IMG/VR virus record: IMGVR_UViG_3300026549_000048
Location: 1 to 64,000 of that record
Source of the DNA: a virus
Taxonomy: Duplodnaviria; Caudoviricetes
Reading direction: 5' to 3' (one strand)
Length of the DNA: 64,000 nt
In this document: one piece after another, positions 1 through 64,000 of the stretch
Layout of the letters: each line of letters opens with the position of its first letter
Numbering within the stretch: position 1 is the first letter of the stretch
The notes under the pieces: generated by a model
Told to the model about the DNA's origin: nothing
Seen by the model: only the letters and a program-made list of their open reading frames with translations
Databases searched by the model: none
Translations under genes and position numbers: made by a program

Positions 1-126
1 ACTACACCTACTACACCTACTACACCTACTACACCTACTACACCTACTACACCTACTACACCTACTACACCTACTACACCTACTACACCTACTACACCTA
101 CTACACCTACTACACCTACTACACCT
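1..126. repeat. Perfect 9-bp tandem repeat (ACTACACCT)x14, running off the window start
   Basis: Fourteen exact copies are read directly from 1-126, followed by a degenerate ATTACTACATAT. Confidence 0.98.
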
Positions 127-235
127 ATTACTACATATTTACGGCGGCGAGTAAAATAAGCACAAAACCCACTCGGTCGACCAGAGCTTTGGTACATTGC
201 TCACAAAAATTTTTCATTTTTAACCTATACGAACT

Positions 236-274
236 TCAAACCGAAATCTTTATATATTGGCTGTTACATAATAA
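236..274 (+). promoter_or_regulatory. Archaeal promoter (BRE CCGAAA + TATA TTTATATA at 249-256)
   Basis: TCAAACCGAAATCTTTATATATTGG; an identical 25-bp copy lies on the minus strand at 1999-2023. Confidence 0.85.
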
Positions 275-277
275 TGT

Positions 278-598
278 ATGCAATTACAAAATTGCAAAAA
301 AGAGGTAGATATTATGAACTCAGATAATGAAATAAAAAATGTAATTAATCATATTGAATTAGGTGTAGTAAAATCTTTTGTTGAAGAAATTAGAGAAGAG
401 GAAATAAGCTTGGATAACGATTTGTTATTAAGTTACCTCCCATGTATCTTTAAATTTGCTGAACAGGTTGATCTCATTAAAGCAATTGGAATTAAAGCAT
501 TTGCGGAAGATCGTGATAAATGTTTAGCAATCAATGATTTTTGCGCTTTAATCAAAGATATGACCGAAAAAGGAGACGTAATCTTACATTCTCAATAA
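278..598 (+). CDS. Hypothetical protein (leaderless start at 278, or SD-led start at 314)
   Basis: ORF downstream of the TATA box; GAGGT precedes ATG314; followed by a hairpin and T-run. Confidence 0.7.
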   Translation: MQLQNCKKEVDIMNSDNEIKNVINHIELGVVKSFVEEIREEEISLDNDLLLSYLPCIFKFAEQVDLIKAIGIKAFAEDRDKCLAINDFCALIKDMTEKGDVILHSQ

Positions 599-633
599 TG
601 ATGATCATATAAATTCATCATTATCTTTTTTTT
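597..633 (+). terminator. Hairpin plus oligo-T between convergent genes
   Basis: AATGATGA/TCATCATT stem (597-622) followed by a T8 run. Confidence 0.5.
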
Positions 634-751
634 CTTCTGTTTTTAATTGAACAACTTCGCGCTTACAGACTGGACAAATCCACTTTTCTACTACAATACC
701 ATTACGTTGAAATTCCATAAACGCGCCACACATAACACATCGTTTTATCAT
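605..751 (-). CDS. 48-aa Zn-ribbon microprotein (not in the ORF track)
   Basis: MIKRCVMCGAFMEFQRNGIVVEKWICPVCKREVVQLKTEEKKDNDEFI*; CxxC...CPxC; AGGTGA SD just upstream. Confidence 0.8.
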   Translation of the reverse strand: MIKRCVMCGAFMEFQRNGIVVEKWICPVCKREVVQLKTEEKKDNDEFI

Positions 752-960
752 TAAATCACCTAATTTTAATAATATTCAATGGTTTTTGCTTCCAGTTATT
801 AAGAGTTTTTTTAAAAAAAAAGAGACAAAAACAAAATGATCTTTGCCTCTTTGGTTGTGGTGAATTCTATGAAAAAATTAGTTTCCCTTCAGGGGCACAC
901 TCGCACCCCTTACGAAGCGAGAATTTATCTCATGGATTTAATGGGTATTCGCTACCCAAA

Positions 961-1031
961 CGAACTCGAGGGGAATCGAACCCCCATCGCAAGCTCCGAA
1001 GGCTTGTGTGCTTCCATTACACCACGAGTTC
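961..1031 (-). tRNA. tRNA-Arg(UCG)
   Basis: Acceptor stem GAACTCG/CGAGTTC; anticodon arm CAAGC-CTTCGGA-GCTTG; T-loop TTCGATT; no encoded CCA. Confidence 0.92.
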
Positions 1032-1118
1032 AACCTTCATCTTGCGACAAAGGTTTTCATTGATATTAAAGGAAGGTTACAAAGTATGAAACAACTTTGT
1101 TATGGGTAAAAACCCAAA

Positions 1119-1193
1119 TGGGCACGACAGGATTTGAACCTGCGATGTTCTGGTCTGGAGCCAGACAGAATAGCCTAACTATCTTACGCACCC
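1119..1193 (-). tRNA. tRNA-Trp(CCA), intronless
   Basis: Acceptor stem GGGTGCG/CGTGCCC plus A73; anticodon arm TCTGG-CTCCAGA-CCAGA; T-loop TTCAAAT. Confidence 0.9.
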
Positions 1194-1200
1194 AAACGGT

Positions 1201-1250
1201 AACTGAAGTGCAACCACTCCATCAACAAACACTCTTGCTGCACTTCAGTT
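1201..1250 (-). ncRNA. 12-bp perfect stem with 26-nt loop, candidate small RNA between tRNAs
   Basis: AACTGAAGTGCA (1201-1212) pairs with TGCACTTCAGTT (1239-1250). Confidence 0.45.
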
Positions 1251-1296
1251 TGTATTCGCATAGGAATTGATTATATGTCAGCACCAAGAGGTGCAA

Positions 1297-1371
1297 AGCC
1301 CTATTCCCAGATTCGAACTGGGGTAGAATCGGTTCAGAACCGATAGCGTAACCACTCCGCCAAATAGGGCT
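1297..1371 (-). tRNA. tRNA with CUG (Gln) anticodon and an atypical extended acceptor stem
   Basis: Anticodon arm ATCGG-TTCTGAA-CCGAT; T-arm CCCAG-TTCGAAT-CTGGG; the acceptor stem can pair 9 bp (AGCCCTATT/AATAGGGCT). Confidence 0.85.
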
Positions 1372-1446
1372 CGGAGGGGAACCCCCCTCCAGGATATTAT
1401 TAGCACTTTCAAAGGAGGTGAAAGAAACTATAACTTATTTAACTGC

Positions 1447-1541
1447 GAGTGTTTTTAACGAGGTTGGGGGCTCAGCCCTCATAGAGTTGATATTTTATTT
1501 GAACGAAGAGTGTTTTTAACGAGGTTGGGGTCTCAACCCTC
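1447..1541. repeat. 34-bp direct repeat, 2 copies (1447-1480, 1508-1541), 32/34 identical
   Basis: GAGTGTTTTTAACGAGGTTGGGG(G/T)CTCA(G/A)CCCTC, 61-bp period. Confidence 0.95.
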
Positions 1542-1583
1542 CATGAAATATATTTGGAGGCAATAAATCATGAATATTGCCAA

Positions 1584-1655
1584 AGTCATAGGGCGGAATC
1601 GAACCACCATTTTCTGCTTACGAGGCAGATGTAATAGCCATTATACTACTATAAC
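1584..1655 (-). tRNA. tRNA-Thr(CGU)
   Basis: Acceptor stem GTTATAG/CTATGAC plus U73; anticodon arm TCTGC-CTCGTAA-GCAGA; T-loop TTCGATT. Confidence 0.92.
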
Positions 1656-1659
1656 AACG

Positions 1660-1985
1660 GGGAAAAAGGGGGAATCACCCCCTTCATCTAATTCGTGTTT
1701 CTTCGAACAGTTAAGTCTAGGTTTTATTATGAATAGATTCGGCTTCCCAAGGATAGCTCCTGTAAGGAAGCCATATGAATAAGGGGTGTTCCCCAACACC
1801 CCAAAATCACCTAACCGCAATGACCCATAGGGGTTAAAAACCAACAACCATCACCATAAAGAATCAAAAAAGACCCTATGGATCATTCATGTTTGTTTTC
1901 CCATTTAACGTGTTTTTATTATGTACTTCAAAGTGTGTGACTTGGAAATACTATGCCTCAATGACGACTTCCCAGTCACATTACT
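1660..1985 (-). ncRNA. Structured ~320-nt leader or ncRNA upstream of the tRNA cluster
   Basis: Five GC-rich hairpins (1666-1684, 1741-1772, 1783-1802, 1819-1887, 1936-1980) in an AT-rich genome, starting about 25 nt downstream of a TATA box. Confidence 0.6.
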
Positions 1986-2023
1986 TATTATGTATGAACC
2001 AATATATAAAGATTTCGGTTTGA
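1985..2023 (-). promoter_or_regulatory. Archaeal promoter driving the ncRNA/tRNA cluster
   Basis: The reverse complement reads TCAAACCGAAATCTTTATATATTGG..TACATAATAA, matching the promoter at 236-274. Confidence 0.85.
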
Positions 2024-2027
2024 TTTT

Positions 2028-3116
2028 TCAGGATTTGTATTTTAACTGTAAAATTTTCTGAAATTCTTTTATATCAAAATTGTCCAACCAGACCCTCTCT
2101 ATTTTTCTTTCTTCAAATGGGTTTATGACTCCTTCATCTCCCTCTAAAGTATAAAAGGTAGGCTGACTTGATCCGCGAAGATTTGCAACAAGCTCTCCTT
2201 TATTCTTGAAACAATAAACCAAGCTTGTTTTTGACCAGTTGAACCATCTGTTTTCAAAAAAGTCTTCTCGACACCCTCTAACCAATAATCCATTTGTTGA
2301 ATTAGCCTTCAATAGTTTACCAGCCTCTAAAACACTACGCCAACTCCACGCCTTAATAAATGGAGCCACTTCATATTCGGTGCATTTATATCCAAATTTT
2401 AATCTATTTTCAAGGGGCAAATCAGTAAACCATGTGTCATTAATTTTAATCACATCAATGATTTTGTTGTTTGACACTAAAAATAACCCCTCTCCATATC
2501 CATGACATTCTGCTTTTTCAACCTTTATGTCACGATGATGTTCCATTACAATGAAAGGTGCAATCATTCCATCACATAATCTCCATATATGTGGAATCCT
2601 AATAGGTTTCTCATCATTCAATGAAATGATACTTTCGGTGGCTGTCTTGATACTTTTTCTGCTGTTTTTTAAATCTGGTTTTGCCCTATTGAATACAAAA
2701 CCATTTCCGTTAAGAATTTGATTAAACACATCAAAAGCATCGTGCTGATTTTCATAAACGTGAACGGCCTTAGTGTAATCGAACCAAAATCCTCTGTACA
2801 ATAATTTTAAAATTTCAAAAAAACTAAATTGACCTTGATATGTAATGCAATCAATACGATTCTCATTTGCCTGTCCTTCAAACACCTCTTTACAAGTTAA
2901 ATCCATATCGAATTTTAAATCAGGATTATAATAATCAGAACATAACAAGGCAAAGCCGTAGGGATCGCACATATCATGGTAAAAATTAGGATATTTACCT
3001 TGTCTTACTTTGTCGTAAAAAGAATTAAATAGCTCAAGAAAAGTGCGCACATTTTGAGTAACGCCTCTTCTTTCTTTATGGATTGAGCCTCTTAATAGAT
3101 AACTATCTTTTAACAT
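2028..3116 (-). CDS. Hypothetical protein; C-terminal half resembles a degenerate ATP-dependent ligase adenylation domain
   Basis: IIDVIKINDTWFTDLPLENRL resembles motif IIIa/PLxER; NGLLVR resembles EGxVxK; RWFNWSK resembles WxKxK; no KxDG. Confidence 0.5.
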   Translation of the reverse strand: MLKDSYLLRGSIHKERRGVTQNVRTFLELFNSFYDKVRQGKYPNFYHDMCDPYGFALLCSDYYNPDLKFDMDLTCKEVFEGQANENRIDCITYQGQFSFFEILKLLYRGFWFDYTKAVHVYENQHDAFDVFNQILNGNGFVFNRAKPDLKNSRKSIKTATESIISLNDEKPIRIPHIWRLCDGMIAPFIVMEHHRDIKVEKAECHGYGEGLFLVSNNKIIDVIKINDTWFTDLPLENRLKFGYKCTEYEVAPFIKAWSWRSVLEAGKLLKANSTNGLLVRGCREDFFENRWFNWSKTSLVYCFKNKGELVANLRGSSQPTFYTLEGDEGVINPFEERKIERVWLDNFDIKEFQKILQLKYKS

Positions 3117-3306
3117 TTATATCGCCCTCTAAAATTTGAAGTAAAAGCCTTGCTACTTTAATATCATCTATAGTAGCTTGACATTCGGCTAAACTTCGTC
3201 CAATAATTTTAGCACAGCGATTAGTTCTTCCACTTTTATGATATGCGTAGCAATACTTAACCAATGATTTCAGTTTTTCATCATCATTCATCTTCATTTT
3301 TATCAC
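3103..3306 (-). CDS. Small hypothetical protein
   Basis: Overlaps both neighbours within the operon. Confidence 0.6.
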   Translation of the reverse strand: MIKMKMNDDEKLKSLVKYCYAYHKSGRTNRCAKIIGRSLAECQATIDDIKVARLLLQILEGDINVKR

Positions 3307-3973
3307 AATGTGGGCAAAATACTAAACATCCTTTTTGCTTTTTGTCTTTGGAGCCAACTCCATGAATGGAAAAGAATTTACTGATTTTACGTGGAGTGAC
3401 CCTTAATTGACCGCTAACATCATATCTATTAAGCATACGATCCATTAATTGATCTGCCGTGAGACACACTTCATCTAAATACAGTATTCTTAATGCCGTC
3501 CAATAATAATCATCATATCTTGCAATAGCTCTATGAAAATAATCATTATTGAACAAATCAAAATTACCTAATCTGTTTGAAATGGTGTTGCGTTCCAATC
3601 CAAGTATTTTTACCCAAAATTGGACATCTTCATGGAAACAATACAATAAACAAATGTCTTCTGTATAGACCTTTGTCTTTTTATGTCTTCCTTTCTTGTT
3701 TTGCAAGTCATTGAAAACATTGTAACCATTCTTAGGATTAAGTAGTTCTTCATTGTTTATTAATCTATCGAAATCTTCAATGCAATCATCACTTTCAATG
3801 GTATAGAACTCAAAATTATACCTGAACCAATCTTTTTGCAATAATTTATTATAATGTTTATTGTCGTCAAGGGCTCTATATAAAAATTGTTTTAACACCT
3901 TTTCTTCTAAATTTGTTTTCCCAATGAATTTTTTATTGTTTTTTTTATTAACGAGAGCATATAAGTAGCCCAT
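3284..3973 (-). CDS. GIY-YIG-domain protein (degenerate) with C-terminal HTH-like region and CxxC
   Basis: GYLY...FIGKT, HYNKLLQKDW, NGYN; AGGTGA SD; ends CPHC. Confidence 0.7.
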   Translation of the reverse strand: MGYLYALVNKKNNKKFIGKTNLEEKVLKQFLYRALDDNKHYNKLLQKDWFRYNFEFYTIESDDCIEDFDRLINNEELLNPKNGYNVFNDLQNKKGRHKKTKVYTEDICLLYCFHEDVQFWVKILGLERNTISNRLGNFDLFNNDYFHRAIARYDDYYWTALRILYLDEVCLTADQLMDRMLNRYDVSGQLRVTPRKISKFFSIHGVGSKDKKQKGCLVFCPHCDKNEDE

Positions 3974-3981
3974 TATATCAC

Positions 3982-5304
3982 CTATCTATCGCCAGCAGTT
4001 GACTTTTTTGAACTGTCTTTTGATTTATCAGGGTCGCTTCCATCTCGCTTTTTAGGTTCATCTACTTTTGTTTTTTGAGAAGTAGGGTCAGTTTGATTAC
4101 CATTTCCCGTCTCATATTGAATACTTCTCACTTTAAATATCTCCTTCAATTCATCGGTAACCCCTGGAGCAGCACCTCTATATCCAAGTTCTAATCTTGC
4201 CTCATTTGGAGTAATAAAACCCATTTCTACAGAAGTTTTAACTTCAATGATTTTATCACTTGGCAGTTCGGTTGTTGCTCTTGGAAATGCAATATAAACG
4301 TTATGATAATCTTTTCCTCTTTCATATCCTTTTTTGCTTAAAAATGGAATATAATATTCTTCTGCAAGATAATCATTTAATATCGCCCTATATTTATTGA
4401 CTTTAATCATAAATACAGCGGCCTGAGTTTTACCACCGCTAAGGTTACTGATTTGACCACCCATTAAGGATTCAGGCACACCTAACATACCCAAATCTTT
4501 CCTTGAAGCATCTAAAATATTAATTAAATGCCCAATATCATTTGCAAAACTTAATGTACGTGGTTCAATACGTGAATCAAGAACTAAATCATCTCCAGCA
4601 GCAAGCTGATGATGCAATGTTCTTTCAATTCTTTTTAAAAATGTATCTTGATTTTGTGTTTGAACATCGGTTACATCTACAGCCCATTGAACGATTGGGA
4701 TTGCATAACGATTAAGCACTTCTGCTAAATCTCGCCTATTATTTAAAAATTCAACTAATGTATCCTGCAATGAGTTAACAAAACTATTACCATATAGCTC
4801 ACCGATATTTGGATCATGAGCATAAATTTTAATATCATCTGGGGGTATATGCAAAGTCTGATTATTGTAAGAGTAAGTCCAGTATTCTATCATTCCATAA
4901 TTTGGATGTCCAAGATCATAAAATTTTGGCTGTACATCTCCAGGATGTAATAAAAAGATTTCCTCTGGATCTCCGTCCTCATCTACATTACCACAATAAT
5001 CTAATGCGGTTCCATGTAATAAATACCATTTTTCAAGCTCTGCTAAATGAGTACGATTGATAACCTGACTGATTTTTCTGCATTCCTGTTCCAATTCAGG
5101 CATACGTTTTCCATCTAATCCTTCAACCGTTAATGTAAAATAAGGTGGAATAATATTTGCAATTAATGTTTGTATGATAGAATTAAGTACAGTTCTTTGA
5201 TATAAACCTTCAATGATAGTATAAGTTAATCGAATTGGGGCATATGGATTTCCATATAATCGACTTGATGGACGATGTTTTCTAATCATAATTTTTTGCG
5301 TCAT
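3982..5304 (-). CDS. Portal protein
   Basis: Directly after TerL; YLLHGTA, YGNS, LGVPESLMG and GFITPNEARLELG portal motifs. Confidence 0.9.
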   Translation of the reverse strand: MTQKIMIRKHRPSSRLYGNPYAPIRLTYTIIEGLYQRTVLNSIIQTLIANIIPPYFTLTVEGLDGKRMPELEQECRKISQVINRTHLAELEKWYLLHGTALDYCGNVDEDGDPEEIFLLHPGDVQPKFYDLGHPNYGMIEYWTYSYNNQTLHIPPDDIKIYAHDPNIGELYGNSFVNSLQDTLVEFLNNRRDLAEVLNRYAIPIVQWAVDVTDVQTQNQDTFLKRIERTLHHQLAAGDDLVLDSRIEPRTLSFANDIGHLINILDASRKDLGMLGVPESLMGGQISNLSGGKTQAAVFMIKVNKYRAILNDYLAEEYYIPFLSKKGYERGKDYHNVYIAFPRATTELPSDKIIEVKTSVEMGFITPNEARLELGYRGAAPGVTDELKEIFKVRSIQYETGNGNQTDPTSQKTKVDEPKKRDGSDPDKSKDSSKKSTAGDR

Positions 5305-5307
5305 ATT

Positions 5308-6810
5308 TTATCCTCGTTTATTATAATTTTTAGGTTTGTATGTACTATCATTAAATATGTTCATTCCCAATCCACCTATATAATATGGAGTTATTCTTTT
5401 TGGGCCGTCCTCAAGATATTTTGTGATAGCCATATTACATAATGTAAATGAATCGATAAAGTCATCGGATTCTCCTTTTTTATATACAGTTCTATCATTA
5501 TCAGTTGTTTCCCTAATATACTCACTCATTTCTTTGTTTAGCTTTTTGTGTGGGTAATATGTAACAAAACGACTTTCTAAATTATTAATGGTATTTTCTA
5601 CAAGATTAACCTTTTGAGGTTGTGAAAAGATAATATCATATATTGAAAATGGAGCCGCTCGATCAATCTGCTCAGCAATTGCCTGTCCGACTCCAGTTGC
5701 ATCAATACAAAGAGCTTGAAGTTGTGGAAATCGTAATGGTAATATCTGATTAATGTAATGCGTAATTGTTTGATATTTTGTTCCTAATTCCCAATATTTG
5801 TAATACAATATTTCCCAATTGTTTGTTCGAGTATCTTGCACCCCAACAGTTAAAACAGAATTGTTTCTTCTTTTACCAAAATCAATACCAGCGCATGCGA
5901 TACGAGTATCCTCAAAAAAGCGTGGTTCTTTTCTGATTCCAGCCATATCACGTAATCCTGCATAAAATGGAATACTAATATCATCTACAAAATCCAAACA
6001 AAATTCTCGTCTGAATTTTTCTATTCCTATAGTATTTCTAATGGTTTCAAGCTCAGAAATTGGCAATCTATGAGGGGCTCGAGAATATAATATATTACCG
6101 TCTTCGTCCATATCAGTAATTTGAAATCTATGCAAACTATAATCCCCATTATTTGGACATGGCTTTGCCTTTCCGTTATTAACATAGCATTCCCTAATGC
6201 TTTTTGCATTTTTAATATTCTCATAGAAAAATCCAGTTTTTCCTCTTGGTGTTCCACTAAAAACCATTTCTGCCTGACCTAATTGCCCAGTAACAGCAGG
6301 AATAATTGTAGCCAAAGCATCGGCATCTAAAGATTGACATTCATCTAAATATAATGTGTTAAAACCACTTCCAACTAAAGCTGAGTCCTCTTTTTTACCA
6401 GATTGAGCTCCAGCTGTAGCGAACTTAATTCTTGTTCCATTTGTAAGTTCTTTACTCATTTTATTTAATGTTTCAAAACTTGATTGTAGCAAACTACTTC
6501 TTTTGACAATCCCATCGAATGTTGTAGCGAATTCTTTTGCCTGATCCCCAGTTGGAGCAACAAGAGTAAGTAATTGGTTTTTTCTAAAAAATGATTTATG
6601 TAAAATGTCTGCAACCATAACCAATGTTTTGCCGCTACGACGGGAACAAAATAAAATTTTATATGGACTTTGATCTCGTAAAAATAATTTTTGTTGAGGT
6701 TCTAATTTATATTTTTTTCCTTCTTGGTTGTAGCAAAAATTTTCTATAAAAAAAACTGGATCTTTTTTGGCTTTTAAAAGAGTTAATTTAAGTTTTTTAT
6801 CGTTTTCCAT
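5308..6810 (-). CDS. terL: Terminase large subunit
   Basis: Walker A SRRSGKT, Walker B LYLDE, SGTP coupling motif, nuclease GIDFG...DDFIDS. Confidence 0.96.
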   Translation of the reverse strand: MENDKKLKLTLLKAKKDPVFFIENFCYNQEGKKYKLEPQQKLFLRDQSPYKILFCSRRSGKTLVMVADILHKSFFRKNQLLTLVAPTGDQAKEFATTFDGIVKRSSLLQSSFETLNKMSKELTNGTRIKFATAGAQSGKKEDSALVGSGFNTLYLDECQSLDADALATIIPAVTGQLGQAEMVFSGTPRGKTGFFYENIKNAKSIRECYVNNGKAKPCPNNGDYSLHRFQITDMDEDGNILYSRAPHRLPISELETIRNTIGIEKFRREFCLDFVDDISIPFYAGLRDMAGIRKEPRFFEDTRIACAGIDFGKRRNNSVLTVGVQDTRTNNWEILYYKYWELGTKYQTITHYINQILPLRFPQLQALCIDATGVGQAIAEQIDRAAPFSIYDIIFSQPQKVNLVENTINNLESRFVTYYPHKKLNKEMSEYIRETTDNDRTVYKKGESDDFIDSFTLCNMAITKYLEDGPKRITPYYIGGLGMNIFNDSTYKPKNYNKRG

Positions 6811-6811
6811 A

Positions 6812-7282
6812 TTATAATTCCTTCAAGAACGCTTCAATATCCTCATTTGATAGATCGTCCTCGATATTTACTTGTGATTCCGTTTCATAATCATCGTCTG
6901 GTTGTATTTTTCTATACTCATCAATATTTGAGTTATCATTAAAACCATTGGAAGTGTTGTAACCTATATTCGGATCTGTTGTTCCATATAAATCAATATA
7001 ATGAGCCTCAACAAGCATTAAGTCTTCTTCTGGGACGTTATCAGCTAAAATAGCTACATCAAATGCTTGTTTTCCATGTTTTCTAATACCCCTTGATAAA
7101 CAGTAATTATATGTAGGACTATCTTTAGTAAAAGCTTCTCTTATATGTTCCTGAAACCTTCTTCTTACTATTTGATAGGGCTCCTTTTCATCACTATCAT
7201 TTCTAATGGTTTTACCGATATAGTATTTTCCGTTGGCAAAATTTTTGATAATATAGATACAACCATTGTTATTTTCTTCCAT
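6812..7282 (-). CDS. GIY-YIG endonuclease with acidic C-terminal tail, directly upstream of TerL
   Basis: GCIY...YYIGKT, RRRFQEH, EAHYI, GYN: catalytic residues appear intact. Confidence 0.88.
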   Translation of the reverse strand: MEENNNGCIYIIKNFANGKYYIGKTIRNDSDEKEPYQIVRRRFQEHIREAFTKDSPTYNYCLSRGIRKHGKQAFDVAILADNVPEEDLMLVEAHYIDLYGTTDPNIGYNTSNGFNDNSNIDEYRKIQPDDDYETESQVNIEDDLSNEDIEAFLKEL

Positions 7283-7299
7283 AAACGTGTATAGTATAG

Positions 7300-7322
7300 T
7301 AAAACTATATAAATCTTTCGTA
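7300..7322 (-). promoter_or_regulatory. Archaeal promoter for the packaging operon (leaderless start)
   Basis: CGAAAGA-TTTATATA (7320-7306), about 24 nt upstream of ATG7282, with no SD. Confidence 0.75.
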
Positions 7323-7501
7323 GAAATCTTTGTTTTTCAAATCAATCAATAAATATTATTTTTAAAATATTTTTTTATTTCACTCAATGATATTGTATTT
7401 TGGCATAATTTTTAAAGAATGCTTTTTATAAAGCTTAAAAAGAACACACATTTGATAATTCTTAATTATCTAATAAAATTATTTTTATCGAGAAGATATT
7501 T

Positions 7502-8593
7502 ATGATGCACGTAAAATTAACAGAAGCGAATAGTTCTCCTTCAATTTTCGAAGAGCAGAATGACATCGTTAAAGTGAGTGGATATGCGGTTCACGAAGGT
7601 ACTTTTAATGACATTACTGTGACCGCAGAAGAACTTCAAAAGTCTGTGCAATCATTAGTGGGAAAACCATTGTTGGTTAACCATTCTAATAATACTACTT
7701 CTGTTGTTGGAAAAATTACGCAAGCAGCAGTTGGAGTTGATCCAACTAATGGTAAAAAAGCTGTTGCTTATGAGGCAAACTTTGATGCCGCAGAAAAAGA
7801 TATTTTACGCAAAATGCAATTAGGTTTCCTTGATTCAACCAGCGTGGGTTTTGGATGCGACCATATATGTAGCATATGTGGATCTGAAATCTGGAAATGC
7901 TCACATTGGTTTGGAGATGACGGATTCCAATTGTTAGCAAAAAATATTGAATTTCATGAATTATCTATTGTTGCTGTTCCAGCCGATAAAGATGCTACCG
8001 TGAAAATTAATTTTTCCGCAGAAGATGCAAAGCGTTTCGAAGAATTAAGAGAACAAAAAGAAAAAATAAGGAGGACTAATATGTCTGATTTTGAAACCAA
8101 ATACAACCAAATAGTTGATGAATTTAATCAATTTAAGATGGATAAAGTAGACGAAATCAACGAACTCCAAGCGCAATTTAAAGCAGAAAAAGATGAATTA
8201 CAAACTGCTAAAGCTGATAAAGATACTGAAATCTTTGCTTTAAAAAATGAAATTGACGCTTTAAAACAAGAAAAAGACGGATTAATGTCTGAAGTTGAAG
8301 AGTTAAAAGCTACTTTTGCAAAAATTGAAGACGAAAAATTATCTAGTTTAAGAACTCAAGTTATGGAATTAAGTAAAAAAGCAAACTTTGGTTTAACTGA
8401 AGAAGAAATCGCAGATATGGGCGAACCAGCTTTAAACCGTTACATTGAAGGATTTAGCCAACAATTAAAACATATGGTTAAAATCGAAGAACCAATTAAA
8501 GAACAAGATGTTCACCAATATCAAGAAGAATCTTCTGAAGATGTTAAATTAAGTGAATCCTTAACTCAAAGACTTACTCAAATTAGAGGATAG
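7502..8593 (+). CDS. Prohead protease fused to a coiled-coil scaffold
   Basis: PLLVNH, STSVGF, CSICG..CSH and FHELSIVAVPAD motifs; acidic coiled-coil C-terminal half. Confidence 0.88.
   Translation: MMHVKLTEANSSPSIFEEQNDIVKVSGYAVHEGTFNDITVTAEELQKSVQSLVGKPLLVNHSNNTTSVVGKITQAAVGVDPTNGKKAVAYEANFDAAEKDILRKMQLGFLDSTSVGFGCDHICSICGSEIWKCSHWFGDDGFQLLAKNIEFHELSIVAVPADKDATVKINFSAEDAKRFEELREQKEKIRRTNMSDFETKYNQIVDEFNQFKMDKVDEINELQAQFKAEKDELQTAKADKDTEIFALKNEIDALKQEKDGLMSEVEELKATFAKIEDEKLSSLRTQVMELSKKANFGLTEEEIADMGEPALNRYIEGFSQQLKHMVKIEEPIKEQDVHQYQEESSEDVKLSESLTQRLTQIRG
8081..8593 (+). CDS. Nested in-frame scaffolding protein
   Basis: AGGAGG at 8069-8074 precedes in-frame ATG8081 (MSDFETKY), at the start of the coiled coil. 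Confidence 0.65.
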   Translation: MSDFETKYNQIVDEFNQFKMDKVDEINELQAQFKAEKDELQTAKADKDTEIFALKNEIDALKQEKDGLMSEVEELKATFAKIEDEKLSSLRTQVMELSKKANFGLTEEEIADMGEPALNRYIEGFSQQLKHMVKIEEPIKEQDVHQYQEESSEDVKLSESLTQRLTQIRG

Positions 8594-8604
8594 GAGCGAT
8601 TTAA

Positions 8605-9108
8605 ATGATTATTTCAAGTGGACAAATATTAACTGGTAGAGCAGCAGCAACCATCACCAATGGTATTAGCAATGTAAAAGATGCAAACGGATATGTAAGA
8701 AGCGCATACAAAGCAGTATGTGTTCCAGACACTATGCCAGCTGAAGACTCTGGTGTAAAAGGTGTATGGGTTGTTGAAGGTGCATCTGGTAAAGATGATA
8801 ATTTTGTTGGTGTAATCGGTGACGATTCTATGCCCGAAGCTAATTTAGGCGCAGCAGATGCATTAGGTAACCGAGAACCTGTATTAGACTGGGGAGCATC
8901 AAGAACCTATCAAGTTGGCGATGTAATGACTTTCGAAAGAAACGGTATGATTTCCGTTATCGCTGGTGGAGCAATCACTGAAGGTGATTGGTTAAAACTT
9001 GGTGCAAACGGAACTTTTGTTAAAAGTAACACCCCAACCAGAATTGGAAGAGCTTATGAATCCGCAGCTGAAGGCGAAAGATTTGAAGCTATGATTGGAT
9101 CTTTATAA
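8605..9108 (+). CDS. Capsid cement/decoration protein
   Basis: Sits between scaffold and MCP; AGGAITEGD...IGRAYESAA (DUF2190-like). Confidence 0.75.
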   Translation: MIISSGQILTGRAAATITNGISNVKDANGYVRSAYKAVCVPDTMPAEDSGVKGVWVVEGASGKDDNFVGVIGDDSMPEANLGAADALGNREPVLDWGASRTYQVGDVMTFERNGMISVIAGGAITEGDWLKLGANGTFVKSNTPTRIGRAYESAAEGERFEAMIGSL

Positions 9109-9120
9109 AGGAGAGATGAA

Positions 9121-10023
9121 ATGATGAACGCAGAACATTTTGCACAAGCACCACAAGTTGGTGAAGGATATTACAGAAATAATAATATCGTTGAACCTGG
9201 TATTATTAAATATTTAGAAGATAAATCTGACTTACGTCAATTCTTCGTACCTAAAAGAATGAACGGAGTTCTTTCTAAAACTTATATAGTAGAAAGAGAA
9301 GAAGGTATTGCAGTTCAAATCGTAGGTAACGCAGAAGTTCCTAGAGCAGAAGATGTAAGACGTAGATTTACTGTACACTTACACAGAAATGCTACTGGTT
9401 ACAAAATTACTGACGATGACAAAAAAATTAACAGAGATGACCCAGGTTGGGAAGCTCGTAAAATGGAAGCTGCATTACGCAGAATGAAGAAAAAAGAAGA
9501 TAAAGACATCATGGATTGTTTCTTTGCTTCTGCACAAGTCATCACATCCCTTGCTTCAACTGACACTTTTGATGTAGATGCTATTTCTTCTACTGTCACC
9601 GATATGATTGCAGCCGCAAGAACCAACACTCAAGGTTATATGACTTTAGAACCTGATGTAATTCTCATGCCTTACGGAATGTTTGTTGAATTACAACAAG
9701 ACCCTAAATTCAAATTTGTGCCTGAGTTATATCAAAACTTACTTTTACAAGCAACCTTAGACGGTTCCTCAAACAGAGGTATCTTATATGGTGATACTGG
9801 ACAAGTTGTTGCAGGTTTAAGAATCATTACTGTTAATGAATTAGTTGACACCGCAATTGTCATTGACAGTCAAAAAGACGCATTTTGGTTATGCGAAGAC
9901 GAAGAACCAACCGTTAACGCATACAGAGATTACGAACACATTTCTGACGTTGTAGATATCAGACACGATGAAGCTCCTGTTTGTATTTACCCTGAATGTG
10001 TCGGTGCCATTAAAAAACAATAA
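9121..10023 (+). CDS. Major capsid protein (HK97 fold)
   Basis: Position and size; GxEVP, PDVILM and AGLRII-type motifs; strong SD. Confidence 0.85.
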   Translation: MMNAEHFAQAPQVGEGYYRNNNIVEPGIIKYLEDKSDLRQFFVPKRMNGVLSKTYIVEREEGIAVQIVGNAEVPRAEDVRRRFTVHLHRNATGYKITDDDKKINRDDPGWEARKMEAALRRMKKKEDKDIMDCFFASAQVITSLASTDTFDVDAISSTVTDMIAAARTNTQGYMTLEPDVILMPYGMFVELQQDPKFKFVPELYQNLLLQATLDGSSNRGILYGDTGQVVAGLRIITVNELVDTAIVIDSQKDAFWLCEDEEPTVNAYRDYEHISDVVDIRHDEAPVCIYPECVGAIKKQ

Positions 10024-10057
10024 ATAAATAATTAATTAAATCATGAGGTGGTAATTT

Positions 10058-10513
10058 ATGGCAGCTAAAAAAACATCTACCAAAAAAGAAACAACTAAAA
10101 AAGAAACCAAAACCAAATCCAAATCAAAAGCTAAATCTAAAAAAGTAAAATTAACTTTTAATCCGATTATGTCAGCGGCTAACAAGTTTACTATTTTACT
10201 TAGGAAACAAGAAATGCAACGAGTCAGAGGGGAAGACATTCCTGTGAATGTTCCATTAATTGAAGGACTCCCTATGAAACTCGTCATTGAAAAAGGAGAA
10301 GTAATTGAAGTTACAGAAGAGCAACTTGAACAACTTGCTCCTTGGGTTGAAACAAAAGAAGAATATGAAAAGAGACAAGAATTTATAGATAATATGAGCG
10401 CTCAACATCCTGAAAACTTAACATGGGATATGATTGTTGCGGAAGGAGGGAATTGGGCTACATTAGCTGACTCTCAACGTATTGTCTATAACGATAAATT
10501 ATTAAGAGTGTAA
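10058..10513 (+). CDS. Virion-associated hypothetical protein, Lys/Thr-rich N-terminus
   Basis: GAGGTGG SD; follows the MCP. Confidence 0.7.
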   Translation: MAAKKTSTKKETTKKETKTKSKSKAKSKKVKLTFNPIMSAANKFTILLRKQEMQRVRGEDIPVNVPLIEGLPMKLVIEKGEVIEVTEEQLEQLAPWVETKEEYEKRQEFIDNMSAQHPENLTWDMIVAEGGNWATLADSQRIVYNDKLLRV

Positions 10514-10515
10514 TT

Positions 10516-10944
10516 ATGTTACAAGTTGGCGATGTAAGAACAATTCTTCGAATAGATGACTCAGAGGATATAACAGATGATGAAATTCAGTCATTTATTA
10601 TGCGTTATACACGTGTAATTATGAGTGAATTAGGACAATCTTTTAAAGAAAGTGAAACGTTATTTAATAATGCTTTATTCGAAGAATGCTTACTCGCTAT
10701 TATCGCTTGTCAATTGAGTAGAACTGATATTGAAATGATTCACGCTCCATCAGAGTATCAAGTTGGAGATACAACTTTAAAATACAATAACACTTCAATG
10801 GGTTTGTATGGTAGCATCCCAAGTTGGTGTGATTATTATGCAAATCTTTTATCCGCTTTAAGCGATAAAAGTTCTGAAATTCAAAATGTGCGAGTCTTTA
10901 GAAGACATGGTATGGCTTGTCGAGAAGGATGGTGGCATATTTGA
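10516..10944 (+). CDS. Head-tail adaptor
   Basis: Position; ITDDEIQSFI...SEYQVGD pattern. Confidence 0.7.
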   Translation: MLQVGDVRTILRIDDSEDITDDEIQSFIMRYTRVIMSELGQSFKESETLFNNALFEECLLAIIACQLSRTDIEMIHAPSEYQVGDTTLKYNNTSMGLYGSIPSWCDYYANLLSALSDKSSEIQNVRVFRRHGMACREGWWHI

Positions 10945-11339
10945 GTTTCTTAACCATTTATAAAAAAAACGAAAGAGTCAAGCAGTATCAAGAAGATTTT
11001 TTTTTATTAAAAAAAGGGCTATCAAACACAAAAAATGAATTTGGTTTCGCAAAGGAAGAGTATGTTCCTATTCAACAAATTCACGGCATTATTCAAAAGC
11101 CACAGGAACAGCAAATAGATTTTAAGGGAGAAGAATCTAATCCAATGTATACTGGATATTTTCTCCCTGAATTTATCTTAAATACATCTGAGGTTGCAGA
11201 TTATCGTATTAAGTATATTCGCCCTCATGAAACACTTATTTTAAAAATAGATGAATATAATCCAAACTTATTTTTAAAAGGAAAACGAGATCATATTCAG
11301 TTAGAATTAATCTTGGAAAAAAAATATGAGGGGGACTGA
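10941..11339 (+). CDS. Head closure (stopper) protein; probable TTG start at 10941
   Basis: Position; NEFG...IHGIIQ pattern; TTG overlaps the upstream stop. Confidence 0.6.
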   Translation: MSFLTIYKKNERVKQYQEDFFLLKKGLSNTKNEFGFAKEEYVPIQQIHGIIQKPQEQQIDFKGEESNPMYTGYFLPEFILNTSEVADYRIKYIRPHETLILKIDEYNPNLFLKGKRDHIQLELILEKKYEGD

Positions 11340-11341
11340 TT

Positions 11342-12085
11342 ATGGGTAGAGGATATGCTGGAAAAGATGCATCTGCGTTTATTTATACAGAATATGAATA
11401 TGCAGGAAGCGAATTTTATAACGAAATGGAGTTTCTTGATTATCTGAGTTATAATTTACAAATGGCGACGGATACAAAAACATATCAGCATCATATACCA
11501 GACATAGCGGATTTAGCCGTACAATTTGCTCAAGATCTTGTTCATAGCAATGGAACATATAGAACAGGAAGATTGCATGATAGTATCAAATGGAATCCAA
11601 CCCCCAATGGTTTTACGTTAAGTGCTGACGCTCGTGATGATTATGGCTCCGCATATGCAGGACATATCGAATATGGTTTTGTAGGAAGAGATGGAATGCC
11701 ACACGGCCCATGGCCGTTTTTACGACCAGCTATGCGTATGGCGGCAGAAGCTTCCAAGGGAATGTTTGCCGAAGATGCGGCAGATGCTATATTTTTTGGA
11801 AGTACAAACGATACCCTTGCTTTTGGACGTGCAGATATCCGACATTTATTAGGAAACAGTAAATGGGCTCGATCTAATAGATCTAGTCACGTTCATGGCG
11901 TTAGACGAGAATTTGGATCAAAAGGGAATAGTACTAAGCGATGGAGACATGCACAACATGGTATTGACCATATGAAAGGATTAAAAAATGATACCACAAA
12001 AGAAGGTAAAGAGATTTATTCATCATTTCAAAATAATTTTGGAAATACTATGAGTTCAACTGCTTTTAGGTGGGGTGAATTATAA
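11342..12085 (+). CDS. HK97 gp10-like neck/tail-completion protein
   Basis: RTGRLHDSI, YAGHIEYG and PWPFLRPA motifs. Confidence 0.85.
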   Translation: MGRGYAGKDASAFIYTEYEYAGSEFYNEMEFLDYLSYNLQMATDTKTYQHHIPDIADLAVQFAQDLVHSNGTYRTGRLHDSIKWNPTPNGFTLSADARDDYGSAYAGHIEYGFVGRDGMPHGPWPFLRPAMRMAAEASKGMFAEDAADAIFFGSTNDTLAFGRADIRHLLGNSKWARSNRSSHVHGVRREFGSKGNSTKRWRHAQHGIDHMKGLKNDTTKEGKEIYSSFQNNFGNTMSSTAFRWGEL

Positions 12086-12864
12086 TGATAACAAATCAGG
12101 TGACACGAGCTGCCTTTGAGTTATTAGGAGATCCTACAGCCGAGGGATATGGATTAACTGTTGGAAATGAAGTTATTCCGATTTTTCTTAATAAAGATAA
12201 AACAACAAAATATCCTGCGATTAGAGTAGCTCCATTTATCAATAAAGGTGATGTACGATATGACAAATATATCGATAAATCAAAACGTGGATATGAACAT
12301 TGGGAATACGGTGTATTTCAGGTTGATATCTATACACGTAATCTTATTCAAGCTCAAAAAATCTATGATGTTATAGCTAAAAGAATTTTTGATTTTTTTA
12401 ATCTTGAAACTGTTGTGTTTAATTATACTCGTGATTTCCAGCTTGTAGATGAATATACATATAAGACAATTGCTTACGCATTACTTGATGACCAGTTTTT
12501 TAAAGATGTTTATGGGGTTAGAATTGATAAAAAAATTATTCATCGCGTACATTCTTTAGATGACCTGCATATGAACTGTTTTTATGTAGACGATCATTTT
12601 TTCTACATTAAAACAGATCAAAATATTAAACACATTGAGATTAAAATGCTGATGCAAGGTCGATTATTTTCAAATGGTTTTGCTTATTCAGATAATGGAC
12701 TCCATGACTATACTTTATCAAAACAAAGAAATTTAAGTACATTGGAGGACAATGAAGTTGAGAGAATTTCATTTGATTTAGAACTCTTGTTCAGTAGTAA
12801 AATTAAAAGAGAAAAATTACCACAAATTGATAAGATTATTTATCCAAAACCAAATGTCAGGTGA
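12085..12864 (+). CDS. Putative tail terminator
   Basis: Position before the sheath; KYPAI and FQVDIY motifs. Confidence 0.6.
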   Translation: MITNQVTRAAFELLGDPTAEGYGLTVGNEVIPIFLNKDKTTKYPAIRVAPFINKGDVRYDKYIDKSKRGYEHWEYGVFQVDIYTRNLIQAQKIYDVIAKRIFDFFNLETVVFNYTRDFQLVDEYTYKTIAYALLDDQFFKDVYGVRIDKKIIHRVHSLDDLHMNCFYVDDHFFYIKTDQNIKHIEIKMLMQGRLFSNGFAYSDNGLHDYTLSKQRNLSTLEDNEVERISFDLELLFSSKIKREKLPQIDKIIYPKPNVR

Positions 12865-12868
12865 TAAA

Positions 12869-13072
12869 ATGGCAAAAAAAGAGAAAGTTGAAAAAAAGGT
12901 TACAAAAAAGCAACCAGAAAAAAAAGTACGATTATACTCATTAGAGGAATTAGCTACTTTACTTGGAGTTACAATTCCAAAAATGAGATCTTTGTATTTA
13001 ATTAGAGGTTTAGATAAAAATAAAAAGTTTTCTCTTGAGGAAGCTTATGAAGAATTTAAAAATATAGCGTGA
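12869..13072 (+). CDS. Small basic hypothetical protein (start at 12869)
   Basis: AGGTGA SD before ATG12869. Confidence 0.65.
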   Translation: MAKKEKVEKKVTKKQPEKKVRLYSLEELATLLGVTIPKMRSLYLIRGLDKNKKFSLEEAYEEFKNIA

Positions 13073-13076
13073 TAAC

Positions 13077-14828
13077 ATGGTACAAGGAATACCGATTTTT
13101 AAAGTAACTTTATCTGAAGGTTTATTTAACCAAGATGCAGACTCTGATAAGCTTTTTGCATACGCTATTGAAGCAAACAAAGGACCTATTGGAGAGCCAA
13201 TATTTGTTGCCTCTAATGATGAAGCAAAACGCATTTTTGGCGTTAACTTTGCTCCTCACTTTTATCAAAACGGAGCAGGACTTATATTATATAGAGTTAA
13301 ATTCCAAGACGCTGTTGCTCCATCTCTAACGTACAAAGCTTATACTAAAGATTATACAGAAGCAGAATTAAAAAATGATGAACTTGAAAAATCTACCGTA
13401 GATATTATTAAGATTACATCTACTACAGCTGGAACCCCTAAACATAAAATTAATTTAAGTCGTTCCATTACGTCAGCGAATGCATATAATTTAACCGTAA
13501 CAATTGATGGGGTAGGTTCTAAAAAATATCAAAACATTTCAAGTTTAACAAATGTTGTTAAAAGAATCAACAGCAAATTTGCTGAATATATTAAAGCAGA
13601 GTTATTAGTTGATGAAAAAGCGATGTTGACTGTTCCAGATGGAAAAGTTTTAGTTAAAACTGCCGATGGTTACGAAGTTAAATCAACCGCTGCAGCTGGA
13701 GACACCGTTGTTTCAGAAGGTAAATTTAACCCATCTAGAGTATTTTACGAAAAAGATAATCAAGGAAAAATTATTGATACATTAAGTGGCGGTTCCAATG
13801 GTAAATTATTAACAACTAAAGGTGATGTATCTACTACAGAAATTCCAGATAATGGATTACAAGTAGGTATGGAAGGAACTGGAACTGGGGATAACGATGC
13901 TAATGTTGATACTACATTATTATATGCTTATAGGGCTGCATTTGAAGCTTTAGAAGATATTAATTTATTAGGTGTAGCTACATTAAGTAATTCAGAAGTA
14001 GTTCAAAATGAACTCGTTGCTCATATTGAGAAATTAATTGACCCTGAAGTTGCTAAATACAGATTTGGTGTAACTGGATTCTTAAGTTACCCAGGAAAAG
14101 ATAATCAAGGTAGAATTAATCCAAATACCGTTGTTGATGTTGATACTTTAACTGAAGCTACATCTCATATTGATAATCCATTTATTGTATTTATTGGACA
14201 AGGTGTTGTATTTGAAGAAGATGGAGTACAATATAATTTATTACCTCACGAAGCCGTCCAATTATACACTGGTATTAGAAGTAAATTAGAATATCATCAG
14301 GCTATTTTCGGAGGAGCAAACAACAAACTCTTAAATGGTGTTAAAGATGTATTACCTTTAACCAACGATGGAGCAGATATCTATAAAGAAGATAGAATTA
14401 CTCTTAATGAAGCTGGAGTAATGACATTCTTGAAAAAATACGGAGTTACTTTCTTGCAAGGTGTAACCACTGCTCAAGATGATGTTGTATTATCCTATGA
14501 ATCCATTATGAGTATCGTAGTGTATGTTTTAAGACAATTAGTAGATGTCGCATGGCCGTTTATGGGAGAAACTCTTACTGAAGATATTAAAACTGGTTTC
14601 ATCAATGCATTATCTGAAACTCTTAAAAATATTATGGACACAGACAATTCCTTAATGGCTTTAGAAGATTATAATATTGCCCCATATGATGTTGAAATTC
14701 GAGCAATTACTACGGCTGGTTTCAATGAAGCTGGAAAACTTGTAAGGGAAAATAAACTTCTTGCAATTGTTAAAATTGTTCCTAGAGGAGCTATTGATGT
14801 AATTGAATTAAGTGTAGTGGTAATCTAA
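13077..14828 (+). CDS. Contractile tail sheath protein
   Basis: KGPIGEP N-terminal motif, LSGG, LNEAGV, FMGE, IVPRGAIDVIEL C-terminus. Confidence 0.9.
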   Translation: MVQGIPIFKVTLSEGLFNQDADSDKLFAYAIEANKGPIGEPIFVASNDEAKRIFGVNFAPHFYQNGAGLILYRVKFQDAVAPSLTYKAYTKDYTEAELKNDELEKSTVDIIKITSTTAGTPKHKINLSRSITSANAYNLTVTIDGVGSKKYQNISSLTNVVKRINSKFAEYIKAELLVDEKAMLTVPDGKVLVKTADGYEVKSTAAAGDTVVSEGKFNPSRVFYEKDNQGKIIDTLSGGSNGKLLTTKGDVSTTEIPDNGLQVGMEGTGTGDNDANVDTTLLYAYRAAFEALEDINLLGVATLSNSEVVQNELVAHIEKLIDPEVAKYRFGVTGFLSYPGKDNQGRINPNTVVDVDTLTEATSHIDNPFIVFIGQGVVFEEDGVQYNLLPHEAVQLYTGIRSKLEYHQAIFGGANNKLLNGVKDVLPLTNDGADIYKEDRITLNEAGVMTFLKKYGVTFLQGVTTAQDDVVLSYESIMSIVVYVLRQLVDVAWPFMGETLTEDIKTGFINALSETLKNIMDTDNSLMALEDYNIAPYDVEIRAITTAGFNEAGKLVRENKLLAIVKIVPRGAIDVIELSVVVI

Positions 14829-14840
14829 GGAGGATAAAAC

Positions 14841-15296
14841 ATGGCTAATGAAAATTCAACTCGTCTCTGGGTAAATGGTTATATTTTGCTCGGACAAAAA
14901 ACCCGTATCGAGGTAGAAGAAGTATCTGTCGATTTATCTCGAGATTTAAAAGAACATTACAACTCTGGAATTTCCAAACCAAATGCTTTAATCCCTGGTC
15001 AAGAAAAAATTGATTTTAAAATCAAAAGAATTTTTTCTGATGTTACATTAGCTAAAATCTACGAAAAAAGATGTTCTTTTTCAATGATTTTATTCAACAA
15101 CTCTTCAGACCCAGGAAATAATACCACCGGTGAACAAGTATGTGCATTAAGTGGATGTATGCTCTCTAAAGAATCCTTAAGTGGATTAGGTAGAGGAGAT
15201 GCAGTAACTGAAGATGTTGACGGAAAAGCATTAGATATTACTTGGAATATCACAGAAATTGCAAAAATGATTAACCCTGCTTGTGCAAACTTGTAG
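14841..15296 (+). CDS. Tail tube protein
   Basis: 151 aa, immediately after the sheath, beta-rich pattern. Confidence 0.8.
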   Translation: MANENSTRLWVNGYILLGQKTRIEVEEVSVDLSRDLKEHYNSGISKPNALIPGQEKIDFKIKRIFSDVTLAKIYEKRCSFSMILFNNSSDPGNNTTGEQVCALSGCMLSKESLSGLGRGDAVTEDVDGKALDITWNITEIAKMINPACANL

Positions 15297-15356
15297 GTAA
15301 AAGATATAATTAATTTATATCTTAATTTTTTATTTTTTAATTGATGGAAAGATACA

Positions 15357-15833
15357 ATGAAATTACAGTTTACTGTTGATAAACAACAACTTCATCGAAC
15401 AGATGATGAAATTATTGCATCATACTCTAAGAATTTTATACGATGTGAGTTTAAATGCAAATGTATGTGGTCTGATATATATAAATACGCACTTTTTGTA
15501 GATGTTAAAGGAGAAAAATTCATTGTTGATTTAGGATATGGTAAAAAAGTTCAATGTCGAGTTCCATCTGAAGTATTAAAAGGAAACTATTTTTTAGTAA
15601 GTATATTTGGAGCAAATAGACTTACAACCACACAAGAAACAATATTAATTCAACCATCTGGTTTTACAGATTCAGTTGAGGATTTATTGGAATCTGATTC
15701 TTTTGGAGATTTAGATGTTATTTCAACGAGTTCTGATGTTGTTGAAGATGATCGTCCAAAATGGGTTACTTGTTTTCATGGTTATTCGATTCTAAAGAAT
15801 CCGCAACACGACGAACATTTGTATTACTATTAG
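15357..15833 (+). CDS. Hypothetical structural protein (BppU-like N-terminus)
   Basis: FTVDKQQLHRTD...SKNFIRCEF...W pattern seen in phage tail proteins. Confidence 0.5.
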   Translation: MKLQFTVDKQQLHRTDDEIIASYSKNFIRCEFKCKCMWSDIYKYALFVDVKGEKFIVDLGYGKKVQCRVPSEVLKGNYFLVSIFGANRLTTTQETILIQPSGFTDSVEDLLESDSFGDLDVISTSSDVVEDDRPKWVTCFHGYSILKNPQHDEHLYYY

Positions 15834-15904
15834 TTTTTAAAAAACATATTTAATAAAACCTCTTAAAAATATTTTTATAATAATTTTAATTAAGAGGTTA
15901 TAAA

Positions 15905-16630
15905 ATGGGATATCAAGAAAACTACGTAATTGATAATGAAGATTTTGAAGTTGAAAAACCAGTTGTAACAAAAACTGCGGAACCAGTTAGAATTAATCAA
16001 AATACCAGATATGCAGAATCAGAAGCTATTCAGCCAGTAGATATGGAAGCTGATGTTATTCAAGAAATACATGACACAGCGGTAGCTGAAGGATTAGTTG
16101 CAGAACACGAAGGTCCTTTTGGAGGAGAAGGAACTCCATCCCCACAAGACGTTATATCTGATTTTATCGGACAAGAAAGACCAGAAGCTGTCGAAGAAAA
16201 AATTGAAGAGTATACCGATAAAAAAGTAGAAAAAACTAAAAAAGTAATGGCTACTCGTGAAATTTTAACTGGTATGTCTAAACGATTAATTGATGTAAGT
16301 GTATCAGTAGTATTAGATGTGCAGCAAAATGATGGAACTGTTGCACCAGAATTAATTGATTTACAATTAAAAGTAAAAAGATTAACAGAATCACAAGTCA
16401 ATCATTTATTTAATCGTCGTATGGCAGGAAAAACAGTTGATGAAATGACCCCAGAGGAGCTTCAGGAAGATAATCATTTTAGAAGCAAATTTTTAGCAAC
16501 AGCAGTTGTAGAGCCTAAAATGAGCGCAGATGATTGGTATAACGATGTCCCTGCGATTGTTACTGGTACTATTTTTAATGCCGTTAATGACGCATTAAAT
16601 TCTGTTGATAATACCGAATTATTTCAATGA
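15905..16630 (+). CDS. Tail assembly chaperone (G-like)
   Basis: Acidic protein between tube and tape measure; VKRLT...AVVEPKM. Confidence 0.75.
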   Translation: MGYQENYVIDNEDFEVEKPVVTKTAEPVRINQNTRYAESEAIQPVDMEADVIQEIHDTAVAEGLVAEHEGPFGGEGTPSPQDVISDFIGQERPEAVEEKIEEYTDKKVEKTKKVMATREILTGMSKRLIDVSVSVVLDVQQNDGTVAPELIDLQLKVKRLTESQVNHLFNRRMAGKTVDEMTPEELQEDNHFRSKFLATAVVEPKMSADDWYNDVPAIVTGTIFNAVNDALNSVDNTELFQ

Positions 16631-16826
16631 ATATTATGAAATGATTGAAGATAACGCAATTATGCAAATGGATGGAGAGCTTTGTTTGATTCTAAGAAAG
16701 ACTCCATCTCAAATTTATCAGTTAGAACAAAAAGGATTATTATCATATGAGGAAAAAGTGTTTTTATGGGCATTTAGTAGATGGAGGACAAATTTTCAAT
16801 TAGAAAATCATACATCACTATTTTAA
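16623..16826 (+). CDS. Chaperone extension (T-like), probably reached by +1 frameshift
   Basis: +1-frame ORF overlapping TTA-TTT-CAA-TGA; no SD; KTPSQI motif; precedes the TMP. Confidence 0.6.
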   Translation, partial: FNEYYEMIEDNAIMQMDGELCLILRKTPSQIYQLEQKGLLSYEEKVFLWAFSRWRTNFQLENHTSLF

Positions 16827-16840
16827 TGGAGTTTGAGTAA

Positions 16841-19800
16841 ATGGCGTATTCTGAAGATGTAAATATTAATCTTAATGTGCTTGCAGGCGCAATGGGTGGA
16901 GTTACCGCTATTATGGGCGGTATGTCTGCCTTAACTTCTACTTTTGGACAATTTGGAACAGAGGCAAGTCAGGCTTTTGGAACTTTAGATGGTTTATTAG
17001 TTAGTGCAACCGCATTAGTTGGAGCTTTTACTGTACAATCAGCAGAAGCATTTGGGCAATATGAACAAGGAATGAAAATTGTTCAAACTGTATCAAATCA
17101 AACTGGGGCTGCAATGAATGAATTATCTAATAGAGCTAATGAGATGAGTATAGCTTATCGTACATCTATTGGAGATATTACAGATGGATTGCAGACATTA
17201 GGTCGTGCTGGTTTAAATTCGGTTAATGAGCAATTAGATGTATTAGAAAGTGGTTTGCAAACGGCTAAATTAGAAGGTAGAAATTTAAATGGTGTTTTAG
17301 AAGAATTAATTCAAAACACAGCAATGCTTGGTGGAGATTTAAAATCAGTTAATTTTGGGGAGCAGGCTGAGTATTTAAATACATTGATGGTTGGAACATC
17401 AATGACCGCTCCTATTGATTCTCATGATATTTCACAAACTTTACAATACGCAGGTGGTACTGCGGCCGCAGCAGGTGCTAATCTTGACAATAAAGATAAA
17501 TTGGAAGATTTAATGGGAACTGTTGCTGCTTTTGCTCAAAAAGGGGTAAAAGGATCTATGGCAGGTACCGCTTTACGTGCATTTTTCACAAAGCCTGCAT
17601 CTCAAGATACATCTGTTACAGATGCTTTAGGTAGTATTGGTTTATCTCCCGAAGATTTATGGGAAGATGGAGGAGAATCCATGAAAAAGGTATCTGATCA
17701 AGTTGGACTTATTCAACGTAGAATGGATGCCTTAAACTTAAGCACAATGGATCAAGTTGAGTTATGGGGTAAAATTGTTGGACCTAAGATGGGTCAGCAG
17801 ATGATGAAACTTGATTCATCTTCTATTAAAGAATTAACAAGAGATATTGAATCTGCAAAATCAGCGGAAGATTTAGCTACTCAAACTTTACAAACATATA
17901 CGCAAAAATTAGCTGAAATGCAACAACAAGGAGATTTGGCATATCGTGAATTCGGAGAAAAAGCGGCGATGTGGTTAACTCCTGTTGTTGAGATTATTAC
18001 ATTTATATTAGGATTACTATCAGAACCTCATATTAATTTAGCCGTATTTGGAGCAGTTGGATCCTTATTAGCTCACGGATTTCAACGTGCATGGGCAATG
18101 ATTTCTACTGTATTTACTGAGCTTAAAATGTTATTGACAGATACGATATCATCCATACAAACAATTAACGGTGTAGCAGGTGGTTCTGTTTCTGGAATTT
18201 CACAGACTACATCAGCGACTGAGGTTTTAAATACTCGATTAGCTCAAACTAATACAGAATTAGCGCAAATGCAAGCGCAATTTATGGGAATTAAAGCTAT
18301 TACTAATACGGGAACATATGTTGCGCCTTTAGGAATTGTTGGTCCAAATGGCAAACTTCCAAAAAACATGATCTCAGAAGCCCCCCAAAATGTATTTAAA
18401 GGTAATGGAGAATATATTAATGGTTCATACTTAGGGATGGGGGCACGTGGACAATATTATGATCCATCAGAAATAGGAAAACTTACAGATGAGTATAAAG
18501 CATCAGTTGCAAAACATAATAAAAATATGGTGCAAAGTATAAAATCTATGAAAGATGCTCATACATATGTAACCAAATCTGGTGAAACATTTTATTTAAA
18601 TAAAAAAGGTGCGCAGGAAATGGGAACTAGAAGTGTTAATTACTCTCAAGCTATAAATGATGCATATATAACAAAATATGGTCAAGAAAAGGGATGGTTA
18701 ACAACTGAAGATAAACTTAACAAGCATTTATTAAAAGCATTTCCAATGGTAACCGAAGATCAAATGAATAAAAATATTAAAAATTTTACTTCGAAAGGAA
18801 ATGAGGCAATACATTCTAATTTAATGACAATGACTGGTCCAGAATATAAAAATTTTATGAAAGGGTTACATGATGCATCAGCACGCCTAAATGATCTTGG
18901 GAATTATAAAGGAGCAAATGGAACATTTGATATGAAAAAATATCAAAGTGACCAATTAAAAGCATTTAATTTAAATAGACAATTAGAGTATATTAGAAAC
19001 GCCAGAAAAGAAGGGAATATACATCTTGGGCAAGCAGATGGAAGAACATTTCATAGAGCTTTTATGTTATCACCGCAGCAACAAAGAATGTTTGAGGTTG
19101 AACGAACATTACAAAAACAACAACAGTTAAAACAATATGAGCAAGCCAGATCTCGACAATTATCTATGGGAAAAGGAAGTATAAACGAAAGAGCTCAGGC
19201 AGTTGTCAATAAAAGACTTCAGGCATATAGTAACCATTTATCCTCAGCCACAAATGGTTTAAAAAATTTTGGAAATAATTTAAAACTTGGTTGGAGCAAA
19301 TGGGCTCATGGTGTTGATGCCGTTATGCCCCAAATCGAAGCTAAAACTATGGCAAGTCTAAGTAAAATTGATGTATCTACAATGGGGGTTGGACAAGGAT
19401 TAACAACTCTACAAGAAGCGAGTGGATTAAATGCAGCACAGTTTGAAAAGTTATGGATGGAATCTACAAAATTACAAAATGCCTTTTTTGAGTTATTTGG
19501 AATTACTGAACAAGAACTTATAGTAAAAAAACAAGAGATTGCAGAAATATTAGAGGAAAATGTAGCAAGAGAAGCTGAAATTGCTGCAACAAGCGCAGGA
19601 ACTCTATCTAAACTTGGTTCTGGTTTAAAAAGTGTTGTTGGCTATATGGGTGGTCCATTTATGGCTGCAATGATGGGTATAACAGTTGTGATGCAGGCTG
19701 TTCAAGAAAATATGCAGGCATGGCAAGAAAAAATGCAAGAAGCTGAAAATCTTTTATCAGAGGCCGAAGATAAACGAACACAAGCTGAGGATAGTATTAA

Positions 19801-21844
19801 AGATTTATATTCTAGTGAAAATAGTTCAATATCAGAAGCTGACTTAGATTTAATCGTAGACTCTCAATATGCAGGGATTCAACAAGCTTATGAAAATCAA
19901 GGAGCAAATGCGAAATTTGAAGATATGTATACCAGTAAGGTTTCAAGTATCGGAACCCCTCAATTAACAGATGAACAGAAAGAGCAAGAAGAAAAAACTG
20001 GACAGAAAATTACACCTGGATCCGATGCAATGCAAAGTATTGAAGATTCTGCAAAAGAAGTTAGTTTAGAAAAAGAAGAAAATATTTCTGAACTAAAGCA
20101 AAACACCGCTGCTTTAAATGCTGCGACATATGCCTATGCTCAAGCGGAAAATTTAAAAAATCAACAATTTACAGATCGAACTTGGGGTTTTAATGGAATG
20201 GGAAGTCAATATAGTGATGGGTCAATTCCAGGTATATTGAATATTGGAGATACAATTGCCGATATATTCAATCAGAGTTCAAAAGGATTTTTAGATACAA
20301 ATTCTCCATTATTAACTAAGAGTCAATCAGATAGTAATTATGCTGGTAGTACAGAATTGGCTGGAGTATTAGCTGCTCAAATGTATAAAAAAAATAATGA
20401 TTTTGCAGGATGGGTATTAAATAGAGATGATGAAGGAAATTTACGTGAAACTTTACAATCTGTATTAGGGAGTGATTATGATCAAATTATTGGATTGCTT
20501 AAAGATATTGATCATAGACAGTCCTCAACCCACGGTATGGACGCTTTACGATCTTATAATAATATGTTTTCTGGAATGAATGAAAGTACGATGGGGCGAG
20601 CCCAACTAATGTTTAAAGATAATAAAGGGGATTTACAGAAATTAGGAAAACAAATGTTTAGATATGAGGAACAATATGATTTTGATCCAACAAGATCTGC
20701 AGCAAAAGATTTTGATAATCTAAAAAAAGGAATAAAAGCCCCAAAATCAAAATTAACTGCAAAACAATTGAATCCATTGAGTAAGAAAAATTTATCCGAT
20801 ATTGTTAAAGGGGTTGGAAAAGCAAAATTAACTGTAACCGATAAAAATTTAGTCAGAACTGTTAACAAATTAATGAAATTATCAGATGGAAAATTAACAG
20901 AATCAAATATTTTAGCCATGGGACAGTTACAACAATTACAGGATATGGGACAAATAGCTAATGAACAAATTGCTCCAGGAATTAATCAAACAGTACAAGG
21001 TGTATTATCTAACTTAAATGCAAATAATGTTACGGGCAGTAATACAAGTATTGCTGCAAATAATGCAGGAACTGCCGCAGATAATGCTGCGATTATTGCA
21101 TCTACATTAGGAGCACAGGCAATAGAAAATGCTGAGCATGCTGAGTTTTTAGATTTACAAAGACGTGGCCTCATTGGAGAAATGAGTGAAGATACTTTTA
21201 GAACTAAATTAGGAAAAGGAGAACTGCCATTAGCTCAACGTGAAATTGAAAAAGGATTAGAAGGAACATCTTGGAGTTTAAATAGTGGGGATTTTGATCC
21301 TGACCATCAACAATCAAACGCAAATCGTTTATATAAAGAGCTTGATGATACAAAATCATATCATGATCGAGTTAATACGGCAACATGGGGAATCGTTAAA
21401 TATGCGGAAGGAGCTGTTACCGCTGCATATAGTCAAAGTCAAATTGGTGAATACGGCGGAGGTAATGATGTCGGAAGAGGCTCTGGAGGTGGAGGCTCTG
21501 GAGGTGGAGGTTCTGGCTCTGGAGATAAAAATACTGGCTCTACCCGAAATAGAGTAGATTTAGTATTGTGTAATAAAAAAACCATTCCTAAACTGAATGT
21601 AAATCTATTCAAGAAAGCTCCAAACTTCACAATTAAAAATAAAAACTTTAATGTCAGAGATATTAAAATTAATACTGAAGATAAGCCAGATTCTATTACT
21701 GACGCAATCAAAAATGGTATTATTAAAACAACAAAACAAATGGATCCAAAAATCATTCAAAGTGAAGAAAGTGTATATGATCCAGTAACAGCAACTGATG
21801 GTTCCGCTACTCCAAACGGAAACACTCCAGTTAGCTCTAAATAG
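16841..21844 (+). CDS. Tape measure protein
   Basis: 1667 aa, Ala/Gly-rich helical; TP901-type core (LGRAG, KGSMAGTALR). Confidence 0.93.
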   Translation: MAYSEDVNINLNVLAGAMGGVTAIMGGMSALTSTFGQFGTEASQAFGTLDGLLVSATALVGAFTVQSAEAFGQYEQGMKIVQTVSNQTGAAMNELSNRANEMSIAYRTSIGDITDGLQTLGRAGLNSVNEQLDVLESGLQTAKLEGRNLNGVLEELIQNTAMLGGDLKSVNFGEQAEYLNTLMVGTSMTAPIDSHDISQTLQYAGGTAAAAGANLDNKDKLEDLMGTVAAFAQKGVKGSMAGTALRAFFTKPASQDTSVTDALGSIGLSPEDLWEDGGESMKKVSDQVGLIQRRMDALNLSTMDQVELWGKIVGPKMGQQMMKLDSSSIKELTRDIESAKSAEDLATQTLQTYTQKLAEMQQQGDLAYREFGEKAAMWLTPVVEIITFILGLLSEPHINLAVFGAVGSLLAHGFQRAWAMISTVFTELKMLLTDTISSIQTINGVAGGSVSGISQTTSATEVLNTRLAQTNTELAQMQAQFMGIKAITNTGTYVAPLGIVGPNGKLPKNMISEAPQNVFKGNGEYINGSYLGMGARGQYYDPSEIGKLTDEYKASVAKHNKNMVQSIKSMKDAHTYVTKSGETFYLNKKGAQEMGTRSVNYSQAINDAYITKYGQEKGWLTTEDKLNKHLLKAFPMVTEDQMNKNIKNFTSKGNEAIHSNLMTMTGPEYKNFMKGLHDASARLNDLGNYKGANGTFDMKKYQSDQLKAFNLNRQLEYIRNARKEGNIHLGQADGRTFHRAFMLSPQQQRMFEVERTLQKQQQLKQYEQARSRQLSMGKGSINERAQAVVNKRLQAYSNHLSSATNGLKNFGNNLKLGWSKWAHGVDAVMPQIEAKTMASLSKIDVSTMGVGQGLTTLQEASGLNAAQFEKLWMESTKLQNAFFELFGITEQELIVKKQEIAEILEENVAREAEIAATSAGTLSKLGSGLKSVVGYMGGPFMAAMMGITVVMQAVQENMQAWQEKMQEAENLLSEAEDKRTQAEDSIKDLYSSENSSISEADLDLIVDSQYAGIQQAYENQGANAKFEDMYTSKVSSIGTPQLTDEQKEQEEKTGQKITPGSDAMQSIEDSAKEVSLEKEENISELKQNTAALNAATYAYAQAENLKNQQFTDRTWGFNGMGSQYSDGSIPGILNIGDTIADIFNQSSKGFLDTNSPLLTKSQSDSNYAGSTELAGVLAAQMYKKNNDFAGWVLNRDDEGNLRETLQSVLGSDYDQIIGLLKDIDHRQSSTHGMDALRSYNNMFSGMNESTMGRAQLMFKDNKGDLQKLGKQMFRYEEQYDFDPTRSAAKDFDNLKKGIKAPKSKLTAKQLNPLSKKNLSDIVKGVGKAKLTVTDKNLVRTVNKLMKLSDGKLTESNILAMGQLQQLQDMGQIANEQIAPGINQTVQGVLSNLNANNVTGSNTSIAANNAGTAADNAAIIASTLGAQAIENAEHAEFLDLQRRGLIGEMSEDTFRTKLGKGELPLAQREIEKGLEGTSWSLNSGDFDPDHQQSNANRLYKELDDTKSYHDRVNTATWGIVKYAEGAVTAAYSQSQIGEYGGGNDVGRGSGGGGSGGGGSGSGDKNTGSTRNRVDLVLCNKKTIPKLNVNLFKKAPNFTIKNKNFNVRDIKINTEDKPDSITDAIKNGIIKTTKQMDPKIIQSEESVYDPVTATDGSATPNGNTPVSSK

Positions 21845-21852
21845 GTGATAAA

Positions 21853-22455
21853 ATGTATTCAACATCATTGGACGGAAGTAAAGTATTGATAGTAAGTGGA
21901 TACACTCCACAGGAATTATTACTAAGAGCAAATAAAAAAACAAAAAATCAGGTGGGTACACCCCCATCTTTCTTTTTTGATGCGAGAAATATTCAGGTGC
22001 AACCACATAGACCTCGACGAGAAGAATTTGAAAGTGCGGAAGGATTACTTCCAAACGAAATGGCTTGTGATAATTTTGCAACAGTCACGATGGATATACT
22101 TGTTCATCAAAGTTTGACTAATGCAAAAGGAGAATTCGTTATTGAGTCCACCAAAAGAGAGGTTAGAATTATTACAACCGATACCGATAGGGATGTTTTA
22201 GATCAGGAATTACAGCTTGGTAGATATGTACGTCCAGAAGAATTTCCAGATGAGTATATTACTATTAGAGAAAATTTCTTTAAAGATTTATTAAATAGAC
22301 CATTGACTATTGTATCTCAATTATTTGAACCAATTACATTATGTTATATTGATGATTACGAATATAGCATCGCAGAGGGAGAAGAAGAGGCGGCATATTC
22401 AGTAACTTTCAGAGAATATGCAAGTATTGATTATAATAGGAGTAAAAAATCATGA
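21853..22455 (+). CDS. Baseplate/tube-initiator-like protein
   Basis: Directly after the TMP; C-terminal YSVTFREY. Confidence 0.6.
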   Translation: MYSTSLDGSKVLIVSGYTPQELLLRANKKTKNQVGTPPSFFFDARNIQVQPHRPRREEFESAEGLLPNEMACDNFATVTMDILVHQSLTNAKGEFVIESTKREVRIITTDTDRDVLDQELQLGRYVRPEEFPDEYITIRENFFKDLLNRPLTIVSQLFEPITLCYIDDYEYSIAEGEEEAAYSVTFREYASIDYNRSKKS

Positions 22456-23759
22456 GTTCTTTGCCTCCAGCTGACCCTAGGGTTGATACAAGCGAGAAAA
22501 CAACTTCTGCTTATTTAAAAATCAATCAGTCTCGATTAAAATCAATCAATCCTTTATTGGGAAAAACAGATACGACAGATAACACTCCTAATAATAAAGT
22601 TAGAGTAAAAGTATATACACCATTTGATGATAAAACTCATACATATTTTCATTCTATGTCTATCGATAAAGACGTTGCAGATTTTATGGGTACAGCAGAA
22701 TTACGATGCCCATATGATAGCGATTTAATGGCTTATTGGGAACCTGCTCGAGCTTATTGTGTAATTTATGGAACCAATCGAGGAGATTATAAAGTATTAT
22801 TTATTGGTAGAGTGAGAGAGGTTAACCAACAAGGTTATGAAATTGTAATAGCATTACAGGATTATGGCTGGAAATTTAAACAACTAATTACTCAATCATA
22901 TGCAAACGACAACGTTATCGGCAAAGACGGTTACACAATAATGAAATTGATGTTTCAGGCTTTGAAAATTGATTCTTGGGTTGTAACGCCAACGGCGAAA
23001 TATAGATTAAAGCAGGTTGGTATTGATGAAGATGGAAATGTAACTTTAAACAAGAAAGAAATTGAACAAATGCCAGATTTACTTAATCGTCTTAAGAAAA
23101 CAGATCCACGTCATGCGATTAATAAATATACAGTATATAACAAAATGAAAGAATCAGAATTACATAACCTCAATAATATTAATTATACTTTACGATATGA
23201 GAAACCTACGAAAATTATGAAAAAAACGGCAAAGGAAAGTAATTACAGTAAGGGAGCAAGTATGTATGGAACTAACTACGGTAGCAGCGGAGGAAGTAGT
23301 AGCGGAGGTGGTGGCTCTGGAGGATCATCCTCTAAAAGTAAATCATCCAAAACTATGACCGCATCTGGGACACGAAGACCTCCTGCTAATTTATGTTCAA
23401 ATATTAAAAGTGAAAGCGTTAGAGCCGCTATGAAAGTTATTTGGTCATATCAAAGAGGGTACACTAATAGTTTATCAAGTGCAAGTTCTGTAATTTATGA
23501 GTATGCTAGAAATTATCCAAGTGTATATTGGGCACAATTAGCCCCATGTCTTAGCACACTCTCAAAATGGGTTTCAAGGAGCAATAAACATAATGGTGCT
23601 GCTTCTGTTAAAGCTAATGCAGATAATGCTGCACGTAAAGGACAAACAAATCCATTAGGTAGAAGAAGTACGCGTAGGTCAGCTGGAAATCAAAGACATC
23701 CTACCTCTAAATCCAATAAAGGTTGGAGTTTTAATATTTTTGGAATAAGGTTTGGTTAG
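22452..23759 (+). CDS. Baseplate hub, N-terminal part, plus Gly/Ser linker and basic C-terminal domain
   Basis: LFIGRVREV...ALQDYGWKF resembles gpD/XkdQ-type hubs. Confidence 0.55.
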   Translation: MSSLPPADPRVDTSEKTTSAYLKINQSRLKSINPLLGKTDTTDNTPNNKVRVKVYTPFDDKTHTYFHSMSIDKDVADFMGTAELRCPYDSDLMAYWEPARAYCVIYGTNRGDYKVLFIGRVREVNQQGYEIVIALQDYGWKFKQLITQSYANDNVIGKDGYTIMKLMFQALKIDSWVVTPTAKYRLKQVGIDEDGNVTLNKKEIEQMPDLLNRLKKTDPRHAINKYTVYNKMKESELHNLNNINYTLRYEKPTKIMKKTAKESNYSKGASMYGTNYGSSGGSSSGGGGSGGSSSKSKSSKTMTASGTRRPPANLCSNIKSESVRAAMKVIWSYQRGYTNSLSSASSVIYEYARNYPSVYWAQLAPCLSTLSKWVSRSNKHNGAASVKANADNAARKGQTNPLGRRSTRRSAGNQRHPTSKSNKGWSFNIFGIRFG

Positions 23760-23767
23760 GTGTTAAT

Positions 23768-25390
23768 ATGACTCATTATCATATAGGTGCAGATAGATGT
23801 AATGGAGCTGAAAGAAGCTCAATGAATAAAATCGCAAAAGAATTAGAAAAATGTGGACATAAAGTAACAGTTGGAAGTGTGACTCCAGAACAGGAAGCCG
23901 CGGCATATCGTGTTAATAAAAAATCAGTATTTTTATTTTTAACTTGTGGTGTAGCTCCTGCTACAATTTGGTCATTTAAGGTGGCTGCGGCGAAAGGAGC
24001 AGTCCCGCCAACAATATTTTTACACGCATCATGGGAGAATGGAGATCCATCTTCTCCAATGCGAAGTGAAAAAAAAATGCTTAATTGTCCATTTAAACCT
24101 GAACATGATTCAGGAGGATTTGCAAATCCAGGTGCAATGAAAAGAGATGCAGGCAGTGCTACAACAGTAGGAGCCTACGCAAAAAAATATTCAAAATATA
24201 TTGGCGTTGCTTGGGCCGCAAATCCGACGGAAATGGGAAAGAAAATTTGTAACGGTGATGTTACTGGCTATGGTTCTGGTGGATCTGGAGGATCAAGTGG
24301 TTCAGGAAGCGGATCATCAAATGGTGGTTCCTCTACTGGATCAAGTGGGTCATCTCCTTTATTAAATGGAGAGGAAACATTTGAAGAGCTTGTTGGAGAT
24401 ATTTGTAAAGGAATTGATTTGGTATTTGCCGTTAAAAGAAGTACTGTAGTTGTATCGGATTATGAATCAATTTATGCTCAGGCAAAATACCTTCGAGATA
24501 ATAATAAAAGCGTTACAGAAAGCGAAGATATAAAATTATGGCAACTTCAAGATGGTTCATATGAACTGGATGTTAATCAATATGGATATTATAATACAGT
24601 TCGTGTTCATTACAAAAATGGTGTTGTTACTGAAAGTTATGAAGATTTGGTTCGAGTATTTGGAGTTGTTGCCATTGATTATCGTGAGCCAAAAATTGAT
24701 AAAAGCACGGCAATAATGAAGGCGAAGGCGTATTTAGCCGCTCACGTTAGGGATTTTGATATGGCTGTAAGGGCAACCATTCTTCACGATGGTGATATAG
24801 AAATTGGAGATATTGTTACATTGGAAAATCCAATGACAATGCGAGACCAAATTAGAATGAAAACAGAAAAAAGAGACCCTGAATACTTCTTTGTAAAAGG
24901 AACTTCTATTTCATGGGAGGGGTCAAGCTTTATTACCTGTGATTTGGATTTGCGATATGGAGCGGAAAGCCCAGAAGGTAAAGAAATTCCAGAAGCTGGA
25001 ACTACATATAGCAATGATAAAAAAGGAAAAAGTAGTGTAGCAGCTGGAGATATAACAGGAGCATTAGAAGAAATTGGAAAAAAATATGCAAGTTATGCGT
25101 ATAGTGGGGCATGTCAAAGCGCTTCTTGTGTAAAAAAACTAAAACAAGGAGATTGTTTTGGTATGAGTGATCTTTTATATTGTTCATTAAAAAGCTTAGG
25201 GGTTGAAGCAAAAATCGTAACATACGCATCCCCATATTCTAATAGCGGAACACATAGAAGTGTTTTATACAAAGATGAGAATGGACAATGGCAAGATTTT
25301 CCATACAAAAAATACGGTTTTCATAAGAATTTTAGTGCTATGGCCGCCTCAAAAACAAGTAAGCATATTATTAAAGGAACATGTGATTAA
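23768..25390 (+). CDS. Baseplate hub, C-terminal part, fused to a PeiW-like transglutaminase-fold cysteine protease
   Basis: YNTVRV, AKAYL and IEIGDIV hub motifs; C-terminal GDCFGMSDLL...GVEAKIV...THRSV...WQDF (Cys-His-Asp). Confidence 0.7.
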   Translation: MTHYHIGADRCNGAERSSMNKIAKELEKCGHKVTVGSVTPEQEAAAYRVNKKSVFLFLTCGVAPATIWSFKVAAAKGAVPPTIFLHASWENGDPSSPMRSEKKMLNCPFKPEHDSGGFANPGAMKRDAGSATTVGAYAKKYSKYIGVAWAANPTEMGKKICNGDVTGYGSGGSGGSSGSGSGSSNGGSSTGSSGSSPLLNGEETFEELVGDICKGIDLVFAVKRSTVVVSDYESIYAQAKYLRDNNKSVTESEDIKLWQLQDGSYELDVNQYGYYNTVRVHYKNGVVTESYEDLVRVFGVVAIDYREPKIDKSTAIMKAKAYLAAHVRDFDMAVRATILHDGDIEIGDIVTLENPMTMRDQIRMKTEKRDPEYFFVKGTSISWEGSSFITCDLDLRYGAESPEGKEIPEAGTTYSNDKKGKSSVAAGDITGALEEIGKKYASYAYSGACQSASCVKKLKQGDCFGMSDLLYCSLKSLGVEAKIVTYASPYSNSGTHRSVLYKDENGQWQDFPYKKYGFHKNFSAMAASKTSKHIIKGTCD

Positions 25391-25452
25391 ACATTATAAT
25401 AAAATTTTAAATATAAATGGCATTGAAAATTTTAATATTAGAGGTTATTTAG

Positions 25453-26145
25453 ATGGTTAAAGTTGGAAAGTCTACAACATATACACATAAAGAGTTTAAA
25501 GATCATGTGGTTAAGCTAGCATCAAATAAACCACTTAAAGGTCATTTAACGAATCAAGAAAGAACTACCGATGATAGCCAAACTGTTGAAGGTGTGCTTA
25601 AACAAATTGTAAAAGACCGTATTGATTCAGATGGTTGGTATGTTGAAGTGGGAAAGGATAATGATAAATATGTTTATCATTGTAGTTATCCGCAATGGGC
25701 TACTGGAGGAACAATTCCAGAATCAACAGAAACGAATACGTTGTATGTTCCCGTAGGAAAAGTGCGTGTTGAAATAACCATTGACAAAAAAAATAAAATT
25801 TACATTATTCAACGATTAATTGATAATTCAAAAGCATCTATTGTTAATTACAATAATGAATTACATATTTCAGTAAATAGTAATACAAAAACAAACCAAG
25901 ATGTAAATGCAAATGTTAAACTTACAAATGATACAATTAATCTCAATGCTGATAGCGTTGTAGTTACAGATAACAACAACAATGAATTTGATTTGATTGA
26001 AAGTCATACTATTCAAATCGGTCAAATTCAGGTTTTACAGGAAGAAAATAAAAAATTACAAGAACGAATATCAACCATAGAGGAGCAATTAAATACAGAA
26101 AATAAATCAGATGAATTAGAAAATCAATCAGAAAAGGATGAATAG
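25453..26145 (+). CDS. Putative baseplate spike protein with C-terminal coiled coil
   Basis: Position after the hub; short beta-strand run followed by heptads. Confidence 0.45.
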   Translation: MVKVGKSTTYTHKEFKDHVVKLASNKPLKGHLTNQERTTDDSQTVEGVLKQIVKDRIDSDGWYVEVGKDNDKYVYHCSYPQWATGGTIPESTETNTLYVPVGKVRVEITIDKKNKIYIIQRLIDNSKASIVNYNNELHISVNSNTKTNQDVNANVKLTNDTINLNADSVVVTDNNNNEFDLIESHTIQIGQIQVLQEENKKLQERISTIEEQLNTENKSDELENQSEKDE

Positions 26146-26147
26146 TC

Positions 26148-28130
26148 ATGACAGATGGAAATAAACGATATTTGGGAGATGTATGGATTAACGAGGAAAA
26201 TCTCGAGAGACAACGTGCATTCTTTACAGATATAATGGAATCATATCAATATAAATATGGAGGAGAATTTGATGCCTCTACATTACGAGGATTTACCCCA
26301 GAAGATTTTGCAACAGCAGAACAAGGAAGATTGGCGGATAATTCTATTCAGGCTCCATTATTATTAGGAAGAAAGCAAATTGCAAATGTAAGTGATCCTC
26401 AATATATCTATACAGATGCTGTATTAATTGATGATGAAAATAGTGATTTGATGGCCATTGATTGGTTTAAAAATATTAATATAGAAGACGTAGAGGACGC
26501 TTCGTTATCACATATATTAATTCTTATCAGACAAGCTGTTAACGACATTCAAACACTTTTACAAAATGGTATTGACTCTAAATTAGATTCTGATATTTAT
26601 TATAATTTTTATGAAGATGAATTTACAGATTTAAAAGATTCTGTTTCTGAAGTTTTTGAAGAATTTACCGACGCGGACGGAAACGTTGTAACAAAATTAA
26701 ATGCTTCTTTGGTAAACGGATTAAGGTTTATTTTAATCACACAGGAAGCATATGACGCATTACCAGAAACTGATAAAACATATTGGAGAAATATTTATAT
26801 TATTAGGGATCCAAGCGACATTCCTCCTGATTATGCAGATCCAATGAAATGGCAATTAACAGATGGGTATACATTTGCAATTCATGATAGGGAATTACAA
26901 ATCACAAATGGTCTTAGTGATGAATGGAAAACACTTTGTAGTTTAGATGATTTGCTTAATGGAGCTGATATTGAACAATTGATTCGTGATTTTGTAACAA
27001 CACAATCTTATACAATTCCTTCTGATAATTTATTGGACAGTTTATATAACATCAATCCTTCTTTAATTAGTAATGATTGGCAAAATTATCCATTCTTAAC
27101 ATCTGATGTTCATGATGATTTTATTGCACATATTACGGTTAATGGCTCCTCAAATAATGTAACTGAAACAGTTAATTCAACAACTAAATTTAAGACTGCA
27201 AATATTAATATGAATTCAATTATTAATAATTCTCAAGCAATTACATCAATCAATCAAGCATTAGATGATACAAATAACATTTTAACATCAAATGTTACAG
27301 CTGATAATTCAAGATTAAAGCAACTTGAAAATCAAGTTACAAATATTGATCAGCGAATAGCAAATGATATTAACCCTAAAAATACATCTCAAGATACACA
27401 AATTCTTGATTTGCAATCACGATTAGAGCAGGCAGAGAATGTTTTAGAACAAGTTAAAAACAAAACATATAACATCTCAACTAATATGGGAAAATGGGAT
27501 GTTGAATGGCTTGGAGGCTTGGTATGTCCTGTTTTATCAAGTGCTACAAAAAGTGGAACAAAATATACACAAAATTATAAAGCTTGGTGTGATGAAGCTG
27601 TAAAACGTAATACTAATTTCTTTAAATTATATTCAAAATATTATATATCAAATGTGCAATATAATGAACAATTAGGACTTGCTCGTATTTATGTCAGTTT
27701 TTTACATTGGCATAGAAAAGAGAATGCAAGAAAATGGGTAGAACCGTCTATTACATATACAAACGCTAAAAATAAAACCGTTACATCAACATGGGAAACA
27801 TACAATAAAAGTATTTTAGGAAATCGAGCTGGAATTACATTAATGTCCGATTATTCAGATATATCAATTAATGCTCAAATAGAAAACAAAACAAAAACAG
27901 ATCACCCTCCATTTTCTAATATAGTATTTCCAAATCGAGACTATCCAAGTAAACGATTTATTAATATTAGACCAGATGTGGGAAATTCAAAAGTATATGT
28001 GTATGTGGATCAAGATGCTAACGTAAGAGTACATTTTTATGGTAGCGTATTATATTCACTTCAAACTGGCGGTTTAATTGGATACGAGGGAGATATTAAT
28101 ATAGATATTGATGATAATAATGGGGAATAA
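26148..28130 (+). CDS. Tail fibre-like structural protein
   Basis: DASTLRG...DFA and ITQEAYDAL motifs; central coiled coil. Confidence 0.6.
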   Translation: MTDGNKRYLGDVWINEENLERQRAFFTDIMESYQYKYGGEFDASTLRGFTPEDFATAEQGRLADNSIQAPLLLGRKQIANVSDPQYIYTDAVLIDDENSDLMAIDWFKNINIEDVEDASLSHILILIRQAVNDIQTLLQNGIDSKLDSDIYYNFYEDEFTDLKDSVSEVFEEFTDADGNVVTKLNASLVNGLRFILITQEAYDALPETDKTYWRNIYIIRDPSDIPPDYADPMKWQLTDGYTFAIHDRELQITNGLSDEWKTLCSLDDLLNGADIEQLIRDFVTTQSYTIPSDNLLDSLYNINPSLISNDWQNYPFLTSDVHDDFIAHITVNGSSNNVTETVNSTTKFKTANINMNSIINNSQAITSINQALDDTNNILTSNVTADNSRLKQLENQVTNIDQRIANDINPKNTSQDTQILDLQSRLEQAENVLEQVKNKTYNISTNMGKWDVEWLGGLVCPVLSSATKSGTKYTQNYKAWCDEAVKRNTNFFKLYSKYYISNVQYNEQLGLARIYVSFLHWHRKENARKWVEPSITYTNAKNKTVTSTWETYNKSILGNRAGITLMSDYSDISINAQIENKTKTDHPPFSNIVFPNRDYPSKRFINIRPDVGNSKVYVYVDQDANVRVHFYGSVLYSLQTGGLIGYEGDINIDIDDNNGE

Positions 28131-28132
28131 CT

Positions 28133-30079
28133 ATGACAATGAAAAATATAAAAAAAAATATTTCTGCTGAAAATGTTACTCAATTATTTGATATTAATGT
28201 TCAAAAAGACAGTAACAATAACATTACATCAATAAATTTAACAAGAAAAAATTTCTATAATGAAAGTGATGCACAAAGTGTTGATTTAACAGATTATTTT
28301 TATACAAGACAGGAAGTCGACGATCGTATTAAAATACAACTTGTTGTTTATGAGGGTGGATATTCAACATTACCTCAAAAAAACAACATTAGTGATGGTA
28401 AATCAAATTACATCTATTTAGTTCCATTTTCTGATACAGAGGGTGTACAAGAAGGAATTTATAAGGAATATGTTTGGGTTGAGATAAAAGATTCATCAAA
28501 ATACAGAACAAATGAATCACACCACAATGATTTTGTTGAGAATGGAAAACATTACAATTATGAAGCTGTTGGATCAACCGAAATAGATTTAGAACCAATT
28601 AGAGCACGATTATCAACAGTTGAAACAAATAAAGAAGATAAATCAAATAAAACATCAACATGGAAAACAACAACGAATCATACTCGATATCCAACGGAAA
28701 AACTTGTTAAAACTTCTTTGGATGCAAAAGAAGATGTTGCTAATAAAACTTCAATATGGAACTCAGCAACAAATCATACCCGATATCCAACGGAAAAACT
28801 TGTTAAAGACTCATTGGAAACATTGGAGACAAATTTAATCAATCAATTATCAATTACTGTTGATGACGAATGGGATTCAACAAGTAGCAATCCTGTTCAG
28901 GCAAGTGTAATCAATGATAATTTTTATGATAAAGAGTCACTTATTGAATTATTAAATAATATAGAAAATAGCAATGGTAAACTATTGACCGTTTATATCG
29001 ATGAAAACACAGGAGATCTTGTTGTTGATGATGATAGCTATACATATTACACCACAGAACAAACTGATTCATTATTAAATAATAAAGAAAATATATCTAA
29101 TAAAACAGCGGTGTGGGGATCAACAACAAATAACACTCGCTATCCAACTGAAAAACTTGTTAAAGATTCATTGGATAATAAAGTTGATAAATCAAATACA
29201 TCTGGTCTCATAAAAAATGATGGAACGATTGATACAAATACATATCTTACCCTCAATGATATTTCTGGTAAGGAAGATACCGCTAATAAAACAACATCAT
29301 GGGGGTCAACCCCAAATAGTGTTCGATATCCAACAGAAAAGCTTGTTAAAGACTCATTAGATGGAAAATCAGATATAAATCATACTCATAATTCTCTTAA
29401 TACTCAAAATATTGTTTCTAATAGTGACTTAAATGATGATATGTATAAATCACAAGGTATTTATCTTTGTGAATCTTCATCAAAAGCACAATCATTATCT
29501 AATTGTCCAGTCACAAATGCTTTTGGTATGATTGTTATACAAACCTATGATACTTCAAGTAAATTAGGGTTTAAACAGATATTAATGCCATATAATGTTG
29601 CAGATTCATTGAATGTAATATATACAAGGAATTTCTTTGATACAACTTGGTCTGATTGGAGGCAGATAAGAGATAGTTATAATTCATATAGCAAAAATGA
29701 AGTGGATACTGCATTAAACTCAAAAGAAGACAAATCTAATAAAGTAACTTCTTGGAATTCAACAGTAAATGATACTCGTTATCCAAGTGAAAAACTTGTT
29801 CATGATTCTTTATTAGAAAAAGTAGATTATAGTTATGCAAGTGAGCATTATTCAGAATTAGGTCATGGTCACAATGAGAGTGATATTGAAATAGATTCAA
29901 ATTATCATTCTTCATCATTCATTTCTGATAATGCAATAACAACTCAACAGACTTTTAACGAAGTTGTTGGAACATATTTAGGCAATTTAGAATCTCAAAA
30001 AATTACATTAACTGCTACTCTTGAAAATGGAACAACAAAATCATTTACAATTTATGGTAATGAAAATACTGGTGATTAA
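28133..30079 (+). CDS. Tail fibre with five KE(D/N)xxNK...RYP(T/S)EKLV repeats and a knob-like domain
   Basis: The repeats are visible at protein and DNA level; DLND...GIY...YTR...WSDW knob motif. Confidence 0.75.
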   Translation: MTMKNIKKNISAENVTQLFDINVQKDSNNNITSINLTRKNFYNESDAQSVDLTDYFYTRQEVDDRIKIQLVVYEGGYSTLPQKNNISDGKSNYIYLVPFSDTEGVQEGIYKEYVWVEIKDSSKYRTNESHHNDFVENGKHYNYEAVGSTEIDLEPIRARLSTVETNKEDKSNKTSTWKTTTNHTRYPTEKLVKTSLDAKEDVANKTSIWNSATNHTRYPTEKLVKDSLETLETNLINQLSITVDDEWDSTSSNPVQASVINDNFYDKESLIELLNNIENSNGKLLTVYIDENTGDLVVDDDSYTYYTTEQTDSLLNNKENISNKTAVWGSTTNNTRYPTEKLVKDSLDNKVDKSNTSGLIKNDGTIDTNTYLTLNDISGKEDTANKTTSWGSTPNSVRYPTEKLVKDSLDGKSDINHTHNSLNTQNIVSNSDLNDDMYKSQGIYLCESSSKAQSLSNCPVTNAFGMIVIQTYDTSSKLGFKQILMPYNVADSLNVIYTRNFFDTTWSDWRQIRDSYNSYSKNEVDTALNSKEDKSNKVTSWNSTVNDTRYPSEKLVHDSLLEKVDYSYASEHYSELGHGHNESDIEIDSNYHSSSFISDNAITTQQTFNEVVGTYLGNLESQKITLTATLENGTTKSFTIYGNENTGD

Positions 30080-30081
30080 TC

Positions 30082-31500
30082 ATGAATTTCGATGAGGTCA
30101 CAAGTTTACAGATAGATAATCAAGAAATTATAGAATTATTTATTAATAATGTTTTAGTTTGGCAAAAAAATCAAAAAACATATGGGGAGTTATTTGCTAC
30201 ATTTAGCGGTAACAATGTAACACTTAATAACGCTTATGTGACTGATACTTATCCATCTGCTATTTTTGATGATGGCACTTATATTGCAGAGGTTAATTGG
30301 GGAGATAATCATGAAGAAGTTTTTGATGGTTCAGTTTATCAGATAAGTCATTCATATGAAGATGGATTAAATAATCATACAATAAAATTTACTAAAGATT
30401 TTGAGCAATTAAATGGGATTTTTTATAATTGTAGTAATTTAATTGATATTATTATTCCTTTAAGTGTAACTTCACTTGGAAATGGTTGTTTTGGAGGATG
30501 TAGTGGATTAAGTGAGATTGATATTCCTTCAAGTGTAACTTCACTTGGAAATGGTTGTTTTGCAGGATGTAGTGGATTAAGTGAGATTGATATTCCTTCA
30601 AGTGTAACTTCACTTGGAAATGGTTGTTTTGCAGGATGCATTAATTTAACTAAAATTACTTTTCCTTCAAATATTAAAACATTAAAATATACTTGTTTAG
30701 CTGGGTGTACTTCATTAACTGAAGTTGTTCTTCCTCACAATGTTATGAGATTAGAATCTATGTGTTTTAATAATTGTACTTCATTATCTGAAATTACTAT
30801 ACCTTCAACTGTAAATTCAATAGAAAATGGTTGTTTTTATAATTGCACTAATTTAACTAAATATAATTTAAATTGGGATTCATCTAATACAATAATTGCA
30901 TATGATACTAATATATTCCAAATTAATACCAATACTGTATTTAATATCCCATATGGAACAACTGATTTATATATAGCAAAAAATTATCCATCTGACAAAC
31001 TTGTTGAACAATATTTATATTATAATGAAGATGAAGTAACTTGTGTAAGAGGGTCAAATGCTCATGGTGATAATTTAGTATCTGAATTAACAGATATTGG
31101 TACAAGTGATTGGACATTATCTTTTGATTTAAAAACAAATAAAATTGGTGGTTGTTTAAACATAGGTGCATCTAATCAACACAATAGTTCAACAGATACT
31201 GCTAATTATAGGTTAGGAATAGGTTTTGATATAATTAATAATCAACTGAAAAATTATGCGAACAATAGAACTACTTCATCATATGCCACATCAAACCAAA
31301 TCTTATCTACTGATACATATTATAAGTTTAAAATGGTTAAAAGTGGAAGAACTGTGACATTTTATCAAGATGATGTTCTTTTTGCAACAAAAACAGTATC
31401 TTGGTTACCAAATTATTCATCGTATGATTTATATCCATTGATATGGAATAAAAGTGGAAACAGTATTACATTTAAAAATGTAAAATTAGAAAAAAATTAA
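30082..31500 (+). CDS. BspA-type leucine-rich-repeat adhesin-like protein
   Basis: IPSSVTSLGNGCFAGCSGL 23-aa repeats; beta-sandwich-like C-terminus; no signal peptide. Confidence 0.85.
   Translation: MNFDEVTSLQIDNQEIIELFINNVLVWQKNQKTYGELFATFSGNNVTLNNAYVTDTYPSAIFDDGTYIAEVNWGDNHEEVFDGSVYQISHSYEDGLNNHTIKFTKDFEQLNGIFYNCSNLIDIIIPLSVTSLGNGCFGGCSGLSEIDIPSSVTSLGNGCFAGCSGLSEIDIPSSVTSLGNGCFAGCINLTKITFPSNIKTLKYTCLAGCTSLTEVVLPHNVMRLESMCFNNCTSLSEITIPSTVNSIENGCFYNCTNLTKYNLNWDSSNTIIAYDTNIFQINTNTVFNIPYGTTDLYIAKNYPSDKLVEQYLYYNEDEVTCVRGSNAHGDNLVSELTDIGTSDWTLSFDLKTNKIGGCLNIGASNQHNSSTDTANYRLGIGFDIINNQLKNYANNRTTSSYATSNQILSTDTYYKFKMVKSGRTVTFYQDDVLFATKTVSWLPNYSSYDLYPLIWNKSGNSITFKNVKLEKN
30453..30639 (+). repeat. 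Near-perfect 69-bp tandem repeats encoding LRR units
   Basis: AAGTGTAACTTCACTTGGAAATGGTTGTTTTG occurs three times at 69-bp spacing. Confidence 0.9.
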
Positions 31501-31512
31501 ATAGGTGAATAA

Positions 31513-32286
31513 ATGAATAAAAAATTAATTAGTGTATTAATAATTTGTTCAATTTTATCATTAGGATTTGTTTTTGCGGAAGATAATGAATCATTGAATA
31601 ATAATTCTATTTTTGATAATGAAAAAACAATTATAGCAATAGAAAGTGGAGATTCTAATATTTCATTCGAAGATGGCTATAAAGGATATTGTGCAGAATG
31701 GGGAGAACATTCTGCAGAAGAGGGCCAAAAATTTATTGTTAAAAATACATCACAAATAAACAATAATAATTATTTAAAAACAATGTTTTTATTTTTCCAT
31801 AATCAAACTCAAAAAGATGTATATGCTACACAACATATGGTTTGGAAATTCACCGATGATAAACAATTCAGTCGATTCAATCAAACATGGTATAATCAAA
31901 TAATTGAAACTGGAGATAAATACACCATACCAGATTCAGGTAAAATACCTATTAATGAAACACACCAATTTAGCTTCGATTTTAAATTATTTATGCCACT
32001 CATTAATGAATTTCAGAATTTTTTTGCATATCAATTTTTAATTGAAGAAACACCTAATGAGCCAGATATTCAAATAAATAATTCTACAATCAATAATTCA
32101 ACTACTTTATTACCAAATCATCAAAATAATAATAACAGTTTTGAATATAATGATATTTATGATTATAACAATATAAAAAACAATGATATATCTATAGGTA
32201 ACCATCAAACTGGCATAAATTTATGGGCCCTTGGATGTGTTATAGTTATGTTAATCACAATATGGATAGCTAATAAATATAATTAA
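31513..32286 (+). CDS. Secreted, membrane-anchored thioester-domain (TED/TQXA-like) surface protein
   Basis: Signal peptide; YKGYCAE and TQHMVW motifs; Asn-rich stalk; HQTG followed by a C-terminal TM helix. Confidence 0.75.
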   Translation: MNKKLISVLIICSILSLGFVFAEDNESLNNNSIFDNEKTIIAIESGDSNISFEDGYKGYCAEWGEHSAEEGQKFIVKNTSQINNNNYLKTMFLFFHNQTQKDVYATQHMVWKFTDDKQFSRFNQTWYNQIIETGDKYTIPDSGKIPINETHQFSFDFKLFMPLINEFQNFFAYQFLIEETPNEPDIQINNSTINNSTTLLPNHQNNNNSFEYNDIYDYNNIKNNDISIGNHQTGINLWALGCVIVMLITIWIANKYN

Positions 32287-32297
32287 AGAGGATTAAT

Positions 32298-33620
32298 ATG
32301 ATAAGATTTGAAACCGTAAGAATACTAAAAAAATTCCTTGAAGATCGAAATAACAAGATAACATCATTGTCTTCATCTTCAACAAATACACAATATCCTT
32401 CTGCAAAAGCAGTATACGATTTTGTTCAAAATAAAGTAAATAAAACAAATGGAACTTCACAAATAACAGATACAAACGCAAATAATTATACAAATATTGG
32501 CAACCTAAGTTCTGGCGCTACGCAACAAGATATTAATAATGCCATTAATAATATGTTAGGTACAGTTCAAGGATTAGAGGTTATTAAAGTAGTATCTGAT
32601 AAAGGAGAGGCTTCTGCTTCAACAATGAATAAGCTATATATCGTATCAGAAAATAATAAGGTTAATGTATATTATACAAAACAAAATGGCAATAATTATA
32701 GTTGGGCAAAATTAGATGAAGATATACTTGATGAATTAAATATTAGTTGGTCTGATATTCAAAACAAACCATCTACATACCCACCAAGTGAGCATACACA
32801 TAGTAACTACAATAAAACAACCTATAATCAAACATTATCTCAGAATACAGATGGAGCTTATGAAATTGGAAAAATAAATATAGATGGAATTAATACTACT
32901 ATTTTCGGAAAGGATACGGACACTAAATATACACCATCAAATTTAATTCCGTTAGTTGATAGTATTAATGGAACAAAAGGGACATCTGCAAATTATTCCA
33001 GAGAAGATCACGCACACCCTCATATAAAAGCTTCTATTATATCAACATCTACATCTCAAATTTCGTTAGATGACTATAAGGAACCTGGAATATACAAAAT
33101 CAATGGTGTTAGTACATTAGATGTTGACAATTCTATTGATTTATCTTCATATAGTTATGCGATATTAGAAATAAAAAATTATTCTACAACATCTCTTATT
33201 CAGATTTTATATACAATTAAGAAAAATGTAATAAATAAAATTTTTTATAGAATATGTTATACGGACGTTTGGACAAATTGGAGCGAATTAACAAAAGATA
33301 CAATATATACACATCCAAGTTATACCGCAAGAACTGGAAAACCAACAGCTAATCAAACACCTGCTTTCGGCGATACAATAACAATTTCCCAAATTATTAG
33401 TGATAATACAGGACATATTACCGCGGCAACAGACAGAACAATTAAAATTCCAAATGCATTAGGAAACGGAACAAAAGCAGGATTATCCACATGTGATTTT
33501 ACAAATGTCTATAAAAACAAAGTAAATAATTTAAAGAATGTAGCTTTATCAGGGTCTTATACTGATTTATCAGATACCCCAGAATTATCATATGAGAATG
33601 GAGTATTAAAATTTGAATAG
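32298..33620 (+). CDS. Tail fibre protein
   Basis: QYPSAKAVYD, WSDIQNKPSTYPPSEHTH, YSREDHAHP, knob motif and YTHP fibre motifs. Confidence 0.78.
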   Translation: MIRFETVRILKKFLEDRNNKITSLSSSSTNTQYPSAKAVYDFVQNKVNKTNGTSQITDTNANNYTNIGNLSSGATQQDINNAINNMLGTVQGLEVIKVVSDKGEASASTMNKLYIVSENNKVNVYYTKQNGNNYSWAKLDEDILDELNISWSDIQNKPSTYPPSEHTHSNYNKTTYNQTLSQNTDGAYEIGKINIDGINTTIFGKDTDTKYTPSNLIPLVDSINGTKGTSANYSREDHAHPHIKASIISTSTSQISLDDYKEPGIYKINGVSTLDVDNSIDLSSYSYAILEIKNYSTTSLIQILYTIKKNVINKIFYRICYTDVWTNWSELTKDTIYTHPSYTARTGKPTANQTPAFGDTITISQIISDNTGHITAATDRTIKIPNALGNGTKAGLSTCDFTNVYKNKVNNLKNVALSGSYTDLSDTPELSYENGVLKFE

Positions 33621-33628
33621 GTGATAAT

Positions 33629-34678
33629 ATCACAAAAATAAATTATTTATATAAAACACAAATTGATTCAGATAATTATACGATTGATATTGATAAATAT
33701 ACAGTCATAACCGCAAAATTAATTGATTTTAATAATAATCCAGTATCTAATACTAATGTTACAATTACTTGTGATAAAGGAAAATTTTATAATAATTCAC
33801 ATATTGTTCAGCAAACACTAATATATACTGAATATAATGATAAAATTATTTTTTCTTTTAATGCATATAGTCCAAAACAAACATTGAAAGTTACATTTAA
33901 ATATAATGAATCAACAGTAGAACTTAATATTGATTTAAGTGTAGGTATGAATGGGAATAATTATACTTGGATGATTGATCCAAGTTCTATTGAAATAATT
34001 AAAATAGATTTGACTCCTATTGTTGATGATGGTGTATTATATATAGGATTAGATGATACAATATGGGGTGGCTCAACAGATTTAAATGAACTAAATATAG
34101 GTAAAAGTAACACTATTACTGGAACAACAAATGATGAAGGTTATGTTAAATTTGTATATGATGCATCAGAATGGGGGTTCATAACTCTTTCTGCGAATAA
34201 TTCAACTGTGAAATTATGGGTAACTGGGTGGAGAAATGTTGAAACAAGAAAAAACATTGAATATAAATACAATACTCAAAAATGTACTAAACAATTTTCT
34301 TCTGATCCATTTCCAACGAGAAATATTAGATATGATGACAGTATAGGTGCAGTACAATATGAATTACATTATCAAAATACATCACAATTAGATTTGAATC
34401 CATCAGATACTGATGTTATTTGTGAGTTTGTTGAGGGTACTGATGATAATGAATCAAATTTACCGAATAGTATTTTTAATTGGAATTTTGCAGAACATCA
34501 ATATTCTGTATGGTATAAATCAAATATTTGTTTTTGGTTTAGAGCAACTGGAGAATTATGTGTGAGAGGGTATAGAGAGAATAATACTTCTCATGTTGTA
34601 AGCATTCCAGCTAATTCTACATCAATCTGGTTAACTCATGAAAAAAGATATATGCCTAATGGGAGAGTGGATATATGA
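33629..34678 (+). CDS. Ig-like/adhesin paralog 1; reading frame extends 85 codons upstream of the called TTG (apparent ATC start)
   Basis: Open frame from 33629 encodes LIDFNNNPVSNTNVTITCDKG, shared with the next two genes; GGTGA-TAAT-ATC. Confidence 0.65.
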   Translation: MTKINYLYKTQIDSDNYTIDIDKYTVITAKLIDFNNNPVSNTNVTITCDKGKFYNNSHIVQQTLIYTEYNDKIIFSFNAYSPKQTLKVTFKYNESTVELNIDLSVGMNGNNYTWMIDPSSIEIIKIDLTPIVDDGVLYIGLDDTIWGGSTDLNELNIGKSNTITGTTNDEGYVKFVYDASEWGFITLSANNSTVKLWVTGWRNVETRKNIEYKYNTQKCTKQFSSDPFPTRNIRYDDSIGAVQYELHYQNTSQLDLNPSDTDVICEFVEGTDDNESNLPNSIFNWNFAEHQYSVWYKSNICFWFRATGELCVRGYRENNTSHVVSIPANSTSIWLTHEKRYMPNGRVDI

Positions 34679-35340
34679 GTGTGAATAATTTGTATGAGGT
34701 AAAAATATATCATTCTGATTCTTCATCTTTGAATGCTAATATTGATGGTGAAAACCTACTTGATGATATAAAAGTATTTACTATTCAAGTTGTTGATTAT
34801 AATAATAATCCTTTAAAAGATAAAACTATTGAAGTGAGTTGTGATAAAGGTTATTTTACATTGTGGACAAATGATGATGGAGATGTCAATCATACATTAA
34901 ATAATGTTAAAAGTTTTACTGGAACAACCAATACTGATGGGAAATTTGATTGCATATATCGTGCAAATGAATGGGGATTATGTACAATATCATGTGATAC
35001 TGTAAAATTACAATTATTTGTTACTGGGTTTAAAACAATGAATGTAACCTCTCAAAAAGGTTATGAATGTATTTTTCAAGTTGATGAATCATATAGGTCA
35101 TGTAGACTTGCAATAAATCTTCCATCACATACATTAGTAAATTCAGAATCAACACCGTTGGATACTATTGGATTCCCAAAACAAAAATATTATCCACCAT
35201 TGGGACTACATATATCTTCTTACAGAAGTGATATAAAATATCATTTAACAACAAATGGTGAGTTGATGGGTAGAACATATGATGGGCTGAGTAGTAGTTC
35301 TGTTTCTGCACATACAGAAGTTTTTGAATGGCATTATTAA
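34675..35340 (+). CDS. Ig-like/adhesin paralog 2
   Basis: VVDYNNNPLKDKTIEVSCDKG...GTTNTDG...ANEWG. Confidence 0.75.
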   Translation: MSVNNLYEVKIYHSDSSSLNANIDGENLLDDIKVFTIQVVDYNNNPLKDKTIEVSCDKGYFTLWTNDDGDVNHTLNNVKSFTGTTNTDGKFDCIYRANEWGLCTISCDTVKLQLFVTGFKTMNVTSQKGYECIFQVDESYRSCRLAINLPSHTLVNSESTPLDTIGFPKQKYYPPLGLHISSYRSDIKYHLTTNGELMGRTYDGLSSSSVSAHTEVFEWHY

Positions 35341-35350
35341 AGGTGATAAA

Positions 35351-35989
35351 ATGATTCTTGCAAGTGATTTATATGAAGTAAAATTTACACCATCAGAAAC
35401 ATTATTACGAATTAATAGGAGTAGTAGTATAAACATAAAACTTATTGATTTTAATGGTAACAATGTTAGTGGAAAAACTATCACTGTAAAATGTGATAAA
35501 GGTGTTTTTACGAATAATAATTCTAATACATATACAAATACAACTGGAGCTAATGGATTAAATGTAAATTTCAAAACAGATTCCAATGGTATTATAACTA
35601 TTACCGTAATCGTTGAAGGGGTAGTTAGGAAAGAAAATCTTCAATTATATGCAGATACATTTAAAAAAATGGTTTTAAATGGGAATAATAATGATGGTGA
35701 TGTGTATTTATATATAAATGATAGAATAAAACAATGTTTTTTATATTATCCATGCAAACTCACAAAATACTATAAGAAAAAAAGTAGTGATACATCATAT
35801 TTTAAAATATTAGAAGATAATGGATTTATTCCAAAAACATATAGACCAAAATTTTCAAGTGTTTGTGGTGTAGCATATAGACCTGATATAATCTTTTATG
35901 TTACTATGGACGGCGGAATTAATTATCGTGTCGAAGAAGATAAAACATTAGATGGAAGTGCAGTTATTAGATTAAGTTGGACATATTAA
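35351..35989 (+). CDS. Ig-like/adhesin paralog 3 (start at 35351)
   Basis: AGGTGA SD; LIDFNGNNVSGKTITVKCDKG. Confidence 0.75.
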   Translation: MILASDLYEVKFTPSETLLRINRSSSINIKLIDFNGNNVSGKTITVKCDKGVFTNNNSNTYTNTTGANGLNVNFKTDSNGIITITVIVEGVVRKENLQLYADTFKKMVLNGNNNDGDVYLYINDRIKQCFLYYPCKLTKYYKKKSSDTSYFKILEDNGFIPKTYRPKFSSVCGVAYRPDIIFYVTMDGGINYRVEEDKTLDGSAVIRLSWTY

Positions 35990-36146
35990 AGGTTAATTGT
36001 ATAATAAATAAAACATCTAATATCATATAATCTTTATAGAACTTTATATTATCCATTACTATAATAAAAAATAATTATTCGTAAAAATCATATATATAAA
36101 ACCGATTAATAAAATATTATCTAATATCAAAATAAGGTGATAAAAT

Positions 36147-36827
36147 ATGACAAGTTTTAGTAAATCTGAAGTATTAAAAGGGGCAAAAACTGTTAAAAAC
36201 AGTATAAAAAATGGAAAAGGAATTCCGTCCTCTATTACCCTAAAAACCAGAGAAAATGGAAAAGAAAAAAAATTAACTAAGGCTCAATTTGCAGGAATCA
36301 TGGAATCAACAAATGTTTTTATACTTAAGAACGGTCGATATCCAAAATACACTACACTTAATTCAACAGCAAATAATCCATTGGTTATGAATTATCAAAA
36401 TGATAGTGTAAGCTGTGGCCCAGCTTCTTTTAATATGTGTGTACAGTTATTATACGGAGAATGGATTGGTGAAAAAGCTATTAAAAAAACATTTGGAACT
36501 GGTTCCAGCGGAACTGATCCATCACAAATAATTGCTGGAGCTAAAAAATATGGATATACTGTAGAAAAAATAGGAAGAAATTATGCAAGTGTAAAAAAAG
36601 CATTAGATAAGGGATATCCTATCTTGGCTCACATCGATACGAAACCAGCTACCTGTTTAGGTTATAAAAATAATTATGGTCATTGGACAGTTATTTATGG
36701 GTACACTAAAGATGGTTATTATAAAATTGCTGATCCAACTAAAGGTATAAAAATTTGTGCTCCACGTATTTATGATAAAGCAATGTTAAACAGAACCATA
36801 TATTATTATCAAGTCAAACCAAGATAA
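36147..36827 (+). CDS. Pseudomurein endoisopeptidase (endolysin): pseudomurein-binding repeats plus C39 peptidase (PeiR-like)
   Basis: FILKNGRYPKY repeat motif; YQ...SCGPAS, GT, GHW and IADP C39 motifs. Confidence 0.88.
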   Translation: MTSFSKSEVLKGAKTVKNSIKNGKGIPSSITLKTRENGKEKKLTKAQFAGIMESTNVFILKNGRYPKYTTLNSTANNPLVMNYQNDSVSCGPASFNMCVQLLYGEWIGEKAIKKTFGTGSSGTDPSQIIAGAKKYGYTVEKIGRNYASVKKALDKGYPILAHIDTKPATCLGYKNNYGHWTVIYGYTKDGYYKIADPTKGIKICAPRIYDKAMLNRTIYYYQVKPR

Positions 36828-36836
36828 GGTGATTTA

Positions 36837-37211
36837 ATGAGTTACAAAAATCAAAACTATATGAGAAATTATTTGTTAAAAGAAGAGGCTGATAAAGCAC
36901 AAAAAGATTATGTCGAAGAAGAACAGGAAACACAAATTGAACAACCTCTTACTCCAACCCATTCTTTTATTATGTATAAAGATGATCAAAAATCTGAAGA
37001 AGATGGAAGAGGAACATGTCATGTAGACAATGTTGAAAATGATTATGTTAAAGTTAAAATTTTAACAAATTCAAATAGTCAAATGGTTAACCAATCCTTT
37101 TTTGTTCTAAGAGAACCTGCAATGAATGGAACAATATCTGCATTATATAACAACAATACTGGAGCAAGCCCAATAGGACTATTTATCGAACTGAGTGAAT
37201 ATACAGAATAA
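36837..37211 (+). CDS. Hypothetical protein
   Basis: AGGTGA SD; operonic. Confidence 0.7.
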   Translation: MSYKNQNYMRNYLLKEEADKAQKDYVEEEQETQIEQPLTPTHSFIMYKDDQKSEEDGRGTCHVDNVENDYVKVKILTNSNSQMVNQSFFVLREPAMNGTISALYNNNTGASPIGLFIELSEYTE

Positions 37212-37226
37212 TAAGGGAGAAATAAA

Positions 37227-38393
37227 ATGGCAGATGCATACGTTGAATCTTTAATGGAGTTAGATGAAGATTCAATTTTAACACAACTTAATTCTATTGC
37301 CCAGGAATTAGGATTAATCAAAGAAGTATTTGAAACATCCAGAATTTACCTACATTATGCCGTTTTCGCCAGAGTTTTTGGACATATTTCTCAGATTATT
37401 GGGCAGTATTATGATACCGTTGATTTAGATAATACAACAGATGAAGCTCTTTTAGAACAACAAATAAAACCATTTGTGACAAAAAGAGATGCACGTGTAG
37501 CTAAAACTATTTTGCGTTTTTCACGAAGAGATGATTATTTTGGCACAAACAATGATATTTTAATTCCACGTGATCTTGAGGTGTCAACGGAAGGGGACGA
37601 CCCAATTATTTTTCGAACAGCAGAAGCCAGAACATTGTGGAAAGATACATACGCTGTTCTTATCCCAGCCTACTCTGTTGAAGTCGGATCTGTAAATAAT
37701 GTCGATGTTAATACATTGACATTTTTTGATGATAATGAATATTTCCCCCAAATTAAAGTCACAAATATTTATCCTGCTTATGGGGGTAGTGATGAAGAAA
37801 CCGCTTTTGACGCAAGAGAGCGAATTGGAATGTTTCGATATGGAAGAGATTCTACTCGACTTTCAATTTTAGATTTATTATACGACAATGGGGTCTCATA
37901 CTATGCCTGCAATCTTGTTGAGTATTACGAAGGATATGGAACAGTATTAATTAGTATGGACGTTGACTCAGAAGAAGAATTCAATGATATTGTTGCTGCA
38001 ATAGAAGCTCAAAAACCTGGTGGTGTCAAATATCAATATAGTATGGTAGATTATGTTTATATCAATATTAACATTACAATTAAAATTGTTGTTGAAAAAG
38101 CATATACACCATATGAAAAAGACGAAATTGAAAATAGTATTAAAACCGCTATCGAAACATATTTCGCCAATCAAGTTTATGTTGGAAAAAAATTATCAGT
38201 TAATCGATTAGAATCATATATTTTACAATTCCTATTCGATGAACAATATGATATCTATGAGGTAGATATTGATATCGAAGATAATTCTGATTTAAATGTT
38301 GATTTTGAAACTGGACAATTAAAAGTTGAGCCATTTCAAAGATTATCTCCAAATCTTATTTATACAACAATTGAATATAACATTGATGCGTAG
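37227..38393 (+). CDS. Baseplate J-like wedge protein
   Basis: IPRDLEVST, GSVNNV, YGGSDEETAFDARER and KPGGV motifs. Confidence 0.88.
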   Translation: MADAYVESLMELDEDSILTQLNSIAQELGLIKEVFETSRIYLHYAVFARVFGHISQIIGQYYDTVDLDNTTDEALLEQQIKPFVTKRDARVAKTILRFSRRDDYFGTNNDILIPRDLEVSTEGDDPIIFRTAEARTLWKDTYAVLIPAYSVEVGSVNNVDVNTLTFFDDNEYFPQIKVTNIYPAYGGSDEETAFDARERIGMFRYGRDSTRLSILDLLYDNGVSYYACNLVEYYEGYGTVLISMDVDSEEEFNDIVAAIEAQKPGGVKYQYSMVDYVYININITIKIVVEKAYTPYEKDEIENSIKTAIETYFANQVYVGKKLSVNRLESYILQFLFDEQYDIYEVDIDIEDNSDLNVDFETGQLKVEPFQRLSPNLIYTTIEYNIDA

Positions 38394-38401
38394 GTGATAT
38401 A

Positions 38402-38839
38402 ATGATAACACCAGAAGGCGAAATACAAGATATTTTAACAGATATTTGTGACGATGATTTTTACGATTACGTTTACGATTATCACGAAACAACAGTTATT
38501 GAAAACAATGATATAGAATATTTAAATGATGTTGAGGCTCTATGGGCTGCAATTGTTGGCGTATTAAAAACAGAGGTTGGAGTAGTAGATGGAGTTGGTT
38601 TGGAAAATTATGGAAGTCGGTTATTATCTCTTATGGGAGAACATACAAGTTGGTTTAATGCCGAATTAGCAAAAGTGTATATAAAAGAAACAATTCCACA
38701 ATTCCAAGGATACGTACTTGATTTTCCAGTAATTGATATTTATGAACCAGTTCCCGAAACAAGCGATCGCCGAACAATGATTATCAAATTAACTGTTGAT
38801 AGTGTATTTGGCAGATTTACAAGAACATTTTATATGTGA
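38402..38839 (+). CDS. Baseplate sheath initiator (gp25/W-like)
   Basis: LKTEVG...NYGSRLLSLMGE. Confidence 0.75.
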   Translation: MITPEGEIQDILTDICDDDFYDYVYDYHETTVIENNDIEYLNDVEALWAAIVGVLKTEVGVVDGVGLENYGSRLLSLMGEHTSWFNAELAKVYIKETIPQFQGYVLDFPVIDIYEPVPETSDRRTMIIKLTVDSVFGRFTRTFYM

Positions 38840-38843
38840 TATT

Positions 38844-40979
38844 ATGGTATATGATTCTTTTAATTATGACATAAAAAGTAGACTTCCTTTATGGTGGCAA
38901 GAAGATACCTTTTTAGAGCCAATTAATCGATATGCTCAGGAATTACTTAAAGATCTTGTTGGAGGTTTTTTAACCAATTTAGGAGTTGTTCAACCCGTTC
39001 AAGTTTGGAAAACACTTCCTACTGAATATAGTTGGCTACATACATATATTAGTCATGACTCTCTTCTAAAAAATGAACAAGGCGGAACCGTAGCAAAAAT
39101 ATTATATCCAAATACTCCAATTCGAGCTGAAATACCAAACTCAAAAAGAAACTCTCATGCTATTATACAGTTAAAATTAACTGGGGACTATCACGGAGCA
39201 GAAAAAAAAATTAATAAACTTATTATTAGAAATGCTCATCAAACCATTACCATCAATAATATCACTACTATGACAGATATCAAAATATTCACGGAAGACC
39301 ATAAAATTTTAATAGATGGGGTACAAAGAAGTGATTTAGTTACTGGGTATTTTGATAAAATTTATAGTCAAGCAAAAAACACTAATTATGAGGAATTAGA
39401 TATACGTGATGAAAATAAAATTACATATATTGAATTAGAATCTGATGTTAATACCATGTTTGATTTAAAAATTAAACATATACACCCAATTTATGTAACA
39501 GAACAAAACATTAGAGTTTATAGTGTTAGTGCTTTTCCAATTGAATATATAAAATTATATGGTTTTTATTGTCATGATTTTAATAATAAACAAGAATGGC
39601 AATTTTTATGGGAAAAACATTATGATGAAGAGGATAGAGTTGTATTCGATAGAATAACAAAACAATTTGATTGTGAAACATTTTATGTTCAAGTTAAACT
39701 TCATGGTATTGGTGTCCCATTAGTTTATGGATTTCCACAAGAAGAATTATCTGGAAATAGTATTTTTGAAACAAATAAAATGCTTGATAAATGGGGTAGA
39801 ATTTATGGATTACCTCGAAGATACTATAAGACTCATATTAGCGATGATGATGAACCTTATACCTTCCCTCCTTATTATAAATATAATATAGAACAAGATT
39901 ATTGGTATGAACAGCGTTTAATAAATGAATATCAGCATAATGAAGATGCTATTAATGCGGCATATATTAAGGACGATCAATTTAATAACATCGCATTATT
40001 AAGAACAATAGATCCTTTTATTGAAGATATTTATGTTTATACAGAAACAATTTCTCCCGATATTGATTATAATCGAGAGATAGGATATATTAATCCTACA
40101 TATTTGTTAGAAAGTGGAGAAGGAATTACTTGGGCTAATCCTCATCAAATTGCTAATACAACATTCGTTGGAGCTGAAATTGAATTAAAACCAAAAACAA
40201 GTCAATATTTTAATACCAAAGAATATCAAACAAAAATACTTGAAATACATTTTGATGAAATTCCAGAACTTCCAAAAAATATTGAAATAACAGGAATTGA
40301 ATTAAAAATCACTGGAATGACAGATATACATTCAACATCTTTAACATTAGATGATAGAACAAGAATGTTATTGCCTATCATAAATACCATAGATAAAGAG
40401 GTTATTTTAGATATTGATAGCATTCCAATTGTAAACGAAGAGCATTATTGGGAAAAAGGTAAAGGTGTATATTCAATTGGCGGTAAAAACATTTTATTTG
40501 GGCAAGAAAAAATAACAAAAGAGCAAATTCAAAATGGATTAGCTTTTGAGTTAGCATTCACAAATAATAATCAATTTTTAAAAACATCTATTGTAATTTA
40601 TAATATACAATTATTTATTTATTACAAGTTATTGCAGGATAAGTATGATATGAATGTCGAGCTTGATAAAAAAGAAATTATATTAACAGATAACAATAAA
40701 CAAAGAATTAAAATGAAAATTAATTTAGAAAACACAGGAAACATTCCTGTTGTTGATAAAACCGTATTTATTGTTGCTCCACCAGAACTTCATGTTACAC
40801 ATAAAAAATTTGGAATGTTTGACTTAGATGTTAAAGAAAAATTTATTATTGGAGATACAGAAGATGATGAAATCATTATAACCTGCCCAGATAATCGAAC
40901 AGGTTTTTATGACATCATGGTTTTTTGTGATGATAAAGTTGTTAATAATCAAATTACAGTCAGGAATGGTTTTGAATGA
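38844..40979 (+). CDS. Baseplate wedge-related protein (start at 38844)
   Basis: RLPLWW N-terminus and LDKWGRIYGLPR (gpI/gp48-like). Confidence 0.6.
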   Translation: MVYDSFNYDIKSRLPLWWQEDTFLEPINRYAQELLKDLVGGFLTNLGVVQPVQVWKTLPTEYSWLHTYISHDSLLKNEQGGTVAKILYPNTPIRAEIPNSKRNSHAIIQLKLTGDYHGAEKKINKLIIRNAHQTITINNITTMTDIKIFTEDHKILIDGVQRSDLVTGYFDKIYSQAKNTNYEELDIRDENKITYIELESDVNTMFDLKIKHIHPIYVTEQNIRVYSVSAFPIEYIKLYGFYCHDFNNKQEWQFLWEKHYDEEDRVVFDRITKQFDCETFYVQVKLHGIGVPLVYGFPQEELSGNSIFETNKMLDKWGRIYGLPRRYYKTHISDDDEPYTFPPYYKYNIEQDYWYEQRLINEYQHNEDAINAAYIKDDQFNNIALLRTIDPFIEDIYVYTETISPDIDYNREIGYINPTYLLESGEGITWANPHQIANTTFVGAEIELKPKTSQYFNTKEYQTKILEIHFDEIPELPKNIEITGIELKITGMTDIHSTSLTLDDRTRMLLPIINTIDKEVILDIDSIPIVNEEHYWEKGKGVYSIGGKNILFGQEKITKEQIQNGLAFELAFTNNNQFLKTSIVIYNIQLFIYYKLLQDKYDMNVELDKKEIILTDNNKQRIKMKINLENTGNIPVVDKTVFIVAPPELHVTHKKFGMFDLDVKEKFIIGDTEDDEIIITCPDNRTGFYDIMVFCDDKVVNNQITVRNGFE

Positions 40980-41881
40980 TACTAAATGAAGAGGGTAAAA
41001 AAGAATTTTTAACATCAGATTTTCATACTTACATTGATATAGAATTATCATGTGATATTAAAACAAATAATATTACTCAATTTTCAAATTTTGTTTTACC
41101 GATTCAAAAATTATATGAGTATATTGATGAACAGTATTTAAAATCTTTGTTTAATAAAGAATATAATAATGTTTTTTTTACAACGCAAGATAATAATGTT
41201 ATACATAGATATGAATATTATCAAAAAGTATTTTTCATTAGAATGACACCATTTGGAAGTCTAAGAATGCATTTTGTTCCAAAAAAATATGATGCGTCTG
41301 ATTCGAAAACAGATAAGGCAATTTTAATTTTTAAGGACAATAAACAAAATATTAATAAAAATAATTTTTCATGTACAGAAGAATATCAAAGAGATAATGA
41401 AAAAAACACAATTAATTTATATTATCAATTAACTGAACAAAAACCTTCAAATGGATTGTATCTTTTTAATATTAAAAATCAAACAAAAAATTTAAACAAA
41501 CTTCAAATTAATATGGGTTATAGTTACAATGATACAAATCCAACAGATAAATTAAAACATTATACTGGGGTTCTTGATATGAGCAATCAAAATGGTGATC
41601 TTATTACTGATAATAATTATACCGAATATAATAAAACATTGGTGGACGCCAATTATGATAATGTTTCAGATTACACAAATGTAAGTAAAATGATAACAAT
41701 AGAAAATTCACCTCAATGGCCTTCAGATACAACTCCATACAATGATAACGTTCATGATGTTGGATTTAATAACGAACATACGATTAATCAAATATATCAT
41801 AAAACTATTAAATATATCAATGATGATATCTACATTGAAGAAAATAATGAATCTATAATTCAAATGTGGAATGAAAGGTGA
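40976..41881 (+). CDS. Hypothetical structural protein
   Basis: Overlaps neighbours within the baseplate operon. Confidence 0.65.
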   Translation: MILNEEGKKEFLTSDFHTYIDIELSCDIKTNNITQFSNFVLPIQKLYEYIDEQYLKSLFNKEYNNVFFTTQDNNVIHRYEYYQKVFFIRMTPFGSLRMHFVPKKYDASDSKTDKAILIFKDNKQNINKNNFSCTEEYQRDNEKNTINLYYQLTEQKPSNGLYLFNIKNQTKNLNKLQINMGYSYNDTNPTDKLKHYTGVLDMSNQNGDLITDNNYTEYNKTLVDANYDNVSDYTNVSKMITIENSPQWPSDTTPYNDNVHDVGFNNEHTINQIYHKTIKYINDDIYIEENNESIIQMWNER

Positions 41882-41886
41882 AAAAA

Positions 41887-44800
41887 TGAGTGAAATTGTA
41901 TTTAAACCTCAAAAAATTTCTCAACCAAATGCTAAAAAAGAATTATCAACAGCAGACGCATCTGCTTTCAAAAAATGTTCTTATAAAGGCGGATGGTATC
42001 CAAAGAAATATAGACAATGGACAGACATAAAAAATCTTTTAGTAGGGAAAAAAGCCCAATGTGGTTCTACGGAAGGATCAAAATATGGAGGAGAAATTCA
42101 GCATATTGGATCACCCACGGGTGATTTCCCTCAACCTGCATTATTACATTTTTATAATTTTGATACATCAAAACTTCAGTCATCTAATAAGATTAATAAA
42201 CTTACAATTTCATTTTCTTATCGAGTTATCAATGTAACAGCAAGTGGAAAACTATGGGTAAAAAATTTAGCAAAAAATGAAAGAGCTGTTATACAAGGGG
42301 TATCCGCTTGGTTTGGAACAAGTGATAAAAAAAAATTATTTAGCGCTGTTCAAAAGAAAGATACAAAAATCCGATATGAATTTAAAGATAAAAATAACAA
42401 ATACATTTGGAAAACCATTAGTTTTACCTTTAAAGATATTAGTGTATCTGATATACTAAATAAAGACTTTGCTTTTAATTTACAATTTGGATACAATTGT
42501 TCATCTGCGTCAACACCTTGTATTTTATATTTATCTGGTGTAAAAATGAATGTAGATTACGAAGAAGGAGTTCCATATATTGAGGGTAAAAATAGCATTA
42601 ATCATTTGTACACCAGCGCAGAAACGGTTTGTCAATCCTCTATTATTCAAACAATTGAAGCTGGATATAAAAATGGAAAAACAAAAATCAATGTTAATAA
42701 AGCTCCTAAAAAACTTGGTTCTACAATTAAAGTTAAAAAAGCACCAACAGGGGTAACTGTTACCTCACAGACTTCAGATGATTTAAAAACAACCTTTCAA
42801 ATAACTGATAAATCTAATATACCTGGCGAAAAAACAATTACCTATTATCTTAATGATTTTCCGTCAAAAACTGTCAATGTTTCATATACAGCTATTAAAA
42901 GAGAAAAACCTGAATATAATTTTATTACAAAATACAAACACAATGAAGATTTTGATTCTAACAAAGCATATGTTATTTTTAAAAATGGCTGCGCTACATC
43001 AATTAAAATTTATATTGATTCATTAGATTCCTCTCCAATTAAATTATCTATTACAAACCAAAATAGCGAAACAAATCTCCTCAATGAACAACAAATTAAA
43101 AAATTCCACAATGCAATTAAAACATTAAAATGTGGATACCATGTGTTGTATATTCAACGAGGTAATGAGTCATTAGAAGATGTAAAACACAATGATGTTA
43201 CAATTCAAGTCTCTCCAATGAATTATAAATTTCGAATATATAGTGATACAAACCCAAATTTAATATATCAACAATCCAAAGATAGCGCTTCAAGAAAAGA
43301 ATCTATTAATATACAAAGAATCGATAATGAGCCCATTGAAAAAATTAATAATATTAAAATTTTCGATGAAACAAATTTAGATCAAGTACCTCATAGTGTT
43401 AATAATGTAGCGAAAGGGCAAATTATTACCCATGAAATTGATAAATATTATGCAGGAGATTTCTATATTAAAGTTATGGACGATACAAATAACTGTTCAT
43501 CAACTAATAGCTCTATTGGAAAAATTACAATTAAAAGTAATCATAGGCAAAACTATGATTATTTATTTACACGTGGAGAGGATGGAACTGCGTTCGATTT
43601 TGATTATTTGGTTGCCTGGGAAGGAGATCGTATTCTAGCGCCAATCACAGTTACAGATATTAATTTAACAAGTTCAAATCAAAACATTAAAATTTGTAGT
43701 CAATCATCTGAAACAGGTCTCTCTCAAATTGGAATTGTAAATTTAAGAGTAAGAAATATAACTGAAGATCAAATTATTAATAATCTTAAATTAGAATTAA
43801 ATACATTGGAATTAAATGATAATGATCAATTAGACGTAACAACAGATGAATGGACAACACCTGATGGAATTTTTAATGACTTTTATAAACTCTTTCATGA
43901 ATTTAATGAAAACTTAGGAAACAATGTTGAAGTAAAAAACCTTACGGCTGACAATGATTTAATTGACGAAGAGAATGTATATTTGTTAATTCAACAAATC
44001 GACCCAAGTACCACCATTAATATTAAAATACCGTATAGATGCTCAATTGAAAAAGAAATTCATTTGCAATATCTATTATTTGAGGAAGCGCAGCCAATTC
44101 ATAATATCTCAAGCTGTGATAATAATATTCGTGAAACAAATCTGCCAACTGATATTTCAATAAATGTTATTGATTCAATGCAAACAGAGTTAGAAATTAC
44201 TGGGAATACCGATATTTTATTTTTAGATGATACATTCGATTGTCCACAAGAATGTTATACAACGAAAGACGATAATGGCGATTTACAGTCAGGGGGTATA
44301 ACATATCGTATTACGAATATTGACACAAATAATTTTGAAAATACCCCATTTATTTCAACTCAAATTATTAATAGTAACGAATTAATTCCTTATGGCTATT
44401 ATGTTAATGGAGAATACTATGCGTTATTTGACGCTAATGGAAATAAAAAAACAAATATTCGTGATAATCCAATGAGAGATGAACAAGGAGAAATTATTTA
44501 TGACCCAAATACATCTCAACCAATTTATCAACTAAATAAAATTCAATGGACTCAGGAAGAAAAAATTGGAAATCCACAACCATTAAGTCAACAATTAATT
44601 TACTGTTATATAAAATTCCCAAAACAACAAAAAGAAACAATCATTCAAAGAACAAACACAAATGGATTGGCTAATTTCTTTATAACTATTCCATATACCC
44701 TTAATAATAATTATACTATCGAAGAATTACTTGATTCTGTTGTATATTTCAAATATATGGGAAATACTTTTTATGATCAATCTGTATGTAAATTAAATAA

Positions 44801-45644
44801 TAATTTTGAACAAATAACACGAAATACTGAAAAAAATGAAACAATTTTAAGTTATACTGATAATCATAAAAAATATTATCCTGGAGAAGTGGTACATATC
44901 CCAATTTCCTTAGCAATGAGGCCAAAATTAATTACAAATCAAATTACATTTAATGCTAATTTACAAGATATCGGCTCATCTGATGAGGTAACAATACTAT
45001 ATAAAATTTGTAATTTAAATGATAATGAAGGTAAATTTAAAACTACATTCAAAACAAATAACAAATTCTTAATCCCTCACGAAATTACGGAAAATATTTA
45101 TTGTGGTATTGATAGTAAAATTCAAGTTGACACTAGAATAGAAAAAAGCATTTTAGAGTCAGAAACAATAAATATGATTTATATTAATGCTATTAACCAA
45201 GATAAAATTAATAAAGACGTTTCTATAGAAATAGATTTAGGTCAACGTTTAGATATTAATTATTTAGGAGATTATAGTTTCTTGGATATTAACATTGATG
45301 ATGGAGATTACGCTATCTCAGAGGAAGACGGACGTATTATTGTAACATGGTTAATAGGTCGTATGGACGAATTCCAAAAAAATAAAGGTATTATTAAAAT
45401 TAAAGCTGGACATGTTGGTCTTTCTGATATTCAAATACATATATTTGATTATATACATCAAAAAGGTAAAGACGATTTAATCATCAAAAATTCAAAATGT
45501 AATAAGTGTGAAAATAAACCAACAACATATAGAGTTAAAGATAGTCCATGGAAACAATTTAACGGTATTTGGTATAAATTAATTAATGGAAAGTATTATA
45601 AAAAAGTTATTAACAATGGAAAAATAAAATGGGTGGCAAAATGA
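41887..45644 (+). CDS. Large beta-rich structural protein (start at 41887)
   Basis: AGGTGA SD; about 1250 aa; Ig-like VTWLIG motif near the end. Confidence 0.65.
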
Positions 45645-48600
45645 GTGATACATCATATGACAGATTAAAACATCTTAACTCTGAAATTATCAATAATAAA
45701 GCACAATTAATATTAAAAGTAGATCAGAGTAATGATTATATTTATCCAAATAAAGTCTACGAATACGATATTTATTGTAAAAATATGTCAAATCATTTGA
45801 TTGAAGATGTGCATATTCAAGTTATTAATCCCGAAAATGTATTAATCGATGAAGATGATAATAATGAGGGTATTGAAATTGGTGATATCCCAATGCATCA
45901 AAGTCATCTGATAAGATTAAAAGCAAGATGTTCACAAACTGGAATTTATACCGTACATTTTATTTGTTATGGAAAAGGAACTGGACTATTTACTCAAAAA
46001 TTAACAATATATTGTAGTTATAATTCACAAAACCCAGAAACAACGCATCGTATTCATGTTTATAATTTTACTCCATATGAGGAAAAATATTTATTACAAG
46101 CCGAAGATTATAATGATAACTTTACAAGATTAAGAAAGCAACAAAAATTACCATATATGGCAAAGCAAAATCCATTTAGTTTTATCAAATCTGACCCTAA
46201 CAAGGGATTTCTTATTGATGAATCTCAAAATTATTTAGATCAAAAAGATACATTATATGGAGATCCGTATAACTCCGACGAGCATAATTATCAATATATT
46301 GATCGAGAGAACTTCAACAAAGGTTCTATTGAAGTTTTTGAGGGACAAAATTTAGTTGATGTAATTAATCAAATTAATGATAAATCCAAATTATTTAGAG
46401 CTACTTTTTTAAAAACTGGTTCTAATAGATTATTAAATGATTTTAAGCAATATAACCCTGACGGATTTTTATATCGTTTTGGATTAATGAGTTCTGAACT
46501 ATTCCATTATTTAGGTGTATTACCTGATTATTCTTATATGAATGACCTTTTATTTACATGGGCCCCAGATGGAAGTGAACCTTTAAATCTATATCCTAAA
46601 AAAGTTGCAATGAATTGGAATACAAAAAAATGGGCAGGACGTGGCTTTGATGTATATAAAATGTATACTGATGAATATAAAAACGAAATAATTAATAATC
46701 CTGAGTTTATTCCAATGTTTCAGTTCATAGGGAGCTTTGATTTAAAAGAAACAGCTCAAGAATATATTAATAAAGAATATGAAACTGATACAACAAATAT
46801 TTATTATATGCAAACAGAAGATGGAATTGTTGGAATAAGAAAATATCAATATATTATAAAAGAGAGCTATTTAGATACTGGTGTATTTTATGTCCATATT
46901 CCATTGGATAAAATTCCAACAAACTTTTATCTGCCATCTACCGAAGAAATAGAGGCAATTGTTCAAAGAACAAAACCATTTGGGATGAAGCCTTTAATCA
47001 GATATGTTTCAACAATTAGATTTAACCATAATATGAGCTTTCATGCTTATCCATCTATACAGCCATTGGTTAATTTTCATATGGGACATTATGATAGAAT
47101 TAGATATACAATACAATCAATGAAATATAAAAATATTATTGAAAAAATTTGCACAGGAAATAATCAATATGTAACAAGAGAGGCCTTAAAGTTAATTCCG
47201 TGCGGCCCAACAATCTCAAATGCATTTCACGTAGATCATTCACAAAATATTAATATGCACTTAGATAAACCTAAAGCCCAGCATACATTAGATATGGATA
47301 TGCAAATTAGCAATGAAGCCATTTCATGTTCAATTGATAATGATTTATCTCGATTATCATCAATCAATGAATTATTATATCAAAATAATTTTGAAAAAAT
47401 CTCCTTCATGATATCAAATGTGCAAACACAACCAATGCTTGACTTGTCAACGAATTTACCTCAAATTAATACAATCAATTACAAATTATGGATTCAAGCT
47501 TTAGAAGATGAAGAACATTCAAAAATATGGGATTTAGCTATTAAAGGAAAAGGGGATAATAGGTCATATAAAATTAATATTAAAAACAACACAGAAACTA
47601 CATTTGATTTTATGAAAATTAGTCTAATTAATCAACAAATTAGACAACCTAATATTGAAACGGGTATCGGCTTTAAAGATATTACAGGAAAATTATATGG
47701 AATTTCTGCTGAATATGATGAGCATTTAAAACTATTTAATATTAAATATACAACCTCAAATAATAACAATTTTAAAATACATAAAAAAATTGTTTCAGAT
47801 TTAACTGGTTTAGCATATAAAATAATTTTAACAAGAACATCTACTATTGTATTATTCTTTATTGAAAAAGATATTGATGGACAATCAACATATCAATATT
47901 TCCATCATATTATTGTTCCTATAATCCGATCAGCATTTTGCTTCATTCGGAATGAAAAAGATATATCTTCTATCGTTAATTTAGCTAATCTTATTTCTGT
48001 TGGGTCAAATACAAATAATCCTATATTGTTTAATACCCCTCAATATCTTGATTTTAATGAATACGATCCAAAAATTATTATTACCGATAATATTAATCCA
48101 TGGACAAATATTTCTCGTATTGACCGTAACGAATACAGTTATGCTATTAAACACAATATATCAAATGATATTGAACAGGTAGATTCTATTCAATTGCATT
48201 TTGATGATATACATATACCTGATGACGCTATTGTAAAAAATATGAGTGTACATGCTATTGTTGAATCAAATGTCGATAAAAGTATATATTACTCCATCAG
48301 AAACCAAGATGGTTTTATTACCCCAGAAAGTTCTATTAATCAAATTAGTTTATATCCAATTGATTTAGAGATGTATCCACGTTTAAATCGTAATAAAGCA
48401 TATTATGAAGAACAATATAATATCGCAGTCGCAAATAATGTTCAAGAAAGTATCACATACTTTAATAATAAATTACAAGAGAATTATTTCTTTGATGAAA
48501 AATTAGGATTATCTTTAAACTTCTTAGATAATATTAATGATAAAATTACTATTAATAATCCGTTTTGGTGCGAAATAGCTAGCTTCTCAAATGAAAATAT

Positions 48601-49786
48601 ATCATTCAATGATATTGAAGAATGTGTTTTCGTAATAGAAGGATATAATGCAGGAGGAGAAGTAACATTGTCTTCTCAATTAGGACAAAATCAAACAATG
48701 ACTCCTTCAATAAAAACAACTATACCAAGTGGTTATTTTGTAAAACATATTCCATTGAATTTTTACAATCAATTTGTTTTATCAGATGTATTTGTAAAAT
48801 TTAGATTCGAAGGATTAAATAGTAATATGGATATTTTTGACGTTCATATGGACGTAACTTTTAAAGATAAACAAAAATCAAATGAAATTGGTTTTAGTGA
48901 ATTTGAATCTTTTGATATTAAAGGGAAAAAAATCATTGATTTAGATGTTATTAAAAGCGATACAATTGGTTATCTCTTAAAAAATGGGTTTACCGTTAAA
49001 TTAGATTTTGATGATTTAGAACCTGGCGAATATTATAGAATTTATTCATTAGTATTAAATATTACATATCAAGCGCAAAGTATTGACTTTTTAGCTAATA
49101 AAGAAAATGCACGAAATGTATCATATAATGATAATTTTATAATTGTTAGTGGAGATAAAAAAGCTCCATATTTATCTGGAATGTTTTTCAATGATATGCC
49201 AAGTGTATATCAATACAAATCTACCTCAAATAAAGACAATCCTGGTATTAAATTATCAGACACATTATATCAGTCATTTGTTGCAATGGACGATAATATT
49301 ACTAGTATAACATTATACCCAAATGGATTTGTCGGTAATCCAAATGCAAATATTAAAATTGGTTTGTATCAAAATGATGGATACACCCCAAATAAATTGA
49401 TTAAGGAAATTAATGTAAATGGATGGTCAAAAGCTAATGCCTCATTAAAAAATAAATCTGTTATTACTTATAATTTTAATGTTAATAACTTAAAAATTGG
49501 TGAGACATATTGGCTGAAATTTGAAGTAGAAAAAACAAACGATGATAGTTACTATTTATTAAAATATATTGATGAACCACAATTAGATTTAAAGTTATTA
49601 ACGAAAATAGATAATAATTTAATCAATATGTTTGGAGCATTGAAATTTCAAGTAAATAGTATACACTTATATAAAAGCTTTAATAATATTTCAACAATGC
49701 AAAATGATTTTAATAATCCAAATATCTATATTGGCTTAAACAAAGGTCAAGGATATATTAAAAATTTAAAAGTTAAAACAAAATAG
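45641..49786 (+). CDS. Large baseplate-associated protein (start at 45641)
   Basis: DUF11/Ig-like N-terminus; IVQRTKPFG wedge-like motif; YQSF...IGLY..DG.TP domain. Confidence 0.65.
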   Translation: MSDTSYDRLKHLNSEIINNKAQLILKVDQSNDYIYPNKVYEYDIYCKNMSNHLIEDVHIQVINPENVLIDEDDNNEGIEIGDIPMHQSHLIRLKARCSQTGIYTVHFICYGKGTGLFTQKLTIYCSYNSQNPETTHRIHVYNFTPYEEKYLLQAEDYNDNFTRLRKQQKLPYMAKQNPFSFIKSDPNKGFLIDESQNYLDQKDTLYGDPYNSDEHNYQYIDRENFNKGSIEVFEGQNLVDVINQINDKSKLFRATFLKTGSNRLLNDFKQYNPDGFLYRFGLMSSELFHYLGVLPDYSYMNDLLFTWAPDGSEPLNLYPKKVAMNWNTKKWAGRGFDVYKMYTDEYKNEIINNPEFIPMFQFIGSFDLKETAQEYINKEYETDTTNIYYMQTEDGIVGIRKYQYIIKESYLDTGVFYVHIPLDKIPTNFYLPSTEEIEAIVQRTKPFGMKPLIRYVSTIRFNHNMSFHAYPSIQPLVNFHMGHYDRIRYTIQSMKYKNIIEKICTGNNQYVTREALKLIPCGPTISNAFHVDHSQNINMHLDKPKAQHTLDMDMQISNEAISCSIDNDLSRLSSINELLYQNNFEKISFMISNVQTQPMLDLSTNLPQINTINYKLWIQALEDEEHSKIWDLAIKGKGDNRSYKINIKNNTETTFDFMKISLINQQIRQPNIETGIGFKDITGKLYGISAEYDEHLKLFNIKYTTSNNNNFKIHKKIVSDLTGLAYKIILTRTSTIVLFFIEKDIDGQSTYQYFHHIIVPIIRSAFCFIRNEKDISSIVNLANLISVGSNTNNPILFNTPQYLDFNEYDPKIIITDNINPWTNISRIDRNEYSYAIKHNISNDIEQVDSIQLHFDDIHIPDDAIVKNMSVHAIVESNVDKSIYYSIRNQDGFITPESSINQISLYPIDLEMYPRLNRNKAYYEEQYNIAVANNVQESITYFNNKLQENYFFDEKLGLSLNFLDNINDKITINNPFWCEIASFSNENISFNDIEECVFVIEGYNAGGEVTLSSQLGQNQTMTPSIKTTIPSGYFVKHIPLNFYNQFVLSDVFVKFRFEGLNSNMDIFDVHMDVTFKDKQKSNEIGFSEFESFDIKGKKIIDLDVIKSDTIGYLLKNGFTVKLDFDDLEPGEYYRIYSLVLNITYQAQSIDFLANKENARNVSYNDNFIIVSGDKKAPYLSGMFFNDMPSVYQYKSTSNKDNPGIKLSDTLYQSFVAMDDNITSITLYPNGFVGNPNANIKIGLYQNDGYTPNKLIKEINVNGWSKANASLKNKSVITYNFNVNNLKIGETYWLKFEVEKTNDDSYYLLKYIDEPQLDLKLLTKIDNNLINMFGALKFQVNSIHLYKSFNNISTMQNDFNNPNIYIGLNKGQGYIKNLKVKTK

Positions 49787-49794
49787 GTGTAAAT

Positions 49795-49920
49795 ATGAGT
49801 GAAGATATATCAAAAGAAAATTTTAATATTCAACCTAAAATGCGTATAAAAAAAATATTAATTAAAAATAAAGAAGGAGAAATCGTAGGAGAGTTAAAAA
49901 ATGACAACGTTGGACACTAA
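49795..49920 (+). CDS. 41-aa small protein (not in the ORF track)
   Basis: AGGTG SD; MSEDISKENFNIQPKMRIKKILIKNKEGEIVGELKNDNVGH*; fills the intergenic gap. Confidence 0.6.
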   Translation: MSEDISKENFNIQPKMRIKKILIKNKEGEIVGELKNDNVGH

Positions 49921-50389
49921 ACAAGATAATATTATCTTTATAGAGGGAAAAGAAAAAGGACTTAAGACATTATTTAGCAAAGAACATTTTGGTTATTTAG
50001 CGTTAGGATCTAATATAGAAACAGACACAAATGGCTTTGTTAATATTGAAGAGGGAGATGAAACTTCTTCAAGGGGTTTTCATGAAATTGTGGTTGATGC
50101 AATGGACGAAGAATCCGCATACCAAGATTCAACATATCAAAGAGTGGAGCTTGTTGTTCAACAAGATACAATCAGAGATTATGATAACGGAGAGGTTACC
50201 GTTAAATTTTTAGCTGAATTTGATGTTGATAACATTGTCTCTGGAATTCCAATTAATCAACTTGCAATCGTAGACACATCAACTCCGAACGATCCTTCAA
50301 CAACATATTATGCAGCATCAACATATAACAACAATTTAATCAAAGATGACCAAATGGCCTTAGTATTTATTATAGAAATAACAATTTAG
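49901..50389 (+). CDS. Tail-collar/fibre attachment-like protein
   Basis: YLALGS...RVEL...INQLAIVD...IKDD pattern. Confidence 0.6.
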   Translation: MTTLDTKQDNIIFIEGKEKGLKTLFSKEHFGYLALGSNIETDTNGFVNIEEGDETSSRGFHEIVVDAMDEESAYQDSTYQRVELVVQQDTIRDYDNGEVTVKFLAEFDVDNIVSGIPINQLAIVDTSTPNDPSTTYYAASTYNNNLIKDDQMALVFIIEITI

Positions 50390-50397
50390 GTGATAGA

Positions 50398-50745
50398 ATG
50401 GGAGCTCATATTGAAGCACAAAGTTCAAGCGAGGTAATGCAAATTCGAAGTAGAGAGCTTCAAATGGAAAATACAAAAAAATTAGAAGAAATAATACCTG
50501 TTGTAGATTCAATAAATGAAGTAAATTTTCAAAATATTGAAAACCAAACAAATGAAATTAAAGATTTAATTATTGATAATATTGATAATCAAGCTAATTT
50601 AGATGATATTTTAGATGGTATTAATAATTTAGCAAAAAATATTACAGAAGTAAAAAAAGCAAATACGCGTTTAAATAATTCCGTTAAAGATTTAGCTAAT
50701 CAAGTTTCTGATATTAAAGATCAGATGGGTGATAATAATGGTTAG
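50398..50745 (+). CDS. Coiled-coil hypothetical protein
   Basis: AGGTGA SD; heptad pattern. Confidence 0.65.
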   Translation: MGAHIEAQSSSEVMQIRSRELQMENTKKLEEIIPVVDSINEVNFQNIENQTNEIKDLIIDNIDNQANLDDILDGINNLAKNITEVKKANTRLNNSVKDLANQVSDIKDQMGDNNG

Positions 50746-60850: not shown

Positions 60851-61548
60851 TAAATCCCCTCATAAAATATTTTTGCAGCTTCTTTTATATCAGCAATTGT
60901 TGCATCACCAATACCATTTAGTTTTTTTAAATCTGATCGAGATGCTGTAAATACTTTTTCAGGAGTTTTAAATTCTTTTAATAATAATAAAGCTGTTTTT
61001 TGACCAACTTTATTTGCTAACATAACAAAATCTACATCTTTTCTATTTTTCAATGTAGTTATTTGTTTTGTCTGTAACTGTTCTCCATTATGTTTATTAA
61101 TTGTTTCAGCTAATCGTAATATTTCCTGAAAATATTGAGCTTCATTTTTTACAAAAAAGACGGGGCATTTATATACCATTTCCATTGTACGAACCATTTT
61201 GTCAATAGATTGCTGTTTAATATGTTTTACAGCTGGATATTTTCTTGCAATACGTTGCAAGTCATTAATACTACCATGAACAATTACACAATAATTATTT
61301 GAGACTTTATTCATACGTTGTGCCTGATCTTGTAAATGACCACTAATATATGAAGTAACAAAATCCCCATATGATTTTCGTTCAATATTAAGATATTGTT
61401 TGCTTGTTAATAAACAAGCAACATCTCCAAAATCACCAAGCATTTTTTCTTCAACGTCAATTTTTTTTGTTTTAAAAAACGCTACAGATTTTTTCTTCAT
61501 ATCTAATTCTTTTTTATCAACATAGGCCTTAATCACTTCTGGATGCAT
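60850..61548 (-). CDS. ERCC4/XPF-family structure-specific nuclease with HhH motifs
   Basis: GD...IERKS..DF..S...GHL..Q; VGQKTA and GIGDA helix-hairpin-helix motifs. Confidence 0.9.
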   Translation of the reverse strand: MHPEVIKAYVDKKELDMKKKSVAFFKTKKIDVEEKMLGDFGDVACLLTSKQYLNIERKSYGDFVTSYISGHLQDQAQRMNKVSNNYCVIVHGSINDLQRIARKYPAVKHIKQQSIDKMVRTMEMVYKCPVFFVKNEAQYFQEILRLAETINKHNGEQLQTKQITTLKNRKDVDFVMLANKVGQKTALLLLKEFKTPEKVFTASRSDLKKLNGIGDATIADIKEAAKIFYEGI

Positions 61549-61939
61549 TTTCCTCTCCCTCATTTATAATATCTTGAAAATAATTATCAAAAAAGTGTAC
61601 AAAAAATTTTCTAATATAATCACAATTAAGAAGAAGTGGAGCTATACCAAAATCTTCGCCTGTCCACGGATAATCAATGCAAAATTGACTAATCGGATCA
61701 TCATGTCTTGTACATAAATTTGTTTCTTCATCAAAATCTAAGCATCTTTGTGCTCGACAACAACGACCACATCGACTACAAGCATCAAATTCTATGACCT
61801 CTTCACGTGTAATATATTTTGCATTATGATACATTATATCTTCAATTTTTTCGTTTTTAAATTCTCGTGATAATTCTGGAAATTCATGAGAATAAAATTC
61901 TTTAAACCAATTAATACATTTCTTTGTGCTTGTATCCAT
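61529..61939 (-). CDS. YkgJ-like Cys-cluster (Fe-S/Zn) protein
   Basis: CSRCGRCC...C...C..H...C..YP. Confidence 0.8.
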   Translation of the reverse strand: MDTSTKKCINWFKEFYSHEFPELSREFKNEKIEDIMYHNAKYITREEVIEFDACSRCGRCCRAQRCLDFDEETNLCTRHDDPISQFCIDYPWTGEDFGIAPLLLNCDYIRKFFVHFFDNYFQDIINEGEENASRSD

Positions 61940-64000
61940 TAATGAACCTCCAAAATATTTAAAAACGTTTCATGTTCCATCAGGAAAAATACATATGAAC
62001 CCTCAACCATTAAATGTGGGGGATATTCTTCCGATCCAACCTCAATTTTTCCATCAAGAACTGTTTCTTCATTAATAATGAGATTATATCTCACACATGG
62101 ATTTCCATTTTTACTTGTAAAATATTTTACATCGGTTGCTACCCCACAAGGAACATTATTATTTTTTTGCAAAGATTGCACAATTTTAATAGCTTCCCCA
62201 CTATATAACCAATACTCATGTTGATATTTACTTGGATCATCTAAATTAATCAAAGATAGCAATGACCATTTTGTACCTTTTCCATTTACGTGTAATAATA
62301 ATGGAGTTCCCACTTCAAATGCTTCAACATATCTTGGAATGAATTCTTTTTCAACAAATAAAGAAACAACTTCAAATCCATCTGTTACACTTAAATATGC
62401 GTAATCTTTATTATCTTTATATTCTGTAACTAATCCTTTAATATAACAGTCATAATAATCATCTGTATGCTTAAATAATCCTGAAATAGAAGATAAATCA
62501 ATGTTAATATTCATTTCAGATAAATTATATAAATCTAAAACGTTACCTTTTGGATTAATTTTAATTCTTTGAAATTCTCTAAAGAGTGTTTCTTGTTCAT
62601 TCCAATCATCTGTTTCTTCGATTGTTTTATAAAGTGCACATCTATCTGTATTAAAACAATCAAAAGCTCCACATTCAATTAAAGCCTTTTTTACTGTTTT
62701 GTTTACTTTAGTTCTTTCGCAAAAATCTTCAAAAGATTTATATGGCTGATTAGCAATAATTTTTGGAACAGCCGCTGGACCAATTCCTTTTACCAAACTA
62801 AAGGATAAATAAATATTATTATCATCTTCCATAGTAATATCTTTTGATTGATTGATGTGAGGATTAACAATATCTTTTCCAAGATTACGTAATTCATTAT
62901 ACAATTTTGCTTTCTTTTCTTCTTTATCTGTATTGTTTAAACAAGAAAGTAAAAACTCAACTGGATAATATGTTCTCAACCAAGCAAAAATATATGTTAA
63001 AGCAGTATACCCAACACAATGAGCTTTATTAAAAGAATAAGAAGCAGATGCTTCCATTTTCGCCCACACTTTTTCAGCTATAGCGGAATCAATACCTCGA
63101 CTTGTACAAGATGCAATAAATTTTGGATAATATTCATCAAATATATATTGTAATTTTTTACCAATACCTTTTCTAATTAAATCAGCATCAACCGCACTCA
63201 TACCTGCAAAATCAGTTACAATGTGCATAGCATCTTCCTGATATACAATACAACCATATGTATCTTTTAAAATTGGTTCAAGCAAAGGATGATCATATTC
63301 AATAGGAATTTCCCCATGTTTCCTCTTTATATATAATTCGGTATCTCCAGAATCATTTGGTCCAGGTCTACATAATGCAACAACAGCAGCCAATTCATCA
63401 AAATTCTGTGGTTGCATTTTCTGACAAACTTCTGTTGCGGCTGGAGATTCAATTTGGAACATTCCCAATGTTGTTTGACAAATTGTTTGAAAAACCTTAG
63501 GATCATTATATTGTAATGGTAATGATACGCCTGGAAGTAAATCTAAACAATCTGCAATAATATCCAAACTGTTTAATCCTAATGTATCATTCTTAAGAAA
63601 ACCTAATGAATCCGCAGTCTTTCCATTATTATCCAAACAATCAACACCATTGACTCTAATAATTGAATCACGATATTCTACGTCCTGATCTAAAATTACC
63701 ATTGCTCCTGCATGAACACCATAATTCTTTAGCATTCCTGTTAATTTTGGATAATTTTCTTTAATGAAAGGGTGAGCGTCTAAATAATTTACAACATCTG
63801 GAATACTTTCAATATCATCGGTATCCCCAATCATTTTTGAGATTTTCTTTCTCAAGTCAAATGGAACTCCAGATACACGACCTAAATCATCAATTGCAAC
63901 TTTTTTCGTCCATCTCACTTGATTAATTACTTGATAAGTTCTATCATGACCAAAATCATCCTTAATGATTTTTAACACTTCTTTTCTTCTTTTTTTGCTA
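61939..64000 (-). CDS. dnaE: Family C DNA polymerase (Pol III alpha, DnaE-like), 5'-truncated by the window
   Basis: RRKEVL, GVHAGA, LKNDTLGL (catalytic Asp), GMFQIES, ALCRPGP, TYGCIVYQE, YSFNKAH, YYPVEF, KGIG; frame open to the window end. Confidence 0.95.
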   Translation of the reverse strand, partial: SKKRRKEVLKIIKDDFGHDRTYQVINQVRWTKKVAIDDLGRVSGVPFDLRKKISKMIGDTDDIESIPDVVNYLDAHPFIKENYPKLTGMLKNYGVHAGAMVILDQDVEYRDSIIRVNGVDCLDNNGKTADSLGFLKNDTLGLNSLDIIADCLDLLPGVSLPLQYNDPKVFQTICQTTLGMFQIESPAATEVCQKMQPQNFDELAAVVALCRPGPNDSGDTELYIKRKHGEIPIEYDHPLLEPILKDTYGCIVYQEDAMHIVTDFAGMSAVDADLIRKGIGKKLQYIFDEYYPKFIASCTSRGIDSAIAEKVWAKMEASASYSFNKAHCVGYTALTYIFAWLRTYYPVEFLLSCLNNTDKEEKKAKLYNELRNLGKDIVNPHINQSKDITMEDDNNIYLSFSLVKGIGPAAVPKIIANQPYKSFEDFCERTKVNKTVKKALIECGAFDCFNTDRCALYKTIEETDDWNEQETLFREFQRIKINPKGNVLDLYNLSEMNINIDLSSISGLFKHTDDYYDCYIKGLVTEYKDNKDYAYLSVTDGFEVVSLFVEKEFIPRYVEAFEVGTPLLLHVNGKGTKWSLLSLINLDDPSKYQHEYWLYSGEAIKIVQSLQKNNNVPCGVATDVKYFTSKNGNPCVRYNLIINEETVLDGKIEVGSEEYPPHLMVEGSYVFFLMEHETFLNILEVH

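What the first reader, a model, noticed from the sequence alone, without database searches (positions are those of the whole stretch)
880..1990. Promoter-driven polycistronic RNA locus: 4 tRNAs interleaved with about 12 non-tRNA structured elements
Seen: about 1.1 kb with no credible ORF, a TATA promoter at 2003-2010 (-), and GC-rich hairpins between and upstream of the tRNAs. Three are long stems with large loops (1201-1250, 1819-1887, 1936-1980), and two of those loops share UGAUGG..UGGUU, one mismatch from a box C RUGAUGA. Established: RNase P/RNase Z processing of tRNAs releases the spacers. Inference: the tRNAs may act as punctuation that releases a set of viral small RNAs (guides, decoys or antisense RNAs), a possibly undescribed archaeal-virus ncRNA system.
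Basis: partly seen in the sequence, partly recalled or inferred. Interest (0 to 1): 0.8.

Follow-up and report, generated by a model that had tools for sequence, protein, structure and literature searches.

The report
Hairpin-punctuated tRNA operon of methanogen virus
A 121-kb virus of rumen methanogens carries a non-coding operon of four tRNA genes, each bracketed by hairpins and preceded by a folded leader that related viruses keep through compensatory base changes, so the spacers are selected RNA structures, though it is untested whether they act as separate small RNAs.

Summary
Window 866-2021 (minus strand) has a BRE/TATA promoter, four tRNAs (Thr-CGU, Gln-CUG, Trp, Arg-UCG), no credible ORF and about 16 hairpins. 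All five spacers fold better than shuffles (z -2.2 to -4.7).

I fetched 13 syntenic islands from related viruses. tRNA-Thr is the fixed anchor and the other tRNAs vary. The leader module H3-CAUAUGG-H4 covaries: 17 of 19 pairs show double changes, and 0 of 500 shuffles match this. Across 35 tRNAs the rule is hairpin-tRNA-UU-hairpin (p about 1e-6 to 1e-8).

Four motifs are enriched on the tRNA strand only: GGUGAUGG, UCACCUCCU (a look-alike of the 16S rRNA 3' end), UUAAAAACAC and CAUAUG. In one rumen RNA sample, contigs covering the island have depth 188-259, against 2-25 for neighbouring genes.

My best reading is a polycistronic tRNA operon. Its hairpins most likely cap the ends made by RNase P and RNase Z and insulate tRNA folding, and some spacers may be co-opted as RNAs. 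The box C/D idea fails. Discrete spacer RNAs are not shown.

Earlier notes of this scan describe similar structured RNAs in tRNA arrays of other methanogen viruses. I rate this a new variant of a known kind (compare T4 RNA C/D), interest 0.55.

The parts
1999..2021 (-). Archaeal-type promoter (BRE-like AAACCGAAA plus TATA TTTATATA at 2010-2003)
   Evidence: The exact 23-mer is repeated at 238-260(+), with 0 expected. It sits in a 39-nt inverted repeat. Four further similar copies lie in the genome. It is invariant in 8 relatives. Its function as a promoter and the transcription start are inferred.
1936..1980 (-). H1: stem-loop at the predicted 5' end of the transcript, about 24 nt after the TATA box
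   Evidence: dG -15.2. Conserved in relatives: 94.8% of cells paired, 3 pairs with double changes, invariant apical GUCAUUG. A strain variant at 1956 turns a U.G pair into U-A.
1819..1887 (-). H2: 16-bp stem with a large loop carrying AUGGUGAUGGUU (1857-1846)
   Evidence: I23; dG -21.6. In 8 relatives the motif GGTGATGG lies 73-82 nt after the TATA box. It occurs 11 times against 0.23 expected in the islands, on the sense strand only. Strain indels fall in the loop only.
1737..1810 (-). Leader module H3 (GC hairpin 1802-1783), CAUAUGG, and H4 (two-tier hairpin 1772-1741)
   Evidence: Alignment A2: 17 of 19 pairs with compensatory changes, 92.9% paired, 0 of 500 shuffles reach this. Covariance model R1 finds an untrained copy in L022 at E=5e-8.
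1662..1688 (-). H5: GC hairpin followed by U5, ending 6 nt before tRNA-Thr
   Evidence: dG -14.2. It matches the terminator-like pattern. A hairpin at this position is present in most relatives, but the U-tract is not.
1584..1655 (-). tRNA-Thr (CGU), the conserved anchor of the island
   Evidence: tRNA-Thr(CGU) is called in 11 of the 13 islands compared. L028 has Thr(UGU) in its place, and L029 has an anticodon-less Thr-like gene there.
1559..1581 (-). Thr trailer hairpin (UU + GGCAAU..AUUGCC)
   Evidence: The stems covary in relatives, for example GCAAG/CUUGC, GGAAC/GUUCC and GGACAAU/AUUGUC.
1438..1546 (-). Two tandem copies (61-nt period) of a small hairpin GAGG..CCUC followed by the invariant tail UUAAAAACAC (1519-1510 and 1458-1449)
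   Evidence: D3, 86% identity. One copy is present in each of L014, L016, L022 and L029, and three in L027. TTAAAAACAC occurs 7 times against 0.06 expected, on the sense strand only.
1396..1434 (-). Hairpin whose loop shows CACCUCC, an anti-Shine-Dalgarno look-alike (1420-1414)
   Evidence: CACCTCC occurs 9 times against 0.59 expected in the islands, with 0 on the antisense strand.
1372..1391 (-). GC hairpin ending about 1-2 nt before tRNA-Gln
   Evidence: dG -14.5.
1297..1370 (-). tRNA-Gln (CUG)
   Evidence: Near-identical strains change positions 34, 36 and 39.
1281..1294 (-). Gln trailer hairpin
   Evidence: dG -7.5.
1201..1250 (-). Long 14-bp hairpin. Its 22-nt loop holds UUGAUGGAGUGGUU and a 10-nt complement of the tail of repeat copy a.
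   Evidence: dG -21.4. Complementarity shown. A strain variant at 1204 keeps the pair as U.G. Not found in relatives.
1118..1194 (-). tRNA-Trp (CCA)
1033..1116 (-). Trp-Arg spacer with three hairpins: Trp trailer 1116-1103, middle 1100-1079, and pre-Arg 1054-1033
   Evidence: z -4.2. Hairpins listed. Strain variants at 1103 and 1049 both keep their pairs.
960..1032 (-). tRNA-Arg (UCG)
   Evidence: The X2 RNA contig ends at 961.
810..958 (-). Trailer: Arg trailer hairpin 958-942, composite hairpin 936-866 with U6 (878-873), then a 14-bp hairpin 852-819 followed by a long U tract. These are the probable ends of the operon.
   Evidence: z -4.7. (terminator-like sites, all on the minus strand, 6 found against 1.3 expected).

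Best explanation
The region is one non-coding operon of a tailed virus of rumen Methanobacteriales. An archaeal BRE/TATA promoter at 2021-1999 starts a transcript whose first bases form a stem-loop (H1). A folded leader of about 325 nt follows (H2, H3-CAUAUGG-H4, H5), then four tRNAs.

Each tRNA is preceded by a hairpin ending 0-9 nt before its 5' end and is followed by UU plus a hairpin. Host RNase P and RNase Z cut at the tRNA ends; this step is established enzymology and is inferred here. The hairpins most likely act at the RNA level in two ways. They keep AT-rich spacers from mispairing with the tRNAs. They also cap each newly made 5' and 3' end against exonucleases.

As a by-product, every spacer is released with a hairpin at both ends. 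A few spacers carry conserved single-stranded words: AUGGUGAUGGUU, CACCUCC and hairpin+UUAAAAACAC. Those spacers have probably been co-opted for a further role that is still unknown.

What is shown: the tRNAs, the structures, their conservation and covariation, the strand specificity, and presence in abundant RNA contigs. What is inferred: the transcription start, the cleavage sites, the capping role, and any activity in trans.
For: tRNAs and promoter.

Spacer structure: z -2.2 to -4.7, with 16 hairpins.

Synteny: an island follows the terminase-portal-230aa-362aa genes in 13 related contigs.

Covariation: the leader module has 17 of 19 compensatory pairs, 0 of 500 shuffles reach this, and slid controls give 47-64% paired against 92.9% observed. 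Model R1 finds an untrained homologue at E=5e-8.

Hairpin bracketing: for 35 tRNAs the upstream 36 nt fold at mean -9.2 against -3.7 kcal/mol for shuffles, and the downstream 32 nt at -5.4 against -2.0 (Wilcoxon 2e-8 and 1e-6).

Strand: sense spacers fold better than antisense in 11 of 13 islands (p=0.0012). Motifs are enriched on the sense strand only. Four strain variants that fall in stems all keep the pair, and two of them become U.G, which would be A.C on the other strand.

RNA: contigs at depth 259 (961-2570) and 188 (1000-1559), against 2-25 for adjacent viral genes, bridge tRNAs and spacers.
Against: - No read-level RNA data are available, so the start, the ends and discrete products are unknown.
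- The X2 contig runs 550 nt upstream of the promoter, which could be read-through or DNA.
- Both RNA libraries come from one sample.
- Capping does not explain why the leader module or the UUAAAAACAC element are conserved in sequence.
- I could not test whether host tRNA genes are bracketed in the same way.
- The related islands are not independent, so the enrichment and Wilcoxon figures overstate significance.
Confidence: 0.55

Rival explanations
1. The tRNAs serve mainly as punctuation, and the spacers are the real products: trans-acting small RNAs (decoys, sponges or antisense RNAs) released by RNase P and RNase Z. One example would be RNAs that display or end in a copy of the 16S rRNA 3' tail, or that carry a Shine-Dalgarno-like GGUGAU.
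For: - Spacers would be released with hairpins at both ends, as expected of stable RNAs.
- Conserved, strand-specific single-stranded words are enriched.
- In L016, L022 and L029 a covarying hairpin with an ACGCCA loop is followed by AUCACCUCCUU directly at the tRNA-Tyr 5' end. RNase P cleavage there would create a 3' end like that of 16S rRNA.
- The leader module covaries.
- The tails of the two repeat copies pair with two different hairpin loops (10 and 9 nt; both arise by chance in 7 of 1000 shuffles).
- Spacers are present in high-depth RNA contigs.
Against: - No discrete spacer RNA is shown.
- Most hairpins are conserved in position only.
- The tail-loop pairings are not conserved in relatives.
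- No target has been identified.
- In this window the CACCUCC word is in a hairpin loop, not at an RNase P site.
Confidence: 0.25
2. The spacers are neutral debris: decayed tRNA genes and scars left by repeated gain and loss of tRNA cassettes.
For: - tRNA content differs between relatives.
- Relatives hold orphan T-arm pieces and two tRNA-like genes with a truncated anticodon arm.
- Window 1207-1225 is 79% like the D-arm region of tRNA-Gln (D4).
Against: - No tRNA-like match in the window's spacers even at E up to 10.
- Covariation in the leader.
- Strand-specific motifs.
- Structure-preserving strain variants.
Confidence: 0.08
3. The hairpins act in DNA, for example as recombination or homing sites that shuffle tRNA cassettes (attC-like), or as protein-binding sites.
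For: - The island is highly variable, with hairpins at every cassette boundary.
- A GIY-YIG endonuclease gene lies nearby.
- The GGTGATGGTT word and the GGTGGTG-loop hairpin also occur at 113.6 and 115.6 kb, and the hairpin appears there in both orientations.
Against: - G.U pairs and A-to-G variants are tolerated only on the tRNA-sense strand.
- Sense folds better than antisense.
- Motifs are absent from the antisense strand within the islands.
Confidence: 0.07
4. The duplicated hairpin+UUAAAAACAC element is a mimic of a host CRISPR repeat (a solitary repeat unit, RNA anti-CRISPR, or mini-array).
For: - Two 43-nt direct repeats at a 61-nt period.
- A small hairpin plus a fixed tail is the general shape of many CRISPR repeats.
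- Viral repeat mimics are known (PMC10651486, read).
- From my own memory and untested: the antisense reading starts GTTTTTAACG, as some type I-B repeats do.
Against: - The copies are only 86% alike.
- The gap between them is about 18 nt.
- Relatives have single copies with variable loops.
- No host repeat could be compared.
Confidence: 0.05

Closest known systems
   Same: It is a tailed-virus, promoter-driven cluster of tRNA genes. Non-tRNA structured RNAs of unknown role are transcribed with the tRNAs and freed by the tRNA-processing enzymes.
   Different: Here the promoter and host are archaeal. Every tRNA is bracketed by hairpins. There is a long covarying leader and a set of strand-specific motifs. 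Stable accumulation of the extra RNAs is not shown here.
3' external transcribed spacer of E. coli leuZ, an sRNA sponge excised from a pre-tRNA (Lalaouna 2015, as reviewed in PMC8166272)
   Same: It is a spacer of a polycistronic tRNA transcript, released by tRNA processing, that has a regulatory function of its own.
   Different: It is a cellular, bacterial RNA with a known target. Here the RNAs are viral and archaeal, and no target is known.
TMERs of murine gammaherpesvirus 68: a tRNA-like element followed by hairpins, cut apart by tRNase Z (PMC4838037)
   Same: It is a viral RNA in which a tRNA-shaped unit is the processing handle that frees adjacent hairpin RNAs.
   Different: TMERs are Pol III units of a eukaryotic virus, and their hairpins are pre-miRNAs. 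The tRNAs here look functional, and there is no Dicer pathway.
tRNA punctuation of mitochondrial polycistronic transcripts, and haloarchaeal or plant t-elements (my own knowledge; t-elements are named in earlier notes e1-5814670 and e1-5810078)
   Same: tRNA or tRNA-like folds mark where RNase P and RNase Z cut a long transcript.
   Different: In those systems mRNAs or rRNAs are released. In this window no minihelix or t-element exists outside the four tRNAs, although relatives have anticodon-less tRNA-like genes.

Membership tests
Viral polycistronic tRNA operon | Two or more same-strand tRNA genes with cloverleaf scores above the curated threshold | tested here: met
   Four tRNAs at 53.7-64.6 bits against a gathering score of 29; ARAGORN agrees.
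Viral polycistronic tRNA operon | A single upstream promoter and co-transcription through the spacers | tested here: inconclusive
   The BRE/TATA motif is conserved. RNA-library contigs bridge tRNAs and spacers. No transcription start or read-level data are available, and one contig also extends upstream of the promoter.
Archaeal box C/D sRNA | C box RUGAUGA near the 5' end | tested here: not met
   Only GUGAUGG and UUGAUGG are present, each with one mismatch. There is no exact RUGAUGA on the transcribed strand at 860-2060 (sequence).
Archaeal box C/D sRNA | D box CUGA near the 3' end, paired with the C box through a terminal stem, plus internal C'/D' boxes | tested here: not met
   The motif sits in large hairpin loops, or directly after a hairpin in relatives, without a partner CUGA. 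No Rfam snoRNA family matches at E up to 10.
Bulge-helix-bulge processing stems (archaeal splicing endonuclease) | Two 3-nt bulges separated by a 4-bp helix | tested here: not met
   The long stems at 1887-1819 and 1250-1201 are uninterrupted helices of 16 and 14 bp.
t-element / anticodon-less tRNA mimic | An acceptor-like stem stacked on a T-arm with a UUCRANY loop | tested here: not met
   In the window the tRNA model matches only the four tRNAs at E up to 10. The feature is met in relatives: L029 4614-4678 (46 bits) and L016 5899-5965 (43 bits), both with a truncated anticodon arm.
CRISPR mini-array / solitary repeat unit | Near-identical direct repeats of 24-40 nt separated by a unique spacer of similar length | tested here: inconclusive
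   Two 43-nt copies at 86% identity, 61-nt period, about 18 nt between them. Relatives have single or irregularly spaced copies.
CRISPR mini-array / solitary repeat unit | Sequence match to a CRISPR repeat of the host | not testable with these tools
Stable spacer RNAs of a tRNA operon (T4 RNA C/D type, 3'ETS type) | Discrete accumulation of the spacer RNA after processing | not testable with these tools
   Only assembled contigs of RNA libraries were available, and these cannot show ends or sizes.

The most novel reading that the evidence does not exclude
The spacers of this viral tRNA operon are its main products. RNase P and RNase Z would release a set of hairpin-capped small RNAs that act on the host translation apparatus or on each other. 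Examples are RNAs showing or ending in the 16S rRNA 3'-tail sequence CACCUCCU, RNAs with the Shine-Dalgarno-like AUGGUGAUGGUU, and the UUAAAAACAC-tailed hairpins that pair with loops of other spacers. This would be an undescribed small-RNA system of archaeal viruses built on tRNA punctuation.
Probability: 0.25. Interest if true: 0.8.

Novelty: new variant of a known kind. Interest (0 to 1): 0.55.

Why it matters
Almost nothing is known about non-coding RNAs of methanogen viruses or about how archaeal polycistronic tRNA transcripts are matured. This locus gives a compact, conserved and apparently well-expressed test case with four features:
- a rule (hairpin-tRNA-UU-hairpin) that can be tested with purified archaeal RNase P, RNase Z and RNase J;
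- a covarying leader RNA;
- short strand-specific words, one of which mimics the ribosome's mRNA-docking tail;
- a family of about 88 related islands for statistics.

If the spacers prove to be functional RNAs, viral tRNA islands would have to be read as mixed tRNA/sRNA operons. That would be relevant to how viruses take over translation in rumen methanogens.

Tried and rejected
**Searches that found no usable relative or were chance hits**
- IMG/VR holds only one relative, and it is cut inside the 362-aa gene.
- DNA similarity to deposited phages found no match.
- Exact-word scans of IMG/VR gave only chance hits. L009 lies in coding DNA, and L010-L012 are unrelated with no tRNAs.
- The gapped promoter-to-motif pattern found nothing.
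- The two genome-collection hits (L035, L036) are contigs binned as Alistipes and Clostridiales. They are probably mis-binned viral contigs, lack the island and are partly masked.
- Methanobacterium virus PhiF1, the nearest isolate by terminase (36% identity), has no tRNA island at this place.

**Dead ends**
- I fetched KC292029 from memory as a multi-tRNA haloarchaeal virus, but it was HCTV-1 with one tRNA, so no control came of it.
- The host-genome comparison of tRNA flanks and CRISPR repeats could not be run.

**Rfam**
- Rfam gives nothing but tRNAs, both in the window region and in 103.8-121.1 kb of the genome.
- Archaeal RNase P RNA is not encoded.

**RNA contigs**
- In X3 the leader (1601-2000) has low depth (7-15) while 1000-1559 has 188, and the X3 contig starts at 1559, just after the Thr trailer hairpin. 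This could mean an internal start or differential stability. Contig depth and ends cannot carry that claim.

**Other checks**
- The tail-loop complementarity of the two repeat copies is not conserved in relatives.
- ARAGORN 'intron' calls with introns over 200 nt were disregarded as noise.
- AUGGUGAUGGUU is not the start of a conserved ORF: the reading frames in relatives end after 4 to about 30 codons (by eye).
Full report
**What the DNA is**

The window is the first 64 kb of a 121,120-bp IMG/VR virus record. Its "terminal repeat" is a 9-bp tandem array (ACTACACCT, about 14 copies) at both ends, so the map is effectively circular.

It is a tailed virus. Terminase (5308-6810-), portal (3982-5304-) and prohead protease are recognisable. 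The terminase is closest to Methanobacterium virus PhiF1 (36% over 88%, E 2e-70), and the next hit is a haloarchaeal virus. Promoters have the archaeal BRE/TATA form, and holders of the sequence are mostly bovine gut samples. A virus of rumen Methanobacteriales is therefore the likely identity. The host itself is inferred.

**Check of the observation**

ARAGORN and Rfam agree on four minus-strand tRNAs: Thr-CGU, Gln-CUG, Trp-CCA and Arg-UCG. They are the only ones in the genome.

The 23-mer AAACCGAAATCTTTATATATTGG at 2021-1999(-) occurs a second time, exactly, at 238-260(+) in front of a protein gene, with 0 expected. Looser copies lie at four other genome sites.

All five spacers fold more stably than dinucleotide shuffles (z -2.2 to -4.7), and four of five fold better than their antisense.

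Terminator-like hairpin-plus-U sites number 6 against 1.3 expected, all on the minus strand. The two that follow tRNA-Arg are a U6 tract at 878-873 and a 14-bp stem plus long U tract at 852-810. Rfam at E up to 10 finds nothing except the tRNAs.

**Relatives**

IMG/VR was nearly empty. The adjacent 362-aa protein, however, has 88 homologues at 44-75% identity in Logan, ENA and JGI assemblies. I fetched contigs for 14 of those proteins, plus two metagenome contigs, and compared 13 distinct islands, the window's included.

The order terminase-portal-230aa-362aa is kept, followed by the same promoter and a gene-free stretch of 0.5-1.4 kb. tRNA-Thr(CGU) is almost always first. L028 has Thr-UGU, and L029 has an anticodon-less Thr-like gene. 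The other tRNAs differ between relatives: Tyr, Trp, Ile-UAU, Ser, Val, Asn, Gln, Arg and Phe.

BLAST conservation covers the promoter plus first hairpin, tRNA-Thr with its trailer and the following element, and tRNA-Trp. More distant homologues (43-45%) lack the island.

**Conserved structure in the leader**

The first hairpin starts about 22-24 nt after the TATA box in all close relatives, which is at the expected transcription start (inference). It has covarying outer stems and an invariant apical GUCAUUG.

The module H3-CAUAUGG-H4 (window 1810-1737) has 19 pairs, of which 17 show changes on both sides. In all, 92.9% of cells pair, no shuffle out of 500 reaches the observed values, and slid registers give 47-64%. 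A covariance model built from six sequences finds a seventh, untrained copy in L022 at E=5e-8. It also finds a weak partial copy at genome position 115.6 kb.

**The bracketing rule**

For 35 tRNAs in 13 islands, the 36 nt upstream and the 32 nt downstream are far more structured than shuffles: -9.2 against -3.7 and -5.4 against -2.0 kcal/mol (Wilcoxon 2e-8 and 1e-6).

Typically a hairpin ends 0-9 nt before the tRNA. The trailer reads UU followed at once by a hairpin that begins with G. These hairpins differ in sequence between relatives but keep their place. The Thr trailer hairpin visibly covaries.

**RNA rather than DNA**

Four lines of evidence point to RNA on the tRNA-sense strand:
- Sense spacers fold better than antisense in 11 of 13 islands (p=0.0012).
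- Helices contain G.U pairs on the sense strand.
- Near-identical strains seen in two DNA-type runs differ at four stem positions in the spacers (1049, 1103, 1204, 1956), and each change keeps the pair. Two of the changes are A-to-G, giving U.G, which would be A.C on the other strand. The other listed single changes and indels fall in loops or linkers or remodel repeat copy b (1446, 1463-1475). That variant list was truncated and the contigs have depth 4-6.
- Short words are enriched on the sense strand only, in 14 kb of islands: GGTGATGG 11 against 0.23 expected, CACCTCC 9 against 0.59, TCACCTCCT 7 against 0.05, and TTAAAAACAC 7 against 0.06. Their reverse complements occur 0 times. The palindrome CATATG occurs 15 times against 3.7.

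The islands are related, so these figures are inflated. Even so, the flanks of the words differ from island to island.

This word is part of AUGGUGAUGGUU, which lies 73-82 nt after the TATA box in eight relatives. In some it sits just 3' of the first hairpin, and in others inside a very large hairpin loop. In the window it is in the loop of the 1887-1819 stem.

GGTGATGGTT occurs four times in the genome. Two of those copies lie in other non-coding GC-hairpin regions at 113.6 and 115.6 kb.

It is not a box C/D sRNA. There is no exact C box, no D box and no terminal stem, and no reading frame is conserved after its AUG.

**The duplicated element**

A small GAGG..CCUC hairpin followed by the invariant UUAAAAACAC occurs twice in the window at a 61-nt period. 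It occurs once in each of L014, L016, L022 and L029, and three times in L027 (48% relative). One L027 copy has a GAGG/CCUC to AAGG/CCUU double change.

In the window only, the tail of copy a is complementary over 10 nt to the loop of the 1250-1201 hairpin. The tail of copy b is complementary over 9 nt to the trailer hairpin at about 905-897. Both arise together in 7 of 1000 shuffles, and relatives do not share this.

**RNA data**

Two RNA libraries of one bovine gut sample contain the locus without mismatches. One contig covers 961-2570 at word depth 259. Another covers 1000-1559 at depth 188. Contigs over the neighbouring viral genes have depth 2-25.

These contigs join tRNAs to spacers, so long unprocessed molecules (or DNA) exist, and the island is far more abundant than the flanks. 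Contigs cannot show ends, strand or discrete small RNAs.

**Reading**

The simplest account that covers all this is a polycistronic tRNA operon whose spacers are built from RNA hairpins. The hairpins insulate tRNA folding and cap the ends created by RNase P and RNase Z. The transcript also begins with a 5'-terminal stem-loop.

This account does not explain the sequence-level conservation of the leader module, the UUAAAAACAC element, or the words that look like a Shine-Dalgarno site and like the 16S rRNA 3' tail.

That model is strongest in relatives. There, a covarying hairpin with an ACGCCA loop is followed by AUCACCUCCUU directly at the tRNA-Tyr 5' end, so RNase P would create a 16S-like 3' end.

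Neutral tRNA debris, DNA-level sites and a CRISPR-repeat mimic are less likely, for the reasons given under rival explanations.

**Comparison with what is known**

The closest known case is the T4 tRNA operon with RNA C and D (my own knowledge). Functional pre-tRNA spacers are known in E. coli. Viral tRNA-plus-hairpin units cut by tRNase Z are known in MHV68.

Earlier notes of this scan report structured RNAs, anti-ribosome-binding-site look-alikes and anticodon-less tRNA mimics in tRNA arrays of other methanogen viruses. This locus therefore belongs to a recurring, still undescribed theme rather than being unique.

I rate it a new variant of a known kind, interest 0.55.

Noticed in passing
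window 1-130 and genome 121,001-121,120: A tandem array of the 9-mer ACTACACCT (about 14 copies) forms the 120-bp 'direct terminal repeat'. It lies about 100 bp from the repeated promoter and about 5 kb from the terminase gene. It could be iterons, a packaging site, or only the assembly closure point.
   Followed up: partly
window 236-274 and 1985-2023: A 39-nt inverted repeat (92%) places two copies of the same promoter facing each other across the 106-aa gene, the 48-aa zinc-ribbon gene and the tRNA operon.
   Followed up: partly
genome 112.7-119 kb (outside the window; L031, L034): Gene-poor DNA dense in GC-rich perfect hairpins: 26 of the genome's 37 lie at 112-120 kb. It includes copies of GGTGATGGTT and of the GGTGGTG-loop hairpin and a 70-nt direct repeat of a promoter-like cassette. 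There is no Rfam match. On the circular map it adjoins the tRNA operon, so it may hold further structured RNAs.
   Followed up: partly
genome 111,828-112,409 (L034 8028-8609, minus): A 60%-GC island in a 30%-GC genome encodes a DprA-like protein (DNA_processg_A, E 1.6e-37), probably acquired horizontally.
   Followed up: partly
L029 4614-4678; L016 5899-5965: These are tRNA-like genes above the Rfam threshold (46 and 43 bits). Their anticodon arm is replaced by a short palindrome around CATATG. In L029 the gene sits where tRNA-Thr sits in all other relatives.
   Followed up: partly
L016 6500-6581; L022 6095-6193; L029 4945-5037: A conserved spacer of about 95 nt lies upstream of tRNA-Tyr. It begins UUGGAAA and has a hairpin with fully covarying stems and a fixed ACGCCA loop. 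It ends with AUCACCUCCUU directly, or in L029 2 nt, before the tRNA 5' end. That word matches the 3' end of 16S rRNA.
   Followed up: partly
window 1332, 1335, 1337: In near-identical strains (runs X4, X5) the tRNA-Gln(CUG) gene differs at tRNA positions 39, 36 and 34, so the anticodon would read AUA. The variant list was truncated, so the full variant gene could not be rebuilt.
   Followed up: no
window 1510-1519 with 1227-1236; 1444-1452 with 897-905: Each copy of the duplicated element has its own complementary partner in a distant hairpin loop (10 and 9 nt). The two pairings are interleaved and are not conserved in relatives. In strains X4 and X5, position 1446 changes so that copy b would instead match the first loop.
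   Followed up: partly
L016 5082-5330 and equivalents in L017, L018, L022, L029, L030: Relatives carry a small gene (67-100 aa) between the 362-aa gene and the island promoter. The window lacks it, and its promoter starts 7 nt after the stop codon.
   Followed up: no
window 61939-63978 and 56745-58727: A bacterial-type DNA polymerase III alpha (DnaE) fragment and an anaerobic ribonucleotide reductase (NrdD) are encoded by this archaeal-type virus.
   Followed up: no
L035, L036: Distant relatives of the virus are filed in public MAGs labelled Alistipes finegoldii and Clostridiales. This is probably binning error, not host evidence.
   Followed up: no

What the first reader, a model, noticed from the sequence alone, without database searches (positions are those of the whole stretch)
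1296..1371. CUG-anticodon tRNA with ambiguous identity: His-like G-1:C73 or an 8-9 bp acceptor stem
Seen: the acceptor arm pairs 9 bp (AGCCCUAUU/AAUAGGGCU). With a normal 7-bp stem the tRNA has C1:G72, C73 and an encoded G-1. Established: G-1:C73 is the main HisRS identity element, while archaeal tRNA-Gln normally needs A1:U72 for GatDE. Here that A:U pair exists only if the stem is 9 bp. Inference: either a missense tRNA putting His at CAG (CUG is one change from GUG), an elongated tRNA-Gln, or a decoy.
Basis: partly seen in the sequence, partly recalled or inferred. Interest (0 to 1): 0.7.

Follow-up and report, generated by a model that had tools for sequence, protein, structure and literature searches.

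The report
Tyrosine-derived viral tRNA reading CAG
A virus of rumen methane-producing archaea carries an intact tRNA gene that descends from the virus family's tyrosine tRNA but now has a glutamine anticodon (a tyrosine-type AUA in sister strains) and a histidine-like end, so sequence alone cannot say which amino acid it delivers.

Summary
A real tRNA (Rfam 53.7 bits) lies at 1298-1369(-), with anticodon CUG, C1:G72, C73, encoded G-1, A-2:U74 and no CCA.

The decisive new result is its origin. It is the syntenic homologue, in the slot just upstream of tRNA-Trp, of an archaeal-type tRNA-Tyr(GUA) carried by related rumen viruses.
- It is 69-72% identical to them.
- It scores 63.5 bits against a model built only from them; a true viral tRNA-Gln scores 29.3.

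It has diverged about twice as fast as its neighbour tRNAs, yet it keeps the cloverleaf through compensatory changes. Two strains about 97% identical to the window carry AUA instead of CUG.

The 9-bp helix needs no special explanation. The closest Tyr homologue already has A-2, G-1 and U74, so a single A73>C change creates it. Extra pairing of this kind occurs at chance frequency in the family.

Viral CAG codons align with Gln exactly as CAA codons do, so there is no recoding.

It is not a canonical archaeal tRNA-Gln, because it lacks the A1:U72 pair that GatDE reads. It does not descend from tRNA-His.

Charging is unresolved. His (through G-1:C73) is my modal guess at about 0.35.

I class it as a new variant of tRNA anticodon shift.

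The parts
1298..1369 (-). tRNA body, positions 1-73: acceptor stem CCCUAUU/AAUAGGG (C1:G72), D arm with a G13.A22 mismatch, anticodon arm AUCGG-UUCUGAA-CCGAU, 5-nt variable loop, T arm CCCAG-UUCGAAU-CUGGG, discriminator C73
   Evidence: Rfam 53.7 bits. Cloverleaf energy -22 kcal/mol with only 13:22 unpaired. 63.5 bits against a model built from five viral tRNA-Tyr(GUA) genes.
1335..1337 (-). Anticodon CUG (CAG on the + strand). It is AUA in two sister strains, through 1337 G>T and 1335 C>T.
   Evidence: runs X4 and X5, from different studies.
1370..1372 (-). Leader nucleotides G-3, A-2 and G-1, which can pair with U75, U74 and C73
   Evidence: Sequence; precursor fold. A-2 and G-1 are shared with the L031 Tyr homologue.
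1295..1297 (-). Trailer UUU (positions 74-76). No CCA is encoded. The same N73-UU(U)G trailer follows all four tRNAs of the cluster.
1373..1390 (-). GC-rich 7-bp hairpin (GGAGGGG-GGUU-CCCCUCC) that abuts the extended acceptor helix. It is absent from the Tyr homologues, where CACCUCCUU directly precedes the tRNA.
1281..1294 (-). 3' hairpin GCACC-UCUU-GGUGC. A hairpin also follows the other tRNAs of the cluster and the L031 and L019 Tyr homologues.
1584..1655 (-). tRNA-Thr(CGU), the upstream neighbour and a conserved anchor of the cluster in relatives
1119..1193 (-). tRNA-Trp(CCA), archaeal type (G1:C72, G2:C71, A73). It is the downstream neighbour; in relatives the gene just upstream of it is tRNA-Tyr(GUA).
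   Evidence: identity set from PMC9976931.
961..1031 (-). tRNA-Arg(UCG), the last gene of the cluster. A metatranscriptome contig ends at its 3' end.

Best explanation
SHOWN: what it is.
The gene is a fast-evolving, anticodon-shifted descendant of the archaeal-type tRNA-Tyr(GUA) gene that related rumen viruses carry in the same slot (Thr - ... - Tyr - Trp). These viruses most likely infect Methanobacteriales, probably Methanobrevibacter. In the window's lineage the changes from the Tyr consensus are:
- discriminator A73>C;
- anticodon loop C32>U, G34>C, A36>G and G37>A;
- A9>G, U13>G and G26>U;
- three stem pairs replaced by double compensatory changes.
The Tyr identity pair C1:G72 was kept. 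Sister strains have AUA, one change from GUA. The His-like G-1:C73 pair and the 9-bp helix are by-products of the single A73>C change on an inherited AG leader and UU trailer. They are not an extended tRNA-Gln design.

INFERRED: how it works.
- It is transcribed with the cluster, cut out by host RNase P and RNase Z, and given CCA by the host.
- It still folds as a tRNA and reads CAG.
- It is not a regular Gln-tRNA. GatDE needs A1:U72, while the archaeal enzymes that read the acceptor end rather than the anticodon would see a His-like or Tyr-like end.

My split for what it carries: His about 0.35 (if G-1 survives RNase P), Tyr about 0.15, Glu or Gln about 0.15, and uncharged or used outside translation about 0.35.

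The most likely picture is a tRNA in identity flux that acts as a weak or mis-charged CAG reader in this strain, rather than a codon-supply tRNA-Gln.
For: Homology and synteny:
- Relatives were found through homologues of ORF 2028-3116 and by pattern search. They carry tRNA-Tyr(GUA) just upstream of tRNA-Trp.
- The alignment places the window tRNA on them.
- It is 69-72% identical to them, against 50% to a real viral tRNA-Gln(UUG).
- A model built from five Tyr genes scores it 63.5 bits. That is the best non-training hit; the viral tRNA-Gln scores 29.3.

Structure is still selected:
- C1:G72 is invariant in 8 of 8 sequences.
- 95% of cells are paired, 10 pairs changed on both sides, and 0 of 500 shuffles reach this.
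- All stem changes between the window, X4 and X5 keep pairing, including C29:G41>U:A.
- Its Rfam score lies within the range of the Tyr genes, 52-60 bits.

Acceleration is specific to this gene:
- It is 71% identical to its homologues, which are 87% identical among themselves. Thr, Trp and Arg show no such gap.
- 8 of 23 X4 substitutions fall within its 72 nt (p = 1e-4).

Anticodon polymorphism: CUG stands in the window, in L027 and in the RNA run X2; AUA stands in X4 and X5.

The 9-bp helix is at chance level, and its flanks are inherited.

Archaeal host:
- TerL and DnaE match Methanobacterium virus PhiF1 best.
- The Tyr tRNA is class I with C1:G72, the Trp tRNA has A73, G1:C72 and G2:C71, and the Gln tRNA has A1:U72. 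ARAGORN predicts introns in two tRNA genes of relatives that also pass Rfam's threshold.
- The runs that hold the sequence are bovine gut samples.

Identity rules come from PMC9976931 and PMC2330236.

No viral aaRS or tRNA-processing enzyme was found.

Expression hint: an RNA-library contig covering 961-2000 has depth 259, against about 25 for the flank.
Against: - No aminoacylation or end-mapping data exist. Which amino acid it carries is inference from rules measured in other archaea (A. pernix HisRS, M. jannaschii and other TyrRSs, M. thermautotrophicus GatDE).
- The host genus is inferred, and its tRNA set could not be fetched.
- A missense reader should be costly, yet CAG is not avoided at conserved Gln sites (27.0% against 28.9% for CAA, p = 0.8). 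That argues for weak activity, a recent origin, or correct Gln charging.
- An AUA sister allele with the same G-1:C73 end would put His at the very common UAU codon. This is hard to reconcile with strong His charging.
- Contigs of an RNA library cannot prove transcription or show mature ends.
- The sister-strain alleles rest on one low-depth contig per run (depth 4.3 and 6.3), although the two runs, from different studies, agree.
Confidence: 0.6

Rival explanations
1. His-inserting missense tRNA. RNase P leaves G-1 because it pairs with C73. The host HisRS reads the -1 nucleotide and C73 but not the anticodon, so it charges the tRNA, and His is placed at CAG.
For: - G-1 and C73 are encoded.
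- The review PMC9976931 gives the archaeal (A. pernix) His set as N-1, weak C73, C50-G64 and G29-C41, with the anticodon not recognised. It also reports that transplanting G-1:C73 confers His acceptance on other helices.
- The window tRNA has C50:G64 as a derived state, where the Tyr homologues have U50:A64.
- A73>C also removes a Tyr determinant.
Against: - It does not descend from tRNA-His. Relatives carry GUA or AUA, never GUG.
- G-1 is inherited flank sequence and is also present, with A73, in the L031 Tyr gene.
- It has C29:G41, not G29:C41.
- CAG codons align with Q, with H at only 1.3%, and CAG is not depleted at conserved Q sites.
- The AUA sister allele would put His at UAU, of which the genome has 1503.
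- A-2:U74 and G-3:U75 could move the RNase P cut elsewhere.
Confidence: 0.3
2. An ordinary codon-supply tRNA-Gln. The anticodon shift recruited a spare Tyr gene to read the rare CAG codon. The host ND-GluRS charges it through the anticodon, and GatDE amidates it.
For: - The cluster's other members read G-ending or rare codons (Thr-CGU, Arg-UCG).
- CGA+CGG make up 20% of Arg codons here, against 7% in two relatives without tRNA-Arg(UCG). Codon supply is therefore plausible for this cluster.
- CAG is used as Gln.
- G9 and U32 match the viral tRNA-Gln(UUG) of L032.
Against: - It lacks A1:U72 and A73, which the real viral tRNA-Gln has (L032).
- GatDE recognises A1-U72 and not the anticodon (PMC2330236).
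- The A:U pair exists only at the end of a 9-bp stem, which with the 5-bp T stem gives a 14-bp stack instead of 12.
- CAG use is not raised compared with relatives (0.19 here, against 0.14 and 0.30).
- Sister strains with the same body carry AUA.
Confidence: 0.15
3. A tRNA-shaped RNA that works outside decoding, for example as a decoy or substitute aimed at a host tRNA-cleaving defence, or as a processing signal in the polycistronic RNA. Shape is then selected while the anticodon loop drifts or diversifies.
For: - Substitutions between strains cluster in the anticodon arm, while the stems stay paired.
- Phage tRNAs are known to escape anticodon nucleases through anticodon-loop changes (PMC10264068).
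- The title and abstract of PMC11555353 say phages evade retrons and other defences by producing specific tRNAs. That phage tRNA-Tyr is the case in point comes from my own recollection; I did not read it in the paper.
- The slot is dispensable: it is empty or eroded in L047 and L048 and holds Asn in L030.
Against: - Known escape tRNAs keep their anticodon. Here the anticodon itself changes.
- A processing signal alone would not need a compensated anticodon stem (C29:G41>U:A in X4).
- No archaeal anticodon nuclease is linked to this virus.
Confidence: 0.2
4. A decaying tRNA-Tyr pseudogene. A73>C killed its function, and the CUG anticodon is one of many neutral hits.
For: - It diverges twice as much as its neighbour tRNAs do.
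- It has a G13.A22 mismatch.
- The slot is lost or eroded in some relatives.
Against: - Three double compensatory stem changes have occurred since the Tyr ancestor, and one more between strains.
- All six stem substitutions among the window, X4 and X5 preserve pairing.
- Its Rfam score equals that of the functional Tyr homologues.
- The T loop and the D-loop GG are intact.
Confidence: 0.12

Closest known systems
Archaeal-type tRNA-Tyr(GUA) genes of related rumen viruses (L031:5038-5109, L019:6582-6653, L037:3248-3319, L028:5195-5266, L032:2088-2159)
   Same: - Same slot just upstream of tRNA-Trp.
- C1:G72 and a class I 5-nt variable loop.
- Nearly the same D arm and anticodon stem.
- 69-72% identity, and 63.5 bits against their model.
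   Different: - Anticodon CUG instead of GUA.
- C73 instead of A73, and A37 instead of G37.
- G13.A22 mismatch.
- About twice the divergence of the other family members.
tRNA anticodon shifts and alloacceptor remolding (eukaryotic nuclear genes, PMC3923123; metazoan mitochondria, PMC4783518)
   Same: An orthologous tRNA gene, identified by synteny, changes anticodon class while it keeps the body of its ancestor.
   Different: - It sits in an archaeal virus.
- The anticodon is polymorphic (CUG or AUA) between strains about 97% identical.
- The acceptor-end determinants fit neither the old identity (A73 is lost) nor the new one (no A1:U72).
Natural mis-decoding tRNAs: nematode nev-tRNAs (Leu body with a Gly or Ile anticodon, PMC3333845) and bacterial tRNAProX (PMC10404621)
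   Same: The body carries the identity of one amino acid and the anticodon that of another.
   Different: - The abstracts show mischarging for nev-tRNAs and report mistranslation by the tRNAProX family. Here nothing has been measured.
- No dedicated synthetase is encoded.
- Proline-identity tRNAs paired with a dedicated ProRSx, and A34 anticodons in that family, are my recollection. I did not read them in the paper.
tRNA-His (G-1:C73, 8-bp acceptor stem)
   Same: Encoded G-1 opposite C73. It also has C50:G64, as in the A. pernix His identity set (PMC9976931).
   Different: - The anticodon is not GUG.
- No GUG relatives exist.
- The body is homologous to Tyr.
- Further pairing at -2:74 and -3:75.
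Archaeal tRNA-Gln of the ND-GluRS/GatDE route (for example viral L032:2422-2493, UUG)
   Same: Gln-class anticodon (CUG); G9 and U32.
   Different: C1:G72 and C73 instead of A1:U72 and A73. Only 50% identity and 29 bits cross-score.
Phage tRNAs with anticodon-loop changes that evade host anticodon nucleases (PMC10264068)
   Same: Virus-borne tRNA whose anticodon arm is the hotspot of change.
   Different: There the anticodon, and so the decoding, is kept. Here the anticodon itself differs.

Membership tests
tRNA (Rfam RF00005) | Cloverleaf and conserved loops scoring above the gathering threshold of 29 bits | tested here: met
   53.7 bits at 1298-1369(-). This is the same range as its Tyr homologues, 52-60 bits.
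Archaeal/eukaryal-type tRNA-Tyr | C1:G72 first pair | tested here: met
   C at 1369 and G at 1299. The pair is invariant in all 8 family sequences. Identity set from PMC9976931.
Archaeal/eukaryal-type tRNA-Tyr | Discriminator A73 | tested here: not met
   C73 at position 1298. All six viral Tyr(GUA) genes examined, including L021, have A73.
Archaeal/eukaryal-type tRNA-Tyr | Anticodon GUA (G34, U35, A36) | tested here: not met
   The anticodon is CUG, so only U35 is kept. Sister strains have AUA.
Archaeal/eukaryal-type tRNA-Tyr | Homology and synteny with bona fide tRNA-Tyr genes | tested here: met
   The same slot upstream of tRNA-Trp. 63.5 bits against a model built from Tyr genes only, the best non-training hit.
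tRNA-His | Encoded G-1 opposite C73 | tested here: met
   G at 1370 and C at 1298. G-1 is an inherited flank nucleotide, also present in the L031 Tyr gene.
tRNA-His | Anticodon GUG, or relatives with GUG | tested here: not met
   CUG here; GUA or AUA in every homologue found.
tRNA-His | G-1 retained in the mature tRNA, and histidylation | not testable with these tools
   Only contigs of public runs were available, and these cannot show RNA ends.
Archaeal tRNA-Gln (GatDE substrate) | A1:U72 first pair (with A73) | tested here: not met
   C1:G72 and C73. An A:U pair exists only as -2:74. A real viral tRNA-Gln has A1:U72 and A73. The GatDE rule is from PMC2330236.
Archaeal tRNA-Gln (GatDE substrate) | Gln anticodon (YUG) | tested here: met
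   CUG at 1335-1337.
Archaeal tRNA-Gln (GatDE substrate) | D-loop positions 19 and 20, and a D loop without the extra bases of tRNA-Glu, as read by GatDE | tested here: inconclusive
   The short 7-nt D loop (AGUGGUU) is compatible. No host tRNA-Gln or tRNA-Glu could be fetched for comparison.
Long-acceptor tRNAs (tRNA-Sec 8/5 or 9/4; allo-tRNAs) | A 13-bp acceptor+T stack with a shortened T stem and/or a long variable arm, conserved in relatives | tested here: not met
   A 5-bp T stem and 5-nt variable loop would give 9+5 = 14 bp. The -2:74 pair occurs at chance frequency, 2 of 38.

The most novel reading that the evidence does not exclude
The body is charged by an anticodon-blind route: His through G-1:C73, or Tyr through C1:G72. 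The virus population keeps alleles of the same body with different anticodons (CUG, AUA). That would make it a natural, virus-borne missense tRNA whose target codon is switched between strains, perhaps to corrupt host or rival-virus proteins or to escape a tRNA-directed defence.
Probability: 0.12. Interest if true: 0.9.

Novelty: new variant of a known kind. Interest (0 to 1): 0.6.

Why it matters
Anticodon shifts that move a tRNA gene from one amino-acid class to another are documented in eukaryotic nuclei and in mitochondria. I found no description of one in an archaeal virus, nor of one caught as a polymorphism between near-identical strains.

This locus offers an evolutionary series that can be tested directly:
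- GUA in relatives;
- AUA and CUG in sister strains;
- A73>C at the discriminator;
- ongoing compensatory changes in the stems.

The host group's identity rules for TyrRS, HisRS and GluRS/GatDE make different, checkable predictions. A handful of in-vitro charging and end-mapping experiments would tell whether viruses of methanogens tolerate, or exploit, a tRNA whose anticodon and acceptor end disagree.

It is also a practical warning. Naming viral tRNAs by anticodon alone mislabels this gene as tRNA-Gln.

Tried and rejected
Searches that found nothing:
- No similar DNA or tRNA in the annotated phage collection, in near or distant mode.
- Three exact-pattern scans for the window-type body: viral contigs and metagenome contigs.
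- The TerL-profile scan of prokaryote genomes used poor N-terminal patterns and found nothing.
- The exact look-up of the small flanking ORF found no record. Its 90% cluster has almost no members, so no further sister strains could be fetched.

Limits reached:
- The second genome scan, with NrdD, returned only MAGs labelled as bacteria. No Methanobrevibacter genome handle was obtained, so the host tRNA-Gln, tRNA-His and tRNA-Tyr could not be compared.
- Relatives of a virus record cannot be drawn.
- Read laying is capped at one call, so runs X6-X24 could not be surveyed for more anticodon alleles. Only contigs were available, so mature RNA ends and strand could not be read.

Relatives that did not help:
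- The closest IMG/VR relative (L005/G001) ends before the tRNA region.
- The related 99-kb contig G003:C34 has no tRNAs.

Other negatives:
- Pfam found no pseudomurein-endopeptidase domain in ORFs 22452-25390.
- A re-scan of L037:2500-2720 alone gave no Rfam hit, although the whole-locus scan had given one.
- CAG share was compared with tRNA content across relatives and showed no pattern.

Rejected readings:
- A canonical 7/5 cloverleaf starting at A-2. This would leave two unpaired nucleotides on each side of the acceptor stem.
- Descent from tRNA-His.

Full report
**What is at the site.** The window is the first 64 kb of a 121,120-bp IMG/VR virus record with terminal repeats. Four tRNA genes lie on the minus strand between 960 and 1655: Thr-CGU, the finding, Trp-CCA and Arg-UCG. 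The finding's gene matches Rfam tRNA at 1298-1369 with 53.7 bits. Read as RNA it has:
- acceptor stem CCCUAUU/AAUAGGG, so C1:G72;
- discriminator C73;
- anticodon loop UUCUGAA, so anticodon CUG;
- a 5-nt variable loop and a canonical T arm;
- no encoded CCA.

The leader ends ...CC-G-A-G and the trailer begins U-U-U-G. G-1:C73 and A-2:U74 can therefore pair, and G-3:U75 as well. The minimum-energy fold of the precursor forms this 10-bp helix between two flanking hairpins.

**Host.**
- The large terminase (36% identity, E = 2e-70) and the DnaE-type polymerase both match Methanobacterium virus PhiF1 best; its host is Methanothermobacter.
- The GC content is about 30%.
- All runs that hold the sequence well are bovine gut samples.
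- The tRNAs themselves are archaeal in type. The Trp gene has G1:C72, G2:C71 and A73. The Tyr genes of relatives are class I with C1:G72 and A73. A relative's tRNA-Gln(UUG) has A1:U72 and A73. ARAGORN predicts introns at or next to position 37/38 in two tRNA genes of relatives that also pass Rfam's threshold. The identity sets are from PMC9976931.
- A preprint describes non-lysogenic rumen Methanobrevibacter viruses that carry ribonucleotide reductase and dUTPase genes, as this virus does.

I therefore take the host to be a Methanobacteriales archaeon, probably Methanobrevibacter. This is an inference. NrdD homologues found in MAGs labelled Bacilli, Clostridiales and Erysipelotrichaceae include a 99-kb contig that is a related virus binned with bacteria.

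**Origin of the gene.** ORF 2028-3116, next to the cluster, has 88 homologues. I fetched their contigs and scanned them for tRNAs. They show a variable cluster anchored by Thr-CGU and Trp-CCA. The gene just upstream of Trp is tRNA-Tyr(GUA) in L019, L028 and L031. L021-L026 carry a more distant tRNA-Tyr(GUA) directly after Thr. The slot holds Asn in L030 and is empty or eroded in L047 and L048. A pattern search for the D arm and anticodon stem found further members in L032, L034 and L037, all with GUA.

- The window tRNA aligns on these Tyr genes column for column.
- It is 69-72% identical to them, and 50% identical to the real viral tRNA-Gln.
- A covariance model built from five Tyr genes, without the window, scores the window tRNA at 63.5 bits. 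That is the best non-training hit. Every other tRNA scores 50 bits or less, and the tRNA-Gln scores 29.3.

The gene is therefore a shifted tRNA-Tyr, not a tRNA-Gln or tRNA-His by descent.

**Tempo and mode.**
- The five Tyr genes are 87% identical among themselves, while the window gene is 71% identical to them.
- The window's Thr, Trp and Arg genes show no such excess: 89 against 85, 79 against 76, and 79 against 82.
- The cloverleaf is nevertheless kept. On the 8-sequence alignment 95% of cells pair, 10 pairs changed on both sides, none of 500 shuffles reaches this, and C1:G72 never varies.
- Relative to the Tyr consensus, the window lineage replaced pairs 5:68, 50:64 and 52:62 by double changes. 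Only 13:22 is broken.

This pattern does not fit a decaying pseudogene.

**Strain polymorphism.** I laid contigs of four public runs on 880-2000.
- X2, a bovine metatranscriptome from another study, holds an identical 1.6-kb contig. Its depth is 259, against about 25 for the adjacent contig, and it ends at 961, the 3' end of tRNA-Arg. This is a hint of transcription and processing, not proof.
- An independent ENA assembly (L027) also carries CUG.
- X4 and X5, from two other studies, are about 97% identical overall. Both have 1337 G>T and 1335 C>T, which turns the anticodon into AUA.
- Other changes in them all keep the stems paired: C29:G41>U:A in X4; A27>G and C50>U in X5; C39>U in both.
- 8 of 23 X4 substitutions fall in these 72 nt (p = 1e-4).
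- Positions -2, -1, 73 and 74 do not differ between the strains.

**The 8-9 bp stem.**
- ARAGORN draws 8-bp stems for three of the four window tRNAs and for many in relatives, because U-1 and A73 are both common.
- Over 38 distinct genes, -1:73 can pair in 18 (41% expected), and both -1:73 and -2:74 pair in 2.
- L031's Tyr gene has the same A-2, G-1 and U74 flanks, with A73. The 9-bp helix follows from one change at the discriminator.
- With a 5-bp T stem, a 9-bp acceptor stem would give a 14-bp stack. No relative supports such a design.

**Is CAG recoded?** I compared the proteins of the virus with two related genomes and twelve loci by tblastn.

| Window codon | Aligned with Q | with H | with Y | with E |
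|---|---|---|---|---|
| CAG | 45.9% | 1.3% | 1.3% | 10.8% |
| CAA | 49.4% | 2.0% | 1.0% | 9.5% |

CAG is not avoided at fully conserved Q sites (27.0% against 28.9%, p = 0.8). CAG use (19% of Gln codons) is unremarkable among relatives. By contrast, CGA+CGG use is 20% here and 7% in two relatives without tRNA-Arg(UCG).

**Which amino acid?** No synthetase or tRNA-processing enzyme was found in the virus, so host rules apply.
- Tyr (archaea): the identity set is A73, C1-G72, G34, U35 and A36. The gene keeps only C1-G72 and U35.
- His (A. pernix): a -1 nucleotide, weak C73, C50-G64 and G29-C41, with the anticodon not read. G-1:C73 transplants His acceptance to other helices. The gene has G-1, C73 and a derived C50:G64 (PMC9976931).
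- Gln: M. thermautotrophicus GatDE reads A1-U72 and the D loop, not the anticodon (PMC2330236). The gene lacks A1:U72.

My estimate: His about 0.35 (if RNase P leaves G-1), Tyr about 0.15, Glu or Gln about 0.15, and uncharged or non-translational about 0.35.

Two facts count against strong His charging. The AUA allele with the same end would hit the very common UAU codon. CAG is not avoided at conserved sites.

**Comparison and verdict.** The nearest known phenomena are:
- anticodon shifts and alloacceptor remolding (PMC3923123, PMC4783518);
- natural mis-decoding tRNAs (nev-tRNAs, PMC3333845; tRNAProX, PMC10404621);
- among viruses, tRNAs whose anticodon loops change under pressure from host nucleases (PMC10264068).

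This case differs in three ways. It sits in an archaeal virus. It has a hybrid Tyr/His/Gln signal set. Its anticodon is polymorphic between near-identical strains. I class it as a new variant of a known kind and rate its interest at 0.6. The function is open, but it can be tested directly.

Noticed in passing
L019:6567-6581, L028:5179-5193, L031:5024-5037, L034 and L037 (leaders of tRNA-Tyr); window 1406-1424 (-): The motif (U)CACCUCCUU resembles the 3' end of 16S rRNA (anti-Shine-Dalgarno); the resemblance is from memory. It sits directly against the 5' end of the Tyr tRNA in five relatives, so RNase P cleavage would release a leader ending in it. In the window the same motif lies about 35 nt upstream, displaced by the inserted GC hairpin at 1373-1390.
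   Followed up: partly
window 1443-1480 (-): There is a second substitution hotspot between strains. X4 and X5 share five changes and a 1-nt insertion within 1446-1475, inside one copy of the duplicated roughly 34-nt motif that lies between tRNA-Thr and the finding.
   Followed up: no
L037:2556-2671; L028:5020-5093 (= L029:3267-3340); L032:4929-5041: Relatives carry odd tRNA candidates. One is an intron-containing 'Pro(AGG)' (Rfam 42.6 bits). Another is a 'Val(AAC)' called only by ARAGORN. A third is an intron-containing Thr(UGU). Together with the AUA allele, they suggest that A34 anticodons, which to my knowledge archaeal cells avoid, recur in this virus family.
   Followed up: partly
window 961-2000 (run X2): A bovine metatranscriptome contig covers 961 to beyond 2000 at depth 259 and stops at the 3' end of tRNA-Arg. 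The next contig (880-938) has depth about 25. This fits a polycistronic tRNA-cluster RNA that ends at tRNA-Arg.
   Followed up: no
whole genome: CGA+CGG make up 20% of Arg codons in this virus, which carries tRNA-Arg(UCG). In two related genomes without that tRNA the share is about 7%. This is a codon-supply signal for Arg that the CUG tRNA does not show for CAG.
   Followed up: partly
G003:C34 (L042-L046) and L012-L014: A 99-kb contig in a MAG labelled Clostridiales encodes a TerL 61% identical to the window's, and no tRNAs. It looks like a related archaeal virus binned with a bacterium. NrdD homologues at 62-71% identity sit in MAGs labelled Bacilli and Erysipelotrichaceae.
   Followed up: partly
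L047:2905-3198: In this relative (Thr - gap - Trp - Arg, the same gene order as the window) no tRNA is called in the Tyr slot. It still holds the CCUCCUU leader and a GGGUUUGAUUCC T-arm-like remnant, so it appears to be an eroded copy.
   Followed up: no
window 61939-64000 and G000 64422-65363: The DnaE-type polymerase is split into a separate PHP-domain ORF and a polymerase ORF. Its best match in annotated phage records is PhiF1.
   Followed up: partly
window 961-1655: In the window, each of the four tRNAs is followed by N73-UU(U)G and then a short hairpin within a few nucleotides. A similar short U-rich trailer follows many tRNA genes of relatives, and a hairpin follows the L031 and L019 Tyr genes. 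This may be a shared 3'-processing or termination signal.
   Followed up: no

What the first reader, a model, noticed from the sequence alone, without database searches (positions are those of the whole stretch)
1406..1424. Anti-Shine-Dalgarno sequence displayed in a hairpin loop
Seen: on the transcribed minus strand, CUUUCA-CCUCCUU-UGAAAG forms a 6-bp stem whose loop is the anti-SD. UCACCUCCU matches the 16S rRNA 3' end. On the plus strand the perfect SD AAAGGAGGTGA has no start codon downstream. Inference: a viral sRNA that masks GGAGG ribosome-binding sites, possibly favouring GGTGA-led or leaderless viral mRNAs over host mRNAs.
Basis: partly seen in the sequence, partly recalled or inferred. 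Interest (0 to 1): 0.7.

Follow-up and report, generated by a model that had tools for sequence, protein, structure and literature searches.

The report
Anti-ribosome-site hairpin in archaeal-virus tRNA array
A small RNA hairpin that displays the same sequence as the ribosome's mRNA-docking tail sits between two tRNA genes of a 121-kb virus of rumen methanogens; the same motif recurs on the tRNA strand in related viruses, so it is probably functional, but what it does is only inferred.

Summary
The hairpin is real. On the minus strand, 1424-1406 reads CUUUCA-CCUCCUU-UGAAAG. It lies in the 213-nt spacer between tRNA-Thr and tRNA-Gln of a four-tRNA array, downstream of a BRE/TATA-type promoter.

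The genome is most likely an archaeal (Methanobacteriales) virus, not a bacterial phage.

The hairpin alone is not beyond chance at the scale of the window. In 20 related tRNA arrays, however, CACCUCC occurs 11 times on the tRNA strand, against 0.46 expected, and its reverse complement never occurs there. These copies are mostly predicted to be unpaired. They sit either in hairpin loops (window, L044, L020) or as an invariant AUCACCUCCUU tail, behind hairpins of unrelated sequence, directly before tRNA-Tyr.

No plus-strand ORF follows the "SD" sequence.

I checked a lead from an earlier scan note. Kolesnikvirus phages (phiEa21-4) carry a CCUCCUU-loop hairpin in a tRNA spacer, and its stem is different in related phages. 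The scan has also noted similar elements on other DNA (e1-5750600, e1-2640597).

The best reading is a spacer-derived anti-SD RNA module, at about 35%. A cis processing role, a protein decoy and chance all remain open. No RNA data could be obtained.

The parts
1406..1424 (-). Core hairpin: 6-bp stem CUUUCA/UGAAAG with the 7-nt loop CCUCCUU (anti-SD)
   Evidence: Read directly; present in the MFE and centroid folds of the whole spacer and of the 39-nt piece.
1396..1434 (-). Extended hairpin: an outer 8-bp helix (two G.U pairs, one bulge) around the core
   Evidence: -6.7 kcal/mol, z -3.0. A 49-nt piece around the motif folds to -7.7 kcal/mol on the tRNA strand and -5.7 on the opposite strand.
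1371..1583 (-). 213-nt tRNA-Thr to tRNA-Gln spacer that carries the hairpin
   Evidence: tRNA coordinates from ARAGORN and Rfam. No Rfam family reaches threshold in the spacer.
1373..1390 (-). GC hairpin GGAGGGG-GGUU-CCCCUCC, ending 2 nt before tRNA-Gln
   Evidence: Nearly every tRNA of the virus family is preceded by such a hairpin, with a G-rich 5' arm and a C-rich 3' arm.
1447..1541 (-). Two copies of a 34-nt element (1508-1541 and 1447-1480). A single copy is conserved after tRNA-Thr in relatives.
1584..1655 (-). tRNA-Thr(CGU), the conserved first tRNA of the array
1297..1370 (-). tRNA-Gln(CUG)
1118..1194 (-). tRNA-Trp(CCA)
960..1032 (-). tRNA-Arg(UCG)
1999..2021 (-). BRE/TATA-like promoter motif AAACCGAAATCTTTATATATTGG heading the RNA locus
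   Evidence: the same 23-mer (up to 6 mismatches) lies 30-50 nt upstream of SD+ATG, in the gene's orientation, at 238(+), 70410, 72399, 85720 and 109870(-). It is conserved in relatives.
819..852 (-). Terminator-like hairpin followed by a T9 run, closing the array

Best explanation
The hairpin is a structured element of the primary transcript of a viral tRNA array. The transcript probably starts at the BRE/TATA promoter at 2021-1999 and ends near 819. The virus most likely infects a methanogen of the Methanobacteriales.

The hairpin shows CCUCCUU, the core of the 16S rRNA 3' tail, in an apical loop. It is one instance of a motif, (U/A)UCACCUCCU, that this virus family keeps on the tRNA strand of its arrays. 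The motif occurs either in hairpin loops or as a single-stranded tail that RNase P cleavage would leave at the 3' end of the tRNA-Tyr leader.

The most likely mechanism is inferred, not shown. tRNA processing would release the spacer or leader as a small RNA whose exposed anti-SD pairs with GGAGG-type ribosome-binding sites and modulates translation initiation. In the window copy the UCA of UCACC is locked in the stem, so only GGAGG-type sites would be bound, not GGUGA-type sites.

Shown: sequence, fold, strand, genomic context, recurrence, predicted accessibility.
Inferred: transcription, release, stability, pairing partners and effect.
For: - Location and strand: the hairpin lies between tRNA-Thr and tRNA-Gln, co-oriented with four tRNAs, downstream of a promoter motif used five more times in the genome.
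- Fold: the loop is unpaired in the MFE and centroid structures, z = -3.0.
- Family-wide signal: 20 dereplicated related arrays give 21.7 kb of tRNA-masked spacer. CACCTCC occurs 11 times in 9 loci against 0.46 expected. CACCTCCT occurs 10 times against 0.13. The reverse complement on the same strand occurs 0 times.
- Accessibility: the mean predicted unpaired probability is 0.68 for CACCUCC-type sites and 0.21 for other CCUCC sites, which mostly lie in GGAGG/CCUCC stems.
- Loop-type relatives: L044 has a 10-bp stem with two G.U pairs, the loop ACCUCC and then U7; it folds to -12.1 kcal/mol on the tRNA strand and -3.0 on the opposite strand. L020 has an 8-bp stem and the loop CCUCCUAC. The window, L044 and L020a share UUUCACCUCC..GAA(A).
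- tRNA-Tyr leaders of L012, L018, L026 and L043: the 9-12-bp hairpins differ in sequence (z -4.2 to -5.6), while the following AUCACCUCCUU is invariant.
- An unrelated lineage: in Kolesnikvirus phages the tRNA-Asp/Ser spacer hairpin has its stem TTAAACG/CGTTTAA in phiEa21-4 replaced by ACAGTG/CACTGT in SE5, Coenus and Ep030, yet keeps a CCUCCUU loop.
- Precedent in methanogens: M. mazei sRNA41 is proposed to mask ribosome-binding sites (PMC5867862).
Against:
- No positional orthologue of the window hairpin was found in the closest relatives that reach this spacer (L040, L030). Homology with L044 and L020a rests on about 14 shared nucleotides.
- The hairpin alone is expected by chance about once per two windows.
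- Few viral genes have GGAGG SDs (8 of 137), and host SD usage is unknown, so no target set is defined.
- The tail-type copies would also pair with the virus's own AGGUGAU SDs.
- Strand preference from folding energies is mixed across instances.
- The tRNA-Tyr leaders can also pair with GGUGA in that tRNA's own D-loop, which points to a cis role there (read from the sequences; consistent).
Confidence: 0.35

Rival explanations
1. Cis-acting structural or processing element. The hairpin is one of the many spacer hairpins that organise folding and cleavage of the tRNA precursor. The CCUCC loop would work within the transcript. It could pair alternately with the GGAGG arms of neighbouring GC hairpins (1390-1384, 1541-1537) or, in the tRNA-Tyr leaders, with GGUGA of the D-loop. 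It could also be a cleavage site for the host nuclease that makes the 16S 3' end (Nob1).
For: - Nearly every tRNA in the family is preceded by a hairpin.
- The spacer holds two GGAGG and three CCUCC on the same strand.
- Tyr-leader copies end 0-4 nt before the RNase P site, and their predicted accessibility drops when the tRNA body is included in the fold.
- Archaeal Nob1 cleaves short RNAs carrying the 16S D-site at the mature 3' end (PMC3326319).
Against: - An invariant 9-11-nt match to the 16S tail is more than a generic processing hairpin needs.
- The window copy is 35 nt from the tRNA-Gln 5' end, and another hairpin lies between them.
- L014's Tyr leader keeps CCUCCUU, but its D-loop has no GGUGA.
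Confidence: 0.25
2. Chance or neutral. The window hairpin is an incidental AU-rich spacer hairpin whose loop happens to read CCUCCUU. The recurrence in relatives reflects a few inherited sites and the pyrimidine-rich composition of the spacers.
For: - About 0.5 such hairpins are expected per 64-kb window on two strands (scaled).
- There is no orthologue in L040 or L030.
- Four of the 11 CACCUCC copies are one homologous tRNA-Tyr leader.
Against: - At least 8 separate sites carry the motif, the enrichment is 24-fold, and the strand count is 11 to 0.
- Loop or tail placement goes with high predicted accessibility.
- The stem differs around the same loop in an unrelated phage genus.
Confidence: 0.15
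3. Protein decoy. The RNA mimics the 16S rRNA 3' minidomain (a hairpin plus a GAUCACCUCCU tail). It would titrate a factor that binds or cuts that tail, such as an assembly factor like Nob1 or Dim2, or an anti-SD-cleaving toxin of a host defence system.
For: - The tail-type copies consist of a stable hairpin followed by a single-stranded AUCACCUCCUU. After RNase P cleavage this would end in a free 3' OH, like helix 45 plus the tail of 16S.
- The identity extends beyond the SD-pairing core: L018 has AUCACCUCCUUUCU, 14 nt.
Against: - This is pure inference. No candidate toxin or binding protein was identified here.
- The window copy holds the motif in a closed loop, not a tail.
Confidence: 0.1
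4. DNA-level promoter element. The 3' arm (GAAAG) and the AU-rich stretch after it (GCTAATAATAT) form a weak internal BRE/TATA promoter for tRNA-Gln. The anti-SD likeness would then be incidental.
For: - In L044 the hairpin's 3' half reads CCGAAAT + TATTATTTT. The CCGAAAT matches the BRE-like part of the main promoter motif (CCGAAATC + TTTATATA).
- In the window the AT-rich octamer ends about 23 nt before tRNA-Gln +1.
Against: - The window spacing differs by 3 nt and its BRE match is poor.
- L020a has no TATA-like stretch.
- This does not explain the conserved CACCUCC or the Tyr-leader and Kolesnikvirus copies.
Confidence: 0.08
5. Plus-strand Shine-Dalgarno, live or relic. AAAGGAGGTGA serves, or once served, a small plus-strand ORF.
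For: - It is a perfect extended SD.
- The only other AAGGAGGTGA in the genome (115874, minus) lies on the strand of the neighbouring candidate ORFs; I did not check whether it is a gene's SD.
- In L012 and L026 the equivalent motif is followed by ATG after 4 nt.
Against: - The window has no start codon 3-13 nt downstream.
- Among 12 instances only 4 have a start at a usable spacing, which equals the chance rate of about 0.33. The micro-ORFs are 6-20 codons long and not conserved.
- Plus-strand transcription from the 238 promoter meets a hairpin plus T-run at about 598-645 (read).
- L044's stem has two G.U pairs that become C.A on the other strand.
Confidence: 0.07

Closest known systems
Methanosarcina mazei sRNA41 (Buddeweg et al. 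2018, as summarised in PMC5867862), and bacterial C/U-rich anti-SD sRNAs such as streptococcal csRNAs and RsaE/RoxS (the bacterial examples are from my own knowledge)
   Same: An exposed pyrimidine-rich motif complementary to ribosome-binding sites. The proposed action is masking of RBSs. The precedent is in a methanogen.
   Different: Those are chromosomal, independently transcribed sRNA genes with mapped targets. This element is viral, embedded in a tRNA precursor, has no shown transcript and has no defined target.
E. coli 3'ETS-leuZ and the metZWV internal spacers (tRNA-spacer-derived regulatory RNAs; Lalaouna et al. 2015, from my own knowledge)
   Same: A regulatory pairing module carried in a transcribed spacer of a tRNA operon and released by tRNA processing.
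   Different: Those act as sponges for specific Hfq-dependent sRNAs (RyhB, RybB). Here the exposed sequence is the generic anti-SD, in an archaeal virus.
CCUCCUU-loop hairpin in the tRNA-Asp/tRNA-Ser spacer of Kolesnikvirus phages (Erwinia phage phiEa21-4, EU710883 23120-23150). I found no publication on it; the lead came from scan note e1-5750600.
   Same: It lies on the same strand as the tRNAs and in a tRNA spacer. The loop contains UUUCACCUCCUU (phiEa21-4). The stem is a different sequence in related phages.
   Different: The host is bacterial and the phage lineage is unrelated. An invariant SD plus a 9-codon micro-ORF lies about 25 nt upstream in that spacer. Its function is equally unknown.
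Phage T4 species 1 and 2 RNAs (rnaC, rnaD)
   Same: Small stable non-tRNA RNAs encoded in and processed from a viral tRNA cluster.
   Different: rnaC is tRNA-like, and neither RNA has a CCUCC motif. The window spacer has no T-arm.
3' minidomain of 16S rRNA (helix 45 plus the GAUCACCUCCU tail)
   Same: Sequence identity of 9-14 nt. The tail-type copies in relatives have the same arrangement, a hairpin followed by a single-stranded tail.
   Different: It is not part of a ribosome, and there is no homology beyond the tail. In the window the motif is in a loop.

Membership tests
Trans-acting RBS-masking (anti-SD) small RNA | Exposed C/U-rich motif complementary to the SD, in a loop or single-stranded stretch | tested here: met
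   The loop CCUCCUU is unpaired in the MFE and centroid folds. Predicted unpaired probability is 1.0.
Trans-acting RBS-masking (anti-SD) small RNA | A discrete, stable transcript (own promoter and terminator, or defined processing) | not testable with these tools
The element lies inside a tRNA precursor and is followed by neither a terminator nor a U-run.
Trans-acting RBS-masking (anti-SD) small RNA | Defined target mRNAs whose RBS pairs with the seed | tested here: inconclusive
   Only 8 of 137 viral genes have GGAGG upstream. The best duplexes are with 14841-15296 and 99891-100190 (-10.8 kcal/mol). No host genome was available.
Trans-acting RBS-masking (anti-SD) small RNA | Seed conserved across relatives while the stems vary | tested here: inconclusive
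   The motif is enriched 24-fold and is strand-specific. Similar loop hairpins occur in L044 and L020, and the Tyr leaders are invariant behind hairpins of different sequence. No strict orthologue of the window copy was found.
tRNA-spacer-derived regulatory RNA (3'ETS/ITS type) | Lies in a transcribed spacer of a tRNA operon, on the tRNA strand | tested here: met
tRNA-spacer-derived regulatory RNA (3'ETS/ITS type) | Released by tRNA processing, accumulates, and pairs with defined RNAs | not testable with these tools
   Needs RNA-seq, Northern blots or interactome data.
Shine-Dalgarno site of a plus-strand (micro-)ORF | A start codon about 4-12 nt downstream opening a conserved frame | tested here: not met
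   No ATG, GTG or TTG 3-13 nt after GGAGG. Relatives: 4 of 12 have one, which is the chance rate, and the ORFs are 6-20 codons and not conserved.
Any Rfam 15 family | A match at or near the gathering score | tested here: not met
   Only the four tRNAs match. In the spacer the best hit is the R1162 antisense RNA on the plus strand, 19.7 bits against a gathering score of 55, E 0.27.
Intrinsic or oligo-U terminator | A hairpin followed by a run of U | tested here: not met
   It is not among the terminator-like sites. The sequence after the stem is GUGCUAAUAAU. L044's copy is followed by U7.
T4 rnaC/rnaD-type tRNA-like stable RNA | tRNA-like T-arm and acceptor features | tested here: not met
   No tRNA or tmRNA signal in 1360-1600 at E up to 10. 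The T4 RNAs lack CCUCC.

The most novel reading that the evidence does not exclude
Viruses of both bacteria and archaea build mimics of the 16S rRNA 3' tail into their tRNA arrays. The mimics are shown either in hairpin loops or as the 3' end of RNase P-released leaders. They would be made in bulk along with the tRNAs and act as competitors or decoys, for SD-bearing mRNAs, for factors that bind the 16S tail (Nob1/Dim2), or for defence nucleases that cut the anti-SD. This would be a general, undescribed arm of viral takeover of translation.
Probability: 0.15. Interest if true: 0.8.

Novelty: new variant of a known kind. Interest (0 to 1): 0.55.

Why it matters
If the motif is functional, tRNA arrays of viruses are not just tRNA suppliers. 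They would also carry regulatory or decoy RNAs aimed at the ribosome's mRNA-docking step.

It would give a first candidate regulatory RNA for a virus of rumen methanogens, a group with almost no molecular data. It would also link it to a similar loop hairpin in cultured Erwinia and Salmonella phages (Kolesnikvirus), where the idea can be tested at the bench at once.

The family-wide data also show that this group of roughly 120-kb archaeal viruses has unusually elaborate tRNA loci, with a hairpin before each tRNA, intron-bearing tRNAs and tRNA-like fragments.

Tried and rejected
- DNA search of the locus against cultured phages found no match.
- IMG/VR holds only one or two relatives, and the closest contig ends before the array.
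- An exact scan of IMG/VR for the 34-nt repeat found nothing.
The archaeal SSU search returned no control loci. I therefore could not read a Methanobrevibacter 16S 3' end or measure host SD usage.
- The genome-contig scan gave only two MAG-binned contigs, labelled Alistipes and Bacilli, which I do not trust as host calls.
- Cluster names and the protein atlas gave no host information.
It was dominated by one family of roughly 45-kb phages in which the motif may be an opposite-strand SD. It is uninterpretable, so the control scans were not run.
- Strand preference from MFE differences is mixed across instances.
- A tRNA-like reading of the window spacer is rejected: no T-arm and no Rfam signal.
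- A box C/D guide reading of the plus strand is rejected: no CUGA or UGAUGA boxes next to 1406-1424 (read).
- One relative (P0004) has no retrievable DNA.
- Two literature searches found no description of anti-SD hairpins in viral tRNA arrays. A search for methanogen GGTGA RBS usage gave nothing usable.

Full report
**Observation**

The plus strand at 1406-1424 reads CTTTCA AAGGAGG TGAAAG. On the minus strand this is a perfect 6-bp stem with the loop CCUCCUU. UCACCUCCUUU matches the 16S rRNA 3' tail; that tail sequence is from my own knowledge.

The loop stays open when the whole 213-nt spacer is folded. A 39-nt piece adds an outer helix with two G.U pairs and folds to -6.7 kcal/mol, z -3.0, with 1 of 200 shuffles as good.

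The plus strand has no start codon at a usable distance. The only one is a GTG that overlaps the SD at 1418.

In shuffles of the 1.28-kb locus, such a hairpin appears in 28 of 5000 and the 9-mer in 24 of 5000. This is rare for the locus. Over 64 kb on two strands it is not, so the hairpin alone proves nothing.

**Context**

The hairpin lies in a minus-strand array: tRNA-Thr(CGU) 1584-1655, tRNA-Gln(CUG) 1297-1370, tRNA-Trp 1118-1194 and tRNA-Arg(UCG) 960-1032. All neighbouring genes from 605 to 7282 are on the minus strand: a 362-aa ORF, a GIY-YIG-like protein, portal and TerL.

The window is the first 64 kb of a 121,120-bp IMG/VR virus record.

A 23-nt motif, AAACCGAAATCTTTATATATTGG, occurs at 2021-1999 (minus), ahead of the array. 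It also lies 30-50 nt upstream of SD+ATG of five genes, always in the gene's orientation.

A hairpin plus T9 at 852-819 closes the unit.

**Host**

Five observations point to an archaeal host of the Methanobacteriales, probably a rumen Methanobrevibacter. I put this at about 85%.

- TerL's only strong match among 50,697 phage records is Methanobacterium virus PhiF1 (36% identity, E 2e-70; the next best is 3e-8).
- The relatives come from bovine and rumen assemblies.
- Their tRNA-Tyr is class I with C1:G72, the archaeal identity pair.
- One relative has a tRNA-Pro with a 41-nt intron.
- Viral genes use AGGTGAT-type SDs.

The virus also carries a bacterial-type DNA polymerase III alpha, which I take as an acquired gene.

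**Relatives**

The 362-aa ORF has 88 homologues. I fetched their loci. tRNA-Thr(CGU) is conserved downstream of the ORF; the other tRNAs vary.

In 20 dereplicated arrays (21.7 kb of spacer with tRNAs masked), counts on the tRNA strand are:

| Motif | Observed | Expected |
|---|---|---|
| CACCTCC | 11 (in 9 loci) | 0.46 |
| CACCTCCT | 10 | 0.13 |
| TCACCTCC | 9 | 0.16 |
| Reverse complement of each | 0 | not computed |

These rank among the most enriched words, alongside T-arm fragments and promoter words.

The copies are predicted to be accessible, with a mean unpaired probability of 0.68. Other CCUCC sites average 0.21 and mostly form GGAGG/CCUCC stems.

The copies appear in two formats.

1. 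Loop type:
   - the window;
   - L044 (10-bp stem with two G.U pairs, loop ACCUCC, then U7);
   - L020 (8-bp stem, loop CCUCCUAC; a second copy has a UUUCAC/GUGAAA stem).

   The window, L044 and L020a share UUUCACCUCC..GAA(A), and each is followed by a GC hairpin.
2. Tail type: in L012, L018, L026 and L043, a 9-12-bp hairpin of quite different sequence (z -4.2 to -5.6) is followed by an invariant single-stranded AUCACCUCCUU that ends 0-4 nt before C1 of tRNA-Tyr. L014 keeps CCUCCUU there. In L018 the identity to the 16S tail runs 14 nt.

**The opposite-strand reading fails**

Of 12 instances, 4 have a start codon 3-13 nt after the "SD", which equals the chance rate. The frames are 6-20 codons long and not conserved.

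**An unrelated lineage**

An earlier scan note (e1-5750600) named a Kolesnikvirus hairpin, and I checked it.

- Erwinia phage phiEa21-4 has CTTAAACG-TTTCACCTCCTTG-CGTTTAAG in its tRNA-Asp/tRNA-Ser spacer, on the tRNA strand.
- The spacer is shared by 36 phages.
- In SE5, Coenus and Ep030 the hairpin is the most diverged part of the spacer. The stem is replaced by ACAGTG/CACTGT, while the loop keeps CCCUCCUU.

T4's rnaC and rnaD have no such motif. I found no published description.

**Mechanism**

The data show a strand-specific, accessible motif that is at least partly under selection in viral tRNA transcripts. They do not show what it binds.

I favour a spacer- or leader-derived anti-SD pairing module, at about 35%. 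It follows the principle of M. mazei sRNA41 and the biogenesis of the E. coli tRNA-spacer RNAs.

In the loop-type copies the UCA of UCACC is held in the stem. The tail-type copies would bind both.

The rivals are:
- a cis folding or processing role, including cleavage by the 16S 3'-end nuclease Nob1, which cuts short D-site RNAs;
- a protein decoy that mimics helix 45 plus the tail;
- an internal BRE/TATA element (L044 reads CCGAAAT+TATTATTTT);
- a relic plus-strand SD;
- chance.

Expression could not be tested.

**Verdict**

This is a new variant of known kinds (anti-SD sRNAs, tRNA-spacer RNAs). Interest is moderate to high because the motif recurs across a virus family and in a cultured phage genus where it can be tested.

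Noticed in passing
window 1-126 and genome end (G000 121001-121120): Fourteen copies of ACTACACCT. The record's 120-bp 'direct terminal repeat' is this tandem array at both ends, so the terminal repeat may be assembly closure through a repeat.
   Followed up: partly
window 238-260 (+), 1999-2021 (-); genome 70410, 72399, 85720, 109870 (-): A 23-nt BRE/TATA-like promoter motif, AAACCGAAATCTTTATATATTGG, lies 30-50 nt upstream of SD+ATG. It is identical over 23 nt in many relatives whose proteins are only 60-75% identical.
   Followed up: partly
window 1508-1541 and 1447-1480 (-): A duplicated 34-nt element (GAGGG.UGAG.CCCCAACCUCGUUAAAAACACUC). A single copy is conserved right after tRNA-Thr in L040, L018 and L012. 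Its function is unknown.
   Followed up: partly
window 960-1700 and loci L012-L046: Almost every tRNA of the family is preceded, 3-12 nt upstream, by a hairpin with a G-rich 5' arm and a C-rich 3' arm. The polarity is consistent and unexplained.
   Followed up: no
L026 2556-2670; spacers of L012 (5899-5965, 6017-6112, 6443-6488), L013, L020, L028, L042, L044: L026 has a tRNA-Pro(AGG) with a 41-nt intron. L012 has an extra tRNA that only Rfam calls. Several spacers hold T-arm/acceptor fragments or tRNA-like minihelices that ARAGORN does not call. In L012 one of them carries an anti-SD loop at the tip of a long hairpin.
   Followed up: partly
L035 (889-959 nt downstream of the ORF362 homologue): A tRNA with anticodon UUA (ochre-suppressor type) in a related virus.
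   Followed up: no
window 55997-63978 (-): This probable archaeal virus encodes a bacterial-type DNA polymerase III alpha, NrdD with its radical-SAM activase, and an ERCC4/XPF-HhH2 nuclease.
   Followed up: no
window 1850-1857 (-) and 14 of 20 related arrays: The 8-mer GGUGAUGG is conserved in the leader between the promoter and tRNA-Thr. It resembles both an SD followed by AUG and box C of C/D sRNAs.
   Followed up: no
L051 (EU710883) 23050-23090: The Kolesnikvirus tRNA-Asp/Ser spacer holds an invariant GAGGTGA SD plus a 9-codon micro-ORF about 25 nt upstream of its anti-SD hairpin. In phiEa21-4 the two can pair over 8 bp.
   Followed up: no
L057 2167-2221 and about 100 similar IMG/VR loci: A family of roughly 45-kb phages has a T-arm-like piece, the hairpin GCCATCT..AGATGGC and then TCACCTCCTTGATTAAGG. 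An opposite-strand 57-codon TTG frame starts 6 nt after the motif, so its meaning is unclear.
   Followed up: partly

What the first reader, a model, noticed from the sequence alone, without database searches (positions are those of the whole stretch)
61939..64000. Bacterial-type family C DNA polymerase in a virus with archaeal signals
Seen: clear DnaE motifs, contiguous and translationally coupled with archaeal-style genes (YkgJ-like, ERCC4). Established: archaea replicate with PolB/PolD and family C is characteristic of bacteria and some phages. Inference: a cross-domain acquisition that must work with PCNA or a viral clamp. The C-terminal ~200 aa look divergent (OB-like), possibly adapted for this.
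Basis: partly seen in the sequence, partly recalled or inferred. Interest (0 to 1): 0.75.

Follow-up and report, generated by a model that had tools for sequence, protein, structure and literature searches.

The report
Split DnaE polymerase in methanogen virus
The stretch encodes most of a bacterial-type (family C, DnaE) DNA polymerase that a complete 121-kb cattle-gut virus, most likely infecting Methanobrevibacter archaea, makes from two separate genes as its only recognisable polymerase; the cultured methanogen virus phiF1 already shows the same layout.

Summary
Window 61939-64000 (minus strand) holds the C-terminal 686 residues of an 829-aa DnaE core: palm, fingers, HhH, OB fold and C-terminal domain, with the catalytic Asp residues intact. 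The gene continues past the window end. Its PHP domain is a separate 313-aa gene directly upstream, with all nine metal ligands present.

This split is conserved in more than 120 metagenomic protein clusters and in Methanobacterium virus phiF1. An independent cattle-gut library reproduces the junction letter for letter.

The record is a complete 121-kb virus with terminal repeats. Its head, tail and replication genes are colinear with phiF1. It carries BRE/TATA-type promoters. A close copy of the gene pair sits in genuine Methanobrevibacter chromosomal contigs. An archaeal host is therefore likely (about 0.9), although no CRISPR spacer match was found.

Trees place the clade with phiF1 and phage DnaEs, not inside cellular bacterial DnaE. 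The segment carrying the internal beta-clamp motif is deleted, and no PCNA, beta clamp, PolA or PolB was detected. How the enzyme achieves processivity is open.

The C-terminus has the canonical DnaE fold. Novelty is modest: phiF1 has been annotated this way since 2019, and this scan already reported the same two-gene DnaE on two other viruses.

The parts
61939..64000 (-). DnaE-type (family C) polymerase core, residues 144-829 of an 829-aa protein plus its stop. The gene continues to genome 64428, outside the window.
   Evidence: AlphaFold2 model pLDDT 88, pTM 0.80. Foldseek best hit M. tuberculosis DnaE1 7pu7_A, E 1e-39, TMq 0.73.
63577..63999 (-). C-terminal part of the palm domain, including catalytic D281 (the KNDTLGL motif, which aligns with E. 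coli D555).
   Evidence: PF07733. Alignment to E. coli alpha. Invariant in 50 relatives.
63100..63516 (-). Fingers domain (residues 305-443).
   Evidence: PF17657, 4e-42.
62635..62874 (-). (HhH)2 duplex-DNA-binding domain (residues 519-598).
   Evidence: PF14579, 9e-19.
62602..62622 (-). Short linker (residues ~603-609) standing where bacterial DnaE carries a 45-55-aa segment with the internal clamp-binding motif GQxSLF[DG]. That segment is absent here.
   Evidence: MAFFT alignment with 9 bacterial and phage DnaEs.
62245..62454 (-). OB fold (residues 659-728).
   Evidence: Five strands and a helix in the model. It aligns with the bacterial DnaE OB region.
61942..62223 (-). C-terminal helical plus beta domain (residues 736-829). 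It corresponds in position to the tau-binding domain of bacterial alpha. The YFTSK..GN.C motif is shared with phiF1.
   Evidence: Invariant F770, S772, N776 and C778.
61529..61939 (-). 136-aa Cys-rich (CxxCxxCC) protein, translationally coupled to the core (TAATG overlap). Conserved at 51% identity in the relative L010.
   Evidence: No Pfam, PHROG or PDB sequence hit.
60850..61563 (-). ERCC4 nuclease + (HhH)2, the short XPF/Hef-like architecture.
   Evidence: PF02732 3.8e-13 and PF14520 1.5e-8. Homologous to phiF1 ORF54.
59675..60259 (-). 194-aa IS110/transposase-20-like C-terminal-domain protein. phiF1 has a counterpart in the same position.
   Evidence: phrog_4285, 5.5e-10. phiF1 ORF53 annotation.
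59077..59583 (-). dCTP deaminase / dUTPase-like protein.
   Evidence: PF22769, 2.7e-14.
56745..58727 (-). Anaerobic ribonucleotide reductase NrdD.
   Evidence: PF13597, 1e-124. 39% identical to phiF1 ORF51.
55997..56743 (-). Radical-SAM activase (NrdG-like).
   Evidence: PF04055, 1e-13.
58778..58791 (-). BRE/TATA-like promoter motif 50 nt upstream of nrdD. Further copies of the [AC][AG]AA-N2-3-TTTATATA motif lie at 242-256 (+), 2003-2017 (-) and 7306-7320 (-).

Best explanation
The ORF is the polymerase subunit of a two-gene family C (DnaE) polymerase. A 313-aa PHP protein (genome 64422-65363) has all nine metal ligands of the active PHP 3'-5' exonucleases and is inferred to be the proofreader. 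It is translated just ahead of an 829-aa core carrying palm, fingers, HhH, OB fold and C-terminal domain, and the two are inferred to assemble non-covalently into the same architecture as a fused bacterial Pol III alpha. The pair is the only recognisable DNA polymerase of a complete 121-kb virus whose head, tail and replication genes match the sheathed-tail virus phiF1. The host is most likely a rumen Methanobrevibacter. I infer that the pair is the viral replicase and works with virus-encoded partners: a 965-aa Prim-Pol-like protein, an XPD-like helicase, an Mre11-like nuclease, ERCC4, NrdDG, a thymidylate-synthase-like protein and a dCTP deaminase. Because the segment holding the internal beta-clamp motif is deleted and no clamp gene is detectable, it probably does not use a beta clamp. 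Whether it is clamp-free, uses an unrecognised viral factor or uses host PCNA is not shown. Shown: identity, domains, catalytic residues, the conserved split, kinship to phiF1, absence of the clamp motif. Inferred: subunit assembly, replicase role, host, clamp independence.
For: Identity and fold.

Split is real and conserved:
- More than 120 clusters of 800-830-aa PHP-less cores at 45-76% identity.
- Relatives L008, L009 and L010 end the PHP gene after the same conserved Trp, and the core gene starts anew.
- L007 has a 239-aa ORF between the two genes.
- phiF1 carries PHP in ORF58 and the core in ORF57.
- An 872-nt contig from an independent cattle-gut RNA library spans the junction with 0 differences.

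PHP ligands H14, H16, D23, H48, E74, H92, C143, D211 and H213 are invariant.

Assembly of the two subunits: complex prediction, PHP against core residues 1-620, scored 0.84 with a best control of 0.00. That mark was reached by 58 of 80 solved complexes and 2 of 110 mismatched pairs. The runs agree in at least 93% of contacts and the partner pLDDT is at least 90. My own alignments were used, and fused DnaE structures are solved, so the pass may only reflect likeness.

Only polymerase: no PolB or PolA hit in six frames, and one DnaE palm hit.

Archaeal virus:
- 22 genes are shared colinearly with phiF1.
- TerL best hit is phiF1 (2e-70); the next is a Halorubrum virus (3e-8).
- The sheath protein hits only phiF1 among 50,697 phage records.
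- BRE/TATA motifs are concentrated in the 8.5% of the genome that is non-coding, and four lie 21-24 nt before start codons.
- A PHP|core pair about 50% identical lies in two Methanobrevibacter genomes beside an iorA gene that is 80-96% identical (full-length matches) in most of the 100 of 103 genomes of the genus that match it.

No clamp.

Not chimeric: terminal repeats and CheckV 100%, synteny with phiF1 and L010, and independent contigs.
Against: No direct host link was found. About 600 spacers from 15 Methanobrevibacter CRISPR arrays do not match the virus. TerL is absent from 103 Methanobrevibacter genomes. No pseudomurein endoisopeptidase family was detected.

Some relatives are binned as Bacilli, Alistipes or Clostridia.

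phiF1 as sister has SH-aLRT 93, below the 95 star, and sits on a long branch.

The replicase role is inferred from gene content only. The stand-alone chromosomal copies show that the pair can persist without the viral replisome genes.

Absence of a clamp is by profile search only; divergent viral clamps escape such searches.

AT-rich intergenic DNA inflates TATA-like motifs. The window-wide count of the N2-spaced form of the motif is not above shuffles: 2 found against 0.8 expected.
Confidence: 0.7

Rival explanations
1. The virus infects a low-GC rumen bacterium (for example a Clostridia member). The DnaE is then an ordinary phage DnaE working with the host's beta clamp, and the archaeal look is coincidence.
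For: Family C is bacterial: the palm family rings in 10 bacterial and 0 archaeal control genomes. Some relatives are binned in Bacilli, Alistipes or Clostridia MAGs. There is no spacer match, no provirus and no Pei lysin.
Against: Head, tail and replication genes are colinear with the cultured archaeal virus phiF1, and nothing bacterial comes close. BRE/TATA motifs have archaeal geometry. The internal beta-clamp motif is deleted. The 'Alistipes' contig is simply a syntenic viral contig, and that bin has its own separate bacterial dnaE. The gene pair sits in Methanobrevibacter chromosomal contigs.
Confidence: 0.08
2. The pair is not the replicase. It is an accessory repair or translesion polymerase, or a selfish mobile gene pair, while genome replication uses host PolD or PolB recruited by the viral primase and helicase.
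For: No clamp, clamp loader or tau is detectable. The pair survives alone between metabolic genes in two Methanobrevibacter chromosomes. Inteins and an inserted ORF in relatives show that the locus attracts mobile elements.
Against: It is the only polymerase in a 121-kb virus that carries its own nucleotide-supply and primase/helicase genes. It lies in the replication operon and is conserved in more than 120 clusters. Its PHP keeps the full ligand set, as in the replicative DnaE1 of M. tuberculosis, which is the best fold match.
Confidence: 0.15
3. The split is a frameshift, from a sequencing or assembly error or a decaying gene, or the contig is a chimera that joins a phage dnaE to an archaeal virus.
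For: The two ORFs overlap by 7 nt in different frames. Logan contigs of the probable source run break inside the core gene.
Against: The same gene boundary is found in phiF1, L007-L010 and more than 120 clusters. The junction is identical in an independent sample. Terminal repeats, CheckV 100% and synteny across the join argue against a chimera.
Confidence: 0.02

Closest known systems
Methanobacterium virus phiF1 (MK994522) ORF58 + ORF57, annotated 'DNA polymerase III DnaE superfamily protein'
   Same: Two-gene layout, with PHP in one ORF and the core in the next. The C-terminal OB fold plus YFTSK..GN.C domain is shared. The internal clamp-motif segment is missing in both. The neighbourhood is the same (nuclease, ERCC4, transposase-like gene, NrdD), and so are the head and tail genes. 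phiF1 is the sister branch in both trees.
   Different: Only about 31% identity. phiF1's PHP subunit carries an N-terminal family-4 UDG domain, and its core carries a Hint/intein insert; this virus has neither. phiF1 is 74 kb and its host is a thermophile, against 121 kb, about 30% GC and cattle gut here.
Bacterial Pol III alpha / DnaE1 (E. coli 2HNH and 5FKU, T. aquaticus 2HPI and 3E0D, M. tuberculosis 7PU7)
   Same: All domains are present in the same order. The catalytic Asp triad and the nine PHP ligands (as in the T. aquaticus and M. tuberculosis enzymes) are conserved. phmmer E 1e-84, Foldseek E 1e-39 to 1e-37, TMq up to 0.73.
   Different: PHP is a separate polypeptide. The 45-55-aa segment with the internal beta-binding motif is deleted. 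No beta, tau or epsilon genes are nearby or detectable. The host cell presumably has PCNA and RFC, not beta and DnaX (established knowledge of archaeal replication).
Phage DnaE polymerases (for example Rhodococcus phage Dorin gp77; Cellulophaga phage phi13:1 gp038 + gp039)
   Same: A virus-encoded DnaE within a replication module. Dorin groups next to the phiF1 + methanogen-virus clade and also lacks the internal clamp motif. phi13:1 also has two adjacent DnaE genes.
   Different: Dorin's enzyme is fused (1273-aa open frame). I did not map where the phi13:1 split lies. All of these hosts are bacteria.
PolC of Firmicutes (3F2B, 9QPC)
   Same: Same family C palm, fingers and PHP fold.
   Different: Much weaker match: Foldseek E about 1e-16, 17-18% identity. 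PolC's domain order and inserted exonuclease are not seen here.

Membership tests
Family C DNA polymerase, DnaE type (Pol III alpha) | Pol-beta-like palm with three catalytic aspartates | tested here: met
   PF07733, 4e-53. D138, D140 and D281 align with E. coli D401, D403 and D555. They are invariant in 50 relatives.
Family C DNA polymerase, DnaE type (Pol III alpha) | Fingers and (HhH)2 domains following the palm | tested here: met
   PF17657 at 6e-42 and PF14579 at 1e-18.
Family C DNA polymerase, DnaE type (Pol III alpha) | Overall fold like solved Pol III alpha, including the C-terminal OB fold and terminal domain | tested here: met
   Model pLDDT 88. 7pu7_A E 1e-39, TMq 0.73. 3e0d_A aligns over 801 columns, TMq 0.72.
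Family C DNA polymerase, DnaE type (Pol III alpha) | N-terminal PHP domain in the same polypeptide as the palm | tested here: not met
   PHP is a separate 313-aa ORF that overlaps the core start. The split is conserved. The domain is present in trans, with a predicted interface.
Family C DNA polymerase, DnaE type (Pol III alpha) | Internal beta-clamp-binding motif (Qxx[LM]F type) between HhH and OB | tested here: not met
   The segment with GQxSLF[DG] is present in 8 bacterial or phage DnaEs. It is absent in the query, 3 family members, phiF1 and phage Dorin.
Family C DNA polymerase, DnaE type (Pol III alpha) | Works with beta clamp, DnaX/tau and epsilon | not testable with these tools
   No PCNA_N or DNA_pol3_beta_3 hit in six frames of the genome. 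Tau and epsilon were not searched. Physical interactions need experiments.
phiF1-like two-gene DnaE of Methanobacteriales viruses | Gene boundary at the PHP-palm linker | tested here: met
phiF1-like two-gene DnaE of Methanobacteriales viruses | Monophyly with phiF1 to the exclusion of cellular DnaE | tested here: inconclusive
   phiF1 is sister under both LG+G4 and LG+C20 PMSF, with SH-aLRT 93 each time (not starred) and on a long branch. The AU test was not run.
phiF1-like two-gene DnaE of Methanobacteriales viruses | Carried by a virus with phiF1-type head, tail and replication gene order | tested here: met
   22 colinear shared genes. TerL and sheath best or only hit is phiF1.
phiF1-like two-gene DnaE of Methanobacteriales viruses | Host is a pseudomurein-walled methanogen | tested here: inconclusive
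   Indirect support comes from promoters and from chromosomal copies in Methanobrevibacter. There is no spacer match, no Pei lysin and no provirus.
PolC | Closest fold and sequence match to PolC, with a DnaQ-type exonuclease inside PHP | tested here: not met
   PolC structures score far lower: E 1e-16, 17-18% identity. The PHP ORF is continuous with the DnaE-type PHP.
DnaE2/ImuC error-prone polymerase | imuA-imuB-dnaE2 cassette | not tested
   No search for ImuA or ImuB was run. The neighbours are replication and nucleotide genes.

The most novel reading that the evidence does not exclude
A large, abundant lineage of virulent Methanobrevibacter viruses replicates inside an archaeal cell with a two-subunit bacterial-type polymerase that has shed its beta-clamp motif. 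It gains processivity in a new way, through host PCNA, an unrecognised viral factor or its own C-terminal domains. The gene pair has also been taken into Methanobrevibacter chromosomes, which would give an archaeon a family C polymerase.
Probability: 0.25. Interest if true: 0.8.

Novelty: new member of a known kind. Interest (0 to 1): 0.55.

Why it matters
Textbook replication biology assigns family C polymerases to bacteria and PolB/PolD to archaea. Here a bacterial-type enzyme is the only recognisable polymerase of a whole lineage of viruses of the main gut and rumen methanogens. This gives a natural test of which replisome contacts (clamp, clamp loader, helicase) a polymerase needs in order to work in a foreign domain of life.

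The separately encoded PHP subunit and the loss of the clamp motif are concrete handles for biochemistry. The chromosomal copies in Methanobrevibacter raise the question of whether an archaeon uses a family C polymerase.

Practically, the enzyme is a marker for an abundant group of methanogen viruses in cattle. These contigs are at present sometimes binned into bacterial genomes.

Tried and rejected
- **Single-protein scans.** Scans of genome contigs and viral contigs with the core found no relative. Only the alignment-based scan worked.
- **Pseudomurein endoisopeptidase.** Peptidase_C71 gave no hit, but it rang in no control genome, so that search is uninformative. PMBR also gave no hit.
- **CRISPR, first try.** A 20-kb piece of the virus against 103 Methanobrevibacter genomes gave only 26-37-nt matches. 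The three I checked are not in arrays, and only 2 candidates per genome were scored.
- **CRISPR, second try.** I fetched 40 regions around cas1, found 15 arrays (about 600 spacers), and the best match to the virus was 18-21 nt, which is chance level. Inconclusive, not negative.
- **Provirus search.** TerL was found in 0 of 103 Methanobrevibacter genomes. No provirus was found with this query.
- **tRNA T-loops.** The four viral tRNAs show both TTCGA and TTCAA forms, which is not diagnostic of domain.
- **NrdD homologues as a host clue.** The top 120 hits are all viral relatives.
- **Clamp search.** PCNA_N and DNA_pol3_beta_3 gave no hit. Ten unknown ORFs scanned against PHROGs gave nothing clamp-like, and PDB sequence searches of three ORFs, two of which flank the polymerase genes, found nothing either. 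The ESM Atlas gave no usable hit for the conserved 206-aa neighbour.
- **PIP box.** The only Qxx-h-xx-YY string lies in a conserved fingers helix, so I rejected it as a PIP box (by inspection).
- **Promoter count.** The window-wide count of MRAA-NN-TTTATATA is not above shuffles. The promoter argument rests on position and recurrence, not on the count.
- **Literature.** Seven full-text searches and three papers read found no held paper that discusses DnaE in archaeal viruses. The most relevant paper, Medvedeva et al. 2023 (Nat Microbiol 8:2170), is not held, so prior description there cannot be excluded.
Full report
**What is at the coordinates.**
The minus-strand frame 61939-63999 is open to the window's end (686 aa). 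It matches the Pfam fingers domain (4e-42), HHH_6 (9e-19) and the last 150 positions of the Pol III alpha palm (5e-14), and PHROG 405 'DNA polymerase' at 6e-135.

The window is the first 64 kb of a single 121,120-bp virus record. It has 120-bp terminal repeats and a CheckV estimate of 100%. In the whole record the ORF is 61939-64428, 829 aa, with a complete palm domain (4e-53). phmmer aligns residues 51-604 with E. coli alpha residues 317-903 (E 1e-84). D138 and D140 fall on D401 and D403, and D281 falls on D555.

An AlphaFold2 model built from 50 relatives has pLDDT 88 and pTM 0.80. It matches M. tuberculosis DnaE1 (E 1e-39, TMq 0.73) and T. aquaticus Pol III alpha (801 aligned columns, TMq 0.72). 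PolC lies far behind (E about 1e-16). The last 230 residues are an OB fold (659-728) and a helical plus beta domain (736-829). This is the canonical DnaE C-terminus, divergent in sequence but not in fold.

**The polymerase is made from two genes.**
The 829-aa protein has no PHP domain. A 313-aa ORF immediately upstream (64422-65363) is a PHP domain (5e-31). Its stop overlaps the core's start in another frame (ATGGTAATG). It aligns with residues 4-240 of T. aquaticus alpha. Residues H14, H16, D23, H48, E74, H92, C143, D211 and H213 are invariant in four relatives. From established work on the T. aquaticus and M. tuberculosis enzymes, this full ligand set marks PHP domains that are active 3'-5' exonucleases.

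The split is not an error, for five reasons:
- More than 120 protein clusters of 800-830 aa lack PHP, at 45-76% identity, on contigs up to 165 kb.
- Three relatives end the PHP gene after the same conserved Trp and restart.
- One relative has a 239-aa ORF between the two genes.
- phiF1 carries PHP in ORF58 (fused to a family-4 UDG) and the core in ORF57 (with a Hint insert).
- An 872-nt contig from an independent cattle-gut RNA library covers the junction with no difference.

A complex prediction of PHP against core residues 1-620 scored 0.84, with a best control of 0.00. That mark was reached by 58 of 80 solved complexes and 2 of 110 mismatched pairs. The runs agree in at least 93% of contacts and the partner pLDDT is at least 90. 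My own alignments were used. Because fused DnaE structures are solved, the pass may show only likeness.

**What the virus is.**
A tblastn of all ORFs against Methanobacterium virus phiF1 (host Methanothermobacter) finds 22 shared genes in the same order. These are portal, TerL (35%), capsid, sheath, tube, tape measure, hub and baseplate J, then NrdD, ERCC4, the DnaE core, PHP, a thymidylate-synthase-like gene and a C5 methylase. Among 50,697 phage records, TerL's best hit is phiF1 (2e-70) and the next is a Halorubrum virus (3e-8). The sheath protein hits phiF1 alone.

A recurrent motif, [AC][AG]AA-N2-3-TTTATATA, often extends to CGAAATCTTTATATATTGG. It has 17 hits, and 13 of them fall in the 8.5% of the genome that is non-coding. 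Ten lie within 120 nt upstream of a same-strand start. Four lie 21-24 nt from the start codon. This is the BRE plus TATA-box arrangement and the spacing expected for archaeal promoters, some of them with leaderless mRNAs (established knowledge). AT-rich spacers inflate such motifs, and the raw count is not significant.

The source is a cattle-gut metagenome, and GC is about 30%.

**A link to Methanobrevibacter.**
Two species-level Methanobrevibacter genomes hold a PHP|core pair 48-50% identical to this one, with intact frames. These contigs share nothing else with the virus. The pair is flanked by cellular genes: indolepyruvate-type oxidoreductase subunits, an AMP-forming ligase, a solute symporter, an ABC transporter and a beta-helix surface protein. 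The adjacent iorA matches in 100 of 103 genomes of the genus and is 80-96% identical in most full-length matches. It lies at the same distance from the pair in both genomes. In the trees these copies nest inside the viral clade.

It is the best physical tie between this DnaE clade and the genus.

A contig binned as Alistipes is simply a syntenic viral relative, and that bin also has its own bacterial dnaE.

Direct host proof failed. About 600 spacers from 15 arrays gave no match, no provirus was found and no Pei lysin was detected. I put an archaeal host at about 0.9.

**Origin.**
Two trees were built: 87 rows under LG+G4, and 36 rows under LG+C20 PMSF. In both:
- the metagenomic family is a clade (99*);
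- phiF1 is its sister (93);
- Rhodococcus phage Dorin joins them next (91), with other phage DnaEs (Eggerthella, and Rhizobium in the smaller tree) weakly attached outside (63 and 81).

Cellular DnaEs sit on the other side of the tree: a 67-row clade at 96* in the larger tree, and a side supported only at 81 in the smaller one. That side also holds a few phage rows. The phage branches are long and the tree is unrooted. The data therefore suggest descent from a phage DnaE pool rather than a recent capture from a gut bacterium, but they do not prove it.

**How it may work.**
No PolA or PolB is present, and there is one DnaE. The module also encodes:
- a 965-aa protein with a weak Prim-Pol match, an XPD-like helicase, an Mre11-like phosphoesterase and DprA;
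- two C5 methylases, a thymidylate-synthase-like protein and a guanylate-kinase-like protein;
- a dCTP deaminase, NrdD/NrdG and a rubrerythrin.

Bacterial DnaEs carry GQxSLF[DG] in a 45-55-residue segment between HhH and the OB fold. That segment is missing in this family, in phiF1 and in phage Dorin. No PCNA or beta-clamp profile matches any frame.

I therefore read the pair as the viral replicase, beta-independent, with PHP as its proofreader. What supplies processivity is unknown.

**Novelty.**
phiF1's GenBank record has called ORF57 and ORF58 'DnaE superfamily' since 2019. RefSeq names the Methanobrevibacter copies 'DNA polymerase III subunit alpha'. This scan reported the same two-gene enzyme on two other viruses. 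No held paper discusses it, and the key compendium of methanogen viruses is not held.

The window's gene is thus a new member of a recorded but little-studied kind. The conserved split, the deleted clamp segment and the chromosomal copies are the points worth following up.

Noticed in passing
window 1-126, and genome 121001-121120: Both genome ends consist of about 13 tandem copies of the 9-bp unit ACTACACCT. The 120-bp 'terminal repeat' is this array, so the assembly may have closed or broken inside a longer tandem repeat.
   Followed up: partly
window 242-256 (+), 2003-2017 (-), 7306-7320 (-), 58778-58791 (-); genome 70392, 72381, 85702, 97908, 109852 (-): Recurrent BRE/TATA-like motif (CGAAATCTTTATATATTGG and variants). 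Four copies lie 21-24 nt before a start codon with no Shine-Dalgarno, suggesting leaderless mRNAs. One copy heads the tRNA cluster.
   Followed up: partly
L004 13949-15359 (genome 68949-70359): Contigs from the cattle-gut RNA libraries over the 187-aa and 126-aa ORFs just downstream of the promoter motif at 70392 have depth 150-220, against about 5-30 elsewhere. Contig depth cannot rank genes, so this is only a hint of a highly expressed early gene.
   Followed up: no
window 23768-25390 (+): A 540-aa baseplate or hub protein whose C-terminal 280 aa are 40% identical to phiF1 ORF35. It gives a weak transglutaminase-core hit (E 0.0018). It may be a virion-borne cell-wall protease, and no PeiW/PeiP family hit exists anywhere in the genome.
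   Followed up: partly
L005 9252-14046 (phiF1 ORF58/ORF57): phiF1's PHP subunit is fused to a family-4 uracil-DNA glycosylase. Its core has a Hint/intein-like insert at residues ~93-440 that splits the palm domain.
   Followed up: partly
proteins P0043, P0049 (DnaE core relatives); P0154, P0174, P0193 and others (NrdD relatives): Many relatives carry inteins (Intein_splicing, LAGLIDADG_3) in the DnaE core or in NrdD. This virus has none.
   Followed up: no
L007 284-1003: In one relative (a contig binned as 'Bacilli bacterium') a 239-aa ORF sits between the PHP and core genes. It may be a homing endonuclease or another mobile insert.
   Followed up: no
G020:C133 72222-74045, G020:C46, G021:C5, G023:C52 (loci L147-L151): Three further Methanobrevibacter genome bins hold fused DnaE-like frames of 1048-1322 aa, 27-35% identical to the core. 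They could be bacterial contamination or other mobile elements.
   Followed up: no
genome 66087-66707 (-), L001 4088-4708: A 206-aa protein conserved beside the PHP gene (49% identical in L010) ends in a strongly acidic tail (DIDKDIDDYDYSD), like the polymerase-contacting tails of phage single-strand-binding proteins. No family, PDB or Atlas hit.
   Followed up: partly
genome 91080-93977 (-), L002 9080-11977: A 965-aa protein with only a weak N-terminal Prim-Pol match (E 0.002). It has no recognisable helicase domain and no PDB sequence relative. It is a candidate primase-helicase of a new type.
   Followed up: partly
window 55430-55981 (-): A rubrerythrin gene (with a rubredoxin-like C-terminus) closes the nucleotide-metabolism operon. 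It may be an oxidative-stress auxiliary gene protecting the oxygen-sensitive NrdD.
   Followed up: no
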